Below are positions 1 through 64,000 of a stretch of DNA of 64,000 nt, in pieces. The notes beneath the pieces were generated by a model. The model made no database searches. It saw nothing but the letters and a program-made list of their open reading frames with translations, and was not told where the DNA came from. A program made the position numbers and the translations under genes. Each line of letters begins with the position of its first letter. The stretch's first letter is position 1. The DNA lies in assembly GCA_963837465.1 (NCBI GenBank), contig CAWINB010000001.1, forward strand, positions 565,646 through 629,645, given 5' to 3'. This DNA is from Candidatus Doudnabacteria bacterium. GTDB taxonomy: Bacteria; Patescibacteriota; Doudnabacteria; UBA920.

Positions 1-191
1 GTTCAACTCCGCCCTGGCCAGTATCAAACATGGGAATAATTTTAGCCAGATCATTTTGTTCTTCTTCCTCGTAAATAACTTGTCGGATGTCGTCCAAGGT
101 AAAATCACTGCCGGCTTCTTTAAGCAAATCGGTTAGCTCCTGCTCAATTTCCTGCTTATGCTCAATAATTTGTTCGAGATTTTCCTGTTCC
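1..191 (-). CDS. hypothetical protein, N-terminal fragment (gene runs off the window start)
   Basis: Minus-strand ATG at 189-191 opens MEQENLEQIIEHKQEIEQELTDLL... with no stop before position 1; lies 15 nt downstream of the stop of 206..1354; absent from ORF track because incomplete. Confidence 0.3.
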
Positions 192-205
192 ATACCCAAG
201 CAATT

Positions 206-1354
206 TTATGCTAATTCTTTTATTTGGCTCAGCCCGTCTTTAATCATGTTAACATTATCAATTACAAATCCTGTAATTTGCCCAACAGTAAAGTCAGAGT
301 TCAATAAAACGGAACGGTAAAAATCGGTCTCGCCGTATTTATTAAACATTTTATCTCCCATTGGATATTCCTTAAGGTTGCCGCCAATGTGGACAAAATT
401 AAACCACAATTTTTGTTCTAAAAGAGATTCGGCAACTTTTTTTGATCCCTTGCCGTAACCGGCGTAACCCTGCACCATTTGCCGGTAGTGGTCGCCCTGA
501 ATTTGTACCGTAAGGAACAGCCCCTTTTTCAGGACATAAGCCACGTCCATCATGCCTTGGGCATGGGATAGGCCTGATGAAAAATAGTAACCCCCTTCTT
601 TCCTTCCCGCATCCTTCGGCTTCCCAGGCATGGCGTCTTTGAAGCGGTTGATGCCGTCTTCAAAAAACACTTCCGCCTCAGGAAAGGCATTACGTAATTT
701 TTTACAAATTTCAACGGCCAGTATCTGGTACTTGAGTTTTTGGTAAATGTCGCCCATGCGCAGATCGCACAAAGCGCCGTAGGTATTATCATTGGTTATG
801 GAGTAAAAACTAAATTTATCATTGGGCTTAACGGTTATGTCTTGAAAGATTTTGCTTAAAGCAGATATAACGAAAATGTAGTCCTTAATGATATGGCTAT
901 CGTAGCTATCGTCCAAGTTTGAGTAGTTGCTTTCCATTAAGGCTGCCAGTTCCGCGTAAGTCAGCTTGGCCCAACCATCAGGAAGATCAAAAGACGGCTC
1001 AATCAAAGTTAGCAGCAGGAAATTTTGATTGACTGACGAATTCTGGCTGTAATATTTTAGCTGTTCCAGATTAGGCAGGCTTTTTACCTTATTTTCTATA
1101 ACCAGCTCTTGGCCGTTGGCAAAGAATAGGCATATATCTCGATTTTTCGCTTCCCGCTCCGTGCGGATTACAGAGGCATTGCCGTTTTGGTCTTTCAAAA
1201 ATTTTGAAAATAATTTACCAGTCTGCTGGGGATATTTTTCCGCCAGCCAAGCTATAAAATTGCTATGAAAAAGCTCTTTTGAACCAAGTGAAAAATTAAA
1301 AACTGCTGAGTTTTTAAGACCCTGTTTCAATTTTTCAATTTCTAAAATTTCCAC
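206..1354 (-). CDS. hypothetical protein with PD-(D/E)XK-like nuclease motif
   Basis: 382-aa ORF; D..E-x-K pattern (NRDICLFFANGQELVIENK) typical of PD-(D/E)XK nucleases; no specific family recognised. Confidence 0.5.
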   Translation of the reverse strand: MEILEIEKLKQGLKNSAVFNFSLGSKELFHSNFIAWLAEKYPQQTGKLFSKFLKDQNGNASVIRTEREAKNRDICLFFANGQELVIENKVKSLPNLEQLKYYSQNSSVNQNFLLLTLIEPSFDLPDGWAKLTYAELAALMESNYSNLDDSYDSHIIKDYIFVISALSKIFQDITVKPNDKFSFYSITNDNTYGALCDLRMGDIYQKLKYQILAVEICKKLRNAFPEAEVFFEDGINRFKDAMPGKPKDAGRKEGGYYFSSGLSHAQGMMDVAYVLKKGLFLTVQIQGDHYRQMVQGYAGYGKGSKKVAESLLEQKLWFNFVHIGGNLKEYPMGDKMFNKYGETDFYRSVLLNSDFTVGQITGFVIDNVNMIKDGLSQIKELA

Positions 1355-1364
1355 AAAATTATTA

Positions 1365-1733
1365 TTATCTTTTTTTAGACGAGGTTATAGTGTCCATGGA
1401 ACATTTGCCGGTAAAAGAAGCACCTTCTTCTACTTTTAAGGTTGGGCAAATGATGTCACCGCTAACTTTGGCTGTGGATAACAAAATCAACCGCCCGGAG
1501 ATGTTTATATGGCCCTGTACTTCTCCAGCGATAACCGCGCTTTCAGCCTCCGTCTCAGCCGTAATTTTCGCATTCGGGGTTATAGATATTGTTTGAGTGG
1601 TTGCAATCTTACCTTCAACACGGCCTTCAATTTTAATACTGCCTTGGCTGGTCAATTCTCCTAGTATAATGGCCGAAGGACCGATCACGGTTTCTGTTTG
1701 TTCCTCCAAAGTGTCTTCAAGTTTTTTGGCCAT
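1365..1733 (-). CDS. bactofilin family (polymer-forming cytoskeletal) protein
   Basis: 122 aa with beta-helical repeats IKIEGRVEGKI / VIAGEVQGHINISG / AKVSGDI characteristic of bactofilins. Confidence 0.8.
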   Translation of the reverse strand: MAKKLEDTLEEQTETVIGPSAIILGELTSQGSIKIEGRVEGKIATTQTISITPNAKITAETEAESAVIAGEVQGHINISGRLILLSTAKVSGDIICPTLKVEEGASFTGKCSMDTITSSKKR

Positions 1734-1920
1734 AAACTCCTTTTCGCTAAAGGTTATAAATTTAAGTCGTTTATATCAATCCCGGCTTCATCGGCTCGCT
1801 CCAAAGTTTCGTCAGCGTCACCATTTAAAATATCTTCGCCAAGCTCGTCCTTGAAGCTATTGCTATCAGGTTCTTGTCTGCTTTTATCATCCAGGTCTTT
1901 AGGTAACATAAATTTATTAT

Positions 1921-2926
1921 TTAATTTTTTGCCAACAAACGTTCCCTAATTTCATCAATATGCACTGACCTGCTTTGGTCTGCCGGAAAAATCTCTCTCA
2001 TGCTATAAGGGAAATATCCGCAAAGGCCTTCCATAATCGGCAATGCGTAATAATGTCCACCGCGCTCAAAATTCTCTCTAAAACTTTCTGGGGACGCTGT
2101 GCTAATTACGTAGATTTTTAAACCATAATTTTTTACCCCGTCAACCAAAATTTTATTGATATGCTGGTCTTTGAAGCCGTAACCTATAATCACCAATCTT
2201 TTATTTCCTTCTTTTATAACATTTTGGAATAGCTCAAAATAACACTTCAACAAAGGCTCACGCTCAATATCTTCCTCTTTATTTTTTCCAATCACCATTT
2301 GATTTAAGCCATTAGACGACCTCCACCCGTAGGAGCCGTGAAGTTTTATATAAACAAGCCCATTGTGATCGGCTATGCCTTTTTCTACTTTTTCGGAAAC
2401 CGCATCAGATGATAAGGTCACAAAAAAATTACTTTGGAATTCCGTACTTCTAAAATTATAAAAATCCTGTGGGGAAAAAAGGAGCGCCGGGGGAACGATA
2501 ACGGTATTCCCGTTCCATAAATAAATCTTGGTTTAAAGTAAAATGAAACCCTCTCTTTTGGCCATTTGCGGGTTGGAATAGATTCATCAAATCGCCATTC
2601 AAGCCGTAAATGTTAAAGGCAGTTGGATTATCGTTATTAAAAATCCAATTGCGAGTAGCGTCATCAAGTTTTTTATAAACAGCCTCTACTACCTGTTGCA
2701 TGGTCTGTTTTTCGCTGTCGCTAAACCCATTGCCGCGCAACACCCGCGAATAGACATCTTCATAGTCAAAATTTTCTCTTAAGAGGTTAGCTATGTTTGG
2801 GGTACTTTGAATGGCCGAGCTGTTGAAAATTTTTGACCACATTTCCTTGCCCAAAAAACCGTTAAAATTTTTGGTAAAGCCTGCTCCGGTTAGAAGTATT
2901 AAATTTTTTGATTGCCATTTTGCCAT
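1921..2926 (-). pseudogene. SIR2-like (SIR2_2 / DHS-like NAD-binding) protein, split by a frameshift into ORFs 2456..2926 and 1921..2421
   Basis: N-part has GAGFT glycine motif; C-part starts at GTG and has LVIIGYGFKD and YIKLHGS (catalytic His) motifs; frames differ by 1 around G/A homopolymers at 2470-2495. Confidence 0.65.
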
Positions 2927-2942
2927 AAATAAATCATCAGGA

Positions 2943-3944
2943 TTAACTGCCTACAGTGGCAGTTTCAGCTTTTTCTAAATGCTGTTTGATATTTTCCCAA
3001 AGTTTAATAAAATATAGTCTTGCAAATTCCTGGGCGGAGTGTTTTTGATAGCTTAAGTTTTTTAATTCTTCTAAATTTTGGTTTAAGCTTTGTAGTGTAA
3101 ACTGACTTTTGAATAAAATTAACGCTAATTCAACAGTTGAATTAAGCTGCTGGTCTTGGCTCTCAAACATCATGCTCGATAACTGTTCGTCTGTTATATC
3201 CCCGCTAAAAGCATACGGCCGGCCGTATGACCCAAAAGTTAGCTGCTCTTCAATTAATCCTTTCATCCTATCGTCATTCATCCAAGGCTTAAAAACAAAG
3301 GTTAATATTGCAGCCCATGCTTCCGGTAAAGTTTCGGGAAATAATTTTTTAGCAAGGTAATCCAAGTCTGGATCGTACTCATTTTTAGAATTAACCCAAA
3401 GTTTATTTCTAAGCAAATCTGTAAATTTTTCAAGGGTTACTTTTTGTACTATACTATTTTCCTTTATCCCAGCTAAAGTCACTAACCATTCATAGGGAAA
3501 ACGTTCCCATATATTGTTGTTAAACCTATCGCGAATTTTTGTAACTTCGTCAAAAAAGTTCCGATAAAAGTCAGGTAATATTTCTTTGGCATAGTACCTA
3601 TTAATATTATTTACAATCTTTTGTTCGCCCTTAAATTTTTCTACATGTTTTACAAGCGCATCAAAAAAACCATAGACGGTTATGTTTCCTTCGGCAAATA
3701 TTCTTTTTTGGATATATTCAAAAATTCCAACAAGGATAATACGTAACTGATTGTACTCTGACCAAGTTTCTCTTTTGCTCTCATCTTTCGGATCTAAAAA
3801 CTCCATTTCTTTTTGCCAAGTATTAAAGCGCCAATCTAAAACAACTGGTAAAGCTTTATAAGCCAAAAAGAAACTAGACCTTTTTTCTAAAGAGGTCTGA
3901 AAGTCGCCTAACAATTTTGATGAAAGTTTTAAATCTTCAATCAT
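2943..3944 (-). CDS. hypothetical protein
   Basis: 333-aa ORF, 16 nt upstream of SIR2 gene, overlaps stop of next gene by 4 nt; no recognisable motif. Confidence 0.55.
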   Translation of the reverse strand: MIEDLKLSSKLLGDFQTSLEKRSSFFLAYKALPVVLDWRFNTWQKEMEFLDPKDESKRETWSEYNQLRIILVGIFEYIQKRIFAEGNITVYGFFDALVKHVEKFKGEQKIVNNINRYYAKEILPDFYRNFFDEVTKIRDRFNNNIWERFPYEWLVTLAGIKENSIVQKVTLEKFTDLLRNKLWVNSKNEYDPDLDYLAKKLFPETLPEAWAAILTFVFKPWMNDDRMKGLIEEQLTFGSYGRPYAFSGDITDEQLSSMMFESQDQQLNSTVELALILFKSQFTLQSLNQNLEELKNLSYQKHSAQEFARLYFIKLWENIKQHLEKAETATVGS

Positions 3945-4435
3945 GGTTTATTAAAGAGTTGGTTTACGGTATCAACAAAAATTGTAAAAAATTCGCTTTC
4001 ATTTTCGGAATTTATTTTATCTGAATTCCAAACGGAACTCCAGGATTCTTCAGCATCTTTGGAATTAGTTAGTTTTCTTAAAAAATCAAATCGCAATGGA
4101 AATTTATTTCCTTTGAGCCATTGGTAAGATTTAATAAAGGATCGCCCTAGCAACACAACCCCACCAGCCCATAATAAAAGTTCGATGAATCTGAAAATAA
4201 TGCTTGAGTTATGCCAAAAGAAAACTGGTAAAAAAATCATGGCTAAATAAAATAGTAGCCCTTTTGAATCAATTACGTGATCCAAAATAACATGGTTATC
4301 CAGTTCCCTAAACTCGTTTTCATGATCAAAAATAGCTATAGCAACTGGGATTAAAATGGTAAGGCACGCCAGCCCAATGTTTTGAGCAAGTGCCGGAAAA
4401 TCATTGTTGCATAATAGAGAAAAAAGAAAAGGCAT
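3941..4435 (-). CDS. small integral membrane protein (3-4 predicted TM helices)
   Basis: 164 aa with hydrophobic stretches LACLTILIPVAIAIF, LLFYLAMIFLPVFFW, LLLWAGGVVLLG. Confidence 0.55.
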   Translation of the reverse strand: MPFLFSLLCNNDFPALAQNIGLACLTILIPVAIAIFDHENEFRELDNHVILDHVIDSKGLLFYLAMIFLPVFFWHNSSIIFRFIELLLWAGGVVLLGRSFIKSYQWLKGNKFPLRFDFLRKLTNSKDAEESWSSVWNSDKINSENESEFFTIFVDTVNQLFNKP

Positions 4436-4495
4436 TTTGTCTTATTGGCTAAAAATATTTCTGTACTAAAATATTAAAAAAATAATTTTTATAAT

Positions 4496-5587
4496 TTATT
4501 TCCCCGACTTAGTTCTATTATCTTGTTTGCATAACATCTGACAATTTTTTGAAACTGTTTTTCCACCCTCGTGCCAAGGTTTTATATGGTCAGCTTCCAT
4601 TTCGGAAATATCAAATTCTTTTTTACAAAATCGGCAAAAACCATTCTGTCGTTCATACGCCTCGCGCTTCATTTTGTCAGTAAACGCGCGGATAGAAAGA
4701 TAGTTTTCCTGCCTGGTTAAAACATACGGATAAATGCCAGACTTTTTGGTCACGTCTTCGTCTTGCATTAATTCTTTGACTTCGTTTTCCAGTTTTTTGG
4801 AATTAAGCTTTACGCCTTTAAATTCGTTATACAGTTCTCCCCACTGCACATCGCCCATCTCTTTGCGATAATTAGGAAAAGTTGCGCGCGCCCACTCAAT
4901 CACCATTTGAAAATATTGCCATAGTTGGTCGGCATTTTTGTCGTGCTGATGTTTGGCCATGTAACCCTCTATTTTGCCACCATTAATCCAAGAAAGCACA
5001 GTCTCTAAATAGTCCTGCCTGATGGGTGATCCATTCATTAACTTCCCTCCGTCGTTTGCCAAAAGATAGGCCACGCAATTTGTTTTGCTAAATTTTAACT
5101 TCGCATCAGAAAGCCACGGACCAGTATAAACTGCATTGCGTATCTCCTGCTGGGTAAGTTTTTCCCCCGAAATATTTATTATGGTAAACCAGTCAATCCG
5201 TTCCTTGTCCGTGCCCTCGCAAAAATAAATCATTAGCTCATAATCCAAAATCTGATTCTTTTCTTCATCGGTTAGGTTGTGAAAGTAAAGCTCGTTGAGT
5301 GAAAAATCGCCGTGTACATATTGCCCAATGCTGATAGTGCGCTGCTGCCCATCAAGGACCTCATAGTTGTCGGCGTCGATTTTCATCCAATACATCACAT
5401 TCAACGGAAAACCCTTTTTAATTGTCTCAATTACCGCGTCGCGCTGCTTGCCGCTATAAACAAATTCGCGCTGGTATTTTGGACGGATATCAAGTTTGCC
5501 ATTGTAAGCCACTACGCCTTCTTCCGAGCTGTCTTTATAGCCGGTAGCGATTTTTCGAATTGTAATGCGATGTAATTCTATTTTCAT
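4496..5587 (-). CDS. DUF262 (ParB-like nuclease) plus C-terminal HNH endonuclease; GmrSD-like type IV restriction-type protein
   Basis: DGQQRTISIG motif of DUF262; C-terminal HIKPWHEGG...CQMLCKQDNRTK HNH motif. Confidence 0.8.
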   Translation of the reverse strand: MKIELHRITIRKIATGYKDSSEEGVVAYNGKLDIRPKYQREFVYSGKQRDAVIETIKKGFPLNVMYWMKIDADNYEVLDGQQRTISIGQYVHGDFSLNELYFHNLTDEEKNQILDYELMIYFCEGTDKERIDWFTIINISGEKLTQQEIRNAVYTGPWLSDAKLKFSKTNCVAYLLANDGGKLMNGSPIRQDYLETVLSWINGGKIEGYMAKHQHDKNADQLWQYFQMVIEWARATFPNYRKEMGDVQWGELYNEFKGVKLNSKKLENEVKELMQDEDVTKKSGIYPYVLTRQENYLSIRAFTDKMKREAYERQNGFCRFCKKEFDISEMEADHIKPWHEGGKTVSKNCQMLCKQDNRTKSGK

Positions 5588-5600
5588 AACTATTTGTTCA

Positions 5601-6569
5601 CTATCTCTTTTTAATAAATAATCGTTTGAATGTTTCCTTCTTATTCAAAAATGAGCCTCTGCCGTAGACCCCATTTAGATCTTGATCTATACCGCGATTT
5701 GATCCCACAATTTCGAATTGTTCAGGATTATATCTATCAAGAAAAGTTACCGGCACGCCCATCACCCCATTATAATTCATCGGGATTTCCGAAAATTTTG
5801 ACACCTCAATCGCATCATAATTATCGTATATAGGGTATTCTTTTACACTGTATTTTTTATATAAGTTTAATTTCTCATGACGCTTCGTTGTATCCAGATT
5901 TGTGAACCACATAATACTTCCCATGCTAAAATACTTAATACCGTTCTCAACTTTTACTCTTGACTCTGTTGGTATGTCATAGTCAGCAGGCACCTGAAAC
6001 CATTTCGTTCCGCCATTATCGTAACCGAGCCACATCTTATTTTCTTTTATAAATTTAAATATTTCCTTATAAATAATGGCGTTTTGATTGCCGAGAACCA
6101 AAAACTTTTTATTGTATTCAAAAAGTTGTGCGATGTATTCGCGAAATAAAGAAAACGGTGGATTAGTAACCACGATGTCGGATTGTTTTAAAAGGCTAAT
6201 GCATTCTTGACTGCGGAAGTCGCCAGTACCTATCATCTGGGTTATAAAATCATTTGGATCAGGCAAACGACTACCTTTTTTCCCGCCGGTATACTCCAGT
6301 TTATAAGGTTGCTCATGGGTAAAAAGGTTGGCCTCTTTGTAGTGCGTGGCGATTAGTTTTTTAAGCCCCAGGTCTTGAAAGTTCAAAGTAAAATATTTAA
6401 CAAAGTTGCTTTCTTTTGGATCGTCACAGTTGCAAAAAACGACCTTGCCGCGGAATTGATCCTTGTAGTGCTTTATCTCATTTTCAATATCAGTAAGCTG
6501 AGTATAAAACTCATCTTTTTTTGCGTGGCTTGCTTTGTTCAAGTTTTTATTTAATATTTTTTTGATCAT
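5601..6569 (-). CDS. N6-adenine-specific DNA methyltransferase
   Basis: IVVTNPPF catalytic motif IV; 13 nt upstream of DUF262-HNH gene. Confidence 0.65.
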   Translation of the reverse strand: MIKKILNKNLNKASHAKKDEFYTQLTDIENEIKHYKDQFRGKVVFCNCDDPKESNFVKYFTLNFQDLGLKKLIATHYKEANLFTHEQPYKLEYTGGKKGSRLPDPNDFITQMIGTGDFRSQECISLLKQSDIVVTNPPFSLFREYIAQLFEYNKKFLVLGNQNAIIYKEIFKFIKENKMWLGYDNGGTKWFQVPADYDIPTESRVKVENGIKYFSMGSIMWFTNLDTTKRHEKLNLYKKYSVKEYPIYDNYDAIEVSKFSEIPMNYNGVMGVPVTFLDRYNPEQFEIVGSNRGIDQDLNGVYGRGSFLNKKETFKRLFIKKR

Positions 6570-6738
6570 AGGCTTGCGGACGGAAATATAGCGACATTAA
6601 TATACTTTAATTTTATCACTTTTCCTTGCTTTTGGTAAGCCGGAAAATGAGGAGTTTCCAAGGGTTTTGGCGGGCTGGACAAGGCACGTGGGTTGCGTCA
6701 TTCATGTCTTGTAAGCAACTAACCAGAAAGGAGAAAAT

Positions 6739-8085
6739 ATGCAAGGATTAAGGACAAAACAGGCGGTCGGGCTGATAGACCAATCAGCCGCGCCGCCGCA
6801 AATAGCAGCAACGGTCAAATACTGCCTCTACAGCAGAAAAAGTTCCGAGGACGACGAACGCCAGGCGCTGTCCATAGACAGCCAAATTAAGGAGATGCGG
6901 GCCATGGCCCAGCGCGAGAATATGGAGGTGGTGGAGGTAAGAAAAGAAAGCCACTCTGCCAAAGCCTCGGGCATGAGGCCGGTCTACAATCAACTCTTAG
7001 TAGACATAAGAGCCGGAATGTTTAACGGAATTTTGACCTGGGCACCGGATAGGCTCTCCCGTAATGCCGGAGACTTGGGCGGGTTGGTAGATCTGATGGA
7101 TCAGGGCTACTTAAAAGAAATCCGTACCCATGGCCAAAGATTTACCAACTCACCAAACGAAAAATTCCTGCTGATGATTTTATGCTCTCAAGCCAAGCTA
7201 GAAAACGACAACCGCGGCATTAACGTAAAGCGCGGGCAGCGGGCAAGGCTGGATACTGGCCATCGGCCATGCCTGGCTCCCATAGGTTACCTGAACGAAA
7301 AAATCGGTTACCGCGGAGGGAGCAAAATCATAATAGACCCGGATAGGTCAAATTTTGTAAAACAGATGTTCGACCTAGTGGCCAACAAATTCTACACCGG
7401 CAGAGCTATATATAATTGGGCTAAAGAGGTGGGGTTTACCACCAGAAGCGGCAAGCCGGTGGCTTTAAGCAGTATTTTCCGGATGCTGGGGTCTACCTTC
7501 TACTACGGAGAGTTTGAGTGGCCGGTGGGCAGCGGGCAAATCTACCAAGGCAACTACCCAGCCTTGATAACCAAAGAGCTGTTTGAAAAGGCCAGAAAAA
7601 ATCTGATGACTGCCCCTAAGTCCAAGCCCGGAACTAAAGAGTTTAATTTTACCAAGCTGTTCTACTGCGGCTCCTGCCACAGCGGCATCACGGCCGAGGA
7701 CAAAATTAAATACCTTAAGGACGGGACGGTAAACAAATATATCTACTACCACTGCAGCCAATCCCAGGACTTGGACTGTCCCGAGCCATATATCAGGGAG
7801 GAAGACTTGCTGGAGCAGTTGATCAGTATCATAGATAAAATAGACCTGAATAAGTCCGGACTAAAGCAGCAGATAGACAGCGAGCTGGAACGGCTGCAAA
7901 GCTTTAGTAGCGGCATCTTAGGCAAGATGCTGACGGGCCAAGATCTGACCCAAAAGTTCAGCCCCAAAGAATATGCCAAGCATATTATCAGATACGGCAA
8001 CCATGATGAGAAACGCCAGCTGTTGCAATCCATCAACTCAAAAATTTACCTCAAAAACAGGAAGCTCAAGGTCGGTAAAAGATAA
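6739..8085 (+). CDS. large serine recombinase (integrase)
   Basis: N-terminal resolvase motif YSRKSSEDDERQALSIDSQ, recombinase domain, zinc-ribbon CGSCHSG; RBS aggaga upstream. Confidence 0.85.
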   Translation: MQGLRTKQAVGLIDQSAAPPQIAATVKYCLYSRKSSEDDERQALSIDSQIKEMRAMAQRENMEVVEVRKESHSAKASGMRPVYNQLLVDIRAGMFNGILTWAPDRLSRNAGDLGGLVDLMDQGYLKEIRTHGQRFTNSPNEKFLLMILCSQAKLENDNRGINVKRGQRARLDTGHRPCLAPIGYLNEKIGYRGGSKIIIDPDRSNFVKQMFDLVANKFYTGRAIYNWAKEVGFTTRSGKPVALSSIFRMLGSTFYYGEFEWPVGSGQIYQGNYPALITKELFEKARKNLMTAPKSKPGTKEFNFTKLFYCGSCHSGITAEDKIKYLKDGTVNKYIYYHCSQSQDLDCPEPYIREEDLLEQLISIIDKIDLNKSGLKQQIDSELERLQSFSSGILGKMLTGQDLTQKFSPKEYAKHIIRYGNHDEKRQLLQSINSKIYLKNRKLKVGKR

Positions 8086-8206
8086 AGTACCCAGGACTCG
8101 AACCAAGGGTTTAAGCGGGATTTTTATCAAGAGGAGAGTTGGGAATCGAACCAAAAAACCCTAATAAAAATAGAAAAAGTTATTCAAAGTAATTTTTTAC
8201 AAAACA

Positions 8207-8238
8207 AAATCCGAGAGCGGTAAAGTTCTCGGATTTTG
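8207..8238 (+). terminator. hairpin aaaatccgagag/ctctcggatttt followed by tgtt
   Basis: perfect stem with T-rich tail about 120 nt after recombinase stop. Confidence 0.4.
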
Positions 8239-8305
8239 TTATTGACCCCATTTTCACGGTATAAGGCCCCTAGGGCACCTGGGTCAATTTTGAAACCTGT
8301 AATAG

Positions 8306-8712
8306 TGGCTCGGGAGCTGGGATTCGAACCCAGGACCCATCGGTTACACTTAACCCTAATATTTCTACTAGGCGTGGACTATATCATCATCCCCGATGGA
8401 GGGACGCGAGGCGCTTGGGTCGATTTTATCAACCTACTCCCATAAAGGGATAGTCTCTGAACCTTCAATGGCTTTCGCCAAAGTTTGGCTGCTGATTGCC
8501 TTGTGGTATTTATATACCAGTTAGGTTTCCAGTCCGCCTTCGTCTGCCTGTAGCAGATTATAGCGGATCCGTGCTATAAAAACAAATTATAGTTACGGGC
8601 AATTCACCTCGTTTTTCAATCTCAATTACTTGAGAAAGCTGCTAATTTTCAACTTATTTTGAGACAAGTTGACGGTCTACAGCCGATTGCTCTACCGCTG
8701 AGCTACTCCCGA
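8306..8712 (-). tRNA. tRNA-Asn(GUU) interrupted by a group I intron
   Basis: Exons 8679-8712 (TCGGGAG TA GCTC AGCGGTA GAGC A ATCGG CTGT) and 8306-8346 (TAA CCGAT GGGTC CTGGG TTCGAAT CCCAG CTCCCGA G CCA) join to a canonical 76-nt cloverleaf, anticodon GTT, discriminator G. Confidence 0.7.
8347..8678 (-). ncRNA. group I intron in tRNA anticodon loop (between positions 35 and 36)
   Basis: Conserved R element GTTCAGAGACTA (8448-8463 rc) and S element GATGATATAGTCC (8373-8390 rc); internal guide TTAGCAGC pairs with ligated junction GCTGT/TAA with G.U at splice site; ends in G. Confidence 0.7.
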
Positions 8713-8798
8713 ATATCACAATATTTAATTGTCTTTGGTAGTTTAACAAAACTCCCGGCTTTAATCAATAGCCAAAAGTAGGCGATATTTAAGGATTA

Positions 8799-8933
8799 CT
8801 AGATCTTGGCGCTTTCATCAACCTCTTCTTCCGTAACTTCCGGGCCGATTCTTAAAATTACGGCAAACCAGTAGAGCAGGAATCCGAAGATGCCTAAGGA
8901 GCCAAAGGATAAGATTGTTTCTATTATTCCCAT
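8799..8933 (-). CDS. possible 44-aa hydrophobic peptide
   Basis: MGIIETILSFGSLGIFGFLLYWFAVILRIGPEVTEEEVDESAKI; too short for ORF track; no other support. Confidence 0.2.
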   Translation of the reverse strand: MGIIETILSFGSLGIFGFLLYWFAVILRIGPEVTEEEVDESAKI

Positions 8934-9003
8934 ACAATTTTTAGGAACCTGCCTCAAAATTCCATTTTGGTTGAAACCGTGTAATTTTGAGATGGATTCC
9001 GTT

Positions 9004-10353
9004 TTAATTATTATTGCCTAAATTATTAATATCGGTTTGGTATTTGGCTGTTGTGGCCATGACGCTATCGCCGTAAAAACTGTAGGCCGGGTTGGTGCCT
9101 CCGGAAAAATAACGCATAGCCGCGTCCCAATCTCCCTGGTAAGTCCCGTCCGCGCCGCCAGCCGTAAGCTTTATGGCCGAGGCCAAAAAAGCGTCGCGGA
9201 TGTCCCAGGGGTTGGCCGGCTTGCCGGTAATGGCCGCGACTTTGGCTTCGTAGCCCACCCAGGTGGAAGGAATAAACTGCGCGGGCCCCATAGCTCCGCC
9301 CCAACCCTCCTGCTGGCCGTTTTTATCGCGCAGCGGGCAGGACACGGGAGTAACGTTTGGATCCAAACCCAAACTGGCTGTAATTTGCAAAAATGGCTGG
9401 ATGTCCCGGCTTGGCTTCATGACTACTTTATAACTCTTGCTTGGCGGGTCGCCGGGCCGGTTGCAAGTACCCACATTCTGGCCCAGGTTGGATTCCTGGG
9501 TTAAAATCGCCAGTAAAAAAGCCGGCTGGATGCCTGTCTGGGCCGAGGCCCACTGGGCAATCTGCAAAGCCTGGCCAAAATTAATCTGGCTGCTGACCCC
9601 GAGTAGCTGGTACAGACGGCTTTGAATGGCCGCGGCCTGCGCCTTGGTATCGTTAACCACAATCTGGTAGTCCGCCTCCCGGCCTTTGGTTTGCTGGAGC
9701 AAACTATTTTGCTGGCCCACAGTATCGCTGAGCTGGCTTTGCTGGAGTATGCTGATTGACAATAAATTTTGGTCATCCTGCTGCTCGGATTGCAACTGCT
9801 GCTGCTGCTGCGCCAGTTTCTGGCTGGCTTGATTTAGCTGGCCCACCAGTCCGGTCAGTCCGGTGGAAACCTGAGCGTAATCGGCGTAAGCGGAAAAGAC
9901 ATCGGAAAGTTTCTGCTCGCTGACCACGGTGTATAAAAACGAGTAGTCGTCATTTTCATTGATGGCTCTGATTATGGAAGAAACCTGTCCCCGCAGATTT
10001 TGGACCTGGGCATTGTTCTGGTCTATGGAATTTTCGGTCGCGGTAATCTGCCCGCTTAACTGATTGACCTGCAAATTGGTCTCCTGAATTTGCAAATTCA
10101 AAATTGCCTGCTGTTTTTTTAGCTGGTTGATTTTATTTTGCAGGGTATTTTTTTGGGCCTGGGTCTGGTCCAGTTGCTGCTGATACTGCTGAATTTGTTC
10201 CTGCAGCTGCTGCAGCTGCTGCTGTAATTGCTGTTGCTGCTGGTCCTGAGCGGGCTCTGCCAGCTGGGCCAGAGCCGCGGGAAAACCCGCTGAAACAAAT
10301 ATGAGAAAAAAAACAAGCGCTGCCGAAAAACTGACTCTTTTTAGAATAGTCAT
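9004..10353 (-). CDS. secreted Q-rich coiled-coil protein with C-terminal MltB-like lytic transglycosylase domain
   Basis: signal peptide, Q-rich heptads, C-terminal LTQESNLG ... AMGPAQFIPSTW motif of family 3 lytic transglycosylases. Confidence 0.8.
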   Translation of the reverse strand: MTILKRVSFSAALVFFLIFVSAGFPAALAQLAEPAQDQQQQQLQQQLQQLQEQIQQYQQQLDQTQAQKNTLQNKINQLKKQQAILNLQIQETNLQVNQLSGQITATENSIDQNNAQVQNLRGQVSSIIRAINENDDYSFLYTVVSEQKLSDVFSAYADYAQVSTGLTGLVGQLNQASQKLAQQQQQLQSEQQDDQNLLSISILQQSQLSDTVGQQNSLLQQTKGREADYQIVVNDTKAQAAAIQSRLYQLLGVSSQINFGQALQIAQWASAQTGIQPAFLLAILTQESNLGQNVGTCNRPGDPPSKSYKVVMKPSRDIQPFLQITASLGLDPNVTPVSCPLRDKNGQQEGWGGAMGPAQFIPSTWVGYEAKVAAITGKPANPWDIRDAFLASAIKLTAGGADGTYQGDWDAAMRYFSGGTNPAYSFYGDSVMATTAKYQTDINNLGNNN

Positions 10354-10586
10354 AATATAATAATAGCAATTTATGGCCTAATTTTCCATATCCGGATTTG
10401 GGGTTTGTTGCCAATTGTCGTTTTGATTAAAAATTCATAACTTTGGCCATTCGGCCAAAAAAATTTATCAGCTTAACCAAAAGTTAAACGTCAAAATTTG
10501 TTTTGACCGACTGCCTCAAAATTCTTAATTTTTACCCCAAAAGCCCATTTGGCAACAGGCCCTTTGCTAAAAAAATTAAACCCATC

Positions 10587-10614
10587 AAAAAGGCTCTTTT
10601 TATAAAAGAGCCTT
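10587..10614 (-). terminator. hairpin aaaggctctttt/aaaagagccttt with U-run on minus strand
   Basis: downstream of ABC permease gene end (10656). Confidence 0.4.
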
Positions 10615-10655
10615 TGGCAGCGGCTGTGAATGCGCGGCGAAATGTGAAAACGAAA

Positions 10656-11414
10656 TTATATCTGTATCTTGGAAAAAAGATAGCTGCCGACCGATAAAAA
10701 AACCAGGGTAATCACAGCCAGAACAGCAACGTCCGTTCCCAGGGTATAATGTCCGGAATTGGCGAGCAGTATCCGCAAAGCGTCTATGCCGTAAGACAGC
10801 GGATCTATTTTAATTATATAAGTCAGGGCCGTGGGCAAGCCGCTAAGGGGAAACAAAGCGCCGGAAAGGAAAAATAAAGGCATGACCAGAAAATTCATAA
10901 TAAGCTGGAAGCCCTGCATGTCCTGAAGCTGTGAGGCAATGGCCGTGCCCAAGGCCGTAAACAGCAGGGCTATAAGCAGCATAACTAAAACTGCCGGCAA
11001 AACCAGAGCCCAGTTATACGGCCGGAAACCGGGAACCAGCGCCAGGCAGAATACAATTATCCCCTGGATGGCGGCAATGGTGGCGCCGCCCAAAGTGCGG
11101 CCTATCATTATGTTAAAACGCGAAACGGGCGCGACCATTGTTTCCTTTAAAAAACCGAACTGGCGGTCCCAAATAACCTGGATGCCGGAAAAAATGGAAG
11201 TAAAAATCAGGCTCATGCCGATTATGCCCGGCGCCAAAAAATTGATGTAATTCCCCTGTCCGGCTTTGGCAAATACCGAACCCAAACCATAGCCCAAAGC
11301 CAGCAAAAATAACAGGGGCTGGCCCAAAGAGCCCACTATTCTGGATTTGGAACGCGAGTAACGCTTTAATTCCCTGAGCCACATTATGTAGATAGTCTTC
11401 ATGGGATTGTCCAA
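10656..11414 (-). CDS. ABC-2 type transporter permease
   Basis: six TM segments, ABC-2 family signature; likely true start at ATG 11400-11402. Confidence 0.85.
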   Translation of the reverse strand: MDNPMKTIYIMWLRELKRYSRSKSRIVGSLGQPLLFLLALGYGLGSVFAKAGQGNYINFLAPGIIGMSLIFTSIFSGIQVIWDRQFGFLKETMVAPVSRFNIMIGRTLGGATIAAIQGIIVFCLALVPGFRPYNWALVLPAVLVMLLIALLFTALGTAIASQLQDMQGFQLIMNFLVMPLFFLSGALFPLSGLPTALTYIIKIDPLSYGIDALRILLANSGHYTLGTDVAVLAVITLVFLSVGSYLFSKIQI

Positions 11415-11852
11415 GATTAAATAAGATTAAAAGATTGACCAAAATTTATTTCGTGCGCTGGTTTTTAATTGCGGAATTCTTTGACGCTACCATTATAGCG
11501 GTAACTTCATCAGCTTCCTGTAATAACTGCTTCACCTGATCGTCTTTTATAATATCTGAATCGCTTAACAATTCCAGCCAAAACGCGCTTCGTCCGCTTC
11601 TTCAATTACAATGCCAAGCTTGGCAATAAAATCTCTGGCTGATTTTGCCCTGCAGGCCGCGCGATAATTAGCCGCAACTGATGTTCCTGATCTAAATATT
11701 TTCCTGCCTATAAATTTTCCTGTCGGATGTTTTTCTAAAAATTCCGCGAGCTTCATTATTCTTAAAGCGAACTTCTTTGTCCTGTCCTGTAAATCCCTGG
11801 GCGTTATAATTCTGTCAATTTTGTTCAATACTGGTCAATCTTGGTCAATCCC
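11403..11852. mobile_element. MITE-like insertion with 16-bp terminal inverted repeats carrying a four-helix-bundle gene
   Basis: gggattgtccaagatt (11403-11418) vs reverse complement of aatcttggtcaatccc (11837-11852), 15/16 match; internal tandem sub-repeats aagatta x3 and tggtcaatc x2; sits between the two genes of an ABC transporter. Confidence 0.4.
11565..11828 (-). CDS. four-helix bundle protein (TIGR02436, 23S rRNA intervening-sequence protein family), C-terminally short
   Basis: DLQDRTKKFALRIMKLAEF ... GTSVAANYRAACRAKSARDFIAKLGIVIEEADE matches family; 87 aa vs about 115 typical. Confidence 0.7.
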   Translation of the reverse strand: MNKIDRIITPRDLQDRTKKFALRIMKLAEFLEKHPTGKFIGRKIFRSGTSVAANYRAACRAKSARDFIAKLGIVIEEADEARFGWNC

Positions 11853-12677
11853 CTATCTTCTTCCCCCGCCCGTCCGCATTTGATGCATGTTGCGCAATTG
11901 GTCGGTTGAATTGGCTTCTTCATCGCGGATTTCACTGCCGGTTAGCTTTAAGAAAGCATCTTCCAAAGAACCGGTTTGCGTTTGGGCCTGCAGTTCCGCC
12001 GAGGTACCGGTGGCGATTATTTTGCCGTGGTCTATAATGGCAATCCTTTGGGCGATGCGGCTGGCCTCTTCCATATAATGCGTGGTAAAAAATACGGTCA
12101 CGCCTTCGTCTTTGTTAAGCTTTTGCAAATAAGTCCACATGTGGTTGCGGGTCTGCGGGTCCAGGCCCAAAGTCGGCTCGTCCAAAAAAATGACTTTGGG
12201 ATGGTGCAAAAGTCCGCGCGCGATTTCCAGACGCCGTTTCATACCGCCTGAAAATTCTTTTATCAAACTGTCTTTTCTGTCCCACAGCTCCACGAACTTC
12301 ATCAGCTCTTCTATTCTTTTCCGGCGCAGGGATTTTTCCACGCCGTAAAGCACGCCGTGGAATTCCATATTTTCCCAGGCCGTAAGGTCATCATCCAAAC
12401 TGGGGTCCTGAAACACAATACCAAAGGAACGGCGCGCGGCGGCGGATTCATCTACCGGGTTATGGCCGTTCAGCCTGATGCTACCGGAACTGGGGTTAAG
12501 CAACGTGGTCAACATTTTAATGGTGGTGGACTTACCCGCTCCGTTCGGTCCCAAAAAAGCGAAAATTTCGCCTTGTTTAACGTCAAAGGAAATATTGTCA
12601 ACCGCGACAAAATCGCCGAATTTGCGGACCAGATTTTTTACTTCAATAATATTGCCTGTCCCGTTGGAAGTATCCAT
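11853..12677 (-). CDS. ABC transporter ATP-binding protein
   Basis: Walker A GPNGAGKST, signature LSGGMKRR, Walker B IFLDEPT; 27-aa C-terminal extension running into the right inverted repeat. Confidence 0.9.
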   Translation of the reverse strand: MDTSNGTGNIIEVKNLVRKFGDFVAVDNISFDVKQGEIFAFLGPNGAGKSTTIKMLTTLLNPSSGSIRLNGHNPVDESAAARRSFGIVFQDPSLDDDLTAWENMEFHGVLYGVEKSLRRKRIEELMKFVELWDRKDSLIKEFSGGMKRRLEIARGLLHHPKVIFLDEPTLGLDPQTRNHMWTYLQKLNKDEGVTVFFTTHYMEEASRIAQRIAIIDHGKIIATGTSAELQAQTQTGSLEDAFLKLTGSEIRDEEANSTDQLRNMHQMRTGGGRR

Positions 12678-12683
12678 AATCTA

Positions 12684-12850
12684 TAAGAGCCTGTTTAATA
12701 AATTGCTTTTGCAGCGAAATTTCAGGAATTGGAGCGAAAAAGTTGAAGAAAAATGAGGCGATACCAGGGAGTATCGGTGAATTTTGATGAGACTTTTGCA
12801 GCCCAATTCCTGAAATTGCAGCCAAAATGAATTTTTAAACAGGCTCTAAA
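12684..12850. repeat. nested inverted-repeat element (outer agagcctgtttaa, inner gcagcgaaatttcaggaattgg / ccaattcctgaaattgcagcc)
   Basis: 26-mer agagcctgtttaataaattgcttttg recurs exactly at 62197-62222. Confidence 0.45.
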
Positions 12851-13079
12851 TAAAATCTATTTAACACCCTGTTACTTTATGGCGTAAAAAAGATAGTTAA
12901 TTAACTTCTTTACTGGATCCATAATTTTATTACGCTAAGTCCTGATAAGGTTAATATTAGCACAAAAAAGATTTTTTTTGAATACCTTGTCCTCACCCAT
13001 ATGATACCCCAACTAAAAAGACGCTCCGCTTCAACCCAAAGGCCAAAGCAGAGCGCCGAAGAAATCAAGCTATAGGAGA

Positions 13080-14507
13080 CTAACGCGCAAATTCATAAGT
13101 GTAAGAAAGCCAAAGCCTCTTGTCCCACAATTTGCGGCTAGTATCGTAATAGCCATAAAAGTTCACAACTTTCACCATTTGGCCCCAAAGTTTATTTGGG
13201 ACCCGCAAGAGCTGTCCGGCATTTACCATCAGGCCAATATCTCGCTCCGGCCATCTTCCGTTTGCTACAACATGCCGCTCTTCCAGCTCCGCACTAAAGC
13301 CGATTAAGGCTTTACATAGGGTAGAACGGCACTCGGGCGGACCACGAAGATTTTGGACGTGCCTGTCCACCGAAGCGGTTTTACTACCCTTAAAACCGAA
13401 CGTCAGCCTATTGAACAGGATTAAATGCAAACCCTTCCAGTCGAAGTTGGCGTTTACAAACGCCCCGGTAGCGTCGACCTTCCCCAGAAGGAAGTTATAC
13501 TGCGGACCAAAGACGGCAGTTACGGCGGCGTGCGAGCCAAAACGATAATTACTGCCGATTCCCGTAAAGCTTGAAGCCGCGCCGGTGTCCAGGCTTTTCT
13601 GGTCCTGGTGTATTAGCGAAAACCATCCGTCCTTAAAAATAAGGATAGTTTGGCGAGTATGCTCGGAATCGGCAAAAGCCAAAACCTGAATAGTCGCAGG
13701 AGGCGATGCCTGGGGCGGATCTGTAACGGTCCCGTCGGGAGCTACCGCCGAAACCTTGCCCGGGTCGCTTTCAGGTTTGCCGCCGGCTTTTTGGGCCTTA
13801 GCAACGCCCAAAGAAAATACCGACAGGACCAACGCCAGGCCATAGCACGGGGCGTAGGTACACGCCCAAGCCAGCCAAACGATTTTGCGTACCGGTTGTT
13901 TGACGAGCAGGAAATACAATCCTGCCGGCCAAAAAGCTAGAGCTGGCAGAAGTGTCCACGGCCGATCCCACATCGGGTTTTCGCCGCGGCTAAAGCGGAA
14001 TGCCAGCCAGAAAGGTATAGCGAGCACTACGGTGAGCCAATAGTTACTAGCTTCGTACTGCAAGAGCGGACCGAAATCGTAGTGATATGAGACAGGGCTA
14101 AACTGGCTAGCCTGTCGAAATTCCTCACTATTAGTTAAACGAGAAAAACGGTCCCTGAATTCAGAGTCGTCGCCTCGCTGGGTATCGCGCAACCGACTTT
14201 CGTCGGACATAATTAACTCAATGCGCTTTTTAACGGCGCCGTTCGTTACGTGGCCTTCAAGGTAAACAAGCCGCAGCAAATGGCGGTAAGCCATTTCTGG
14301 ACTGTACGCGGTGTTAGTGTTTATGTCGCTGCTAATTTTTCGCAGATCGCTAAGAGCGGCCTCATCAGCAACGACATCGCCGGGCTTTAGGTTGCTCGTG
14401 GAGTAACACAATCTACTCCACACCGCCTTGTCCCAAGGTATAACCTTGGCGACCATGGCGGACAACAATAGTCCGGCAAGAATGGTGAAGAAAGTTCTAT
14501 TCTTCAT
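13080..14507 (-). CDS. hypothetical Trp/Arg-rich membrane or secreted protein, compositionally atypical
   Basis: 475-aa ORF with N-terminal hydrophobic segment, GGAGGA RBS; GC content clearly above neighbours. Confidence 0.6.
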   Translation of the reverse strand: MKNRTFFTILAGLLLSAMVAKVIPWDKAVWSRLCYSTSNLKPGDVVADEAALSDLRKISSDINTNTAYSPEMAYRHLLRLVYLEGHVTNGAVKKRIELIMSDESRLRDTQRGDDSEFRDRFSRLTNSEEFRQASQFSPVSYHYDFGPLLQYEASNYWLTVVLAIPFWLAFRFSRGENPMWDRPWTLLPALAFWPAGLYFLLVKQPVRKIVWLAWACTYAPCYGLALVLSVFSLGVAKAQKAGGKPESDPGKVSAVAPDGTVTDPPQASPPATIQVLAFADSEHTRQTILIFKDGWFSLIHQDQKSLDTGAASSFTGIGSNYRFGSHAAVTAVFGPQYNFLLGKVDATGAFVNANFDWKGLHLILFNRLTFGFKGSKTASVDRHVQNLRGPPECRSTLCKALIGFSAELEERHVVANGRWPERDIGLMVNAGQLLRVPNKLWGQMVKVVNFYGYYDTSRKLWDKRLWLSYTYEFAR

Positions 14508-14618
14508 CTTGTATGTCCTCCTTTGGGGACCTTTTATAGTACCAAAACAGCTGGAAAAAGTCTAGCCTTTGCAAGCATGATTGCCAAAACTGTTGCAAAA
14601 AGCTAAAATATCATCATT

Positions 14619-15539
14619 ATGAATAAAAAAATTGTCACAATTGGCCTCATCCAAAGCAAAGTATCAGCCGATGCTGCTGCTAACTTAATAAAGACGGAAG
14701 AAATGATACGGCAAGCCGCCCAAAAAGGCGCGCAGATTGTTTGTTTGCCTGAATTATTTCTCTCGCCATACTTTTGTCAGGGGCCAAAGGACAAGAACAA
14801 CTTCAAACTGGCGGAAACCGTACCGGGGCCAACCACCGCATTACTATCCAAGCTGGCAAAAGAATATCGCGTGGTTATTCTTTGCTCAATCTTTGAAAAA
14901 ACCAAAGAAAAAAAATATTATAACAGCTTAGTAGTTATCGGCACTCGCGGTCAGATAATAGGTACTTATCATAAAATGCACATCCCCTCGCTTCCAATAG
15001 ACTACTACTCGGAAAATTATTATTTCCAAAAAGGCGACACAAACTTTAAAGTGTTTAAAACGGAATACGGTACTATTGGGACTCTAATTTGCTATGACCA
15101 ATGGTTTCCTGAGGCAGCCCGCATTGCCGCCGCAAAAGGCGCCCAGATCCTTTTCTATCCCACCGCAATAGGCTGGCCGGAAGGCAACCCAAAATGGAAA
15201 AAGAAAGCCGAGCATGAAGCTTGGCAAATTACTCAAAGAAGCCACGGCATTGACAACAATCTTTTTATTGCCGCTGTGAACCGAATTGGGCTGGAAAAAA
15301 ATATCAGGTTTTGGGGGGGCTCATTTGTTAGCGACCCTTATGGCCGCGTGCTTGCTCAAGCATCGACCAACAAAGAGGAAATTTTAATAGTGCCTATAGA
15401 CTTTTCGGTTACCGAAAAAATGCGTGAAGAATGGCCTTTTTTGGATGAGCGAAGAATAAAAATGGAAAACATTGACACTTCAATAAAATCCAAAAATGTC
15501 GCGCGCTACAAAGATGAAAAGAAAGCTTTGGGAGAGTAA
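14619..15539 (+). CDS. aguB: N-carbamoylputrescine amidase (carbon-nitrogen hydrolase family)
   Basis: nitrilase-superfamily motifs CLPELF and LICYDQWFPE; adjacent to agmatine deiminase. Confidence 0.8.
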   Translation: MNKKIVTIGLIQSKVSADAAANLIKTEEMIRQAAQKGAQIVCLPELFLSPYFCQGPKDKNNFKLAETVPGPTTALLSKLAKEYRVVILCSIFEKTKEKKYYNSLVVIGTRGQIIGTYHKMHIPSLPIDYYSENYYFQKGDTNFKVFKTEYGTIGTLICYDQWFPEAARIAAAKGAQILFYPTAIGWPEGNPKWKKKAEHEAWQITQRSHGIDNNLFIAAVNRIGLEKNIRFWGGSFVSDPYGRVLAQASTNKEEILIVPIDFSVTEKMREEWPFLDERRIKMENIDTSIKSKNVARYKDEKKALGE

Positions 15540-15606
15540 ACACAGCGCGGTTGCTAGATTTATTGAGCCTTTACTAGAATCTCATAAATGAAACAGCCAA
15601 GGAAAA

Positions 15607-16662
15607 ATGCCCGACACGCCAAATAAATTAGGTTTTCATTTGCCCGCGGAATGGGAAAAACATTCCGCTGTTTGGCTTGCTTGGCCGCATGATAGAATCA
15701 GTTTTCCCAATTTGGAAGGAGTGGAAAATGCTGTTGTAAAAATTGTTGCCGCTGTTCATTTTCACGAACAGGTTGAATTGCTTGTTTTAAATGATTCAAT
15801 GCTTCAGCGTACTAGTGCAATAATGCAAAAAGCTGGCATGGATTTATCTAAAATTACTTTCCACATTGTTGACTATATGGACGCCTGGATGCGCGACTGC
15901 GGGCCTTGTTTTTTAAAAAACCCCCAAACAAACGAGCCGGCCTGGATAAAATGGACTTACAATGTCTACGGCGGAAAGTTCCCCAACCTCTTAAAAGACA
16001 ACGAGATAATGCTTAAACTTAGGCGGGAAATTAACGCCCGGATGTTTGAACCGGGAATAGTAATGGAAGGCGGCGCTTTTGACGTTAACGGCCAAGGCAC
16101 ATTAATTACAACCGAGCAATGTTTGCTAAACCCAAATCGCAACCCCAATTTAAACAAGGAAGAAATTGAAAAATATTTAAGAGACTACCTTGGCGTAAGT
16201 AAAATTATTTGGCTCAAAAAAGGTTTAGTGGGCGACCATACAGACGGGCATATAGATGACGTGGCAAAATTTGTTTCAGAGAACAAAATTGTCTGCTCTT
16301 GGGAAGCAGATGCAACCGATGGTAATTATAAAATTTTAGAGGAAAACTACCAGGCCTTGTTAAAAGCTGCTGATCAAAACGGTAAGCCCTTTGAAGTCAT
16401 AAAGCTCCCAATGGCGCATATGACTTACGCCGATGACAAGCCTTTTGAAAAAGGCGGCAAGGCACCCGCTTCCTATACCAATTTTTATATCGGGAACGAA
16501 ACTATTTTAGCGCCAACCTACAACGACCCGAACGACGCCAAAGCCCTGGAGATTTTACAATCCTGTTTTCCTGATAGAAAAGTTGCGCCCATTGACTGCT
16601 CCGATATTATTTACGGCGGCGGCGCGATTCATTGCATGACCCAGCAGCAGCCAGCCATATGA
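15607..16662 (+). CDS. aguA: agmatine deiminase
   Basis: PAEWEKHSAVWLAWPH N-terminus and C-terminal GGGAIHCMTQQ typical of agmatine deiminase. Confidence 0.9.
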   Translation: MPDTPNKLGFHLPAEWEKHSAVWLAWPHDRISFPNLEGVENAVVKIVAAVHFHEQVELLVLNDSMLQRTSAIMQKAGMDLSKITFHIVDYMDAWMRDCGPCFLKNPQTNEPAWIKWTYNVYGGKFPNLLKDNEIMLKLRREINARMFEPGIVMEGGAFDVNGQGTLITTEQCLLNPNRNPNLNKEEIEKYLRDYLGVSKIIWLKKGLVGDHTDGHIDDVAKFVSENKIVCSWEADATDGNYKILEENYQALLKAADQNGKPFEVIKLPMAHMTYADDKPFEKGGKAPASYTNFYIGNETILAPTYNDPNDAKALEILQSCFPDRKVAPIDCSDIIYGGGAIHCMTQQQPAI

Positions 16663-17246
16663 ATGACATCTATCAAAATTTTACAGAACTTGCATCCCGC
16701 AAAAAAAAAGGAAAAGATTTTCGCATAATTTATAAAGTCAGCAGTTTAAACTGGATGATTATGGCGCCTCATGGCGGCAGGATTGAACCAGGAACTTCCG
16801 AAATAGCCATAGCGATAGCCGGCGGCGGACAATTTTCTTTTTACTGTTTTGAGGGAATAAAACCATCGAACAATAAAATTCTGCATATTACCAGCGCGAA
16901 CTTTGACGAACCCAAAGCTTTGGAGCTTGCCTCTCAAGCGGAGCAAATTTTGACAATTCATTGCTGCAGAGTGGAAGAAGAAGCGGAAATATTAATCGGG
17001 GGAATGGACGAGGGCAATAAAAACTTGGCGCAGAAGATATTGGCAAGCCATGACTATGATGCCAAAATAGCCACAAAAAAACTGCTCGGTACCAACCCTC
17101 TAAATATTTGCAACCGCGGCAAGAAAAAAATGGGGGTACAGCTTGAACTTAGACGGGACTTTTTAAAACAACTTCTGAAACACCAAAGCCAAAAATCTTT
17201 TTTTGTGGAAACAATAACAAGCTTTTTGAAACACTCAAATATCTAA
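16632..17246 (+). CDS. poly-gamma-glutamate hydrolase family (PF05908-like) protein
   Basis: MIMAPHGGRIEPGTSEIA motif; overlaps aguA end, real start probably internal Met. Confidence 0.65.
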   Translation: MHDPAAASHMNDIYQNFTELASRKKKGKDFRIIYKVSSLNWMIMAPHGGRIEPGTSEIAIAIAGGGQFSFYCFEGIKPSNNKILHITSANFDEPKALELASQAEQILTIHCCRVEEEAEILIGGMDEGNKNLAQKILASHDYDAKIATKKLLGTNPLNICNRGKKKMGVQLELRRDFLKQLLKHQSQKSFFVETITSFLKHSNI

Positions 17247-17521
17247 GAAGATGTTTAAAAAGTGCTTTGTAGGCGAAATTACAGAATTTTGCGCGGATTG
17301 ACGGAAACAAATTTTGACGTTTAGCCTAAAGCTAAGCGGAAAAATTTTTTTCGGCAAGGCGCCAAACATTCTGGAATTGCGGCCCAAATGACTTTTTAAA
17401 CAGCTTCTAACGCCGCTTTTGACATACCACCCATATCTGTTAGAATAATTTCATAAATCAACCCCGCTTGAACTATCTCTGTAGGAATTCGCGGAAAAGA
17501 ATTAATGCCGTTCCACGGAGT

Positions 17522-17583
17522 GTAGTTAGCTCATTTATGAGCTGTCAAAATTAGAATAACAGCCGATAAATCGGCTAACTACA
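17522..17583. repeat. 62-bp palindromic intergenic element, copy 1
   Basis: gtagttagctcatttatgagctg...aacagccgataaatcggctaactaca; two internal 16-bp palindromes; second copy at 30026-30084. Confidence 0.6.
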
Positions 17584-17591
17584 ATTCACTG

Positions 17592-18719
17592 ATGGCCGGA
17601 AGAATTACTAAATCTATGCAAAAAGGCAAGATAAGCAAACTTTCCAAGGGTTTGCAAAAGTTGATAGAAGAGGAGTCGAACGCCAAAACTACCGGCACTG
17701 TCAGCAGCCATGTTAAAAATGCTCCGGCTCCGGTTTCGGCTTACGCCCAGAGGACGCTTAACCATTTAAACGGCGGATCCACGCTTCAGGCCGCGCTGTG
17801 GCTCAAGGAGCATTTAAAAAACGGCGGGAAATTGGTGGTTACTTTAGCCGGAGCATTATCGTCGTTCCAGGTTGGCGTAATGTTAGCCGAGCTTATTAGG
17901 CAAAATAAAGTCCATTTGGTTTCGGCAACTGGCGCCAATCACGAAGAATCATATTATAGATATGTAGCTCACTCCCATTATGCTTACATCCCCCGCTATA
18001 CCGAACTTACTCCGCAACAGGAAGCGGAACTGCGGGACGCGGGCCTGAGACGGATAACCGATACATTTTTACCGGAAGATGAAAGCGTGCGCATTATGGA
18101 ACCGCATTTATTAAAAATGTGGCAGGAAGCCGAAAGAAAAGGCGAGAAATATTTTCCGCACGAATATTTTAGGGAGTTATTTAAGGAAAAATTAATTAAG
18201 CCCGACCCAAAGGCCAACCAGGCCGATTGCTGGGCTTACGCGGCTTTTGAAAAAAATATTCCGATTGTGGTTCCGGGTTTTGAAGACTCCACCATGGGCA
18301 ATATTTTTGCCAGCTACACTTACAGCGGGCCTCATAAAAATAAAAAAGACCTTGTCTTAAACGGCAGTGTCATGAAAACCGGACTGGATTACTTCCACTT
18401 GATGTACGACTGGTATATGCGGGAGTCCAAAAACTCCCCCATTGCCTTTTTGCAGCTGGGCGGAGGCATCTCGGCCGACTTTCCGATTTGTGTCGTCCCC
18501 TCCCTGAAACATGATTTGCGCATGCACGGCAAAGTCCGCGACTGGGCCGGCTTTGTGGAAATCGGCTCCAGCCCTATGTCCTACGGCTCCTACTCCGGCG
18601 CCGGCGGCAAGGAAAAAATTACCTGGGACAAACTCTCCACCGAAAGCTACTATCAAATAATCCAAAGCGACGTAACCGTAGCCTTCCCGTGGATCGCGGC
18701 GGTGTTGCTGGGGTTGTAA
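17592..18719 (+). CDS. deoxyhypusine synthase-like protein (possible homospermidine synthase)
   Basis: VVTLAGALSS...HLVSATGANHEE matches DHS family NAD-binding core. Confidence 0.8.
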   Translation: MAGRITKSMQKGKISKLSKGLQKLIEEESNAKTTGTVSSHVKNAPAPVSAYAQRTLNHLNGGSTLQAALWLKEHLKNGGKLVVTLAGALSSFQVGVMLAELIRQNKVHLVSATGANHEESYYRYVAHSHYAYIPRYTELTPQQEAELRDAGLRRITDTFLPEDESVRIMEPHLLKMWQEAERKGEKYFPHEYFRELFKEKLIKPDPKANQADCWAYAAFEKNIPIVVPGFEDSTMGNIFASYTYSGPHKNKKDLVLNGSVMKTGLDYFHLMYDWYMRESKNSPIAFLQLGGGISADFPICVVPSLKHDLRMHGKVRDWAGFVEIGSSPMSYGSYSGAGGKEKITWDKLSTESYYQIIQSDVTVAFPWIAAVLLGL

Positions 18720-19274
18720 GCCTTGTGGACAACCTTGACAAAAATTTCTTAAAAGTATAGTATAATAATCCTATAGCGAAAGCTGCCCTGTCCCGCGGAG
18801 CGGGATCCGATATCCAAACCCCGCCGTAATAAGCGGGGTTTACTAATTCCTAAAATTTTATTTCCTTAATAGCCGCGATATCCCGCTTAATTTGCTGCGC
18901 GTTAATATATAAGTCAGCCTGCTCCTTTAAAATTAAAATGTCAAATTTTTAATACAAACAATAATCCCCGCAGTCCTTTATAGGAGATGTGGGGATTATT
19001 TCAGGCTGGCTTTTCCCATACGCGATTTTCTTTTCTACTTAATTGTAGATCAGGCATAAGCGCCTGTAGGCTTTTCGCTGATACAGCGGGAAAAGCTACC
19101 TGCCATAAAACCTGTTAATCATCTATTGCTTTCCTTTCTGCTTTAATTTTACGCCCGCTCAAAAACCTCCGCAAGCCTTTTAAGGTGGATAACCGCAAAA
19201 AAAGCCTTAATAAAAAATAAAAACATTTCTTCCTTGATTTTTCTGTGGTGTTTTCAATTTCATCAATAAAACAA

Positions 19275-19304
19275 AAAATCCGCCCCTGTTTAAGGGCGGA
19301 TTTT
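19275..19304 (-). terminator. rho-independent terminator of dnaG-rpoD operon
   Basis: aaaatccgcccctgtttaagggcggatttt, followed on minus strand by ttttttgtttt. Confidence 0.6.
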
Positions 19305-19377
19305 AAATTCAAGATGAGGGATTGCCACGTCGCCTCTTCGGATGCACTTGAGGCTCCTCGCAATGACACCGAAATGG

Positions 19378-20685
19378 CTAGTAATCTCTCAATTTATTTA
19401 TATCAATATGCTCCCTAATTCTCTCCAAAGCTTTGGACTCAATTTGCCTAATGCGCTCGCGGGTTACGCCGAATTCTTCGCCGACTTCTTCCAAAGTATG
19501 CGTAACGCCGTCTTCCAGACCGAAACGCATTTTTAAAATCTTTTGTTCGCGCGGGTCCAAATCCAGCAGAATATTGCCGACGTATTCCTTTAAAATTTGC
19601 CGGCCGGCCACCTCATTGGGCTTGGTCGTGTCCTCGTCCACAATAAAATCACCCAAAGACGAATCTTCGCCGTCATCCTCACCCACCGGGGAATCTATGG
19701 ACACCGTTTCCTGGGAAATTTTTTTAAGGTGGTAAACTTTTTCCACCTCTATGCCCATTTCCGCGGCAATTTCCTCCGGCAGAGGTTCGCGCCCCAAATC
19801 CTGCACCAATTGGCGCTCGGCCTGGGCGTACTTGTTCAGAGTTTCCACCATGTGCACCGGAATGCGGATGGTGCGGCTTTGGTCGGCCAGGGCGCGGGTA
19901 ATAGCCTGGCGGATCCACCAGGTGGCGTAGGTGGAAAATTTGTAGCCTTTGCGCCAGTCAAATTTTTCCACGGCCCTAAACAGCCCCAGATTACCTTCCT
20001 GGATTAAATCCAAAAGGCCCAGGTTGCGGCCCATATATTTTTTGGCAATGCTGACCACCAGCCTCAAGTTGGCTTCCGTCAATTTTTTGCGCGCGGTCAC
20101 ATCGCCCTTGGTAATGCGTTTGGCCAGATCCACTTCTTCGGCGCCCTTAAGCAGCGGCACCTTGCCGATTTCGCGCAAATACATCTGGATGCTGTCGTCG
20201 TAAATATCGCCCAAATCAAAAGCGTCCACGGCGTCTTCCTGTTTCTTTTTTTTGGCCTTGGCGCCCTTGGCGCCCTTAGGCTCTTCCGGCTGGTCGGCGG
20301 CAGGCTTATTTTGTTCCCAAACGGATGCCACTTCCTGGTCAACAACTTCAATGCCGCGCTTTTCCAGCGCGTCCATAACTTTTTCCAGGGCAGGAATATC
20401 ATCTTCAAAATTGGGCAAAGTATGCAGAATTTCTGCCTCGGTTACAAAACCCCGCTCACTGGCCTTAAACATAAGCTTCTGCAGGAGTTTTTCCGTGTCT
20501 ATGGACTTGGCCGTTGTGTCGACAGGCAAATGCGAAACATCCTGAACCGCTTTTGGCGTCCGGCTTTTGGCTTTGGCGGAAGATTTTTGCTTGGCAGCTT
20601 TTTTTAAAACGCGTTTAAAAACCTTTTTCCCGCGCTTGGCGGTTTTTTGATGTTTTAAATGCCTGGTTTTTTTAGCCATAATCAA
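19378..20685 (-). CDS. rpoD: RNA polymerase sigma-70 factor
   Basis: regions 1.2-4 present; [13 protein letters not shown] in region 4. Confidence 0.9.
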
Positions 20686-20704
20686 GTACCTAAAAATTTA
20701 AAAT

Positions 20705-22464
20705 CTAAAGCAGCGCCTCAAGTTGCATTTTCTCGGCGGAAATAATAGCGAATTTTTGGTTTAGCTCGTGGATTTTTTCTTTATTTTGCGCGATCTCGGC
20801 CATTTTTATTTCCGACTGCAAATTCTGCTGCTGTTTTTTTATGGATACCGTCCTTAAAAGCGCGAAGGCCTTGAACAATTCCCGCAAAAGCGGGATTTGA
20901 TTGCCCCCCAATTCATCTAACTGGGATTCTACCATAAATTGGGCCTCCTTGGCAATGGCTGACTGGCTGAACATATCCCCGTCCGGATTGCCGGAACCAA
21001 GCCGCGTTACCATTTGCCCAATCTCCATAGTTTCAAAATCCTCGGGCTCAAGCTTGCCCAAAACTTCCCGCCTAAAATCCTCAAAAACCAACAGGCCGCC
21101 CAGGACTTCTTTTTCCAGTAAAAGATTACCATTATTGGCTCTGGATATTACCGAAGCGGCCGCGGTGTTTTGGGGCTTGATTTGCCGGCGCAGGGTAGCT
21201 TCGGAAATTAAAAATTTCGTGGCAATTTTATGGATATAGTGATCCTGCTCTAAAGGATCGGAAACAAAAACCAAAAAAGGCACCACTTGCTCGCCCAGAT
21301 AAAGTTTCTGCTCCACCGATCCGGCCGGGAAATTTAATTCCGCGGAATTGATATAATAATCCAGAAACCAGACGGCCTCACTCACGGCTTTTTGCCACAG
21401 TCCCGGACTTTTTTTTATAATATCGTCCGGGTCTAATTTATCTTCCGAACTTGCGGCCAAAACAATCAGCTTAAGCCTGAAACCCATCTTAAGAGCCGTT
21501 TCCCCGGCCCGCCTGGCCGCGGCTTGACCGGCCGCGTCGCTGTCAAAGCAAAATTTTAAATTCTTGGTCAGGCGGCCAAGCTGCTGCAGCTGTTGCTCGG
21601 TCAGGGCCGTACCGCTGGAAGCCACCACATTATTAAAACCGGCCTGGTGGGCTGAAACGCAATCCATTTGGCCCTCTACCATTACGGCTTCGTCGCCTTT
21701 ACGGATGCCGTCCTTGGCGAAATTCAGACCGAATAAAATTTTGCTTTTGTTGTAGATAACTGTTTCGGGGGAGTTGACGTACTTGGCCGATTTTCCGTCA
21801 TCGTTTAATATTCTGGCTGAAAACCCCACGACTTCGCCGAAATAATTATAAACCGGAAAAGTTACGCGGCCCCGGAACCTGTCGTACATTTGGCCGCGTT
21901 CGTTTTTGGCGCTGACCCCGGCTTTGACCAAATCCGCGGGCGCGACTTTTTTTGGGCCAGGGCTTTTTCCAAAGCATGGTAATCATCCGGCGCGAATCCG
22001 ATTTGCCATTTGGCAATAGTTGCTTCATTTAGACCGCGGTGTTTTAAATATTCCAGCGCGGCTTTGCCGCGGCCGTCTTTAACCAAAATCTGGTGGTAGT
22101 AGCGGGCCGCGAAATTATTAATCCGTAAAAACAGGTCTTTTTCGTCGGAAGATATTTTAGCTCCCGTAGCGCTGCCGTAAGCCGGCAATGTCACACCGGC
22201 TTTGTCAGCCAAAATTTTCAGCGCGTCCTTAAAATCCAGGTTTTCATACTTAATGACAAAACCAAAAACATCTCCGCCTTCGCCGCAGCCAAAGCAGTGC
22301 CAAATTTGTTTTTGCGGCGATATCTGCAAAGAAGCGGTTTTCTCGCCGTGAAACGGGCACAGCGCCTTAAAATTGGCGCCGGCTTTTTTTATGGGAATAT
22401 AGCCGGCAATAACATCCGCAATGTTCAACCTATCTTTAATTTCCTGCGTAATTTGGTCAGCCAT
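20705..22464 (-). CDS. dnaG: DNA primase, reading frame interrupted (zinc-finger ORF 21862..22464 and TOPRIM ORF 20705..21931 overlap in different frames)
   Basis: CPFHGEKTASLQ...CFGCGEGGD zinc ribbon; RFRGRVTFPV and EGQMD TOPRIM motifs; frames switch near T7 run at 21945-21960. Confidence 0.8.
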
Positions 22465-22550
22465 AACTTAATTTTAGCTTTATTACCGCTCCGCCGCAAC
22501 CTCGACAAAACTGATGGAATTATGATAAAATAGTTGGGATTTCTATATCT

Positions 22551-22640
22551 GGAGAGGTCGCATAGTGGTCGAGTGCACGCGCTTGGAAAGCGCGCAGACC
22601 TTCACCGGTCTCGGGGGTTCGAATCCCCCTCTCTCCGCCA
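22551..22640 (+). tRNA. tRNA-Ser(GGA)
   Basis: 90 nt, acceptor GGAGAGG/TCTCTCC, anticodon loop TTGGAAA, long variable arm, T-arm GGGGGTTCGAATCCCCC, encoded CCA. Confidence 0.85.
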
Positions 22641-22669
22641 AAAAAATCCCACATTGTGGGATTTTTTTG
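22641..22669. terminator. bidirectional hairpin aaaaaaatcccacattgtgggattttttt
   Basis: perfect stem flanked by A-run and T-run between tRNA-Ser and convergent ppsA. Confidence 0.6.
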
Positions 22670-22713
22670 TTTCAAGCTAACCGCCGCGGGCGGAAAATCA
22701 AGAAGCAAAAAAT

Positions 22714-25182
22714 CTATTTTCCGATTTTTTCTTCCACTGCTTTTATATTTACAGATGCCTTCAAAACCGTATCGGGGTTTATGGATATGGAATCTATGCC
22801 TTCCCCCACCAGCATTTCGGCGAAGTCCGGGAAGTCGGACGGGCCTTGGCCGCAGATACCAACTTTTAATTGGAGCTGGTGGGCTTCTTTAATTAACATC
22901 TTAATAAGTTTCTGCACGGATTTATTGCGCTCGTTGCCGATGTGGGCGATGAGTTTGGAGTCGCGATCAAGACCCAAGGTCAGTTGTGTTAGATCATTGG
23001 AACCAATGGAAAAACCGTCAAAAATTTCCGCGAAATCTTCCACCTGCAAAATGTTGGAAGGGATTTCGGCCATAACCCAGACTTCCAGTGCCTTAACCAA
23101 ATCCCCGCTCTTTTTGGCCAAGCGCTGCTGTTTGCTGATGCGGTTATTAAGCCCGTACTTTTCCATAATCGCGACAACTTTTTTACCCTCTTCCGGCGTG
23201 CGGCAAAACGGCACCATAACGCTTAAGTTCCACAAACCCATTTTTTCCCGGACTTTTTTTACGGCCGCCACTTCCAAAGAAAAAGCCTTTTCATAATTGG
23301 GATCGTAATAGCGGCTGGCCCCGCGCCAGCCCATCATGGGATTTTCTTCTTCCGGCTCGTACATTTTTCCGCCAATTAAATTGGCGTATTCATTGCTTTT
23401 AAAATCGCTGAACCTAAGCAGGACATCATTAGGATAAAAAGCCGCGGCCAATTGCGCGATGCCAAAAGAAAGTTTTTCTACGTAATATTCAGCCTTATCT
23501 TTGTAACCGGCCGTTAGTTCATCAATTTGTTTCTTAACGTTAACGTCGGTTAGTTTTTCGTAATCTATTAAAGCTTTAGGATGGATTTTAATGAAGTTGG
23601 AAATCACAAACTCCTGTCTGGCCAGCCCCACGCCTTTGTTGGGCAGTTGGCAGTGCTTAAAAGCCTGCTCCGGGTCGGCGATAATCATTTTAATGGGAGT
23701 CTTCGGCGCTTTAAAATTGGACAGGTCGGTTTTATTAACTTCAAACTTCAGCAAACCTTTGTAAACTTTTCCCACTTCACCCTCGCTACAGGACACGGTA
23801 ATTTCCTGGCCGTCCTTTAAAACTTCGGTGGCGTTGCCGCAGCCAAGCACAGCGGGAATTCCCAGCTCGCGGCTGACTATAGCGGCGTGGGATGTGCGTC
23901 CCCCGGCATCGGTAACTATGGCCGAAGCGATTTTCATAATCGGCTCCCAGTCCGGATCTGTAATTTGAGTAACCAGGACTTCGCCTTTTTTAAAATCCCT
24001 TAAATTATTTACATCTTTTATAACATGGACTTTCCCCTGGCCGATTTTGGCGCCCACTGCCGCGCCCTTAACCAAAACTTCACCCTGTTCTTTAAGCTGG
24101 TATTCTTCCAAAATAGTTTTATTATCGCGGTTGCGCACGGTTTCCGGACGGGCCTGGATAATATACAAAGCCATGCTGTCGTTTTCGTAAGCCCATTCAA
24201 TGTCCATAGGCCGGCCGTAATGCTCCTCTATAATTACGGCCCAACGCGCCAGCTTCAGCACCGTTTCATCGTCCAGAATAAATTTCCGCCTGTCATCCTT
24301 GCTGACAATTTCTTCGCGCGTTGGCTCCGTACCTTCGGGTGCGTAAATTAATTTTTTCTCTTTGCTACCCAATTTTTTGCTGATAATGGATTTAAAGCCC
24401 TGCTTAAGCGTGGGTTTAAACACCACAAACTCGTCGGGATTAACAATGCCTTTAACCACGTATTCGCCCAAACCCCACGAGCCGTTAATTAATACAACGT
24501 CTTTAAATCCGCTTTCGGTATCTAACGTAAAAATAACTCCGCTGCTGCCCCTGTCCGAGCGCGCCATTTTTTGCACCACCACGGAAAGCGCCACGTTAAA
24601 GTGGTCGTAATTTTTATCCTGCCGGTAGGAAATAGCGCGGTTGGTAAAGAGTGATGAAAAGGCTTTTTTAATGGCTTCCAAAACTTCCAAGGCCCCGGAA
24701 ATATTTAAATAAGATTCCTGCTGGCCGGCAAAGCTGGCGTCCGGAAGATCTTCTGCGGTCGCGGATGACCTTACCGCGACGTCCAACTCTTGAGGATTAA
24801 CGCCAAAGTGTACGGCCAATTTTTCATAAGCCGCGGCTATTTCTTTTTCCAGGCTTTCCGGAAATTTGGCATTTAAAATCGCTTCGCGGATTTTATGACC
24901 CACTTTTTCCAATTGTTCTATGTCTCCGGTATCCAAACCTTTTAAAGTACTATTGATAAAATCATCCAGCTTGTTTTGGGTTATAAAAGTCCGATAAGCA
25001 AAAGCGCTGACGGCAAAGCCATAAGGCACTTGTATCCTTTCATCCTTAAATACCTTGCTTTCGCTCTTGGTCAAATTCCGGTACATCTCCCCCAAATTGG
25101 CGTTCTTGCCGCCGACCAAACCCACATCCTCCCTGCCGATTTCGTCAAACCAAAAAATAAATTTGTCTTGTTTGTTGTCCAT
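22714..25182 (-). CDS. ppsA: phosphoenolpyruvate synthase (pyruvate, water dikinase)
   Basis: 822 aa; N-terminal FDEIGREDVGLVGGKNANLGEM, phosphohistidine region GGRTSHAAIVSRELGIPAV, PEP-utilising C-terminus. Confidence 0.9.
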   Translation of the reverse strand: MDNKQDKFIFWFDEIGREDVGLVGGKNANLGEMYRNLTKSESKVFKDERIQVPYGFAVSAFAYRTFITQNKLDDFINSTLKGLDTGDIEQLEKVGHKIREAILNAKFPESLEKEIAAAYEKLAVHFGVNPQELDVAVRSSATAEDLPDASFAGQQESYLNISGALEVLEAIKKAFSSLFTNRAISYRQDKNYDHFNVALSVVVQKMARSDRGSSGVIFTLDTESGFKDVVLINGSWGLGEYVVKGIVNPDEFVVFKPTLKQGFKSIISKKLGSKEKKLIYAPEGTEPTREEIVSKDDRRKFILDDETVLKLARWAVIIEEHYGRPMDIEWAYENDSMALYIIQARPETVRNRDNKTILEEYQLKEQGEVLVKGAAVGAKIGQGKVHVIKDVNNLRDFKKGEVLVTQITDPDWEPIMKIASAIVTDAGGRTSHAAIVSRELGIPAVLGCGNATEVLKDGQEITVSCSEGEVGKVYKGLLKFEVNKTDLSNFKAPKTPIKMIIADPEQAFKHCQLPNKGVGLARQEFVISNFIKIHPKALIDYEKLTDVNVKKQIDELTAGYKDKAEYYVEKLSFGIAQLAAAFYPNDVLLRFSDFKSNEYANLIGGKMYEPEEENPMMGWRGASRYYDPNYEKAFSLEVAAVKKVREKMGLWNLSVMVPFCRTPEEGKKVVAIMEKYGLNNRISKQQRLAKKSGDLVKALEVWVMAEIPSNILQVEDFAEIFDGFSIGSNDLTQLTLGLDRDSKLIAHIGNERNKSVQKLIKMLIKEAHQLQLKVGICGQGPSDFPDFAEMLVGEGIDSISINPDTVLKASVNIKAVEEKIGK

Positions 25183-25191
25183 AGTTATGAC

Positions 25192-25845
25192 TTAATTATT
25201 TTTATTAATTTCTTGAATATGTACACCTTTTAACTCTAAAACAAAAAAATCTATGCCATCCGTTTTTAACTTAATGTAAGCCAAATTTTCTACATGTTCA
25301 GGTTTTAGCTGATCGTAAGTTACCAGGCCCAGCTTCATCAAAAAAGCCCGCATAATAGAACCATGGCTGACTGCTAAGATTGTTTTGTTGGGATAAGCAA
25401 CCGCCGTTTCTCGTAAAAAGGTCAGCATTCTTGCCGCTATTTCCGTATTGCTCTCAAAACCCTCTGCTGTTTTAAAATCCTGTTTTTCGGCTTCTGTGAA
25501 AGTTTTTAGCTTTTCCCGCTGTTGTTTGGTTTCCTCCAAAAACTCTTTAATCGGCCGGCCTTCGTAAGCGCCAAAAAATCTTTCTCTTAAGATTTTCGTG
25601 GTATTAACTTCCAGAGATTTTCCCGCGGCAATTATTTGAGCGGTTCCGTGAGCCCGTGTCAGATCCGAAGAAAAAACAGCGTCAAAAGAAACATCCCTTA
25701 AACTTTGAGCCAGCTCCTTGGCCTGATTTTTACCTTTGGGTGTAATGGGTGAATTACTATGACCCTGCATAATTTCATTTACATTATGCTCGCTCTCGCC
25801 ATGCCTGACTAAATAAATTATGCAATAATTTCCTTGTTTTTCCAT
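25192..25845 (-). CDS. histidine phosphatase (phosphoglycerate mutase-like) family protein
   Basis: LVRHGESEHN catalytic motif. Confidence 0.8.
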   Translation of the reverse strand: MEKQGNYCIIYLVRHGESEHNVNEIMQGHSNSPITPKGKNQAKELAQSLRDVSFDAVFSSDLTRAHGTAQIIAAGKSLEVNTTKILRERFFGAYEGRPIKEFLEETKQQREKLKTFTEAEKQDFKTAEGFESNTEIAARMLTFLRETAVAYPNKTILAVSHGSIMRAFLMKLGLVTYDQLKPEHVENLAYIKLKTDGIDFFVLELKGVHIQEINKNN

Positions 25846-26011
25846 AAACTTTACCCACCTCTAATTCCCATAATAAACAATGTTTTTATAATATTTGTTT
25901 TTCCGCGAAAATAGCACTTACTGTAAGTACAAACTTGTGAAAATTAGTGGCCGGTTAATTATAGCAATTTTAAAATTATTATCCAGCGTCAAAATTATTT
26001 TTTAGTCTACA

Positions 26012-26039
26012 TCATAAATTCACGGCCGTGAATTTATGA
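26012..26039. promoter_or_regulatory. 28-bp perfect palindrome tcataaattcacggccgtgaatttatga overlapping stop of PaaX-like gene
   Basis: shares core acggccgt with palindrome at 26591-26620. Confidence 0.4.
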
Positions 26040-26592
26040 ATCTTACTTTCTTCAAACCAAACCTCTTACGCAAATCCGCGTCATTATCAATATCATCCGC
26101 GCGGATAATTCTGATATAAGCATCCAAGCCACTTTGCCGCAAATAAGTTATAGCTTCCCGATTTAATGCGTAAGGACTTACAAATACACTGGCCTGCAGT
26201 TTGGTAAAATTATTCCTTTTTAACAACCAGCGCAACTGGTCGCGCTTGTCTCTAGAGGTTTCCGGAATATCAAAAACCATCAGTCGCCATTTGCCATCCC
26301 ACACCCCGGATTGCGGCAGCTTAGCTTTGATGAATAATTTTTCCAACTGACCCTCCCGTGTTAAGACAAGAAGCTGCTTCTTGCCCCGCTTGATCACCTT
26401 TATCAAACCTTTCTTCTTAAGACGGTAGACAGTATTTCCCAGATTTCTTTTATTAACTCCTGCCAATTGCTTTCTGCGCCAGGCTTCGCTATAAGTCAAC
26501 GGCCATTCAAAAAAGCCGGTAGCCTCACCAATAGAGGTTAATAATACACTGGCCACTGATCCATGTTTGCTTCTCATGCTTTTAGTATACAT
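26020..26592 (-). CDS. PaaX-family-like putative transcriptional regulator
   Basis: C-terminal GVWDGKWRLMVFDIPE...RDQLRWLL resembles PaaX C-terminal domain. Confidence 0.55.
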   Translation of the reverse strand: MYTKSMRSKHGSVASVLLTSIGEATGFFEWPLTYSEAWRRKQLAGVNKRNLGNTVYRLKKKGLIKVIKRGKKQLLVLTREGQLEKLFIKAKLPQSGVWDGKWRLMVFDIPETSRDKRDQLRWLLKRNNFTKLQASVFVSPYALNREAITYLRQSGLDAYIRIIRADDIDNDADLRKRFGLKKVRFINSRP

Positions 26593-26620
26593 CAGATATT
26601 TACGGCCGTAAATATCTGAT
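26591..26620. promoter_or_regulatory. 30-bp perfect palindrome atcagatatttacggccgtaaatatctgat overlapping start codon of PaaX-like gene
   Basis: arms differ from the 26012 copy by compensatory changes that preserve the palindrome. Confidence 0.4.
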
Positions 26621-26625
26621 TGAGT

Positions 26626-28005
26626 TTAAAATAGTCCCAATTGCTTAGATTTTTTAAATAGTTTTTCTCTTTCCTGGTCGGTATAGATATGGATTTTCCC
26701 AAACACGCCGTCGTAGCCGCCTTCTATGTGGACGTTGCCTTCTCTGACCCTGATAACGGATTTGGCGATTTCGGTGGCGCTGATTTTGGAGATTTGGTCT
26801 TCGTTAAGATCAAGCAGAATTTCAAACTCGCTCCAACCGCCTCCCCCCGCTTCGCGGGGTGCTCCTCCTTTAAAAGAAGGAGAGACTGCGCCAGTCATCT
26901 GCTCATACATCGCCAAGACTTTTTTGCTCCGCGTGCCGACTTCAAAAACATCGGCGATAACTTCTTCCAAGGGGATAAGGTTTTTAAACGGTACAGCGCG
27001 GGGAGGGACAAAACCAAACTCACGGTCAGCCAAATCATCCACCCTGTTTAAAACCCCAACCAATAATTTCTTGCCGCAAATCGGGCAGATGCCGTTTAAT
27101 TTTTTGGTCTGGCCGGGCAGGCAGGAAAACTTGCAGTCACGATGTCCGTCTAAATGGTATTTGCCTTCTTCGGGAAAAAATTCAATGGTGTATAAAAACC
27201 TAGCCGGATCTTTACTGTATAAAATGCTGATAATTTCCGCGTACGATAATTTATCTTCAGGGATTTCAAACACGTTCGCCTCTCGGCCAATCTTCCTTAA
27301 AGAATGCGCGTCGGAATTGGAAGTTAAGGAATATTTATCAAGTCCGCTAATTTGCCAATTCATTTTTGGGTCCGACGATAACCCCGTTTCAATCGCGCGG
27401 ATATATTTTGCCTGGTCGCCGAACGCTTCTTCAATGCTGTCAAATCCGGACAACGATCCAAAAACCCCAAAATGCGGCGTCCAGGCGTGCGCCGGAATAA
27501 CCTCGGCATCTTGCGAAGCCTCTTTGACTATCTTAACCAAGTCGTCGCAATGCACGCCCATAATCGGCCGACCGTCGGCTTTTAAATTAGCTCCTGTTTT
27601 TTCCAGGCCAATTATGATTTTATCCACGGCCTCAAACGAGGGCGCGAAAATCATATTATGCACCCGCCGGACTTTGTCGCCCTGCTTATATATAGAGGAG
27701 ACTTCGGAGGTCAGCATAAACAGAGCGCTGGGTACGCCTGTAGCGGCATGCCTGGGCATGCCGTTTGAATCAGGCACGCCCCGGCGTGCCTCTACGGGAT
27801 CTGCTTTTAATATGTACAATCCCGGTTTTGCTTCTCCCAAAGTTTCCTTTAACTCCGCCAGCCACTTGGGATGGGTAAAATCGCCTGTGCCGATAACCTG
27901 TATCCCCTTCTTGTCGGCCCAATGGCCGATGTTTTTTGGGATTAAATCCCGCGAGCAGGCCCTGCTATACTTTGAGTGTATTTGTAAGTCTGCGATAATT
28001 CTCAT
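26626..28005 (-). CDS. endonuclease Q (EndoQ)-like PHP-domain nuclease with C-terminal zinc finger
   Basis: DLQIHSKYS PHP motif; LTSNSDAHSLRKIGREANVFEI and CPICGKKLLVG align with archaeal EndoQ. Confidence 0.75.
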   Translation of the reverse strand: MRIIADLQIHSKYSRACSRDLIPKNIGHWADKKGIQVIGTGDFTHPKWLAELKETLGEAKPGLYILKADPVEARRGVPDSNGMPRHAATGVPSALFMLTSEVSSIYKQGDKVRRVHNMIFAPSFEAVDKIIIGLEKTGANLKADGRPIMGVHCDDLVKIVKEASQDAEVIPAHAWTPHFGVFGSLSGFDSIEEAFGDQAKYIRAIETGLSSDPKMNWQISGLDKYSLTSNSDAHSLRKIGREANVFEIPEDKLSYAEIISILYSKDPARFLYTIEFFPEEGKYHLDGHRDCKFSCLPGQTKKLNGICPICGKKLLVGVLNRVDDLADREFGFVPPRAVPFKNLIPLEEVIADVFEVGTRSKKVLAMYEQMTGAVSPSFKGGAPREAGGGGWSEFEILLDLNEDQISKISATEIAKSVIRVREGNVHIEGGYDGVFGKIHIYTDQEREKLFKKSKQLGLF

Positions 28006-28133
28006 AAAATTTTATTTATTCGTTAGCCTGCGATGTCCGCCGAAACGCTTTGGTGAAGGCGGAGTAGCAGGCCCGGGAATATTTGGAGTGGATTTGAAGA
28101 TCAGCAATGACAAGCATAGGTTTTTGATGTATA

Positions 28134-28919
28134 ATGGCACATATGACCAATCAGGATTATCTTAAAGTCGCGGTGGCCGCGGCCAATCAATCGGCAAAAC
28201 TTTTTAAAACAAACTTTGGGAACGCGGGACTCGTTGAGTTAAAAAATAATAACCCGGGGGACTTGGTTACCAACGTTGACAAAAAAATTGAGAAATTAAT
28301 AAGAAGCATTGTTAAAAAAAATTTTCCGGCCCATAAAATAATTGGCGAAGAGTTTGAAAAAGACATTGTAGATAAAAATGATTTCGTCTGGGTAATTGAC
28401 CCCATAGACGGAACGACTAATTATGTTTACGGAATTCCTTTCTGCTGTATATCCATAGGGCTTTGGGACAATAAAGGGCCATTGGTTGCGGTAGTAAATA
28501 ATCCGATTTTAAAACAAGTCTACACCGCGGTAAGGGGTCAGGGAATAAAGCTTAACGGCAAAAAAACACAAGTCGGCAACGGAGCAACAATTAAAACGGC
28601 AATAGGAACAGTGGGGTGGGGTAAAGTCAGAAATGAGGGGCAGATTATTTTTTCCGAACTTATAAAAGATTGTTTTAAAATACGGGTTTTTGCCAGCGGA
28701 ACATGGCAAATCTGCATGGTGGCATCGGGCAATTCAGATTTTTATGCCAGCATGCAGGAAAATGCCTGGGACTTTGGCGCCGCGGTTTTGATGGTAACTG
28801 AAGCCGGCGGAAAAGTCACCGACCTGAAAGGCCGTGATATAAATCTTAAAACCCGGAACCTTATAGCCAGCAACGGTAAAGTACACGACGAGTTGGTGGG
28901 AAGGCTTAAAAATCTTTAA
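28134..28919 (+). CDS. inositol monophosphatase family protein
   Basis: WVIDPIDGTTNY and WDFGAAVLMVTEAGG motifs. Confidence 0.85.
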   Translation: MAHMTNQDYLKVAVAAANQSAKLFKTNFGNAGLVELKNNNPGDLVTNVDKKIEKLIRSIVKKNFPAHKIIGEEFEKDIVDKNDFVWVIDPIDGTTNYVYGIPFCCISIGLWDNKGPLVAVVNNPILKQVYTAVRGQGIKLNGKKTQVGNGATIKTAIGTVGWGKVRNEGQIIFSELIKDCFKIRVFASGTWQICMVASGNSDFYASMQENAWDFGAAVLMVTEAGGKVTDLKGRDINLKTRNLIASNGKVHDELVGRLKNL

Positions 28920-28969
28920 AACTGTAGCTGCTCGATTTATCGAGCTTTGAGGCCTGATGAATCGAGCAA

Positions 28970-29995
28970 CTACACTCTTATCTTTTTTGCCAAATACTCC
29001 ACCAAATAAACCGTCTGCCGCACATAACCCCATTCGTTGTCGTACCAGGAGAGGATGTTGAACAGATGGTCGTTAACGGCCGAACTGGAATATAAATCCA
29101 CAATGGCGCCGTTGGGGTTGGCTTTAAAATCTATGGAGACTAAGGGCAGTGTGGAAATGGCCAGATGGTTTTTAAGTTCACCGCGCGCCGCTTTGGTAAA
29201 AGCGGCTTTTATTTTATCCATAGTAGCCGGTTTTTTAAGGTCAACGGTCAAAACAACAACAGATGGGTCGGCAACCGGGACGCGCAAAGCAAGAGCCGAA
29301 ACTTTTCCTTTCAGACGCGGGTACAAAGCCGTAATAGTTTTGGATACGCCGCTGGAGGTTGGGATAATGGATTGCGTGGCGCCGCGGGCGCGGCGTAAGT
29401 CCTGGTGCGAGCCGTCCAGCAACATTTGATCGCCGGTGAAAGCGTGCACGGTATTTATAAAAGCCTGCTTGATGCCAAATGTTTCTTCCAAGACTTTGAT
29501 GGTTAAAGTAGAGCAAACCGTGGTACAGGAACCGGCGGAAATAATTTTATGCTTTTTGGGGTCAAACTTTTTATGGTTGGCTCCAAAAACAAAAGTTTCG
29601 TCCGGATCCGACATAGGCGCGGTGCAGACCATAAATTTCGCGCCTTTTTCCAAATGCTTTAGGCCTTGCGCTTTTTTGGTGTAGCGGCCGGTGGCATCTA
29701 CAACAATATCTATGCCCATTTTTTCCCAGTGATTGTTGGTTTCGGCATTGGTGACAAAGGGAAATTTTTTACCTTCTATAATTAAGTTGTTGCCTTTTAC
29801 GCTGACTTCTTTATCCCAAACGCCGTAAGTGGAATCGTATTTTAGTAAATGCGCGTAGATTTCCAAACCGCTGCGGCTGTGCAAAGCCGCGATTTTAAAC
29901 TGCGGGTTATTCCAAGCCTGCCGCAAAAAAATCCGGCCAATCCTTCCAAGGCCGTTAATGGCAATGCGGGTTTTTGATGATGATTTTAACTTCAT
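28970..29995 (-). CDS. gap: glyceraldehyde-3-phosphate dehydrogenase
   Basis: NGLGRIGR NAD-binding motif, catalytic SCTT. Confidence 0.9.
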   Translation of the reverse strand: MKLKSSSKTRIAINGLGRIGRIFLRQAWNNPQFKIAALHSRSGLEIYAHLLKYDSTYGVWDKEVSVKGNNLIIEGKKFPFVTNAETNNHWEKMGIDIVVDATGRYTKKAQGLKHLEKGAKFMVCTAPMSDPDETFVFGANHKKFDPKKHKIISAGSCTTVCSTLTIKVLEETFGIKQAFINTVHAFTGDQMLLDGSHQDLRRARGATQSIIPTSSGVSKTITALYPRLKGKVSALALRVPVADPSVVVLTVDLKKPATMDKIKAAFTKAARGELKNHLAISTLPLVSIDFKANPNGAIVDLYSSSAVNDHLFNILSWYDNEWGYVRQTVYLVEYLAKKIRV

Positions 29996-30025
29996 TGTAA
30001 ATAGTTAATAATTTGGCGTTGAAAT

Positions 30026-30084
30026 GTAGTTAGCCCATTTATGGGCTGTTTTGTCTTAACAGCCGATAAATCGGCTAACTACAC
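30026..30084. repeat. palindromic intergenic element, copy 2
   Basis: gtagttagcccatttatgggctg...aacagccgataaatcggctaactacac; about 30 bp upstream of gap start. Confidence 0.6.
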
Positions 30085-30921
30085 TTACTTGTTTATTTCT
30101 TTCATCGCCTGTTTATAAGCCGCGCTGTTGCTAATATCCAGCCACAAGCCTTGGTATGGATAGCCAAACAATCGGCCCTCTTCGGCCAGGCGGGGGAAAA
30201 TATCACTTTCCAGTTTATTTGCCTTGGGGCTTACAAAACTAAAAAACTCGGGCTCAATTACGTAAATGCCGGCGTTAATCAGGCGGGAAAAAGTTTTGGG
30301 ATTTTGGGGTTTTTCTTCAAAGGCCACAATGCGGTTACCCTGAAGTTTGGCCACGCCCCACATGGAAACCGTATCAACCGAGGCTAAAGCCATGGTGCAG
30401 GCAGCCGCTTTTTGCGAGCGGTGAAATTCCACAAAATCTCCATAGTCGATGTCGGAAAGCACATCACCATAAATAAGCAAAAAGCTATGCCGGAAATATT
30501 CCTTAACCTGCAAAACCGGCTGGGCGTTGCCCTGGTTGGTTTTGGACTGATGGATGTAAGTTATGCTCATACCCATTTGTCCGCCGTCACCGAAATATTC
30601 TTCTATAATATTTCCGCCCTTGCCGAGCGAAATACAAACGTCGGTTAACTTGGCGGCTTTAAGCCTCTGCAAAGTCTGTTCCAAAAGCGGCTTGCCGGCA
30701 ATTTTAACCATAGCCTTGGGCAAAGCTTTTTTCTCGCTGTCAAAATACACGGGCTCCCCACCCGCCAAAATTAAAACCTTAACCGCCTTAAGCCCCAACG
30801 ACCGCGACAAAAAATATTCTATGGCGTGACTCCTGTTCCTCAACCTATCGCCATCAATCTCCCCATCCAAAGCTTTTACAAGATCACTCCTTAATGTAAT
30901 TGTAAGTCGTTCGCGGTTCAT
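30085..30921 (-). CDS. sugar-phosphate nucleotidyltransferase with N-terminal ribbon-helix-helix-like extension
   Basis: LILAGGEPVYFDSEKKALPKAMVKIAGKPLL NTP-transferase motif; first about 45 aa (LTITLRSDLVKALD) resemble CopG/RHH fold. Confidence 0.7.
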   Translation of the reverse strand: MNRERLTITLRSDLVKALDGEIDGDRLRNRSHAIEYFLSRSLGLKAVKVLILAGGEPVYFDSEKKALPKAMVKIAGKPLLEQTLQRLKAAKLTDVCISLGKGGNIIEEYFGDGGQMGMSITYIHQSKTNQGNAQPVLQVKEYFRHSFLLIYGDVLSDIDYGDFVEFHRSQKAAACTMALASVDTVSMWGVAKLQGNRIVAFEEKPQNPKTFSRLINAGIYVIEPEFFSFVSPKANKLESDIFPRLAEEGRLFGYPYQGLWLDISNSAAYKQAMKEINK

Positions 30922-31025
30922 AAGACTACAGAATTACTAACAATACTAATCTACAGAAAACTACAGAACCTGTTCAACCTATTAGTTTCTGTAGGCTTCT
31001 GTAGTGCAATATTGTTCCATTTCTG
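30913..31025. repeat. direct repeat L (ctacagaa x3 then ttctgtag x3)
   Basis: about 80 percent identical to 32783-32870 in the same orientation. Confidence 0.55.
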
Positions 31026-31146
31026 TAGTATGATAATATCATACACTTCAAAAATTTCAAAATTTTAAAAACTGGTGGGCGGAGACAAACCAGATGGATT
31101 TTCAAAATTATCCACTGTCTGTCGCCGCCCATCGCGTGCAAGAGAA

Positions 31147-32250
31147 CTAACCTGCTGTCAAAACCTCAGTAAGTTGGCTGCAGGCGGTGCGTGTTTCCGC
31201 TTCCGAAACACGCAAGCACCAACGGATATGTTGTCCGCAACCCCCATACAGCAAGTCATCACGGAGGATGATGCCACATTTGTAAAGTTCGGCAACGAGA
31301 CGAACCGAGCCGCCATAGTAGTTGTCGACCGGAAACCACCCAAACATCCCACCTTCCGGCATAAGCGCGTTTTTCAGGCCAGCTTCACGCACAAGATTTG
31401 TAGTCAACTCAGCCTGAATGCGATAGTGTTTACGTACACGAATAACATCAGCCCGGCACTCACGCAGCGCTGTCGCTGTTGCCAACTGACCTGGAATGGA
31501 GCCACCTTCAGAATAAATAGACTTAGCCCTGGTGAGAATAGCAATCCGGTCTTGACGCCCCACTGCGAAGCCAACTTTCCAGCTCGCAGCGGAGAACATC
31601 TTTGAAGCAGTCCCAAACCACAATGCAACATCCAGTGCTTTCGGTACTGCAAGAACGCATGGGACATAGCCTTGTTCGTAGTCAAGCGCGCCGTATGCAT
31701 AGTCATCCAAAATCAGAAACCCATACTTGTGAGCAAGCGCAACCAGCCGCTCATAGACGGCCTTCTGACAGCTTATGCCGGTTGGGTTGCTCACAAAGCA
31801 AGTGATTACCGCCTTGGGCTTCCAACCAGAACGGAGCCGTTCCTCAATACCATCGACGTAAGCCGAAGCACTTGGCATCGGCACGAACACAGGCTGCAGT
31901 AGAAACTTCACCGCTGCGTCCCTGTGACCGTTATAAAAACGAGATGGCATAATAACCTCATCGCCGGGATGGAACAGCGCTTCAAAAGCACTGACCAATA
32001 AGAGCCTCGATCCTTCGGCAAAGGTTACATTCCCACAAGATTCCGGGGTTCCGTTATAGTCTTTGCCCGGGTTGAGACCCTCAACACCGAAAACATCTTG
32101 TTGCCAGAAACAAACTGCTTCTCGTGCTTCTTGTACACCGTTTGACGTTGCGTAACCTAACCCTCCAGGGCGCAGCATTTCTTGGTAAAATCTTTCTATT
32201 GCTCTTTGGGGTGCAGCTTGCACCGGAGAGCCCAGTCCTAAGTTGATCAA
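31147..32250 (-). CDS. PLP-dependent aminotransferase class I/II, GC-rich (probably horizontally acquired)
   Basis: SKMFSAASWKVGF lysine motif; GC content far above flanks. Confidence 0.8.
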   Translation of the reverse strand: MINLGLGSPVQAAPQRAIERFYQEMLRPGGLGYATSNGVQEAREAVCFWQQDVFGVEGLNPGKDYNGTPESCGNVTFAEGSRLLLVSAFEALFHPGDEVIMPSRFYNGHRDAAVKFLLQPVFVPMPSASAYVDGIEERLRSGWKPKAVITCFVSNPTGISCQKAVYERLVALAHKYGFLILDDYAYGALDYEQGYVPCVLAVPKALDVALWFGTASKMFSAASWKVGFAVGRQDRIAILTRAKSIYSEGGSIPGQLATATALRECRADVIRVRKHYRIQAELTTNLVREAGLKNALMPEGGMFGWFPVDNYYGGSVRLVAELYKCGIILRDDLLYGGCGQHIRWCLRVSEAETRTACSQLTEVLTAG

Positions 32251-32782
32251 ATTTTTCTCCCTTGTACAATATATATATACACCCTCCTCTTGGATTATGG
32301 GTGTTCTGTAACTGGTTGCTCAAAAGCATTGCGATTATTCAGCGACAGATAAAACTAACTTTTTTAAAGTTAGTTTTATCTGGTGCCGATGGGTATTTAT
32401 TTTTTCTAGTGGCAAGGGCGGGGGCGAAAACTTTATGTTTCCGCCTCCCGCCTCGCCACCAGGAATAGTGTAAATAAAAAGCAGGTGGCGGAGTCCCAAG
32501 TTTTTAGGCTTTGGGCCCCACATCTGCTTTTATTTTTGTGTTTGTTTTTCGTCATTGCCAGTAGCACCCGACTTGTCCGCCGTAGCTTTAGCAAAGGTGG
32601 AAGCAATCTGATCGATTTTTAAGATTGCTTCGTCGGCTGCACTCCTCGCAATGACACGTATTTCTTTCTTTTCATATATTATCATATACTATCATACAAA
32701 TCATTGTCAAACAACAATATCCCTTTTAAATAAAAGGGGTGTCAGTATTATATCCACACACTACAATAGGGAACTGGAATGC

Positions 32783-32870
32783 CTACAGAACCTAAAAACC
32801 ATAGCAACCTATTAAATAATAGCTTCTGTAGTTTTCTGTAGTGTAATTTGTTTCTATTTCTGTAGTATTG
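32783..32870. repeat. direct repeat R (ctacagaa then ttctgtag x3)
   Basis: homologous to 30950-31022; overlaps stop of 32854..33594. Confidence 0.55.
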
Positions 32871-33594
32871 TTTCCGCCAGCTTTAAATCTTCTTTACTGT
32901 TTACACCTATCACCTCCTTGGGATCAATATGGGTAGATGAGATTTTTTCTCCCCGCGCAATGGCAATTTCCACTATATCGGTTAAGTAGTATTCGGCCTG
33001 CTCGTTTTTGTTTTTTATTTTTTCCGCTTGCTGCCACAGCCATGCCGCGTTAAACATATAAATGCCGGGGTTGAGTTCTTTTATTTTCTTTTGGCCGGCG
33101 CTGGCGTCTTTGTATTCCACAATTTTGACCAGTTTTTTATTGGCATCGCGAATTATCCTGCCGTAGTATTCCAAAGGCTTGTTTAGGCCTTTAAAATTAT
33201 CAACGACTGTTGTAAACATGCTTATGTTGGACTGCTTTTTATGATGCAGCTCCATAAGCTTTTTTAAGCCTTCCGCTTTTATAAATGGATGGTCCCCATA
33301 AAGCACCAAAATATTTTTACCAATAGCTTTGTGTTTGGCGGCCAGCAAAGCGTGGGCGGTGCCCAACTGCTTGTCCTGGATGGCGTAAATATAATTATTG
33401 CCAAGCACCGCTTTAACTTTGTCCGCCATATAACCGACAACAATAATCGGCTTGGCCAGTTGGTTTATTTTTTCCACTTCTTCCAGCAAATACAAAATCA
33501 GCGGTTTGTTGTTCAACATTACCAAAACCTTGGGCACACTGCCGCCCATCCTTGTACCTTTGCCTGCCGCCAGTATGACTATCTGATTTCTCAT
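32854..33594 (-). CDS. nucleotidyltransferase (GlmU N-terminal domain-like)
   Basis: LAAGKGTRM motif. Confidence 0.8.
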   Translation of the reverse strand: MRNQIVILAAGKGTRMGGSVPKVLVMLNNKPLILYLLEEVEKINQLAKPIIVVGYMADKVKAVLGNNYIYAIQDKQLGTAHALLAAKHKAIGKNILVLYGDHPFIKAEGLKKLMELHHKKQSNISMFTTVVDNFKGLNKPLEYYGRIIRDANKKLVKIVEYKDASAGQKKIKELNPGIYMFNAAWLWQQAEKIKNKNEQAEYYLTDIVEIAIARGEKISSTHIDPKEVIGVNSKEDLKLAETILQK

Positions 33595-33595
33595 A

Positions 33596-33928
33596 TTAAA
33601 AATCTATCCGAAACTCAAACCCGTGCTTTTTAAAACCCAGACGCTCATAAAACCCGTGGACTTTTTCGTTTGATTGCCTGCTAGTGCATATAATTTTATA
33701 ACAGCCCTGCTCCCTGGCTTCTTCTATGGCTTTTTGAATCAGTTGGGAACCGAACCCCTGTTTTCTGTAAGTTTCTTCCACAAAAACATCCTCCAAAAAG
33801 GCAAAAGGCTCTTCGTGCAAGTCATTTTTCAAAATATACAAATACGCCCTGCCAACGGTTTTGCCCTGGTCTTCGGCCGTAAACTTTAAAGCATATCCCT
33901 CGTAAACTGAAGTTTTTTTAATTTCCAT
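33596..33928 (-). CDS. GNAT family N-acetyltransferase
   Basis: acetyl-CoA binding motif RKQGFGSQLIQ. Confidence 0.85.
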   Translation of the reverse strand: MEIKKTSVYEGYALKFTAEDQGKTVGRAYLYILKNDLHEEPFAFLEDVFVEETYRKQGFGSQLIQKAIEEAREQGCYKIICTSRQSNEKVHGFYERLGFKKHGFEFRIDF

Positions 33929-33941
33929 ATTAAGATGAGTT

Positions 33942-34913
33942 CTAAACCAACTCCCAAATTAATTTAGCCAATTTATCCGAATCGTGCCTCAAAAAGCTGC
34001 GCTTAAGTTTGTCTCCGGAAGTCTTTTTCACAATATCTTTTGAGGTCAAATCCCCAGTAAATATCTTTAAATCCTTACCATCCTTTAAGTCAGGTTCAAC
34101 AAACAAGGCCTTTTCCGCGGCGTATTTTTTTAAAACTTCAGGTGAAGGCTTTTTATTATTTTCCAAAACCACGTCGATTTTTCCCCCAAGATACTTTTCC
34201 AACTCGCGGACAAAATCAGATGCCTTAAAGCCATCTGTCTGGCCGTGCTTAGTCATTATATTGCTGATTAAAACTTTTTTTGCCTTGGATTTATTCAGCG
34301 CTTCGGCAACACCCTTAACCAAAAGGTTCGGGATGGTGCTGGTAAACAAGTCTCCTGGCCCAAAAATAATTACATCCGCCGATTGTATGGCAGTAATGGC
34401 TTTAGGATTCGCGGGCCCATTTGGCTTTAACCGCAGTGATTTGATATTTGGAATTTGTAATTTGACATTTGGCTGGTCTATATTATGCTCCCCTAAAATC
34501 TTTTTTCCGTTTTCCAAAACCGCCGACAAGAATGTGGGCTTTAATGTAACGGGTAAAACCTGGCCGCGGACGTTGAGCATTTTGGAAGCAAGATTAATGG
34601 CGTCATCAACATTGCCGGTAATTTTTTCCAACGCGGCGATAATAATATTGCCGACGCTGTGGCCTTTTAAGCTTCCGGCATCAAACCTAAAATTAAACAA
34701 CTGCTTCATTTCTTCCTGGGTATAAGAAAGCCCGACCAAACACTGGCGAATATCCCCAGGCGGCATCACGCCCAGCTCTTTTCTCAAAATCCCGGTTGAG
34801 CCGCCGTCGTCGGCCGATGACACAATAACAGTGTTATTGGATGGATATTTCCTAAGACCCGATAGAAGTGTGAATGTTCCGGTTCCCCCGCCGATGATAA
34901 CAATATTTTTCAT
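33942..34913 (-). CDS. YvcK/CofD-like (UPF0052) gluconeogenesis factor family protein
   Basis: IVIIGGGTG ... SSADDGGSTG motifs. Confidence 0.85.
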   Translation of the reverse strand: MKNIVIIGGGTGTFTLLSGLRKYPSNNTVIVSSADDGGSTGILRKELGVMPPGDIRQCLVGLSYTQEEMKQLFNFRFDAGSLKGHSVGNIIIAALEKITGNVDDAINLASKMLNVRGQVLPVTLKPTFLSAVLENGKKILGEHNIDQPNVKLQIPNIKSLRLKPNGPANPKAITAIQSADVIIFGPGDLFTSTIPNLLVKGVAEALNKSKAKKVLISNIMTKHGQTDGFKASDFVRELEKYLGGKIDVVLENNKKPSPEVLKKYAAEKALFVEPDLKDGKDLKIFTGDLTSKDIVKKTSGDKLKRSFLRHDSDKLAKLIWELV

Positions 34914-34921
34914 ACGAATTA

Positions 34922-35204
34922 TTATTCTAAATAATTAGATGGCGTTCCATTTTCTAAATCTTTTACAATATATCTATCTCCTTTTGGATTCTCAGGCGTA
35001 TGATCCGCTAAGTGTTCATTTGGACAACAAAAGACAAAATCGCTCTGGCCACCCTTAATCGCTCTCCAAGTATGGACACGACCTTCATCAAGCCTAAACT
35101 CAGTATTCGGAAACACCTCTTAATTCTTTAAAAACTATTTCTGAAAAGGCATTAAGCTCGGGCCTTTCCGGTGTTTTGAGCATATTAATTTTTTCTTCAG
35201 TCAT
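34922..35204 (-). CDS. hypothetical small protein in two overlapping frames (ATG at 35204 then GTG-initiated 34922..35116)
   Basis: 33-aa frame MTEEKINMLK... ends inside start of 64-aa frame; frameshift or two tiny genes. Confidence 0.25.
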
Positions 35205-35218
35205 ATGCTTTAATTTAA

Positions 35219-36451
35219 TTATTTTAAAACTCCCATCTCTTTACCAACTTCCTCAAACGCCTTTACCGCTTTACACATCTGTTCTTTGGTATGCGCCGCG
35301 GAAATTTGGACGCGGATACGGGCTTTGCCTTTGGGGACTACCGGGTAGGTGAAACCGCGGACGTAAATTCCTTTTTCAGATAAAGCGCTAGCCATATCGG
35401 ACGCCAACTTTTCCTCTCCCAGCATAACCGGAGTTATGGGATGTTTCCCGTCGCCGCCTAAAGTAAAGCCTAATTTTTCCATTGCCGAACGAAAGTATGA
35501 GGTATTGGCTTCCAAAGTTTCCCGATTGTTTATAAATTTTTCATCGTAATTTTGTAAAACATACAGCGCGGCGTTTGCAATTGCGGGAGGCAAGGAATTG
35601 GAGAACAAAGTCGTGCGGCTGCGCTGGTGCAGCACCTGGATAATTTCTTTGCGCCCAGCGGTAAACCCGCCGCCGGCGCCTCCCAGCGCTTTGCCGAAAG
35701 TAGAGGTTAGGATGTCGATACGATCAACTACACCGGCTTGCTCAATACTGCCCCGGCCGGTCTTGCCCAATACCCCGCTGGCGTGGCTGTCATCCACCAT
35801 AACCAATGCGCCATATTTATCGGCCAAATCGCAAATTTCTTTTAACTTTGCCGTAATGCCATCCATAGAAAATACACCATCAGTAGCAATCAACAATCGT
35901 GGAGCCCTTCCGTGTTCATCCGTTTCTTTATCCGTGTTCATCCGTGAACTAAATTCTTTTAACTTGTCCTCCAAATCCCCCATATCCGAATTCTTAAACC
36001 TAAACCTTTCTGCCTTGCACAACCTTATTCCGTCGATGATAGAGGCGTGGTTAAGCTCGTCGCTAAATATCGCATCCCCTTCCTTTGAAATAGTCTCAAA
36101 CAAACCCGTATTGGCGTCAAAGCAGGATGTATAGGTAATAGAATCTTCCTGCCCAAAAAACTTGGCAATTTCCTTTTCCAAATCTTTATGGATGGTGGAC
36201 GTACCGACGATAAACCTTACTGATGCCTCGCCAAAACCATATGTATCAATTCCCTCTTTGGCAGCCTTAGCCAATTCATCCGATGACGCCAAACCCAGAT
36301 AGTTATTGGCGCAAAAGTTTAAAAGATTTTTCCCGTTGGCAACAATCTTTGTTCCTTGCTTAGTCTCCAAAACGCCTTCTTCCTTCCAGGTCCCGGCCGT
36401 TTTTATTTCCTTAAGTTCGTCTTCAAATTGTTGTTTGTATGCTTTATACAT
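35219..36451 (-). CDS. kbl: 2-amino-3-ketobutyrate CoA ligase (glycine C-acetyltransferase)
   Basis: class II aminotransferase fold, PLP lysine in TFGKALGG context; sits next to tdh. Confidence 0.9.
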   Translation of the reverse strand: MYKAYKQQFEDELKEIKTAGTWKEEGVLETKQGTKIVANGKNLLNFCANNYLGLASSDELAKAAKEGIDTYGFGEASVRFIVGTSTIHKDLEKEIAKFFGQEDSITYTSCFDANTGLFETISKEGDAIFSDELNHASIIDGIRLCKAERFRFKNSDMGDLEDKLKEFSSRMNTDKETDEHGRAPRLLIATDGVFSMDGITAKLKEICDLADKYGALVMVDDSHASGVLGKTGRGSIEQAGVVDRIDILTSTFGKALGGAGGGFTAGRKEIIQVLHQRSRTTLFSNSLPPAIANAALYVLQNYDEKFINNRETLEANTSYFRSAMEKLGFTLGGDGKHPITPVMLGEEKLASDMASALSEKGIYVRGFTYPVVPKGKARIRVQISAAHTKEQMCKAVKAFEEVGKEMGVLK

Positions 36452-36481
36452 AATACTTGATGCTTAATACTCGAACCTATT

Positions 36482-37816
36482 TTAAAATTGTATTAAAAAT
36501 TTAGGATGCCTGGACATCATCTCCTCAAACCTGTCTTTAGTATACTCCGAAATCGGTAAAATTGTCTTATTCCCGCGGTCCAGGATTATGTTAAACAATT
36601 TTTCCTGCACGCCGTTGCTTGTGTCTTCCATAAGCGCGCGGGTACGCTCCCAGGTTTTCCAAATTTGCCGGCCAATAACGGCGTGAAAGGTAAAACCATG
36701 GACAATCAAACGGTTATAGTCTTCAAAAACAAAGTCGCCGGTTTTAATGCCGAATAAAATTATTTCGCCGCCGCGCCTTGTCGCGTACAGGCAATTATTT
36801 ACCGATGAGTTAAAGCCGGCCATTTCAAAACTCACGTCCACGCCAACGCCGTTGGTGATTTTTTTGATTTCGTCTGTAACCGATTGATCGTGGGAATACG
36901 GTTTTACTGTCTGCTGGTTGCTGTCTGCTGGTTGCTTGAGTGGAATAACATAATCAATCCCCAGCTTCTTAGCCATATCCGCCGCAATAGGATTTGGCTC
37001 CACTCCAATAATTAGTTTTGCTCCAAGCCCCCGTAACACCAAAGTCAAAAACATCCCAATTGGCCCAAGCCCAAAAATTGCCACGGTTTTGTCTTTAAGA
37101 TCAATTTTGGAAGCCGCGTGCACCGCGTTGCCAAACGGCTCCTGCATTGCCGCGACTTCCGGCCTTATTTTATCCGTATCCGTTTTCCAAACAATGCGCG
37201 CCGGGACTTTGGCGTATTCGGCAAAACCGCCGTCGTGGGAAATTCCCAGGATTTTTTCGTTCATACAAACTTCTTTTTGCCCGCGCAAACAATTGTAACA
37301 TTTGTTGCAAACCACGTGACTTTCGCACGAAACAAAATCCCCAGGCTTAACATTTTTTACGTTAGACCCGACTTTAACAATCTCGCCAAAAAATTCGTGG
37401 CCGATGATGCGATAGGATTTCTTATTAACTCCAACCCCCTCCCCCTGCTTTGCAGGGTACTCCCCCTTGCCAGGGTGAGAGGCTCCGCGGTTATCCGTGG
37501 ATACCTGCGGAGCATCCCCTCCTTTTAAAGGAGGGGTGGCCGCGCTAGCGGACGGGGTGGTTGGAGTACCCATTTCCGCGTCTATACTATTCAAAATCTG
37601 ATCCCTAAAAGCCTGCCGGTTCCAAATCCCCTTATCCGTCCCGCAAACCCCGGCATAATGGACTTTCATAATCACGTAATCGGCATCGGCCGGATTATTT
37701 TTTTCGTCGATGATGGGCTCGGCAACATCCACCAACTCAAACCCGCGCGATGTTTCCCAGTCTGTTTTTGATTTGTCGAAAATTAAGGCGCGCATAAATA
37801 CTACGGCTTTTGGCAT
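36482..37816 (-). CDS. tdh: L-threonine 3-dehydrogenase with about 90-aa in-frame low-complexity insertion
   Basis: zinc-ADH motifs VCGTDKGIW and GHEFFGEI; insertion TPTTPSASAATPPLKGGD... encoded by GC-rich palindrome-bearing DNA 37380-37620. Confidence 0.85.
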   Translation of the reverse strand: MPKAVVFMRALIFDKSKTDWETSRGFELVDVAEPIIDEKNNPADADYVIMKVHYAGVCGTDKGIWNRQAFRDQILNSIDAEMGTPTTPSASAATPPLKGGDAPQVSTDNRGASHPGKGEYPAKQGEGVGVNKKSYRIIGHEFFGEIVKVGSNVKNVKPGDFVSCESHVVCNKCYNCLRGQKEVCMNEKILGISHDGGFAEYAKVPARIVWKTDTDKIRPEVAAMQEPFGNAVHAASKIDLKDKTVAIFGLGPIGMFLTLVLRGLGAKLIIGVEPNPIAADMAKKLGIDYVIPLKQPADSNQQTVKPYSHDQSVTDEIKKITNGVGVDVSFEMAGFNSSVNNCLYATRRGGEIILFGIKTGDFVFEDYNRLIVHGFTFHAVIGRQIWKTWERTRALMEDTSNGVQEKLFNIILDRGNKTILPISEYTKDRFEEMMSRHPKFLIQF

Positions 37817-37818
37817 AT

Positions 37819-38022
37819 TTAAAATAAAAACTGCCGTCCCAAGGCAAGCCCCGAGAAAGCAGTGAGATTAACTAAAAATATAATAACAAACAACCAAAGG
37901 AATGTCAAGCCCAAAACCGGCTCAGGAGCATCTACCAACTCAAAACCCCGCGATGTTTCCCAATCCGTTTTTGATTTGTCGAATACTAATGCTTTCATAT
38001 TAGCGATTTTTCCTCTTGGCAA
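37819..38022 (-). pseudogene. duplicated 5' fragment of tdh
   Basis: MKALVFDKSKTDWETSRGFELVDAPEPV vs tdh MRALIFDKSKTDWETSRGFELVDVAEPI; DNA 37925-38000 about 85 percent identical to 37720-37800. Confidence 0.45.
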
Positions 38023-38545
38023 CCGCCTCTACAATTATCATTAAAATAAACAGGCCTATAACCATTGCAAAAAACACGGATGGAACAGAAATATTTTGGC
38101 CGCTAAGACTTGTAGGGTCGAGTAACCACATATAATAAAGCAGGCCTGCCACAACTGCGACGGTAATTAAAATTAGAGTTATAACTGCAAGCCAGGGTCT
38201 TTTTGCGCCGGTGTAAATTTGAGCAAAGCCGCCAATAAAAAAGACCGAAAATAAAATAATTATCGGATTAAGATTAAAAATTGAATGGTCTGCCGGGTTA
38301 TTAAACTTATCAAGTATATTAAAATACCAAGCCACAAACAAAATTGCGCATCCGATAAACATTGACAAGTAACCTAAGATTTTATGAGAATTTTTAGCCA
38401 TTTCTAATCCCGGAACAATAACGGATGCCGGGCTAATCCCAGAACTCAAGCCCGATTGATTTTCAAGAGACTGAATTTTTTCTGCGGAATCTAAATTTGT
38501 GAAAAATCCAATTTCTTCTTTTTTATTTTGTTGTTCTTTTGCCAT
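38000..38545 (-). CDS. hypothetical membrane protein
   Basis: 4 hydrophobic helices. Confidence 0.55.
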   Translation of the reverse strand: MAKEQQNKKEEIGFFTNLDSAEKIQSLENQSGLSSGISPASVIVPGLEMAKNSHKILGYLSMFIGCAILFVAWYFNILDKFNNPADHSIFNLNPIIILFSVFFIGGFAQIYTGAKRPWLAVITLILITVAVVAGLLYYMWLLDPTSLSGQNISVPSVFFAMVIGLFILMIIVEAVAKRKNR

Positions 38546-38607
38546 AAATATAAAATTAATAATAATTTTTATTCAATAAATAATTAAATTTATAAGGGAA
38601 TTAAGGC

Positions 38608-40524
38608 TTATTCCACTGTCACGCTCTTCGCCAAATTTCTTGGCCGATCAACGTCGCGGCCTAAAGCTACAGATATAAAATAAGTAAATAACTGCAGGGG
38701 TATTGTATTTAACAAAGGCTCAAGTAATTCCATGGTCTTAGGAACGTAAATAACATCTTCGGTAATTTCCTTGGCTTCTTCATCGCCTTGGGTTGCCACA
38801 AGAATTATTCTGGCTCCCCGCGATTTGGCTTCTTGAACATTACTCTTGATTTTTTCATATAAAGAATTTTTTGTCATTATGGCCACTATTGGCAAGTCCT
38901 TGGAAATAATAGCCAAGGGCCCGTGTTTCATTTCTCCGCTGCCCATACCTTCAGCATGAATATAAGAAATCTCTTTTACTTTTAAAGCGCCTTCCAAAGC
39001 AACAGGATAATTAACTCCCCGGCTTATGAAAAACATATTCTTATAATCTTTATATTTTTCGGCAATTTTTTTTATATCGTCTGTTTGGGCTAAAATTTTG
39101 TTCATCTTTTCAGGAATTTCTAATAATGCCTGGATTATCCTCTGCCCGGTTGCAAGCGAAGTATGCTTAAGCCTGCCAAATTGCAAAGCATACAACAATA
39201 AAACCGCTATCATATTGGTATAGGCTTTGGTAGAAGCGACGGAAAGTTCCGGGCCGGCATGGATATAAGTTCCTGCTCCAATTTCCCTGGCAATTGTTGA
39301 TCCTACGGTATTTACTATACCCCGAACAACCGCGCCTTTTCTTTTGGCTTCTCTAATGGCTAAGATAGTATCGGCCGTTTCACCGGATTGCGAAATTGCG
39401 AACACAAGCGTGCTTTTATTAACCACCGGGTCGCGATACAAAAACTCGGAAGAAAAATCCACTTCTGTTGGCAAGTTAGCCAAACGTTCAAAGGCATACT
39501 TAGCTATCATACCGGCATGCTTAGCGGTGCCTTCGGCAATAATCACAACGCGTTTAATATGTTGCATCTGCTCTTCTGTCATGTTCAAGCCACCAAGCTT
39601 GGCCGTACCGGCTTCCATATCAAACCTGCCTCTAATTGCATCTTCAAAAACTACCGGCTGGTCAAAAATTTCCTTTAGCATAAAATACTCAAAGCCGCCT
39701 TTTTGCGCTGTTTCTTTATTCCAATCTATTTGAGTAATGGTTTTGTTTATGATTTCATCCCGCATATTCACAATCTTTAAGCCGTCTCCGTTAATGCTGG
39801 CAATTTCACCGTCGTCCAAAAAACTAACCTGTTTGGTAAACGGCAGCATTGGCGTAACATCGGAAGCAATGTAGTATTCGCCGTCGCCTATACCAATGGC
39901 CAAAGGACTGCCCAGCCGCGCGGCCACAAGCTGGTTTGGATGGTCGGCGTGCATTACAACCAGGCCGTAAGTTCCCCGGACTTTTAAGAGAGCTTTTTTT
40001 ACAGCCTGGGCCAAGTCAGGTGTCTTGTAGTTAGCCGATTTATCGGCTGTCCTTAATGAGCCCATAAACTTGTCCCGTGCTTCGACACGGGATGGGCTGA
40101 CTACATTTTCACTCTCTTCATAAATTTCAATTATCAGCTGGCCCAAAACTTCGGAGTCCGTTTCCGATTCCTGATTTTGGTTTTTGAGATGTTTTTTTAT
40201 TTCTCTATAATTTTCAATAATGCCATTATGCACCAAAACCAGCTTGCCGTTGCCAACAATATGCGGATGGGCGTTTGCTTCGGTCACTCCACCATGCGTG
40301 GCCCAGCGGGTGTGCGCGATTCCGATTGTGCCGACAAATTTATCGCCGCCGATTTTCTTAGCAAGCATATCCACCTTACCTACCTCACGCACACGATCAA
40401 TCCTGCCATTATCAAGAACCGCGATTCCCGCTGAATCATAGCCCCTATACTCCAAATCCCGCAATCCCTGCAAGAGGATAGGAAGAGCTTGTTTTTTACC
40501 GATGTAAGCGACAATTCCGCACAT
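38608..40524 (-). CDS. glmS: glutamine--fructose-6-phosphate aminotransferase
   Basis: MCGIV N-terminus (Cys1), two SIS domains, C-terminal QLFTYFISVALGRDVDRPRNLAKSVTVE; ORF track start at 40569 is probably too far upstream. Confidence 0.9.
   Translation of the reverse strand: MCGIVAYIGKKQALPILLQGLRDLEYRGYDSAGIAVLDNGRIDRVREVGKVDMLAKKIGGDKFVGTIGIAHTRWATHGGVTEANAHPHIVGNGKLVLVHNGIIENYREIKKHLKNQNQESETDSEVLGQLIIEIYEESENVVSPSRVEARDKFMGSLRTADKSANYKTPDLAQAVKKALLKVRGTYGLVVMHADHPNQLVAARLGSPLAIGIGDGEYYIASDVTPMLPFTKQVSFLDDGEIASINGDGLKIVNMRDEIINKTITQIDWNKETAQKGGFEYFMLKEIFDQPVVFEDAIRGRFDMEAGTAKLGGLNMTEEQMQHIKRVVIIAEGTAKHAGMIAKYAFERLANLPTEVDFSSEFLYRDPVVNKSTLVFAISQSGETADTILAIREAKRKGAVVRGIVNTVGSTIAREIGAGTYIHAGPELSVASTKAYTNMIAVLLLYALQFGRLKHTSLATGQRIIQALLEIPEKMNKILAQTDDIKKIAEKYKDYKNMFFISRGVNYPVALEGALKVKEISYIHAEGMGSGEMKHGPLAIISKDLPIVAIMTKNSLYEKIKSNVQEAKSRGARIILVATQGDEEAKEITEDVIYVPKTMELLEPLLNTIPLQLFTYFISVALGRDVDRPRNLAKSVTVE
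40027..40072. repeat. partial reverse-orientation copy of the 60-bp palindromic element inside glmS coding sequence
   Basis: tgtagttagccgatttatcggctgt is the exact reverse complement of the 3' 25 nt of the element at 17559-17583. Confidence 0.45.
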
Positions 40525-40582
40525 AAGGTTAGGGGTTAGGGTATAGCGTTTAGCGTATAGAGCGATCACTAAACGCTAAAAT

Positions 40583-41347
40583 CTAAACGCTAGACGCTAA
40601 ATTACTCCAATTAAATTCAAAAATTTCCTTCTGCATATTGTATATCTCTTCATTCTGAATGACCACACCTACAGGTTCATCGTTACTGTCGATGCTAATA
40701 TGAGCAACCTTTCCCGCATAAATGATTTCGTGGGTGGCTTTTAAATCTTTTTTACCTATGGGCATTTGTTTACGCTCATCCAAACCCGCCAGTTTGCCAC
40801 CTTCGCCCAGGGAAATAATTTTTACTGATATATTTTTGGCAATTCTTTTTTTACTAAAATCGGGCATAGAACCGTAAACATTTTTGCGGTGTTCGGTTGT
40901 GGCGGAAGAGTAAAGATAATATGCTTTATCGGCAACTGACGAAACTTCACCAAGCACATCTTCAAAAATTTGCCTTACGCCTTTGCTGCCTTCGTAAAAC
41001 CTGACCACCGGCTTGCCGCCCTGCTTTTCAAATAACGTTTTTATCAACGGTAAATTTTCAGCAATGCTGCCGCGTACTTCATCCAGATCTTCTTTTTTTT
41101 GATCAATGGCGCTAAGGAGTTTTTCCGGAGCTTCGGCAATAAAATATTGCTTGGATTCTTTATTGTAATAAGAAACAATACCCAAAGCAATAAGCGACTT
41201 TAGTATATCGTAACTCGTCCCGCGGTTAACCTTGGATTTAGCCGATATGTCGCGCACCGACGACGGCCCGAGTTCAATAAGCGCTAAGTATACCGCTATC
41301 TCTTTTTCACTAAGCCCAAAGTTTTTTAATATAACCTGGATTTCCAT
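40583..41347 (-). CDS. TrmB family transcriptional regulator
   Basis: N-terminal wHTH LSEKEIAVYLALIELGPSSVRDISAKSKVNRGTSYDILKSL. Confidence 0.7.
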   Translation of the reverse strand: MEIQVILKNFGLSEKEIAVYLALIELGPSSVRDISAKSKVNRGTSYDILKSLIALGIVSYYNKESKQYFIAEAPEKLLSAIDQKKEDLDEVRGSIAENLPLIKTLFEKQGGKPVVRFYEGSKGVRQIFEDVLGEVSSVADKAYYLYSSATTEHRKNVYGSMPDFSKKRIAKNISVKIISLGEGGKLAGLDERKQMPIGKKDLKATHEIIYAGKVAHISIDSNDEPVGVVIQNEEIYNMQKEIFEFNWSNLASSV

Positions 41348-41434
41348 ATGGCTGCGAGATATTTGTTGATATTTGGATATTAATAGATATTAGTTATCTT
41401 GTCAACTATTTTTCTACAAAATTGTGGATAAATC

Positions 41435-41462
41435 AAAATAGCCTTTAAATAAAGGCTATTTT
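41435..41462 (-). terminator. hairpin aaaatagccttt/aaaggctatttt
   Basis: downstream of 41585..41821. Confidence 0.4.
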
Positions 41463-41584
41463 AATAAAAAAGTATAAAAAATTTATCTGCAAAATTGTTA
41501 AGGCTTTGTAGGATCTTTGATCTCACGGGGTTCAATTTTACTAAGATTAAGTTTTTCCAAAAAACCATTGAACAATTCTAGTTT

Positions 41585-41821
41585 TTACCTTTCCAGCTGG
41601 TCTAGAGTTTTCTCAATTTCGTTAAAACGTCCAAATAAATCACGAATATCAGCCGACGATCGTCCATTGAGCGCATCTTTTATTTCCGCGCTGCTTGGGA
41701 CTCTCACAAAATCATAAACATGATTGTTTTGCAGATGGCCAATCTCAATACTAATCGCTCGCCTCAGTCTTGCTGACAAAGACGCTTGTAATTCTTGTTC
41801 TTCGTTATATTGTTCTCTCAT
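41585..41821 (-). CDS. hypothetical protein
   Basis: 78-aa ORF, charged. Confidence 0.4.
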   Translation of the reverse strand: MREQYNEEQELQASLSARLRRAISIEIGHLQNNHVYDFVRVPSSAEIKDALNGRSSADIRDLFGRFNEIEKTLDQLER

Positions 41822-41860
41822 ATATTTTTGGACTTTCCCAAGTTTAAAACTAACAAGTAA

Positions 41861-42394
41861 TTATTTTTTATAAATATAAATTTCGTGCTTTTTAGGAAGG
41901 TTATAAACTTCGTCCGGCTTAAAATCCGCCAGAGGAAAATCGCGGATAATCGCCACGCTACCTGGTTTGCATTCGGCCAGGAATTTTTGTTTGACCCTGG
42001 CCATAAGCGGCGGGTAAAGGTAGCCGTAAATATAGTTGGCGCCGGACCAGTTCTGTTTGAAAAAATTTTTATTAACGAACTCGGCCTTGGAACCTTTGAA
42101 TTTGGCTTTAAGTTTGGCAAATAAAATTGTCCACCAGGACAACTCAAAGCCTTTTACTTTGGCTCCGCTTAACTCTTCAACCAAAAATACGACCTTGCCG
42201 TTGCCGCTGCCCAAATCGTAAAAAGTATCTTTGGATGATATACCAAGTTTCTCCACGATAAACTTAATGTCACCGGCGTGCGTGGGCACAAACGGCACCC
42301 TGGTCCTTAAAAAAGCCACGAACTCGCTCAAGATTATAAAAAGAAGGCAAAGGACGACGATTAAAAAAAATATCAGCAAAATTGTTATCATCAT
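41861..42394 (-). CDS. class I SAM-dependent methyltransferase
   Basis: motif I FYDLGSGNGKVV. Confidence 0.7.
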   Translation of the reverse strand: MMITILLIFFLIVVLCLLFIILSEFVAFLRTRVPFVPTHAGDIKFIVEKLGISSKDTFYDLGSGNGKVVFLVEELSGAKVKGFELSWWTILFAKLKAKFKGSKAEFVNKNFFKQNWSGANYIYGYLYPPLMARVKQKFLAECKPGSVAIIRDFPLADFKPDEVYNLPKKHEIYIYKK

Positions 42395-43164
42395 ATATTT
42401 TTGGGCGGGGTGATAAGCCGCCAGACAACTTTTGACTCGGGCTTGTTTATCGCTTTAAAAATATAATAAAAAGCCGAAGCCAGCAAGATAACCGCCAGCA
42501 GTAACCCCCAAGATCCAAGCTGGATGGAAACATTAAAAGCCGCGTGCAGCAACGCGGCCAGCAAGACCAATAGAAAAACTTTGGTCCAGGAGTGGGGTAA
42601 TTTAAATTTCTGCCTGCCTAAGGCCAGACCGGAAATACTGGTGGCCAAAACATGCAAAGTAACGGAAAATAAACCGCGGGAGGCGGCAGTGGCAATTAAA
42701 AACATAGTGCCGCCGTGCCGGTAAAAATCAATAAAATAAAAAATATTTTCCACGAACGAAAAGCCCAAAGCCAGGCTCACGGCGTAAAAAACGCCGTCGG
42801 CAATCTGGTTAAAATCGGTCTTGTCGTAAATATACTCCTTTAAAAACAGGAACTTGCCGCCTTCTTCCAAAAAACCAGCCGACGCCAACAACAAAAAACC
42901 TATAACTCCTATATTATGGTTTTCCAGATTACTTAATGTCAAAATATTTTGCGCCATTGCCCCAAAGGCTGATTGGATAAGCGCGTACTCCAAAATCCCT
43001 ATAAGTACGGCCGCCAAAGCGCCCAAAAAGAATGTCTTTATCAGCAAAACTTTTGGTTCGGGCTCGGCGCGGTCTTCCCAGGAACAAAACTTGTACCAGG
43101 CGAGTATGGGCAAGACTATAAAAATTAAAAAGATAATTATCGCCATATTACCACATTCCCACAA
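42391..43164 (-). CDS. PrsW-family intramembrane metalloprotease
   Basis: EEGGKF, FSFVENIFY and HVLATS motifs in a polytopic protein. Confidence 0.65.
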   Translation of the reverse strand: MWECGNMAIIIFLIFIVLPILAWYKFCSWEDRAEPEPKVLLIKTFFLGALAAVLIGILEYALIQSAFGAMAQNILTLSNLENHNIGVIGFLLLASAGFLEEGGKFLFLKEYIYDKTDFNQIADGVFYAVSLALGFSFVENIFYFIDFYRHGGTMFLIATAASRGLFSVTLHVLATSISGLALGRQKFKLPHSWTKVFLLVLLAALLHAAFNVSIQLGSWGLLLAVILLASAFYYIFKAINKPESKVVWRLITPPKNI

Positions 43165-43498
43165 AGCTTCTGGAAGCCGGTAAATAAGTGTGGGCTAAAG
43201 CACCCAAAATTATCCCTATAACCATAAAAACCGCGGAAAGGATTATTCCCACAAGCCCCAAAGCGCGCTGCCCCTTATTTTTTGCCTTAACGGCCAATAG
43301 GATTCCTATGACGCCAAATAGAATTGGGATAAACAGCAGGGAGATCGCGGCGCAAATAATGGCGATAACCCCCTCTGTCCGGCCGGGATTTTTTACGGAA
43401 GGCTCAGCCGGCATAGTGCCGACATAGTAAGGCTGCCGCGTTGGAGGCTTTGGCGCCGGAGTATTTTGACTTGGCTGACTTGTTGATTTTTGATCCAT
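43148..43498 (-). CDS. DUF4190 membrane protein
   Basis: two TM helices with GIIAIICAAISL / GLVGIILS pattern. Confidence 0.65.
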   Translation of the reverse strand: MDQKSTSQPSQNTPAPKPPTRQPYYVGTMPAEPSVKNPGRTEGVIAIICAAISLLFIPILFGVIGILLAVKAKNKGQRALGLVGIILSAVFMVIGIILGALAHTYLPASRSFVGMW

Positions 43499-43554
43499 TT
43501 TTTGAAGCTTAATATTTTACTGTATTATACCATAAAATTTCAGGTTCATAATAA

Positions 43555-43581
43555 AAGACCTCTCATTTTAAGAGAGGTCTT
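43555..43581 (-). terminator. rho-independent terminator after 5S rRNA
   Basis: aagacctctcattttaagagaggtctt with U-run on minus strand. Confidence 0.6.
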
Positions 43582-43589
43582 TTATATAG

Positions 43590-43704
43590 TGGGCAGCCAC
43601 CTACTTTTGCGCATACATGCGTATGACTATCATTGGCCCGCGCGCGTTTTACTTCTTAGTTCGGGATGGGGTAAGGTAGGACCGCGCTGGAAATGCCACC
43701 CAAG
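43590..43704 (-). rRNA. rrf: 5S rRNA
   Basis: rc reads GGGTGGCATTTCCAGCGCGGTCCTACCTTACCCCATCCCGAACTAAGAAGTAAAACGCGCGCGGGCC...GTAGGTGGCTGCCCA, colinear with bacterial 5S. Confidence 0.8.
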
Positions 43705-44071
43705 GAAAATTTTTGTAAGAAAATTTTCCACGATTGACATTTGACGATTAACAATTAACGACTTTCGTTTAAAGAGTTAATTGTAAATCGTTACTCGTTA
43801 ATTGTTGCGCCAGCTAAGGCTTTAAGGCGCCGACTGTGCCCTGGCTTAAAACAAAGAACGCCCCTGTTATAGCTAAGACTGCCAGAAATAATGCCAAGAC
43901 TTTAAGGTTTTGTTTGAACATTGTATGTATTCACTGATTCACTGATGCCACGGATTTCACGGATGTGCGCATTTGTGCTATCCGTGTTATCTGTGTACCC
44001 GTGAACTTACTTATCCGCCTTCGCGCGAGGCTTCGGCGGACGACTCTCTATTAAATAGATTAATAATGTGA

Positions 44072-44091
44072 GTCACAAATTGCTAGTCAAT
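44072..44091. repeat. 3' arm of 20-bp perfect inverted repeat bracketing the 23S gene (pre-rRNA processing stem)
   Basis: gtcacaaattgctagtcaat is the exact reverse complement of 49575-49594. Confidence 0.6.
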
Positions 44092-44508
44092 TTTTCCGCC
44101 TTAGCTAAAGCTATGGCGGATGAAAAAGAATTAAAATTTTCGGTTGATTAGTACTGCTCGGCTGAACACATTACTGTGCTTACACCTGCAGCCTATAGAT
44201 AGCGTTTAGTTATTAGCGTTTAGCGTCCAGTATTGCTACTATTCGCTATTCACTAACCGCTATTCACTATTTTGTTACGGGGTAGTCTTCCCCGAACCTT
44301 TTGTCACCGAAGTGACAACGAAACCTAGTTTTGTAGACGGCTTCACGCTTATATGCCTTCAGCGCTTATCCTAACTAGACCTAGCTACCCCGCCATGCCC
44401 TGGACAGGACAACGGGTACACCAGAGGTCTATGCTTTTCGGTCCTCTCGTACTAAAAAAGCGACTACTCAAGTTTCGCACACCCACAGCAGATAAGGACC
44501 AACACTTT

Positions 44509-44830
44509 GTTACAAAAGTAACAAAAATTCCAAATTTCAAATTAAAAATTTCAAACTGGAAAACACTTTGCTACTTTGGCATAAATATTTCTATTATGCT
44601 CTGCATGTCGCCATGCAGTTCGGACTATATCTTCAATGCATTATCCCGGCGGTTCATCCGGTATCGTAAAAATTTAAGATTGATAATTACAAAGTCTGGC
44701 GTGTAGTCTCTACGGGTTCCCTGGGATTGTTATGTATTCCCAAAGCCTTCCCTCGGTATTGTCTCACGTTTTCTACCATGAGAGTTTCACCGATTTAGCC
44801 AAATTTACAGACAGCATGGTTATTCCTTTT
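44509..44830 (-). ncRNA. group I intron 3 at the L2593-equivalent site (after GTGAGACAGT), no ORF
   Basis: R element GTAGAGACTACAC and S element GAAGATATAGTCCGAAC; exon resumes ...GGTCCTTATCTGC. Confidence 0.65.
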
Positions 44831-44908
44831 ACTGTCTCACGACGTTTTGAACCCAGCTCGCGTACCACTTTAATATGCGAACAGCATAACCCTTGGGAGC
44901 TTCTACAC

Positions 44909-44947
<39 letters not shown>

Positions 44948-45491
44948 TCTCGTCGCTGTGGACGCTTGGAGAGGATCAGCCTGTTATCCCTAGAGTAACT
45001 TTTATCCGTTGGGCTTTGCGTCTTCCACTCGAACGCATCGGATCACTAACTTCCACTTTCGTGCCTGCGCGGGTCGCTGCCCTTGCAGTCAAGCAGGCTT
45101 ATGCGTTTGCACTACCGGCATGATTTCCATCCATACCTAGCCTACCTTAATAAACGCCTCCGTTACCATTTAGGAGGCAACCGCCCCAGTTAAACTACCC
45201 ACGAGCCACTGTCCCAAAGCAGGTTAAACTTTGGTTAGCAATTTCATCTTTACAGGGTGGTATTTCACCTGTTGCCTCCATGCCAGCTGGCGCCGGCACT
45301 TCAAAGGCTCCCACCTAGGCTAAACAATAAAAATAAAATTGCAATGACACGCTATAGTAAAGCTTCATAGGGTCTTTCCGTCTTGCTGCGGGTAGACGGC
45401 ATCTTTACCGCCATTGTAAATTCATCGGAATGTTCGTTAAGACAGTTCTCTACTCGTTATGCCATTCGTGCGGGTCGCAACTTACGCGACA

Positions 45492-45812
45492 CAAAATTGT
45501 TACTTTGCAAAACCACATCGGTTACTGATTGAGCTCTGTGGCGCGCTAATCTTTCGATTAGCATCTGCATGTCGCCATGCAGTTCAGACTATATCATCTC
45601 GCCTTGTTGGCGAGTTCCGCGTATAGTCGTTGAGGATCCGTTAAAAAAATTCAACGTTTCCTGCGGATTGTCCGGACTCCAACTCGTTTTGTTGGCATCA
45701 CTGAAGCATTTTTACTTATAAATAAGTAGCTTCAGATACTTCCGGGGTTCCCCGCATACAGCGGAATTTTCCATTCTTTAATAAATATTAAAGAATGGTC
45801 CCAGTCGTGTTT
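45492..45812 (-). ncRNA. group I intron 2 in domain IV (after GGTAGCGAAATTCCT), no ORF
   Basis: Q element AATCCGCAGG, S element GATGATATAGTCTGAAC; P7-P9 block CTGCATGGCGACATGCAG shared with intron 3. Confidence 0.65.
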
Positions 45813-45838
45813 AGGAATTTCGCTACCATAGGACAGTT

Positions 45839-46574
45839 CATTTATGTTAGCTTTATGTTTCCATAAAGATCAGACTATATCATTCCACCAGATTGATGGA
45901 TTCGGCGTTTAGTCGTTGAGGGTTTTTACTAAATGATTCTTTAAAATTTGTTAAATTATGTTTTCGTGTTCTTCCTTTTCCTTCATTTAAGCCTTCACGA
46001 AGTTTTACTATTTCTAGCAAGCCTTCGGAAGTTAAGTGTTGGTTTGCAAAAACTAGTTTTGCAATTTTAGAAAATAACGAATAGTTTCTTTTTTTAATTG
46101 CGGACAAGAAACCGAACCGGTCAAAGAAAGGGATTATTCTTTCTTTGAGTGCTGTATGATTTTGAACAATATATTGATGTACTCCATCTTTTCTATGGTC
46201 AATGCGACCACAGCCTAAATGATGCTTCAATAATGCAAGTACGGTAATATCTTTTTGAGAGACATTAAACGTTAGAATAACTTGCCATAATACTTTACTG
46301 TCAGTTCGTTTACGAAGGGAAACGTTAAAGCTTCCTTCTCCGTCTACAAAACCTGCAAAGTAATTTCCAAATTCAACAGGAATTTGTTTTAACCAATTTT
46401 GATCCATAAAGTTTCCTTTTGAATCGTTTAGTAAATCTTCCCTGCGGATTGACTGTATCTTGTAAATTTTTACTGTCATATTTCAGACGAGTATTACAAG
46501 TTTTAAGCACGTCGTTGTCCACGCGTGCACAGTTATTCCCGCAAATAGCCAAATTTTATAACTACAACATGTTC
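45839..46574 (-). mobile_element. group I intron 1 at the L1917-equivalent site (GTAACTAT|AACTGTCC) carrying a homing endonuclease gene
   Basis: Q element AATCCGCAGG at 46441-46455 rc, S-like GGAATGATATAGTCTGATC near 3' end; separated from intron 2 by a 26-nt exon (45813-45838). Confidence 0.7.
45880..46479 (-). CDS. LAGLIDADG homing endonuclease (intron-encoded)
   Basis: FAGFVDGEGSF motif; ORF lies entirely within intron 1. Confidence 0.85.
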   Translation of the reverse strand: MTVKIYKIQSIRREDLLNDSKGNFMDQNWLKQIPVEFGNYFAGFVDGEGSFNVSLRKRTDSKVLWQVILTFNVSQKDITVLALLKHHLGCGRIDHRKDGVHQYIVQNHTALKERIIPFFDRFGFLSAIKKRNYSLFSKIAKLVFANQHLTSEGLLEIVKLREGLNEGKGRTRKHNLTNFKESFSKNPQRLNAESINLVE

Positions 46575-46758
46575 ATAGTTACTGCCGGCGTTCATCAGGG
46601 CTTGGCCGAGCGGCTTGCGCCACCCGGTTTAACCTTCTGACACTGGCCAGGCATCAGCCCGTATACATCAGCTTGCGCTTTAGCACGGACCTAAGTTTTT
46701 GGTAAACAGTCGGAGGAGATCTTTCGCTGCGGGCCTAATTTATATGCTGGGTAATGAA

Positions 46759-47227
46759 GATATTTGAGACAGCAAATATCAAACTGTTTAAAAAATCAGG
46801 GTTAAGATTTTCCAAAGGAGGGTGTGTGGTACTCATCGCGGGTTCGAGCCGCAACAATTCAATCAAACGTGAGGTTAATCCGTCCGATTTATAACACACT
46901 TATCCCTCCTTTGGTACGGAGTTGACGGGTCCTAGGACGCCTAGTCGAGAAGGCAACAATGGTCTGTTGCCGACAAGACTATTTTTTCATCTACTCCGAA
47001 CTGGTGCATCGGATGGGAGTTGAACCCATACTGACACGGCTTAAGAGACCGCCGCTCTGCCCTTGAGCTACCGATGCGATTGTTTAAATCAAACAATCAA
47101 AACTTTCACCATAAAGAGTGATTACATTCTCACTTTGCCTCGCGGCTTATCTCTTTACTCAGAACGGGTATGCCTTTAACGGGCCGTATCTTTTCTAGGA
47201 GTCTTTATGGCAAACTCTAAAATTTTT
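46759..47227 (-). other. 469-nt insertion in 23S helix 63 region flanked by an 18-bp perfect inverted repeat
   Basis: arms tatatgctgggtaatgaa (46741-46758) and ttcattacccagcatata (47228-47245); flanking sequence matches E. coli 23S about 1700 and 1770. Confidence 0.5.
47002..47077 (-). tRNA. tRNA-Lys(CUU)-like cloverleaf embedded in the 23S helix-63 insertion
   Basis: GCATCGG TA GCTC AAGGGCA GAGC G GCGGT CTCTTAA GCCGT GTCAGT ATGGG TTCAACT CCCAT CCGATGC A CCA; perfect 7-bp acceptor and 5-bp T stems; anticodon stem has two G.U pairs. Confidence 0.5.
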
Positions 47228-47823
47228 TTCATTACCCAGCATATAAAAAGGTCAAGGTATATACCGAAGGTACACCTGCTTTTTTGCCGAGTTCCTTAAC
47301 GAACATTGTTCCGGACGCCTTGGGATTCTCTCCCCATCCACCTGTGTCGGTTTACGGTACGGACACTTTATAACGTGACTTCGACGCTTTTCTTGACACC
47401 TTGATTCACACTAATTCCCGTTGCCAGGTTTCTTCTTATTTTCGAGATTGTAACCGGACTTTACATCTCTCGCGAGGCAGTAAAGCCCGAAAAAGAAATT
47501 CCGGATTTGCCTGGAATTTCACCCTACGAATAAGACAACGCAAATAGTCAGATTACGCCAGTGTTATCATGATGCGTCCCGCCTAAGATAATTATAAAGT
47601 GGTTACGGAATATCAACCGTATTTTCCATCGGATGGACCCCTTGGGGCCCACTCTTAGGATCGACTAACCCAGGGACGACGATCGTTGCCCTGGAAACCT
47701 TGGATATTCGGCGAAGAGGATTCTCACCTCTATATATATTACTTATTCCAACATTCTTACTTGTACACTGTCCACGGCCGCTTACGCATACCGCTTCAAC
47801 CTGTGTACAACACTCCTCTACCA

Positions 47824-47938
47824 CTTGTGCGAAGCACAAGCATCCTTGATCCTTTATCATTTATCCTTGACCAACTGCGGAGCTGCAGCGGTAAAAGATA
47901 AAGGATTAAAGATAAAAGATACTTGTGCTTCGCACAAG
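47824..47938 (-). other. intervening sequence (IVS) in 23S helix 45
   Basis: 17-bp perfect stem cttgtgcgaagcacaag / cttgtgcttcgcacaag enclosing AT-rich hairpin at the canonical IVS site. Confidence 0.6.
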
Positions 47939-48020
47939 TCCACGTCTTCGGCACCTAGCTTAGCCCCTATATATTGTCGGCGCAGGATCGCTTGACCAGT
48001 GAGCTGTTACGCTTTCTTTA

Positions 48021-48057
<37 letters not shown>

Positions 48058-48829
48058 GGGCAATCCCACATCCTTTACACTATAGCTAGGATTTGGGGGC
48101 CTTAGACGGTGGTGTGGATTCTTCTCCATTTGTCTGGTGGAGCTTAGCCCCCACAGACTGACTGCCAGATTCTTGACCTTAAGAATTCAGAGTTTGGTTG
48201 GAGCCTACCGCTTGCGCAGCAGGTTTCCATTCAGTGCTTTACCTCTTAAGGGAACATCTGACGCTAGCCCTAAAGCTATTTCGAGGAGAACCAGCTATCA
48301 CCCGGTTCGATTGGAATTTCTCCCCTACGCACAGCTCATCCCCTATTTTTGCAGCAATAGTGGGTCCGGACCTCCCGTTACTTTTACATAACGTTCATCC
48401 TGGCCATGCGTAGCTCACGCGGGTTTCGGGTCTAACTCATGCGACATATAGGAATAGAATTATGAATATGGAATTATGAATTAGGAATACTGCGAATGCA
48501 GTCCCATAATTCTTAACTCATACTTCATAATTCTCATCCTATTACGGACTATTCATCCTCGCTTTCACTGCACTTTCGTCTTTGATAAGACTTAAGTAAG
48601 CCGCACAAGATTAACTCGTTGGATCATTCTTCAATAGGCACGCGGTTACTCACTGCTTCGCAGATGAGAATTTCAAATTAAAAATTTCAAATGTCAAATG
48701 AACTTGCAAGCTGCAGCCCTTTTGAAATTTGTAATTTGATATTTGACATTCCTAACTGCGAAGCAGTCAGAGCTTCCACTCCTTGTAAGTATACGGTTTC
48801 AGATACTATTTCATTCCCCTTCCGGGGTG

Positions 48830-48870
<41 letters not shown>

Positions 48871-49025
48871 ATATGAGTATTTAGCCTTGGATCTTAGTCG
48901 ACCCGATTTCCGACCAGATTTCTCGTGTCTGGTCGTACTCAAGTTTAAAGTTCAGGAAATTGCATGGTTTTTCGCGATACGGGACTATCACCCTCTTTGG
49001 TCCGCCGTTCCAGGCGTGTTCTGCT

Positions 49026-49235
49026 AAACAGCAAACATAATTCCCAGCCCCTTTACAGAGGGGCAATGACTTCCACTTATAACGCCATCTTAGCAACGAC
49101 TGTAATCTTTAATTCTCCGTCTTGCGACTTTGAAAACACTAAAATGGTTTGGGCTAATTATTTAGAGATTAGCGTTTAGCGAATTAGCGTTTAGTAACTA
49201 ACCGCTATTCACTATCCACTAATCACTAATAATAT
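49026..49235 (-). other. about 210-nt expansion/IVS in 23S helix 9 region
   Basis: about 60 nt in E. coli; contains tagcgtttagcg / taaccgctattcactat short repeats also present in 3'-terminal expansion 44190-44275. Confidence 0.5.
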
Positions 49236-49574
49236 ACTTCCGCGTTCGCTCGCCACTACTAACGGAATCTCTTTCGTACTCGCGTACGAATTGATTTATT
49301 TTCCACGTGCTACTGAGATGTTTCACTTCGCACGGTTCCCGCATATACCGCCCCACGGCGGCACAGCACGCGCTCTTCCAGCGCGTGGGTTTCCCCATTC
49401 GGACACCCCCGGATCAAAGCTTGTTTGCCAGCTCCCCGAGGCTTTTCGTCAGGCTACAACGTCCTTCATCGGCTCATATTACCTAGGCATCCACCGTATA
49501 CCCTTATCTATTTTAATTCTATCCGCGAATTGTCATCTGTCTTAAAAAAACAGACGCGCGATCCGCGGTTTATT

Positions 49575-49594
49575 ATTGACTAGCAATTTGTGAC
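49575..49594. repeat. 5' arm of the 20-bp inverted repeat bracketing 23S
   Basis: attgactagcaatttgtgac. Confidence 0.6.
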
Positions 49595-50522
49595 GACCAA
49601 ACTAGTTTAGAGTTGCGTGTTATTTGTAATGAGTGTCTCCACCCGAAACTTCCAACTCGCTACTCGCTACTGTTTGATCAACAAATTGTGATTTGGATAC
49701 AATGTTCAAAATCAGATCCTTAGACTTCGCTCAGGATAAAATCCTAAATTAAGTCCAAAGGATGATTTTACTTACAATTATTACAATGTCCATCTTATTT
49801 TATTAAGATGGATCTACCCAAGATTACCACTACTTGGTAAAGTGGTAATCTCTATTCAATTTTTAAATTGCTATCCGCTCGTCCTTCTAGGAATACATCC
49901 ATTTGTCTACTGCCCGGCAGCGTCTACGAGCCTGTATTCCCTAAGAAAGAAGGAATGCTGAGATCTGTGAGCAGTATATAAATAGATATATTGATTTTTG
50001 ATTTTGTGACATCCGCCTTCGCTAAAGCTACGGCGGATTATTCTCTGTAAAAATTGATTAGGGTGAATAAAAAAACCGCTTTCGCGGCTATGCTGGGCAC
50101 AATCTAAATTGGCCGTTTACATAAACCGCTTTTGGTTGATTAATAATGTTTGGATTACCATAGTTTTTTACCCTTTGTTTACCGTTTAAATATTTTATAC
50201 AAATTAGTCTAGACTGTCAAGGGAAAAAGCCAAAAATTGGAATAATATATTATGGCTTATTTATAAGGGTTTACTTTCCACTTAAACACAACCAATCCAC
50301 ACGATAACCACAGTCACGCTAGATGTGCCATCCCGGGCGAGCGCGTCCGAGACCCGGGATCCGGAACTTAGCGTTTTCCTCGGGTGGATTCCGGACATTT
50401 TTGGCCTACCTATCCTCTGGCAAAAATTCCGGAATGACGCAGGGTTTTATTTGACTCTCTCTCTCTGATTTGCTAACCTCTGGTTATCCTGTGCCAGAGG
50501 CGCGGGATTAAAGGAGGCCGCA

Positions 50523-50867
50523 ATGTCGGTCAGAATCACAATAAGGGAAGTTAGCGAAGTTACCATCATTGATAGCGCCGGTAGAATTACACTCGGAGAA
50601 GGAGCGGGAAGCTTGCGCGAGACGATCCGCGATTTAGTTTCTAAAGGTAAACAAAAAGTAATTCTCAACCTGGCAGAAACTACCTACGTGGATTCGTCAG
50701 GAATTCAGGAAATGATTTCCGGCTTCAGTATACTGGCCAACCAAGGCGCGGGATTAAAGTTACTCGCTCTAAACAAGAGGGTTAAAGATCTTCTTCAAAT
50801 AACCAAGCTGTACAACGTTTTCGAAGTCTACGAAGACGAAGCCGACGCTATTGGCTCCTTTAACTAG
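50523..50867 (+). CDS. STAS-domain anti-sigma factor antagonist (SpoIIAA-like)
   Basis: 114 aa; ETTYVDSSGI motif with conserved Ser; aaaggagg RBS. Confidence 0.8.
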   Translation: MSVRITIREVSEVTIIDSAGRITLGEGAGSLRETIRDLVSKGKQKVILNLAETTYVDSSGIQEMISGFSILANQGAGLKLLALNKRVKDLLQITKLYNVFEVYEDEADAIGSFN

Positions 50868-50947
50868 GGAGCGACACAATGACCCAGCACACCGCGGGCC
50901 GCGCGCATCAGAAAACTGATGTTGTCGCCGGCCCGCTTTTCTTTTAT

Positions 50948-50986
50948 TAGCCATAGTGTCAAGGGTCACCCTTGACACTATGGCTA
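50948..50986 (+). terminator. rho-independent terminator (19-bp perfect stem plus tttattttttg)
   Basis: tagccatagtgtcaagggtcacccttgacactatggcta. Confidence 0.6.
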
Positions 50987-51397
50987 CTCATTTATTTTTT
51001 GCGTCACTTTAGGCAACGCTGTAGCCATAACCAGGTTAAAACGCACGCTACCAATAACCTGGCCGCGGGTAGTTAGGACATTGACGCGCCAATGTCCGGG
51101 AGTAAGGCCGAGTGTTTTTTCCGAATATGTGCGAAAGCCGCCGTCCCTGCCGCCTACTACAACATCGCCTTCGCTTTTTTCCATAGCATGCACCAGGACG
51201 ATGCATGTTCCGACAATTGCCAAACGCGCGATTACCCAAAAATTTTCCCAGAATAAATCCACGCGCTTAAGCGTAATCGCGTCAAACACAAATCCGCCGA
51301 TTAACGACAGCGAGGAAACAGGCCGTTCGTATTTTCCATACCAGGTTTTAATTTTTTCCGTGAGCATAACATTACAAGGGCAGCCCTGGTGTGGCAC
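50984..51397 (-). CDS. hypothetical protein
   Basis: 137-aa ORF with one hydrophobic helix; opposite-strand ORF 51081..51542 is S/T/P-rich and less plausible. Confidence 0.35.
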   Translation of the reverse strand: MPHQGCPCNVMLTEKIKTWYGKYERPVSSLSLIGGFVFDAITLKRVDLFWENFWVIARLAIVGTCIVLVHAMEKSEGDVVVGGRDGGFRTYSEKTLGLTPGHWRVNVLTTRGQVIGSVRFNLVMATALPKVTQKINE

Positions 51398-51427
51398 GAA
51401 GGTTGCCTTTGTTGATTCCTTTACGGA

Positions 51428-52420
51428 TCAAACTTTTTCTATTTCCCCGATCCTCTTTGGATCAACAACAACCGTCCCCTGTTCATCCCGCTCTATAATA
51501 TTGGAAAATCTTACGCCGCTTTCCACTTCGTCGGCCGTGTAAGAAGAGCGGGCGTAAACCGTTTTGGAAAGTTCCTGATCTTTGGCCGTAATGCTGATTA
51601 TAAACTCGGCCTGCGTTTTCTTTAAGTCGTCAACGCTTTTCCCGTAAAGCGGGCTGCTTTGGGTTATGGGATGGACAATGGTCCAATTAAGAGGGAACAC
51701 CAGTACTTTCTCCCGCTCAAGCGACAGCTGATGAAATTCGCGTTGGCCGCTGACGGTCATGGACACGGTCACAGTCGCGTTAACTTCGACCAATTCGTTG
51801 CTGCGCCCATTTATTATGCGTGCCATAAAAGCAGTAATACTATCGTAAGGGGCAATAACCGCTTTTTCGCTGAACAAAATTTTGGTGGCCGGATTGCTGA
51901 AACGGGCAAAAAATAAACTGGCGCCAACGGCAAAACCCAGCATGCCCACCATAGCCTCCACCGCCAAAACCACATCGGCGAAAGTATTGGCAGGATGCAA
52001 AGGGCTGGTGCCTAAAGTAGTAATTACCTGGACGCTGTAAAAAAACAGCTGCCCAAAACGCTGATGCGCGTTAAGGGTCGCTATGTCCGGAAAAGCATAG
52101 GGTCCGGCCAGCATATATAAAAAGGTAAAAATAAAATTCGCCACTAAATAGTAGGCTAAAATACCCCAGTTAAACCGCCACCAGGAAGCGTTAAGCACGG
52201 CATGGTACGGGCTAAAGTTGCCGCTGTCCAGCACACCTTTCCTGTGGACGTTAAAACTGCCGTCCCGGTTTAAAAACCTGGTGCGGTTTTCCTGGATAAC
52301 CTTATCGCCAAGGCCCAAGTCTTCATCAGCATCTATATTTTCCTCTTGTTCCAAATTCGGATTGGTTGTTTTCATAATATTATCTAAAACCAATTTTATA
52401 AATCCAGTCGTGGGAGCCAA
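51428..52420 (-). CDS. inward-rectifier (KirBac)-like channel with non-canonical selectivity filter
   Basis: N-terminal RTRFLNRDGSFNV, two TM helices plus pore helix FFYSVQVITTLGTSPLHP (TLGTSP in place of TVGYGD), IRK C-terminal beta-rich domain; TTG start at 52420 doubtful, Met16 possible. Confidence 0.6.
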   Translation of the reverse strand: MAPTTGFIKLVLDNIMKTTNPNLEQEENIDADEDLGLGDKVIQENRTRFLNRDGSFNVHRKGVLDSGNFSPYHAVLNASWWRFNWGILAYYLVANFIFTFLYMLAGPYAFPDIATLNAHQRFGQLFFYSVQVITTLGTSPLHPANTFADVVLAVEAMVGMLGFAVGASLFFARFSNPATKILFSEKAVIAPYDSITAFMARIINGRSNELVEVNATVTVSMTVSGQREFHQLSLEREKVLVFPLNWTIVHPITQSSPLYGKSVDDLKKTQAEFIISITAKDQELSKTVYARSSYTADEVESGVRFSNIIERDEQGTVVVDPKRIGEIEKV

Positions 52421-52742
52421 TAATAAAGGTTCCCCGCGGGAGAGATGACGAGGTATTAACGCGGGAGCGGCTATCTTTTCGGAGCGGAGCTCCGCGGTAT
52501 TGAACCTGTACTAAGACTCCTTCGACCCGGAAATTAAACAGCAAGCTGTTTAATTTCTCCCGCTCTTACGCCCGCGAATAAATTTTACTGTATTGTTAGA
52601 ACCTGTTTGAAAAACAATGAACGGGTAGTAATTTTTTGTAAGCATGTAATATCAGCGTCAATCTTTTTTAAAGCCTTAGGAATTTCCTCGGCTTTTTCTG
52701 AATATAAAATATTCCATTGCAATACTTTAATCAGCATGAAAG

Positions 52743-54794
<2,052 letters not shown>

Positions 54795-54952
54795 TTAATT
54801 ATACTATTTTTAGCTTGCTTAGGCCACTTCTCCGCTGAAGTTTTATCTCCATGAGACTTCCAAGGCTTATCCACAGATTAGTTTTAAAAAATATGTTAAA
54901 ATTAATGCGGATTTAATTTATTTTAAAAAGTCGCCGTCTGAAATTTGTTATC

Positions 54953-55348
54953 ATGGCTTTCAGCAATAAAAAATTTGAACTTTCACCCCGCCTTAAACTT
55001 GGCGTAGGCAGAGGCTACTCTCAAAACCAAATACTCAAACTTTCCGCTACACTATGCCTTGTCCTGGCCTTAATTTTAACCTTTAACGCCATTAGGCTGG
55101 TGGTAAAAAACAAAAATTCGCCACAAATAAGCGATGGGCAGCCGCAAGTTCTTGGGGCAAGCGATATCAGACAGCAAAATGGCGGAAACACAGCCCAATT
55201 TACAACCTACACCGTTCAAAAAGGCGATACTTTATTTGATATAAGCCAAAAATTCAACATTGACTGGAGCACCCTGGCGGACTTGAACAATTTAAAAAGT
55301 CCTTTTGACCTCCAGCCCGGACAAACGCTAGAAATTCCAAAGCAATAA
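54953..55348 (+). CDS. LysM domain protein
   Basis: YTVQKGDTLFDISQKFNIDWSTLADLNNL. Confidence 0.75.
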   Translation: MAFSNKKFELSPRLKLGVGRGYSQNQILKLSATLCLVLALILTFNAIRLVVKNKNSPQISDGQPQVLGASDIRQQNGGNTAQFTTYTVQKGDTLFDISQKFNIDWSTLADLNNLKSPFDLQPGQTLEIPKQ

Positions 55349-55418
55349 TCGGTTTTTGTATATTTATTATAAAATCCCGTTGAAGGCTGTCTTCAAGGGG
55401 ATTTTATAATCTGGCGAG

Positions 55419-56273
55419 TTATTGCGGCACCAACACCTGGACTTTGCGGCCGACATCGCCATTGATAACATCAACAGTTACCGAAGTTTTTCCCTGCAAA
55501 GGCAAGCCTTCGGGAGTGCCCAAGGCGCTGCCGAAAGCTTCTATTGAGACATAAATGGGGTTTGCGCTTTGGGTGTAAAGTATCAGCTCCTGTTGCTGGG
55601 CGGGGTCCAGGTTCCAGCTGTAGGGGTTGTTGTTAGTTTGGGTTATTTGGACGCCGACCAGACCCGGGTCAAGCTGCCAATAGCTGCTGGAGTAGCCTTG
55701 ATTTTGATCGGTGGAAGAACAAGGCGGCGTGCTGTAATAATTACCACCCGGACTGCTGGTGGCAACAGGATAAGCAGGATTAAACTGGCAGAGCCAGGCA
55801 GTCAGCGGATCGGTATTGCCGGTAGATAAATAAGTAACGGTGATTTTACTGTAGCCGCAGCCGCTGCCGCTGCTGCCTACGCAAAAATTATAGATATCGG
55901 GCTGCTGACTGAAGCTGCTGCCGGGAAACACCTTAGCCTGAAAAATAGGAGTGGAGGTAGTACTGGTAACCGGAACGCCGTTTAAACTGACGTTGTTGTT
56001 AAACTGGGCGACATAACAATTATTGCCGCAGCTGACCTGCCTTTTTAAGTTAAACAGGGCCTGCTCGCTGACTCCGGTGGAAGCGTAAAGGGCGGCCTCG
56101 CTTCTGGTTAAGTCACCCGAAGTCCGGATTTCAATAAATAAAATGCTGGCCAGGCTAAAGCTGATGGCTAAAATAAAAGACAGCAGCAAAATGGCCAGCA
56201 GCAAAGTCACGCCCGCCTGTCTGCTGTCTGCTGTTTGTTTTTTGTTGTCTGCTGTTTTACTATGGTATATCAT
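55419..56273 (-). CDS. pseudopilin-like protein (type IV pilus minor component)
   Basis: N-terminal hydrophobic helix QAGVTLLLAILLLSFIL, Ser/Thr-rich. Confidence 0.55.
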   Translation of the reverse strand: MIYHSKTADNKKQTADSRQAGVTLLLAILLLSFILAISFSLASILFIEIRTSGDLTRSEAALYASTGVSEQALFNLKRQVSCGNNCYVAQFNNNVSLNGVPVTSTTSTPIFQAKVFPGSSFSQQPDIYNFCVGSSGSGCGYSKITVTYLSTGNTDPLTAWLCQFNPAYPVATSSPGGNYYSTPPCSSTDQNQGYSSSYWQLDPGLVGVQITQTNNNPYSWNLDPAQQQELILYTQSANPIYVSIEAFGSALGTPEGLPLQGKTSVTVDVINGDVGRKVQVLVPQ

Positions 56274-57030
56274 ATTTATTGGAAGAAACCGAAGTCTGAT
56301 AATAAATTGAGGTTGTTTCCCCAGTGGGTAGTTGTACGGTAAAGCGGATGATAATGACTACCGAGGGCTGGATTTGCGGATAATTATTTCCGTAATCCTT
56401 ACAGGAAGGAGCGTAAGGATCGCACAAAGGCCGGATTAAAAACATCAACTGATCAATCCGAAAGTTGGGCGGATTTAAAATTACATAGGGATTGGGGATT
56501 AAACTATTTGTGACGCCGTTTTTTTGCAGAACCAGGGTATATTTACTGCCGGAAGGCGCGGTAAATTTTACAGGAGCGCCGGCGTTACCGGCGTCAACAT
56601 AAACGCCGTTATTGTCGCCGAAATAAAAACATTCCTCTACTCCGTCGGTGTTAATTATACCGAGCTTATTATCCTGAGAGTAATAGGTGGAAGGAGTGGG
56701 AGTGGGCACGGGATTGCCGCCCGTTGTTTGGGGAACCGAGCAGGGAGAACTTGGAGTGATGGGGCTTTTGTAGGTTGGGGTGGTTCCGTCATTGATATAA
56801 TAATCAATCTGGCCGTTGCGGATTTCCTTGACCAAAAATTCCACAAAATCCCTGGCCCCCTGCGAGGCCTGGCTTAAGGCTTCGGTGCGGCGGTTGATTT
56901 TTAAAATATAGTTAAACAAAGAAAGCAGGGACGCGGCCACAATCACAAAAATTGTCGTCGCGACCAAAATTTCCACCAGGGTAAACCCAGCCCGGTTGTT
57001 CTGATTCTTGATTTTTGGTTCTTGGTTCAT
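56260..57030 (-). CDS. prepilin-type N-terminal cleavage/methylation domain protein
   Basis: RAGFTLVEILVATTIFVIV. Confidence 0.75.
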   Translation of the reverse strand: MNQEPKIKNQNNRAGFTLVEILVATTIFVIVAASLLSLFNYILKINRRTEALSQASQGARDFVEFLVKEIRNGQIDYYINDGTTPTYKSPITPSSPCSVPQTTGGNPVPTPTPSTYYSQDNKLGIINTDGVEECFYFGDNNGVYVDAGNAGAPVKFTAPSGSKYTLVLQKNGVTNSLIPNPYVILNPPNFRIDQLMFLIRPLCDPYAPSCKDYGNNYPQIQPSVVIIIRFTVQLPTGETTSIYYQTSVSSNKYDIP

Positions 57031-57034
57031 AATT

Positions 57035-57772
57035 CTAATAATTTTTCCAGTTGGTAAGATAGCTGTCCAGTTCCAGGCGGCAGGTTACTGATGCTGAAGA
57101 AAAATCAACCGCGCGGGGGCATTTTTTATCTATCCACCAAACCTCGGACTGGACTTTCAGCATGGACAGGTTGGGGTCTGTATTGTAAGGCGAATCCGTG
57201 GTATCGTTGGTGATGATTATTTTCCGGCAATAATCAGAAGGGTTTGAGCCTTTGCCGCAGTCGGTATTGCCATCCTGCTCGTAAAAACCCTCGCCCAGAG
57301 AGTTGCCCTGGTCCAAGACCATGCCATAGTGGGTGGATGGCTGCAAGTTCCACAAAGCCCCGACGTTACCGCTGGAAGCGCCGATATCCAAAGTGTACGT
57401 ATTGGAAGCAAGCTTGCCATTGCAAGAACCGCCGTTACTTGGAGCAAGGCAAAACAAATTATGGCCGCCGCTTTTCCCCAGCCAATTTTCATAGCAGGAC
57501 GCGCTGTCAGGCGAAGAGGAGGAATAACTGTAACAGCCGTTGGCTACCAAAGTATCATTCAGCCAGTTGGTATCCCGCATATTTCTGACCGCCTCCTCGC
57601 CTTCGCGGGCCAAACCGACGGCGATTATTTGTTTTGTGATATTGGTGGAAGAGGCAAAGGCATAAACCGCCAGGCTGACCGAAGCGCTGACGCCCATAAC
57701 TAAAATAAACAAACCGGCTAAAGTTTCTATTAAAGTTTGTCCGGCGGAAGTTTTGTGTAAATAAAGCTTCAT
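57035..57772 (-). CDS. pseudopilin-like protein
   Basis: SAGQTLIETLAGLFILVMGV N-terminal helix. Confidence 0.55.
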   Translation of the reverse strand: MKLYLHKTSAGQTLIETLAGLFILVMGVSASVSLAVYAFASSTNITKQIIAVGLAREGEEAVRNMRDTNWLNDTLVANGCYSYSSSSPDSASCYENWLGKSGGHNLFCLAPSNGGSCNGKLASNTYTLDIGASSGNVGALWNLQPSTHYGMVLDQGNSLGEGFYEQDGNTDCGKGSNPSDYCRKIIITNDTTDSPYNTDPNLSMLKVQSEVWWIDKKCPRAVDFSSASVTCRLELDSYLTNWKNY

Positions 57773-57993
57773 AATGGGAACATTGATAGGACTTACGCGC
57801 TTGTCCGATAACTATACCATCCGGCCCGGGCAATGCCCGATGCCAAAGGCGTTTAGGTTTTTTTTGGATTTTACGGAGCCTAGTCGGACCCGCGCCGGGC
57901 AAAACCGGAAAAAAATAACGACGTTGGCGGGTAAGCCTCTGTGGTTTTAAGCCTTAATTTAAATTTTTACGGCTAAAACGCTTAAGTCCCGCG

Positions 57994-58725
57994 CTAATTA
58001 AAACTTACGGAACCGCTTATGCCGTTTATGGTTACCGTTTTAGCGACAGTGTCGGAGCTGTTGGTCAGTGTTATGGACATACTGGAATCGGAGCTGACGT
58101 TACAGGCGGGAGGGTTTAAAGGGCTGGTGGAAATACATGGGGTGTTGGTTACAAAGTTAATCAGATTCCAGTAATCATCATTCATGTTGATATTCGGAGC
58201 GTTGGCTATGGAGCAAGCAGTGTCCAGTAAAGTTTTGGCAAAAGGCGCGACAAAACCTATTAAGGCGCACCCCGAAGGGCTGACAACGCTTTGCGTGGCC
58301 GGAGTAATTGGACGGGTAATAGTTATAGGGGTGCCGCTTGCCAGCCGGATACCCGGAGGAAGCAGGATGGTTTGCAAATCCTGAAGCTTGGGGCTGCTGC
58401 TGACATTATAAACCGCTTGTATGGTGTACTGCGTGGGCTTGGACAAATCAAACTTCAAAAAATAGTACTGCACGGACTGGCCGGCGGCCAATTCCCGTTC
58501 GGATAATGATTCGCTTTGCACCAGCCGTATATTGCTAACCAGCTGATTTTCGGCTATTTGGATATCCCTGTTGGCACGCTCACCGTTTAGGTTAATGACC
58601 AGCACAGTGGCCAAAATAGCCATAATACTGGTAACCACCATCAGTTCAATCAGGGTAAAGCCTTTATTGAATTTAAGATTTAAAATTTTAGATTTTAGAT
58701 TTAAGCCCAACAGAACTTTTTGCAT
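57994..58725 (-). CDS. prepilin-type N-terminal cleavage/methylation domain protein
   Basis: NKGFTLIELMVVTSIMAIL. Confidence 0.8.
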   Translation of the reverse strand: MQKVLLGLNLKSKILNLKFNKGFTLIELMVVTSIMAILATVLVINLNGERANRDIQIAENQLVSNIRLVQSESLSERELAAGQSVQYYFLKFDLSKPTQYTIQAVYNVSSSPKLQDLQTILLPPGIRLASGTPITITRPITPATQSVVSPSGCALIGFVAPFAKTLLDTACSIANAPNINMNDDYWNLINFVTNTPCISTSPLNPPACNVSSDSSMSITLTNSSDTVAKTVTINGISGSVSFN

Positions 58726-58768
58726 TTTATTTCATCAAATAATTACCATAGCTGATTATATTATAGCT

Positions 58769-59572
58769 TTAAATGCCCAAAATCGCCAAATACCAGCGCA
58801 GAAGCTGCGGGCCGTAAAAGACAGCCAAAAGCGCGCCTAAGGATAAAAAAGTGCCGAAAGGAACCTGGCTTTTTAAGTTTTTGCCGCTGAAACAAAGCAG
58901 CAGCAGCGAAACTGTCCCTCCCAGAAAAACAGCCAGCATCAAGCCTACCAGGGACTGCGGCCAGCCCAAAACAAGCCCCAAAAAAACAGCCAATTTGACG
59001 TCGCCAAACCCCAGCCATGTTCCCCGGGAAAAATACCACAGCAGAAAAAATGGTACGGTTACGGACATGGCTCCTGCCAGGCCGGAGACAAAAAAACCTG
59101 CCAAAGAAAGCAGATGCCGGCCGGAGGCGGCAGTCAAAAATACATTGATCAGCAGCATTAAGACTGAACCCGGAAAAATTACCCGGTCTAAAATCAGGTA
59201 GTGTTCCAGATCAATGACAAAGACCACCACCAAAACAGCGGCGGCCAGCCAGAGTTTAAGCAGCAACAGGGAGGAAAAAATATTAACCGGCGGCGCGTAA
59301 AGACAGATTAAGACAAACAAAAGTCCGGTAACAAATTCAATAAAAAAATAACGGGGGGAAATTTTTTTGCCGCAGGAGGAGCACTTACCCCGCAAAAACA
59401 AAAAGCTCAGCAGCGGCACCAATTCCCAGGGCAAAAGACCGCGGCCGCAGCGCGGGCAGCCGGACCGGCCGCCTAAAGATTGGCCGCGGGGCAGACGTAA
59501 AATAACCACGTTCAAAAAACTGCCGATTACGCTGCCGAAAATAAAACTTAAAATTAAAAGCAGAGCGGTCAT
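58769..59572 (-). CDS. pilD: prepilin peptidase (A24 family)
   Basis: CPRCG...CSSCG zinc motif then polytopic membrane domain. Confidence 0.9.
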   Translation of the reverse strand: MTALLLILSFIFGSVIGSFLNVVILRLPRGQSLGGRSGCPRCGRGLLPWELVPLLSFLFLRGKCSSCGKKISPRYFFIEFVTGLLFVLICLYAPPVNIFSSLLLLKLWLAAAVLVVVFVIDLEHYLILDRVIFPGSVLMLLINVFLTAASGRHLLSLAGFFVSGLAGAMSVTVPFFLLWYFSRGTWLGFGDVKLAVFLGLVLGWPQSLVGLMLAVFLGGTVSLLLLCFSGKNLKSQVPFGTFLSLGALLAVFYGPQLLRWYLAILGI

Positions 59573-59587
59573 TTAGAGGATAAATGC

Positions 59588-61576
59588 TTAACTTAAATAT
59601 CCCAGGTTAAAATTTAAACCAAGCGGCAGGGTCCGAATATCAGGCTCCCGCGCTGCCAGCCCGATTACTTTAATCAGTTCCAAATTAGTCGGCTCAATTT
59701 TTAAGGCTTGGTTTAAAGCCGCTATCACCTGGGTTTTATTATCGTCAAGCTGGTAAATTTTCGCCAGCAATATCCAGGAATCATAGGACTGCGGATTCAG
59801 GCTTAAAGATGTCTGGATGGAAGCCTCGGCCGCGGGAAGCTGGCGCAAAACCAGCTGGTACTGAGCCATTAAAGAATAATTGTCCACGGAAAAAGGATCC
59901 AGACTTATGGCTTTCCGCATATTGGAAATAATCGGACCGCCATAGGAAAGGCTTTGGGTTTGATATAAAAGCAGATAATACAAACTGGCGTCCTGTATGT
60001 AACTGTCGGCGCGCCCGGGGTTAAGCTTGTCCGCGGCGGCCAACAGCGCCTGTATTTGGGCGGGTGGCAGACCGGCGCGAATAGCGCTGCCGGCGCGATA
60101 GACATAATAAAGCCTGTTTGTCGGATTAAGCCGTTCAGCTACGGTAATTTCCTTATAGGCTGTTAAATAATTATGGGCATCATAAGCCTGGGTTCCGGAA
60201 TAAAATAAAGTTTCGGCAGTTATAAACACGGCTCCATAAACCGCGAAAACCAAACCCAAAACCAGAATTATTTTTTTAAACACTCCGTTTCCGCTAACCC
60301 ATGAGGGCAAGTTTGCCCGATTGGAAAAACAGGCACTGACCAAAAGCGCCACTGCCATATAGCAGGGAATGGCAACAGGATTAAACAAACTGCCCACCAG
60401 CCAGGCGGCTATGGATGCCACCAGGGCGATATTCAAGGGATTATATTCAGCGGCCAGCTGCTTCAAGGCGCTTATTACCGCCAAGGCAATAAGCCCCAAA
60501 AATAAAAGCAGGAACGGCAGGCCGCCGGTGACCGCCAACTCAAGCGGCAAATTGTGGGCATCGTCAAAAAATCCGCTGGCTACAATGGGAGACTTACGGT
60601 CGTGTTCAAACATCAATTCAAAATTTCCCAAACCAACCCCAAACACGGGTCGTTTTTTTACGCTGCCGAGGGAAAGCTTCCAGACGCCGAGACGGTTGCT
60701 GATATTTGGATCATTATTAAAAGAGGCTGTCGTGGCCACGGCATTGGGCCGCGCGAAATTTAAAAACTCGCTTCCAAACCATAAGCTTAAGAGCAGTGTT
60801 AAAACGATTAAAATTAAAAACTTGCGGGAGCCTTTGCTAAAAATTAAAGTCAAAACTACGGCCACCAACAGGCCGGCGGCCAAACCCAGCAAGGCTCCGC
60901 GGCTGGCAAAAATAGCCAAACTCCATAACTGCAGCGCCACGCTTACGCCGTAGTAAACCCTGGACTTCAGCGAACAACTTTGGTATAAAAATGCCAGCGT
61001 CAAAGGCAGGAGCGCCGCCACGAACATGCTGGAAAAATCCGGATTGCCCAAAAAACTGGGGGCCGCGCGGTTAAAAAAATCCGTGGTAAACCCGAGGTAA
61101 AAACCAAAACCCACGCTTTGCAAAAGTCCCCACAAAGCCACCAGGCCGGAAGTAAATATCAGTGTCTTCAGCAGGGCTTTTATTTTATCCAGGCCGAGCA
61201 GGCAAAAAAGAGCCAGCAAGATTGACCAAAGCGTGTAAAACAAAAACCCGTTGGTAAACCTGGCGTAGAAACCAAAGAAGCTGTAATTTTTGTCCCAGGC
61301 CAAAAGGCTGGATAAAAGCGCCCACAGCCAAAATAAAGCCAGGCAATAAAACAAAGCTTTGGGCCCTCGTACGGCTTTATCCTCCTGTTGCTTATTGGCC
61401 GCCAACCCAAAAGCCAAAGCCAAGCCGGTAAAAATAAACAGGAGGGCGTATTTTATAATTTCAAAGCTTTCGTAATTAAATTCGCTGAAAGCCAGGGGGA
61501 TTATCAGGACTATTAAAAACAAAAATCCGAATAACTTATCCCGGGAGTATGGCAGGCGCGGCAGACTGAGGTTCAT
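59588..61576 (-). CDS. O-antigen ligase-like polytopic membrane protein with C-terminal TPR repeats
   Basis: more than 10 TM helices followed by TPR-like repeats (LNPQSYDSWILLAKIYQ). Confidence 0.75.
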   Translation of the reverse strand: MNLSLPRLPYSRDKLFGFLFLIVLIIPLAFSEFNYESFEIIKYALLFIFTGLALAFGLAANKQQEDKAVRGPKALFYCLALFWLWALLSSLLAWDKNYSFFGFYARFTNGFLFYTLWSILLALFCLLGLDKIKALLKTLIFTSGLVALWGLLQSVGFGFYLGFTTDFFNRAAPSFLGNPDFSSMFVAALLPLTLAFLYQSCSLKSRVYYGVSVALQLWSLAIFASRGALLGLAAGLLVAVVLTLIFSKGSRKFLILIVLTLLLSLWFGSEFLNFARPNAVATTASFNNDPNISNRLGVWKLSLGSVKKRPVFGVGLGNFELMFEHDRKSPIVASGFFDDAHNLPLELAVTGGLPFLLLFLGLIALAVISALKQLAAEYNPLNIALVASIAAWLVGSLFNPVAIPCYMAVALLVSACFSNRANLPSWVSGNGVFKKIILVLGLVFAVYGAVFITAETLFYSGTQAYDAHNYLTAYKEITVAERLNPTNRLYYVYRAGSAIRAGLPPAQIQALLAAADKLNPGRADSYIQDASLYYLLLYQTQSLSYGGPIISNMRKAISLDPFSVDNYSLMAQYQLVLRQLPAAEASIQTSLSLNPQSYDSWILLAKIYQLDDNKTQVIAALNQALKIEPTNLELIKVIGLAAREPDIRTLPLGLNFNLGYLS

Positions 61577-61757
61577 AATAGGCTATATTTATAAAATAAC
61601 CGGAACTCATTTTAAAAACAAGGGGCAAATTTTTGAAAACTGACGCGCGGGGCGGACAAACAGATAAACACGGACAGGGCGCATCGTCGTCCGCGCTCAT
61701 CTGTTTCAAATCCGTATTTATCCGCGTTATGCGATACATAAAATGCCGGAATGATTG

Positions 61758-62171
61758 CTATCCGCCATTTACATTCACTGCGGGACTGCCGTTCATTACG
61801 TTCCAGCCGGCCTGGTAAGTTGAGGCGGGTGTGGGCAGGCAAAAATCCAGCTGGAAGCTCTGGTCGCCGATTTGTTTGTAAACAAAACTCTGGCTGCAAT
61901 TTTTGGAAACAAAATCAGGCAGAGGAAAAGAGCTTAAATAATTCAACATTGTATTCTGGTCGCCGAATTCCGAAACTGTGGGGTAGCGGTTTTGGTCCTG
62001 GTAAAAAAATTGCAGGGCGCGTCCGGTATTTTGCGCCGTTTGAACCACAATTTGGGCCTGAGCTTCTGTTTGTCCCCGGCTGATGCCAAGGATTATGGCA
62101 AGTAAAAAAACAGCAGCCACTGCCAGGCTGCTTAAAATGTTTTTGGTTTTTTTTGGTAGCTTTAAATCCAC
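61758..62171 (-). CDS. hypothetical secreted/membrane-anchored protein (pilus-locus associated)
   Basis: GTG start, N-terminal TM anchor; preceded by the 26-mer repeat. Confidence 0.4.
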   Translation of the reverse strand: MDLKLPKKTKNILSSLAVAAVFLLAIILGISRGQTEAQAQIVVQTAQNTGRALQFFYQDQNRYPTVSEFGDQNTMLNYLSSFPLPDFVSKNCSQSFVYKQIGDQSFQLDFCLPTPASTYQAGWNVMNGSPAVNVNGG

Positions 62172-62196
62172 TGTAACAATTTTAAGCCTTAGAGCC

Positions 62197-62222
62197 TGTT
62201 TAATAAATTGCTTTTGTGATGA
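62197..62222. repeat. 26-mer agagcctgtttaataaattgcttttg, second copy
   Basis: exact match to 12684-12709; both lie 7-25 nt upstream of a minus-strand gene start. Confidence 0.5.
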
Positions 62223-62281
62223 AATTTCAAAATCTTGTGAAATGGACTTTGAGGAGGATTTTCTTAAATTACATCCCCGCC

Positions 62282-62310
62282 TTTTTAAAGGGCGGGGATG
62301 TAAACTTTTT
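62282..62310. terminator. hairpin catccccgcc/ggcggggatg after pilin gene
   Basis: 10-bp GC stem with T-run on plus side. Confidence 0.45.
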
Positions 62311-62324
62311 ACACTGCGTTATGA

Positions 62325-62834
62325 TTACTGAATTCCGGATTGGGTAAGTGTGTGGGGACCGGGTGCGTAAGAACCAGTTGAATTTCCAAGACAGAAAGTA
62401 ATGGCATAACCTGCCGTTTGGCCTCCACCAACGGCACTGTTGGCTATAAACTCATAACCATTAGCTCCGGGGGTATTGGCTGTGCTTGAACAGTTACCGT
62501 CAGCCGGAGTCGGGGCGATTGGTAATTGGCCAATGTATGTCGGGGCCATCGCTACCACTGATGTCAGGCTATTAAGCTGCACGTTGGACGATGCCGTCGG
62601 ATAGCTGGTCTGGTCGTTAAAATACAACTCCATGGCCGAAGACATTTGGGTCATATCCGAGATTCTTTTTGCGTCCCTGGCTTTGGCTCGAGCGCCGTTT
62701 AAGGCCAGCAATACCACGGAAGCCAAAAGACCGATAATGGCTATAACTACCAACAATTCAATTAAAGTAAAACCGGCATTTTCAGCGGTGGTTTTAGCGA
62801 AGTTGGATTTATTTTTGTTTCTCAATTTTTTCAC
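62325..62834 (-). CDS. pilA: type IV major pilin (paralog 1)
   Basis: leader MKKLRNKNKSNFAKTTAENAG then FTLIELLVVIAIIGLLASVVL. Confidence 0.85.
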   Translation of the reverse strand: MKKLRNKNKSNFAKTTAENAGFTLIELLVVIAIIGLLASVVLLALNGARAKARDAKRISDMTQMSSAMELYFNDQTSYPTASSNVQLNSLTSVVAMAPTYIGQLPIAPTPADGNCSSTANTPGANGYEFIANSAVGGGQTAGYAITFCLGNSTGSYAPGPHTLTQSGIQ

Positions 62835-62967
62835 CCCCGATCCTTGATTAAAATAGAATTAAAGATATATTAAAAATACCTTTAATTTGATATTTTATTA
62901 TTAATAATATTATAACATTCCCCTAAATTTAAGCAAGGAAAGTTATGCACAATCACCAACGTTATTA

Positions 62968-63480
62968 CTACTGAATTCCGGATTGAGTAAGGGTATGGGG
63001 GCCGGGCGGATAAGAACCGGTTGTATTTCCAAGACAGAAAGTAATGTAATAACCTGCCGTAGCGGGTCCGTTGGCTGCACTGTTAGCTAGGAAATCATAA
63101 GCGTTACCTCCTGAAACTGGAGGATTCGCAGTGCTGGCCGAACAGTTACCATCAGCAGGAGTCGGAGCTGAAGGCATTTTGCCAATATATGTCGGGACCA
63201 TGGCAGGAGAAGTCGTTAAAAGATTAAGCGGTATACCACTGGCCGATGATGTGGGGTAGGTGTTGTTGTCGTTAAAATACAACTCCATGGCCGAAGACAT
63301 TTGGGTTATATCCGAGATTCTTTTTGCGTCCCTGGCTTTGGCTCGAGCGCCGTTTAAAGCGACCAATACCACGGAAGCCAAAAGACCGATAATGGCTATA
63401 ACTACCAACAATTCAATTAAAGTAAAACCGGCATTTTCAGCGGTGGTTTTAGCGAAGTTGGATTTATTTTTGTTTCTCAT
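62968..63480 (-). CDS. pilA: type IV major pilin (paralog 2)
   Basis: 5' about 220 nt and upstream region near-identical to paralog 1; shared C-terminal GPHTLTQSGIQ; variable middle. Confidence 0.85.
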   Translation of the reverse strand: MRNKNKSNFAKTTAENAGFTLIELLVVIAIIGLLASVVLVALNGARAKARDAKRISDITQMSSAMELYFNDNNTYPTSSASGIPLNLLTTSPAMVPTYIGKMPSAPTPADGNCSASTANPPVSGGNAYDFLANSAANGPATAGYYITFCLGNTTGSYPPGPHTLTQSGIQ

Positions 63481-63624
63481 AATTTGATATTTTATTGTTT
63501 ATTAATAACATCATAACATTTCCCTAAATTTAAGTGAGAAAAGTTATGCACAAGGGGGTTATCCTTAATCCTTAATCTTTAATAAGCGTGGTTCCCGTTA
63601 AGGATTAAGGATAATCTACCCATC

Positions 63625-64000
63625 CTATCCGCTCGTACTGGCCAAATTGTAAATAGGCAGCAGAATGCCGGCCACCAGAATACCCACGCCTATACCCAAT
63701 ACCACCATAATAATAGGCTCAAGCAGAGTAGTCATCGTGGAGACTTTGGCGTCCACTTCTTTTTCGTAAAAAGAGGCCAGCTTGGCCATAATGATATCGA
63801 GCTGGGCGGTCTGCTCCCCGACTTTAACCATTTGGGTGACAATTCCGGGAAATTCCGGGTGTCCGGACAAACCTTCGCTGATGCTTTTGCCGGCCTGGAC
63901 TTGGGCTATACAGCTTAAAATGATATCCCGGTAAATCACATTATTAATAATCTCCGCCACAATCTGCAGGGCTTTAATAATGGGAATGCCTCCGAGTATC
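63625..64000 (-). CDS. pilC: type II secretion system F / PilC family protein, C-terminal part (gene continues beyond window)
   Basis: GLSGHPEFPGIVTQMVKVGEQTAQLD ... LLEPIIMVVLGIGVGILV typical PilC C-terminus. Confidence 0.8.
   Translation of the reverse strand, partial: ILGGIPIIKALQIVAEIINNVIYRDIILSCIAQVQAGKSISEGLSGHPEFPGIVTQMVKVGEQTAQLDIIMAKLASFYEKEVDAKVSTMTTLLEPIIMVVLGIGVGILVAGILLPIYNLASTSG

Follow-up and report, generated by a model that had tools for sequence, protein, structure and literature searches.

The 23S rRNA gene analysed here contains a complete tRNA-Lys(CUU) in the orientation of the rRNA, within a 505-nt insert that stands in place of the apex of helix 63 (H63). We interpret the insert as being probably an intervening-sequence (IVS) type insertion in the H63 loop, with a genuine tRNA-Lys(CUU) as its cargo that is processed from the rRNA precursor. 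Excision of the tRNA from this precursor is most likely and would leave the 23S rRNA in pieces. The arrangement is seen in one metagenome-derived genome. Insertions in rRNA genes are a hallmark of CPR/Patescibacteria, and the gene content of the window (the whole 64-kb stretch of DNA that was analysed) is bacterial, including LigA, GlmS and a PPDK_N-type PEP-utilising enzyme, with the nearest proteins coming from Patescibacteria. The host, a bacterium with a tiny genome, belongs to the Patescibacteria and is placed near Ca. Doudnabacteria.

The original prediction had the impression that such an arrangement is undescribed for bacteria, and the literature is in line with this. We found no published precedent for a tRNA gene in a bacterial rRNA insert, and the nearest parallels are organellar. 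A survey of 968 CPR insertions in 23S (1,346 in 16S and 23S together) never mentions tRNA; the same survey left long insertions lacking both ORFs and introns uncharacterised, and tRNAs were not sought in it (PMC11270868).

The helix 63 insert and its 23S gene

The features discussed below are collected in Table 1. The 23S gene has a length of 5392 nt, as compared to the 2925 positions of the model. That the insertion lies in helix 63, as had been claimed, is borne out by the Rfam alignment, by aligning the gene to E. coli rrlB with MAFFT and by the spacing of the flanks. In the local alignment to the Rfam model (LSU_rRNA_bacteria), positions ~1757-1767 are swapped for 503 nt, and in the MAFFT alignment the additional letters fall between E. 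coli 1707 and 1741, within helix 63. The spacing from GGAACTCGGCAAA to GACTGTTTACCAAAAAC is 584 nt here, compared to 80-105 nt in the insert-free relatives.

The insert is closed by inverted-repeat arms of 27 nt each (46739-46765 and 47221-47247), with a complementarity of 89%. The repeat had been described as perfect over 18 bp; it is indeed there, but its perfect core is 20 bp. The closing duplex has a pairing probability of ~1.0 and a duplex energy of -33.7 kcal/mol, and the 18-mer of the inverted repeat occurs at only two sites in the window, namely the two arms, while 0.05 sites would be expected by chance. The duplex has the same length (20 bp) as the leader/trailer stem of the same pre-23S and is a candidate RNase III substrate.

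The insert is strongly structured, with a fold over 538 nt (46725-47262) of -183.6 kcal/mol and z=-7.5 relative to shuffled sequences. Inside the closing stem, the predicted fold has seven branches, which makes for a multi-branch interior of ~465 nt. The 5' structured domain matches no Rfam family at E<=1. There is no group I intron in the insert, as RF00028 does not match anywhere in 46480-47560 at E<=1, and the same method finds three elsewhere in the window. The insert has no ORFs of 55 aa or more, no remnant of an IVP gene (tblastn with the IVP of the relative L126) and no tandem repeats. In a simple sigma-70/terminator consensus scan, no promoter- or terminator-like sites were found on the rRNA strand of the insert, and the best promoter-like site, with 11 of 12 matches, is located upstream of the 23S gene (50220-50192). 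As the tRNA apparently has no promoter of its own, it would be transcribed within the 23S-5S precursor.

The same 23S gene has hairpin insertions in H25 and H45; in the relatives, the H25 insertion is either missing or much shorter. An Rfam search gave no 16S rRNA within the window.

Table 1. Features of the 23S-5S region, the H63 insert and the tRNA, in window coordinates.
Feature	Position	Strand	Basis or remarks
23S rRNA gene	44127-49518	minus	Rfam LSU_rRNA_bacteria (RF02541), 2008.9 bits, model 1-2925, full length
5S rRNA, downstream of 23S, same transcription unit	43588-43703	minus	Rfam RF00001, 67.3 bits
Leader arm, pre-23S processing stem	49575-49594	minus	20 bp, perfect pairing with 44072-44091
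Trailer arm, pre-23S processing stem	44072-44091	minus	partner of 49575-49594
H25 insertion, 124-nt near-perfect hairpin	48649-48772	minus	classic IVS look; fold z=-6.7
H45 insertion, 113-nt near-perfect hairpin	47826-47938	minus	classic IVS look; fold z=-14.1
Three group I introns in 23S	E. coli sites 1917, ~1943, 2604		insertion map versus E. coli rrlB
505-nt insert in place of H63 apex	46741-47245	minus	E. coli ~1707-1741
5' arm (in RNA) of closing duplex, UUUAUAUGCUGGGUAAUGAA	47228-47247	minus	perfect over 20 bp
5' structured domain of insert, 110-nt branched hairpin	47105-47214	minus	predicted fold
21-nt hairpin GAUUGUUUGAUUUAAACAAUC, adjoining tRNA nucleotide +1; 5' leader at expected RNase P site	47078-47098	minus	branch of minimum-energy fold
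tRNA-Lys(CUU), 76 nt, encoded CCA	47002-47077	minus (rRNA orientation)	ARAGORN tRNA-Lys(ctt); Rfam tRNA
First structured domain 3' of tRNA (trailer)	46917-46998	minus	predicted fold
Second 3' domain, 11-bp perfect closing stem CCAAAGGAGGG/CCCUCCUUUGG	46812-46914	minus	inverted repeat I4 and predicted fold
3' arm of closing duplex, UUCAUUACCCAGCAUAUAAA	46739-46758	minus	perfect over 20 bp

The tRNA-Lys(CUU)

The textbook tRNA-Lys(CUU) of the original prediction is recovered by ARAGORN, by Rfam and by the fold. The covariance model for tRNA (RF00005) gives 60.4 bits, well above the gathering threshold of 29, with E=1e-10. At minimum energy, the 76 nt fold into a cloverleaf with a 7-bp acceptor stem, a GCUC/GAGC D stem, the anticodon loop CUCUUAA and a T stem AUGGG/CCCAU with the loop UUCAACU, followed by A73 and the encoded CCA. 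There are zero mismatches in the acceptor, D and T stems, while the anticodon stem (5 bp, with a 7-nt loop) contains two G-U pairs. The conserved positions U8, A14, G18-G19, U33, A37, T54-Psi55-C56, A58 and CCA are all present. In the 538-nt fold of the insert, the cloverleaf appears as a separate branch, with a pairing probability of 0.88 for the acceptor stem. Slightly unusual are the sizes of the D loop (7 nt) and of the variable loop (6 nt).

Lysine identity in the recognition by bacterial LysRS lies in U35 of the CUU anticodon and in the discriminator A73. Both of these expected features are found here, A73 being followed by CCA. The two other tRNA genes in the window encode CCA too, so that this style is native to the genome. 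In the genes of the window, AAG makes up 30% of the Lys codons, which means that there is work available for a CUU tRNA. The genome may have this tRNA in more than one copy, which would make it redundant; the search for copies covered the 64-kb window. It is a possible but doubtful scenario that this is the only tRNA-Lys(CUU) of the genome, and the cell would then have to break its 23S at helix 63 to get it. This would amount to bacterial tRNA punctuation within an rRNA, with the supply of a decoder coupled to ribosome synthesis, and would illustrate a one-step route from an IVS to a split rRNA of the organellar type, with a tRNA in between.

On the opposite strand, a degenerate T-arm had been proposed. 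The letters of this plus-strand motif, GCGGGTTCGAGCCGC at 46838-46852, are present as claimed, and we attribute them to chance, as the surrounding 81 nt fold with z=+0.47 relative to shuffled sequences and no second tRNA is matched at E<=1.

Relatives, database searches and alternative explanations

The comparison with related 23S genes shows that none of the ten distinct related H63 sequences contains the insert (set: L001, L003, L126, L129-L133; L134 duplicates L133). In nine relatives, H63 is a tRNA-free hairpin of ~16-44 nt. The remaining one, L126, has at the identical H63 site an unrelated 424-nt IVS that encodes a 23S_rRNA_IVP protein, and H63 is thus an IVS site in this clade. Among the relatives, the presence of the insert appears sporadic, as is typical of IVSs. 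The closest relative has a 23S that is ~91% identical.

Searches of viral, metagenome, phage and plasmid sequences gave no homologue of the insert, and what blastn returned from the phage and plasmid collections was at most generic tRNA similarity. Among viral contigs, the sole match to exact 18-25-mers of the insert covers 22 nt of one arm; it falls within a 497-aa phage ORF and was rejected as being most likely due to chance. For the plus-strand ORF of 46 aa in the insert there is no homologue, and the minus-strand ORF of 54 aa has one match, to a repeat protein with eight matched stretches, which was rejected. Scans of metagenome and viral sequences with a pattern of anticodon arm and T arm returned eight loci, six of them with a tRNA-Lys(CUU) called by ARAGORN (five inside dense tRNA arrays) and two without a called tRNA. 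These metagenome and viral tRNA-Lys(CUU) genes are at most 89% identical to the tRNA of the window over 38 nt, and their flanks are dissimilar. The genome contigs were also scanned with the degenerate T-arm/acceptor pattern GGGTTCRANTCCCNNNCGATGCA, which gave at least 120 loci. The matches listed are mostly archaeal, with tRNAs that are largely Gly(UCC)-like by a crude reading of the anticodon, and are uninformative. An archaeal origin of the tRNA was rejected, since among the matches listed the best global identity is ~76% (58/76), for a tRNA that is not Lys(CUU); the best tRNA-Lys(CUU) among them is identical to that of the window at 57/76 positions.

A number of other explanations of the insert were considered. 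The insert could be a neutral hitchhiker, that is, DNA bearing a tRNA-Lys, from the own genome or foreign, that was put into a tolerant loop after the divergence from the sampled relatives. The tRNA would in that case be redundant and would decay with time, being tolerated whether excised or not. This is consistent with the absence of the insert from all ten relatives, including the one with the closest 23S, with the 430 non-tRNA nt that match nothing known (Rfam, blastn), and with the fact that H63 takes unrelated inserts both in the clade (L126) and in E. coli. Nothing is conserved that would argue for selection either: the insert occurs in this genome alone, which leaves neither covariation nor signs of purifying selection to be seen for the tRNA or for the arrangement. 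However, the tRNA shows no decay, its acceptor, D and T stems, conserved positions and CCA being intact. Moreover, even if redundant, the tRNA would be transcribed very highly with the rRNA and remain a substrate of RNase P, with the same processing consequences. We consider the hitchhiker unlikely. The case that the 505 nt are kept in the mature 23S as a counterpart of ES27L, with the tRNA module in a structural or protein-docking role and not as a decoder, is quite improbable. The module is joined through both its 5' and 3' ends, with leader and trailer, which is the topology of a pre-tRNA and makes it an RNase P substrate, and it has kept its anticodon loop, discriminator base and CCA, for which a scaffold has no need. 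The closing duplex resembles other RNase III stems of this precursor, and no relative has the insert, unlike what is seen for a functional expansion segment. The option of a retained segment draws on the fold of the insert, which is far above shuffled sequences, on the identity of H63 with the insertion-tolerant ES27 site, and on engineered tRNA-like tags in 23S helices, which are kept and have been seen by cryo-EM (PMC2441807).

The original prediction had also raised the possibility of a mobile element that captured a tRNA. This is not supported: the window and the relatives contain no second copy, the viral, metagenome, phage and plasmid sequences no homologue, and the insert has no transposase, homing endonuclease or visible target-site duplication. 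In its most specific form, the element would be non-autonomous and MITE-like, with terminal inverted repeats that extend H63 by chance. Its 27-nt terminal inverted repeats fit such a description, and transposase-bearing inserts with inverted repeats do occur in the 23S of other bacteria (PMC2672173). On the other hand, the 64-kb window and the relatives' loci contain neither a further copy nor a single arm. There is no transposase, the junctions show no evident direct repeat (the ancestral loop sequence being uncertain), and the viral contigs, phage and plasmid records contain no homologue beyond the chance match to one arm. Such an element is thus very improbable. Finally, rRNA regions of metagenome-assembled genomes are error-prone and the locus is on one contig only in the protein database, which raises the question of a chimeric or mis-joined rRNA region. 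Unlike in a random mis-join, both junctions are in one helix, and the H63 stem is continued by the inserted ends, which pair perfectly over 20 bp. In addition, compared to the closest relative, the 23S portions before and after the insert have similar identities (90.3% and 93.3%), the gene order on either side of the rRNA genes is as in the relatives, and the source contig has a length of 699,532 bp. An assembly artefact is therefore extremely improbable.

Proposed processing and comparison with known systems

We now return to the IVS-type insertion with a tRNA-Lys(CUU) as cargo. The original prediction had proposed an excised IVS that releases a tRNA. The anatomy fits this proposal, with the closing duplex, the H25 and H45 hairpins, the IVS of L126 and the sporadic presence, while excision and release, like aminoacylation and a benefit to the cell, are what we infer from it. 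After transcription, RNase III would cut the 20-bp closing duplex, as in classical IVSs and in this precursor's leader/trailer stem. RNase P, independently or later, would cut at tRNA nucleotide +1 (47077), and the 3' trailer would be trimmed to the encoded CCA (47002). The expected products are a free tRNA-Lys(CUU), about one per ribosome as for spacer tRNAs, and a 23S that is broken at H63, the halves of which would be kept in the subunit by non-covalent contacts. Further excision of the H25 and H45 hairpins would yield a mature 23S in four pieces, with sizes of ~0.75, 0.7, 0.6 and 1.2 kb. The gene for RNase III, rnc, is retained in at least 90% of CPR genomes (PMC12641178), and H63 of the E. 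coli 23S tolerates insertions (PMC2441807).

It should be pointed out that some features speak against this scenario. The interior of the insert is no simple hairpin and has no IVP ORF, nor does it have any recognisable function. The leader is non-ideal, as a stable hairpin adjoins the site of RNase P cleavage and the C at position -1 is paired, and the predicted ~240-nt structured 3' trailer would call for an endonuclease.

If the tRNA is functional, it would join homing-endonuclease introns and IVP-type IVSs as a third kind of cargo in bacterial rRNA insertions. The processing of a tRNA by RNase P would then be linked to the fragmentation of rRNA in a bacterium. The present case would be a living intermediate for the origin of the split, tRNA-punctuated rRNA genes of organelles. 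Annotators and gene callers that mask rRNA would miss such a tRNA and wrongly call it absent from a reduced genome. In a more exotic variant of the scenario with a single tRNA-Lys(CUU) in the genome, the tRNA could remain on the large subunit as a structural part. Mammalian mitoribosomes hold a mitochondrial tRNA in this way.

Bacterial 23S IVSs, such as those in H25 and H45 of Salmonella, are excised by RNase III without religation, and some of them carry a 23S_rRNA_IVP (PF05635) ORF; the classical sites are H25, H45 and also H9. The present insert is like these in that it replaces the tip of a surface hairpin, has a long inverted-repeat duplex, is sporadic and falls within the known size range. 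The same 23S has H25 and H45 hairpins, and L126 has an IVP-encoding IVS at the same H63 site. It differs in its site, H63, in the ~465-nt multi-branch interior and in the tRNA cargo, and its excision is a predicted one.

With the spacer and distal tRNAs of rRNA operons (16S-tRNA-23S-5S, for example tRNA-Glu of E. coli rrnB), the tRNA shares co-transcription, the release by RNase III and RNase P (predicted here) and an output tied to that of ribosomes. However, those tRNAs are located between rRNA genes, while the present one is inside the 23S, and its release must therefore break the rRNA. As the operon lacks a 16S, there is no 16S-23S spacer.

In Tetrahymena pyriformis mitochondria, the gene for the large-subunit (LSU) rRNA is discontinuous, with tRNA genes lying between its pieces (Heinonen et al. 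1987, cited in PMC2996981). The likeness is that a tRNA gene stands between two LSU coding pieces and that the organellar pieces work unjoined; the difference is that these are mitochondrial and rearranged, with the break elsewhere and no helix-restoring duplex, while here the pieces are colinear and the genome is bacterial.

The solvent-side helix concerned is the same as that of ES27L and of the E. coli H63 site, where extra RNA is tolerated experimentally (PMC2441807). Unlike the present insert, ES27L is retained, conserved within lineages and tRNA-free. The engineered tRNA-like tags in the E. coli 23S likewise place a tRNA-shaped module on a 23S helix and are compatible with ribosome assembly (PMC2441807). 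While those tags are artificial and made to stay, the module described here is natural, with the topology of a pre-tRNA and the full set of decoding features.

[quoted passage not shown] The 23S gene is 5392 nt long, compared to the 2925 positions of the Rfam model. The extra sequence was listed by alignment against E. coli rrlB; besides three group I introns, it consists of ca 110 nt at H25, ca 91 nt at H45, several smaller insertions, and ca 480 nt distributed across E. coli positions 1707-1741, that is, helix 63 (H63). When the region was aligned locally to the covariance model, 503 nt stood in place of model positions ~1757-1767. Since both alignments put the extra nucleotides there, the original prediction was correct in placing the insertion in H63.

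Features of the 23S-5S unit (window coordinates; introns by E. coli site)
Feature	Position	Strand	Length	Basis or remark
23S rRNA, full-length bacterial	44127-49518	-		Rfam, 2008.9 bits
5S rRNA	43588-43703	-		downstream of 23S; Rfam
H63 insert	46741-47245	-	505 nt	closed by inverted repeats 46739-46765 / 47221-47247
tRNA-Lys(CUU)	47002-47077	-, same as rRNA		ARAGORN; Rfam
Group I intron	site 1917		736 nt	LAGLIDADG ORF at 45880-46479 (-)
Group I intron	site ~1943		321 nt	rrlB alignment
Group I intron	site 2604		328 nt	rrlB alignment
H25 insertion, near-perfect hairpin	48649-48772	-	124 nt	z=-6.7 vs shuffled
H45 insertion, near-perfect hairpin	47826-47938	-	113 nt	z=-14.1 vs shuffled

Long near-perfect hairpins at H25 and H45 have both the classical look and the classical sites of intervening sequences (IVSs) excised by RNase III, and from them the 23S rRNA is predicted to be fragmented at several points. 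In most relatives these two insertions are missing or far shorter. The 23S gene is bracketed by a leader/trailer duplex of 20 perfect base pairs (49575-49594 / 44072-44091), which the duplex closing the H63 insert matches in kind and length.

Other Patescibacteria 23S genes contain homologues of the LAGLIDADG homing endonuclease with 89-93% identity, while the rRNA of those genes is only ~87-91% identical, which hints that the site-1917 intron may be mobile between lineages. A simple consensus scan placed the best promoter-like site at 50220-50192 (11/12 matches), upstream of the 23S gene. About 700 nt (49519-50220, minus strand) separate it from the 23S 5' end, with a terminator-like hairpin at 50089-50074 in between.

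The helix 63 insert and its tRNA

The inverted-repeat arms of the insert are 27 nt long and 89% complementary, and their perfect core, originally put at 18 bp, was measured at 20 bp (46739-46758 / 47228-47247). The core 18-mer occurs in the window only at the two stem arms. For the closing duplex, the energy is -33.7 kcal/mol and the pairing probability ~1.0; the 538 nt at 46725-47262 fold at -183.6 kcal/mol (z=-7.5 vs shuffled sequence) into a predicted structure of seven branches enclosed by the closing stem. The insert contains no ORF of at least 55 aa, no tandem repeats, no Rfam family other than tRNA at E<=1, and, on the rRNA strand, no promoter-like or terminator-like site in the consensus scan.

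The proposed tRNA-Lys(CUU) cloverleaf is confirmed: ARAGORN calls the gene, its Rfam score of 60.4 bits exceeds the threshold of 29, and the minimum-energy fold of the tRNA taken alone is a cloverleaf. It has U8, A14, G18-G19, U33, A37, a TTCAA T loop, A73 and an encoded CCA, the last also present in the window's two other tRNA genes. AAG makes up 30% of the Lys codons in the window's genes, and the tRNA therefore has codons to read. The T-arm-like motif noted on the plus strand (46838-46852), on the other hand, is not a tRNA remnant, as the surrounding fold has z=+0.47 vs shuffled sequence; Rfam gave no second tRNA match around the insert at E<=1.

Elsewhere in the window, a tRNA-Asn(GUU) gene (8310-8710, minus strand) has its anticodon loop interrupted by a group I intron (RF00028, 53.3 bits, 8355-8661). 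ARAGORN gave no call for this split gene, which fits a class reported for Patescibacteria (PMC13011429) and is adjoined by a serine recombinase ORF (6739-8085, plus strand). Four metagenome contigs (L136, L137, L138 and L142) carry dense arrays of 4-9 tRNA genes per ~1-5 kb, including tRNA-Lys(CUU) genes with the anticodon arm of the window tRNA.

Helix 63 in relatives

The proteins of the window are ordinary bacterial ones (NAD-dependent DNA ligase, GlmS, a PPDK_N-type PEP-utilising enzyme). The nearest named relatives of the ligase are Patescibacteria, several labelled Ca. Doudnabacteria, with at most 79% identity to any of them; the contig from which the window comes measures 699,532 bp. 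The gene order LigA ... 23S-5S ... TrmB-GlmS is conserved among relatives, and contigs with ligase homologues therefore yielded their 23S genes, four in number. Five more loci came from contigs with close homologues of the intron LAGLIDADG protein; two of these, L133 and L134, have identical H63 sequences. L133 has the closest 23S, ~91% identical across shared parts (90.3% 5' and 93.3% 3' of the insert).

None of the relatives has the tRNA-bearing insert. In nine, H63 is a plain hairpin of ~16-44 nt without a tRNA. The tenth, L126 (LigA 73% identical), has a 424-nt insertion at the identical site (15190-15640); long inverted repeats of the GGTTAGAGG type close it, and it encodes a 114-aa 23S_rRNA_IVP (PF05635), a protein of some IVSs. 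This is a textbook protein-coding IVS, and it has no sequence in common with the window insert. To our knowledge, H63 is not among the classical IVS sites. Given the nine short hairpins and the unrelated IVS, H63 gains and loses IVS-type elements in this clade. Judging from the sequences compared, the tRNA-bearing insert is specific to the window's lineage; it is known from a single metagenome-derived genome, without an orthologous copy.

Searches by blastn in limited collections and by exact-match patterns, which diverged homologues could escape, gave no homologue of the insert. A 22-nt exact match to one duplex arm in an IMG/VR viral contig (L143, 8756-8777, inside a 497-aa ORF) was rejected as most likely due to chance, because the second arm and any further similarity are absent.

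Proposed processing, alternatives and known systems

The tRNA lies in sense orientation ~2.4 kb into the 23S gene and seems to lack its own promoter, and for these reasons it would be transcribed within the 23S-5S precursor. RNase III, whose gene rnc is kept by 90% or more of CPR genomes (PMC12641178), would cleave the closing duplex, RNase P would cleave at the tRNA +1 (47077), and the structured 3' trailer would be trimmed off as far as the CCA (47002). The products would be free tRNA-Lys(CUU), with an output matched to ribosome production, and a 23S rRNA broken at H63 or, were the H25 and H45 hairpins excised as well, in four pieces. Each of these steps is modelled on the anatomy of the locus, known IVSs and the spacer tRNAs of rRNA operons, and we regard this reading as the probable one, with moderate confidence.

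The tRNA could instead be a neutral, redundant hitchhiker within a lineage-specific insertion. This would fit the absence of conservation, but the tRNA has no signs of decay, and the same processing would be expected for a redundant copy anyway; we consider it unlikely, if the most serious of the alternatives. Alternatively, the insert may be an expansion segment that stays in the 23S rRNA and contains a tRNA-shaped module. The site allows this, since E. coli 23S tolerates insertions at H63, where eukaryotes have ES27 (PMC2441807), and so does an engineered precedent, the tRNA-like tags that the same paper reports as retained in 23S helices. However, the topology is that of a pre-tRNA, the set of decoding features is complete, and the relatives lack the insert, which makes this option improbable.

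A MITE-like element would account for the inverted repeats, and a mobile element with a captured tRNA had been suggested originally. This is not supported: there are no other copies in the 64-kb window or the relatives' loci, no transposase, no clear target-site duplication, and no homologues in viral, phage and plasmid collections, and we rate it slightly lower still. Misassembly is very unlikely, because both junctions lie in one helix that the inserted ends extend perfectly, and synteny and flank identity are normal.

The original prediction knew of no description of a tRNA module within an rRNA expansion for bacteria. This agrees with our full-text literature searches, which gave no bacterial example of a tRNA gene inside 23S. 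A survey of 968 CPR 23S insertions nowhere mentions a tRNA and leaves insertions of 500-1000 nt without ORFs or introns uncharacterised (PMC11270868). The natural cases found of a tRNA gene between two large-subunit rRNA pieces are organellar only, such as that of Tetrahymena mitochondria (cited in PMC2996981). Although its interior is neither a simple hairpin nor an IVP ORF, the insert shares with bacterial IVSs its location in a surface hairpin, its closing duplex and its sporadic distribution, and we liken it to a bacterial IVS plus a spacer tRNA, whose excision we infer.
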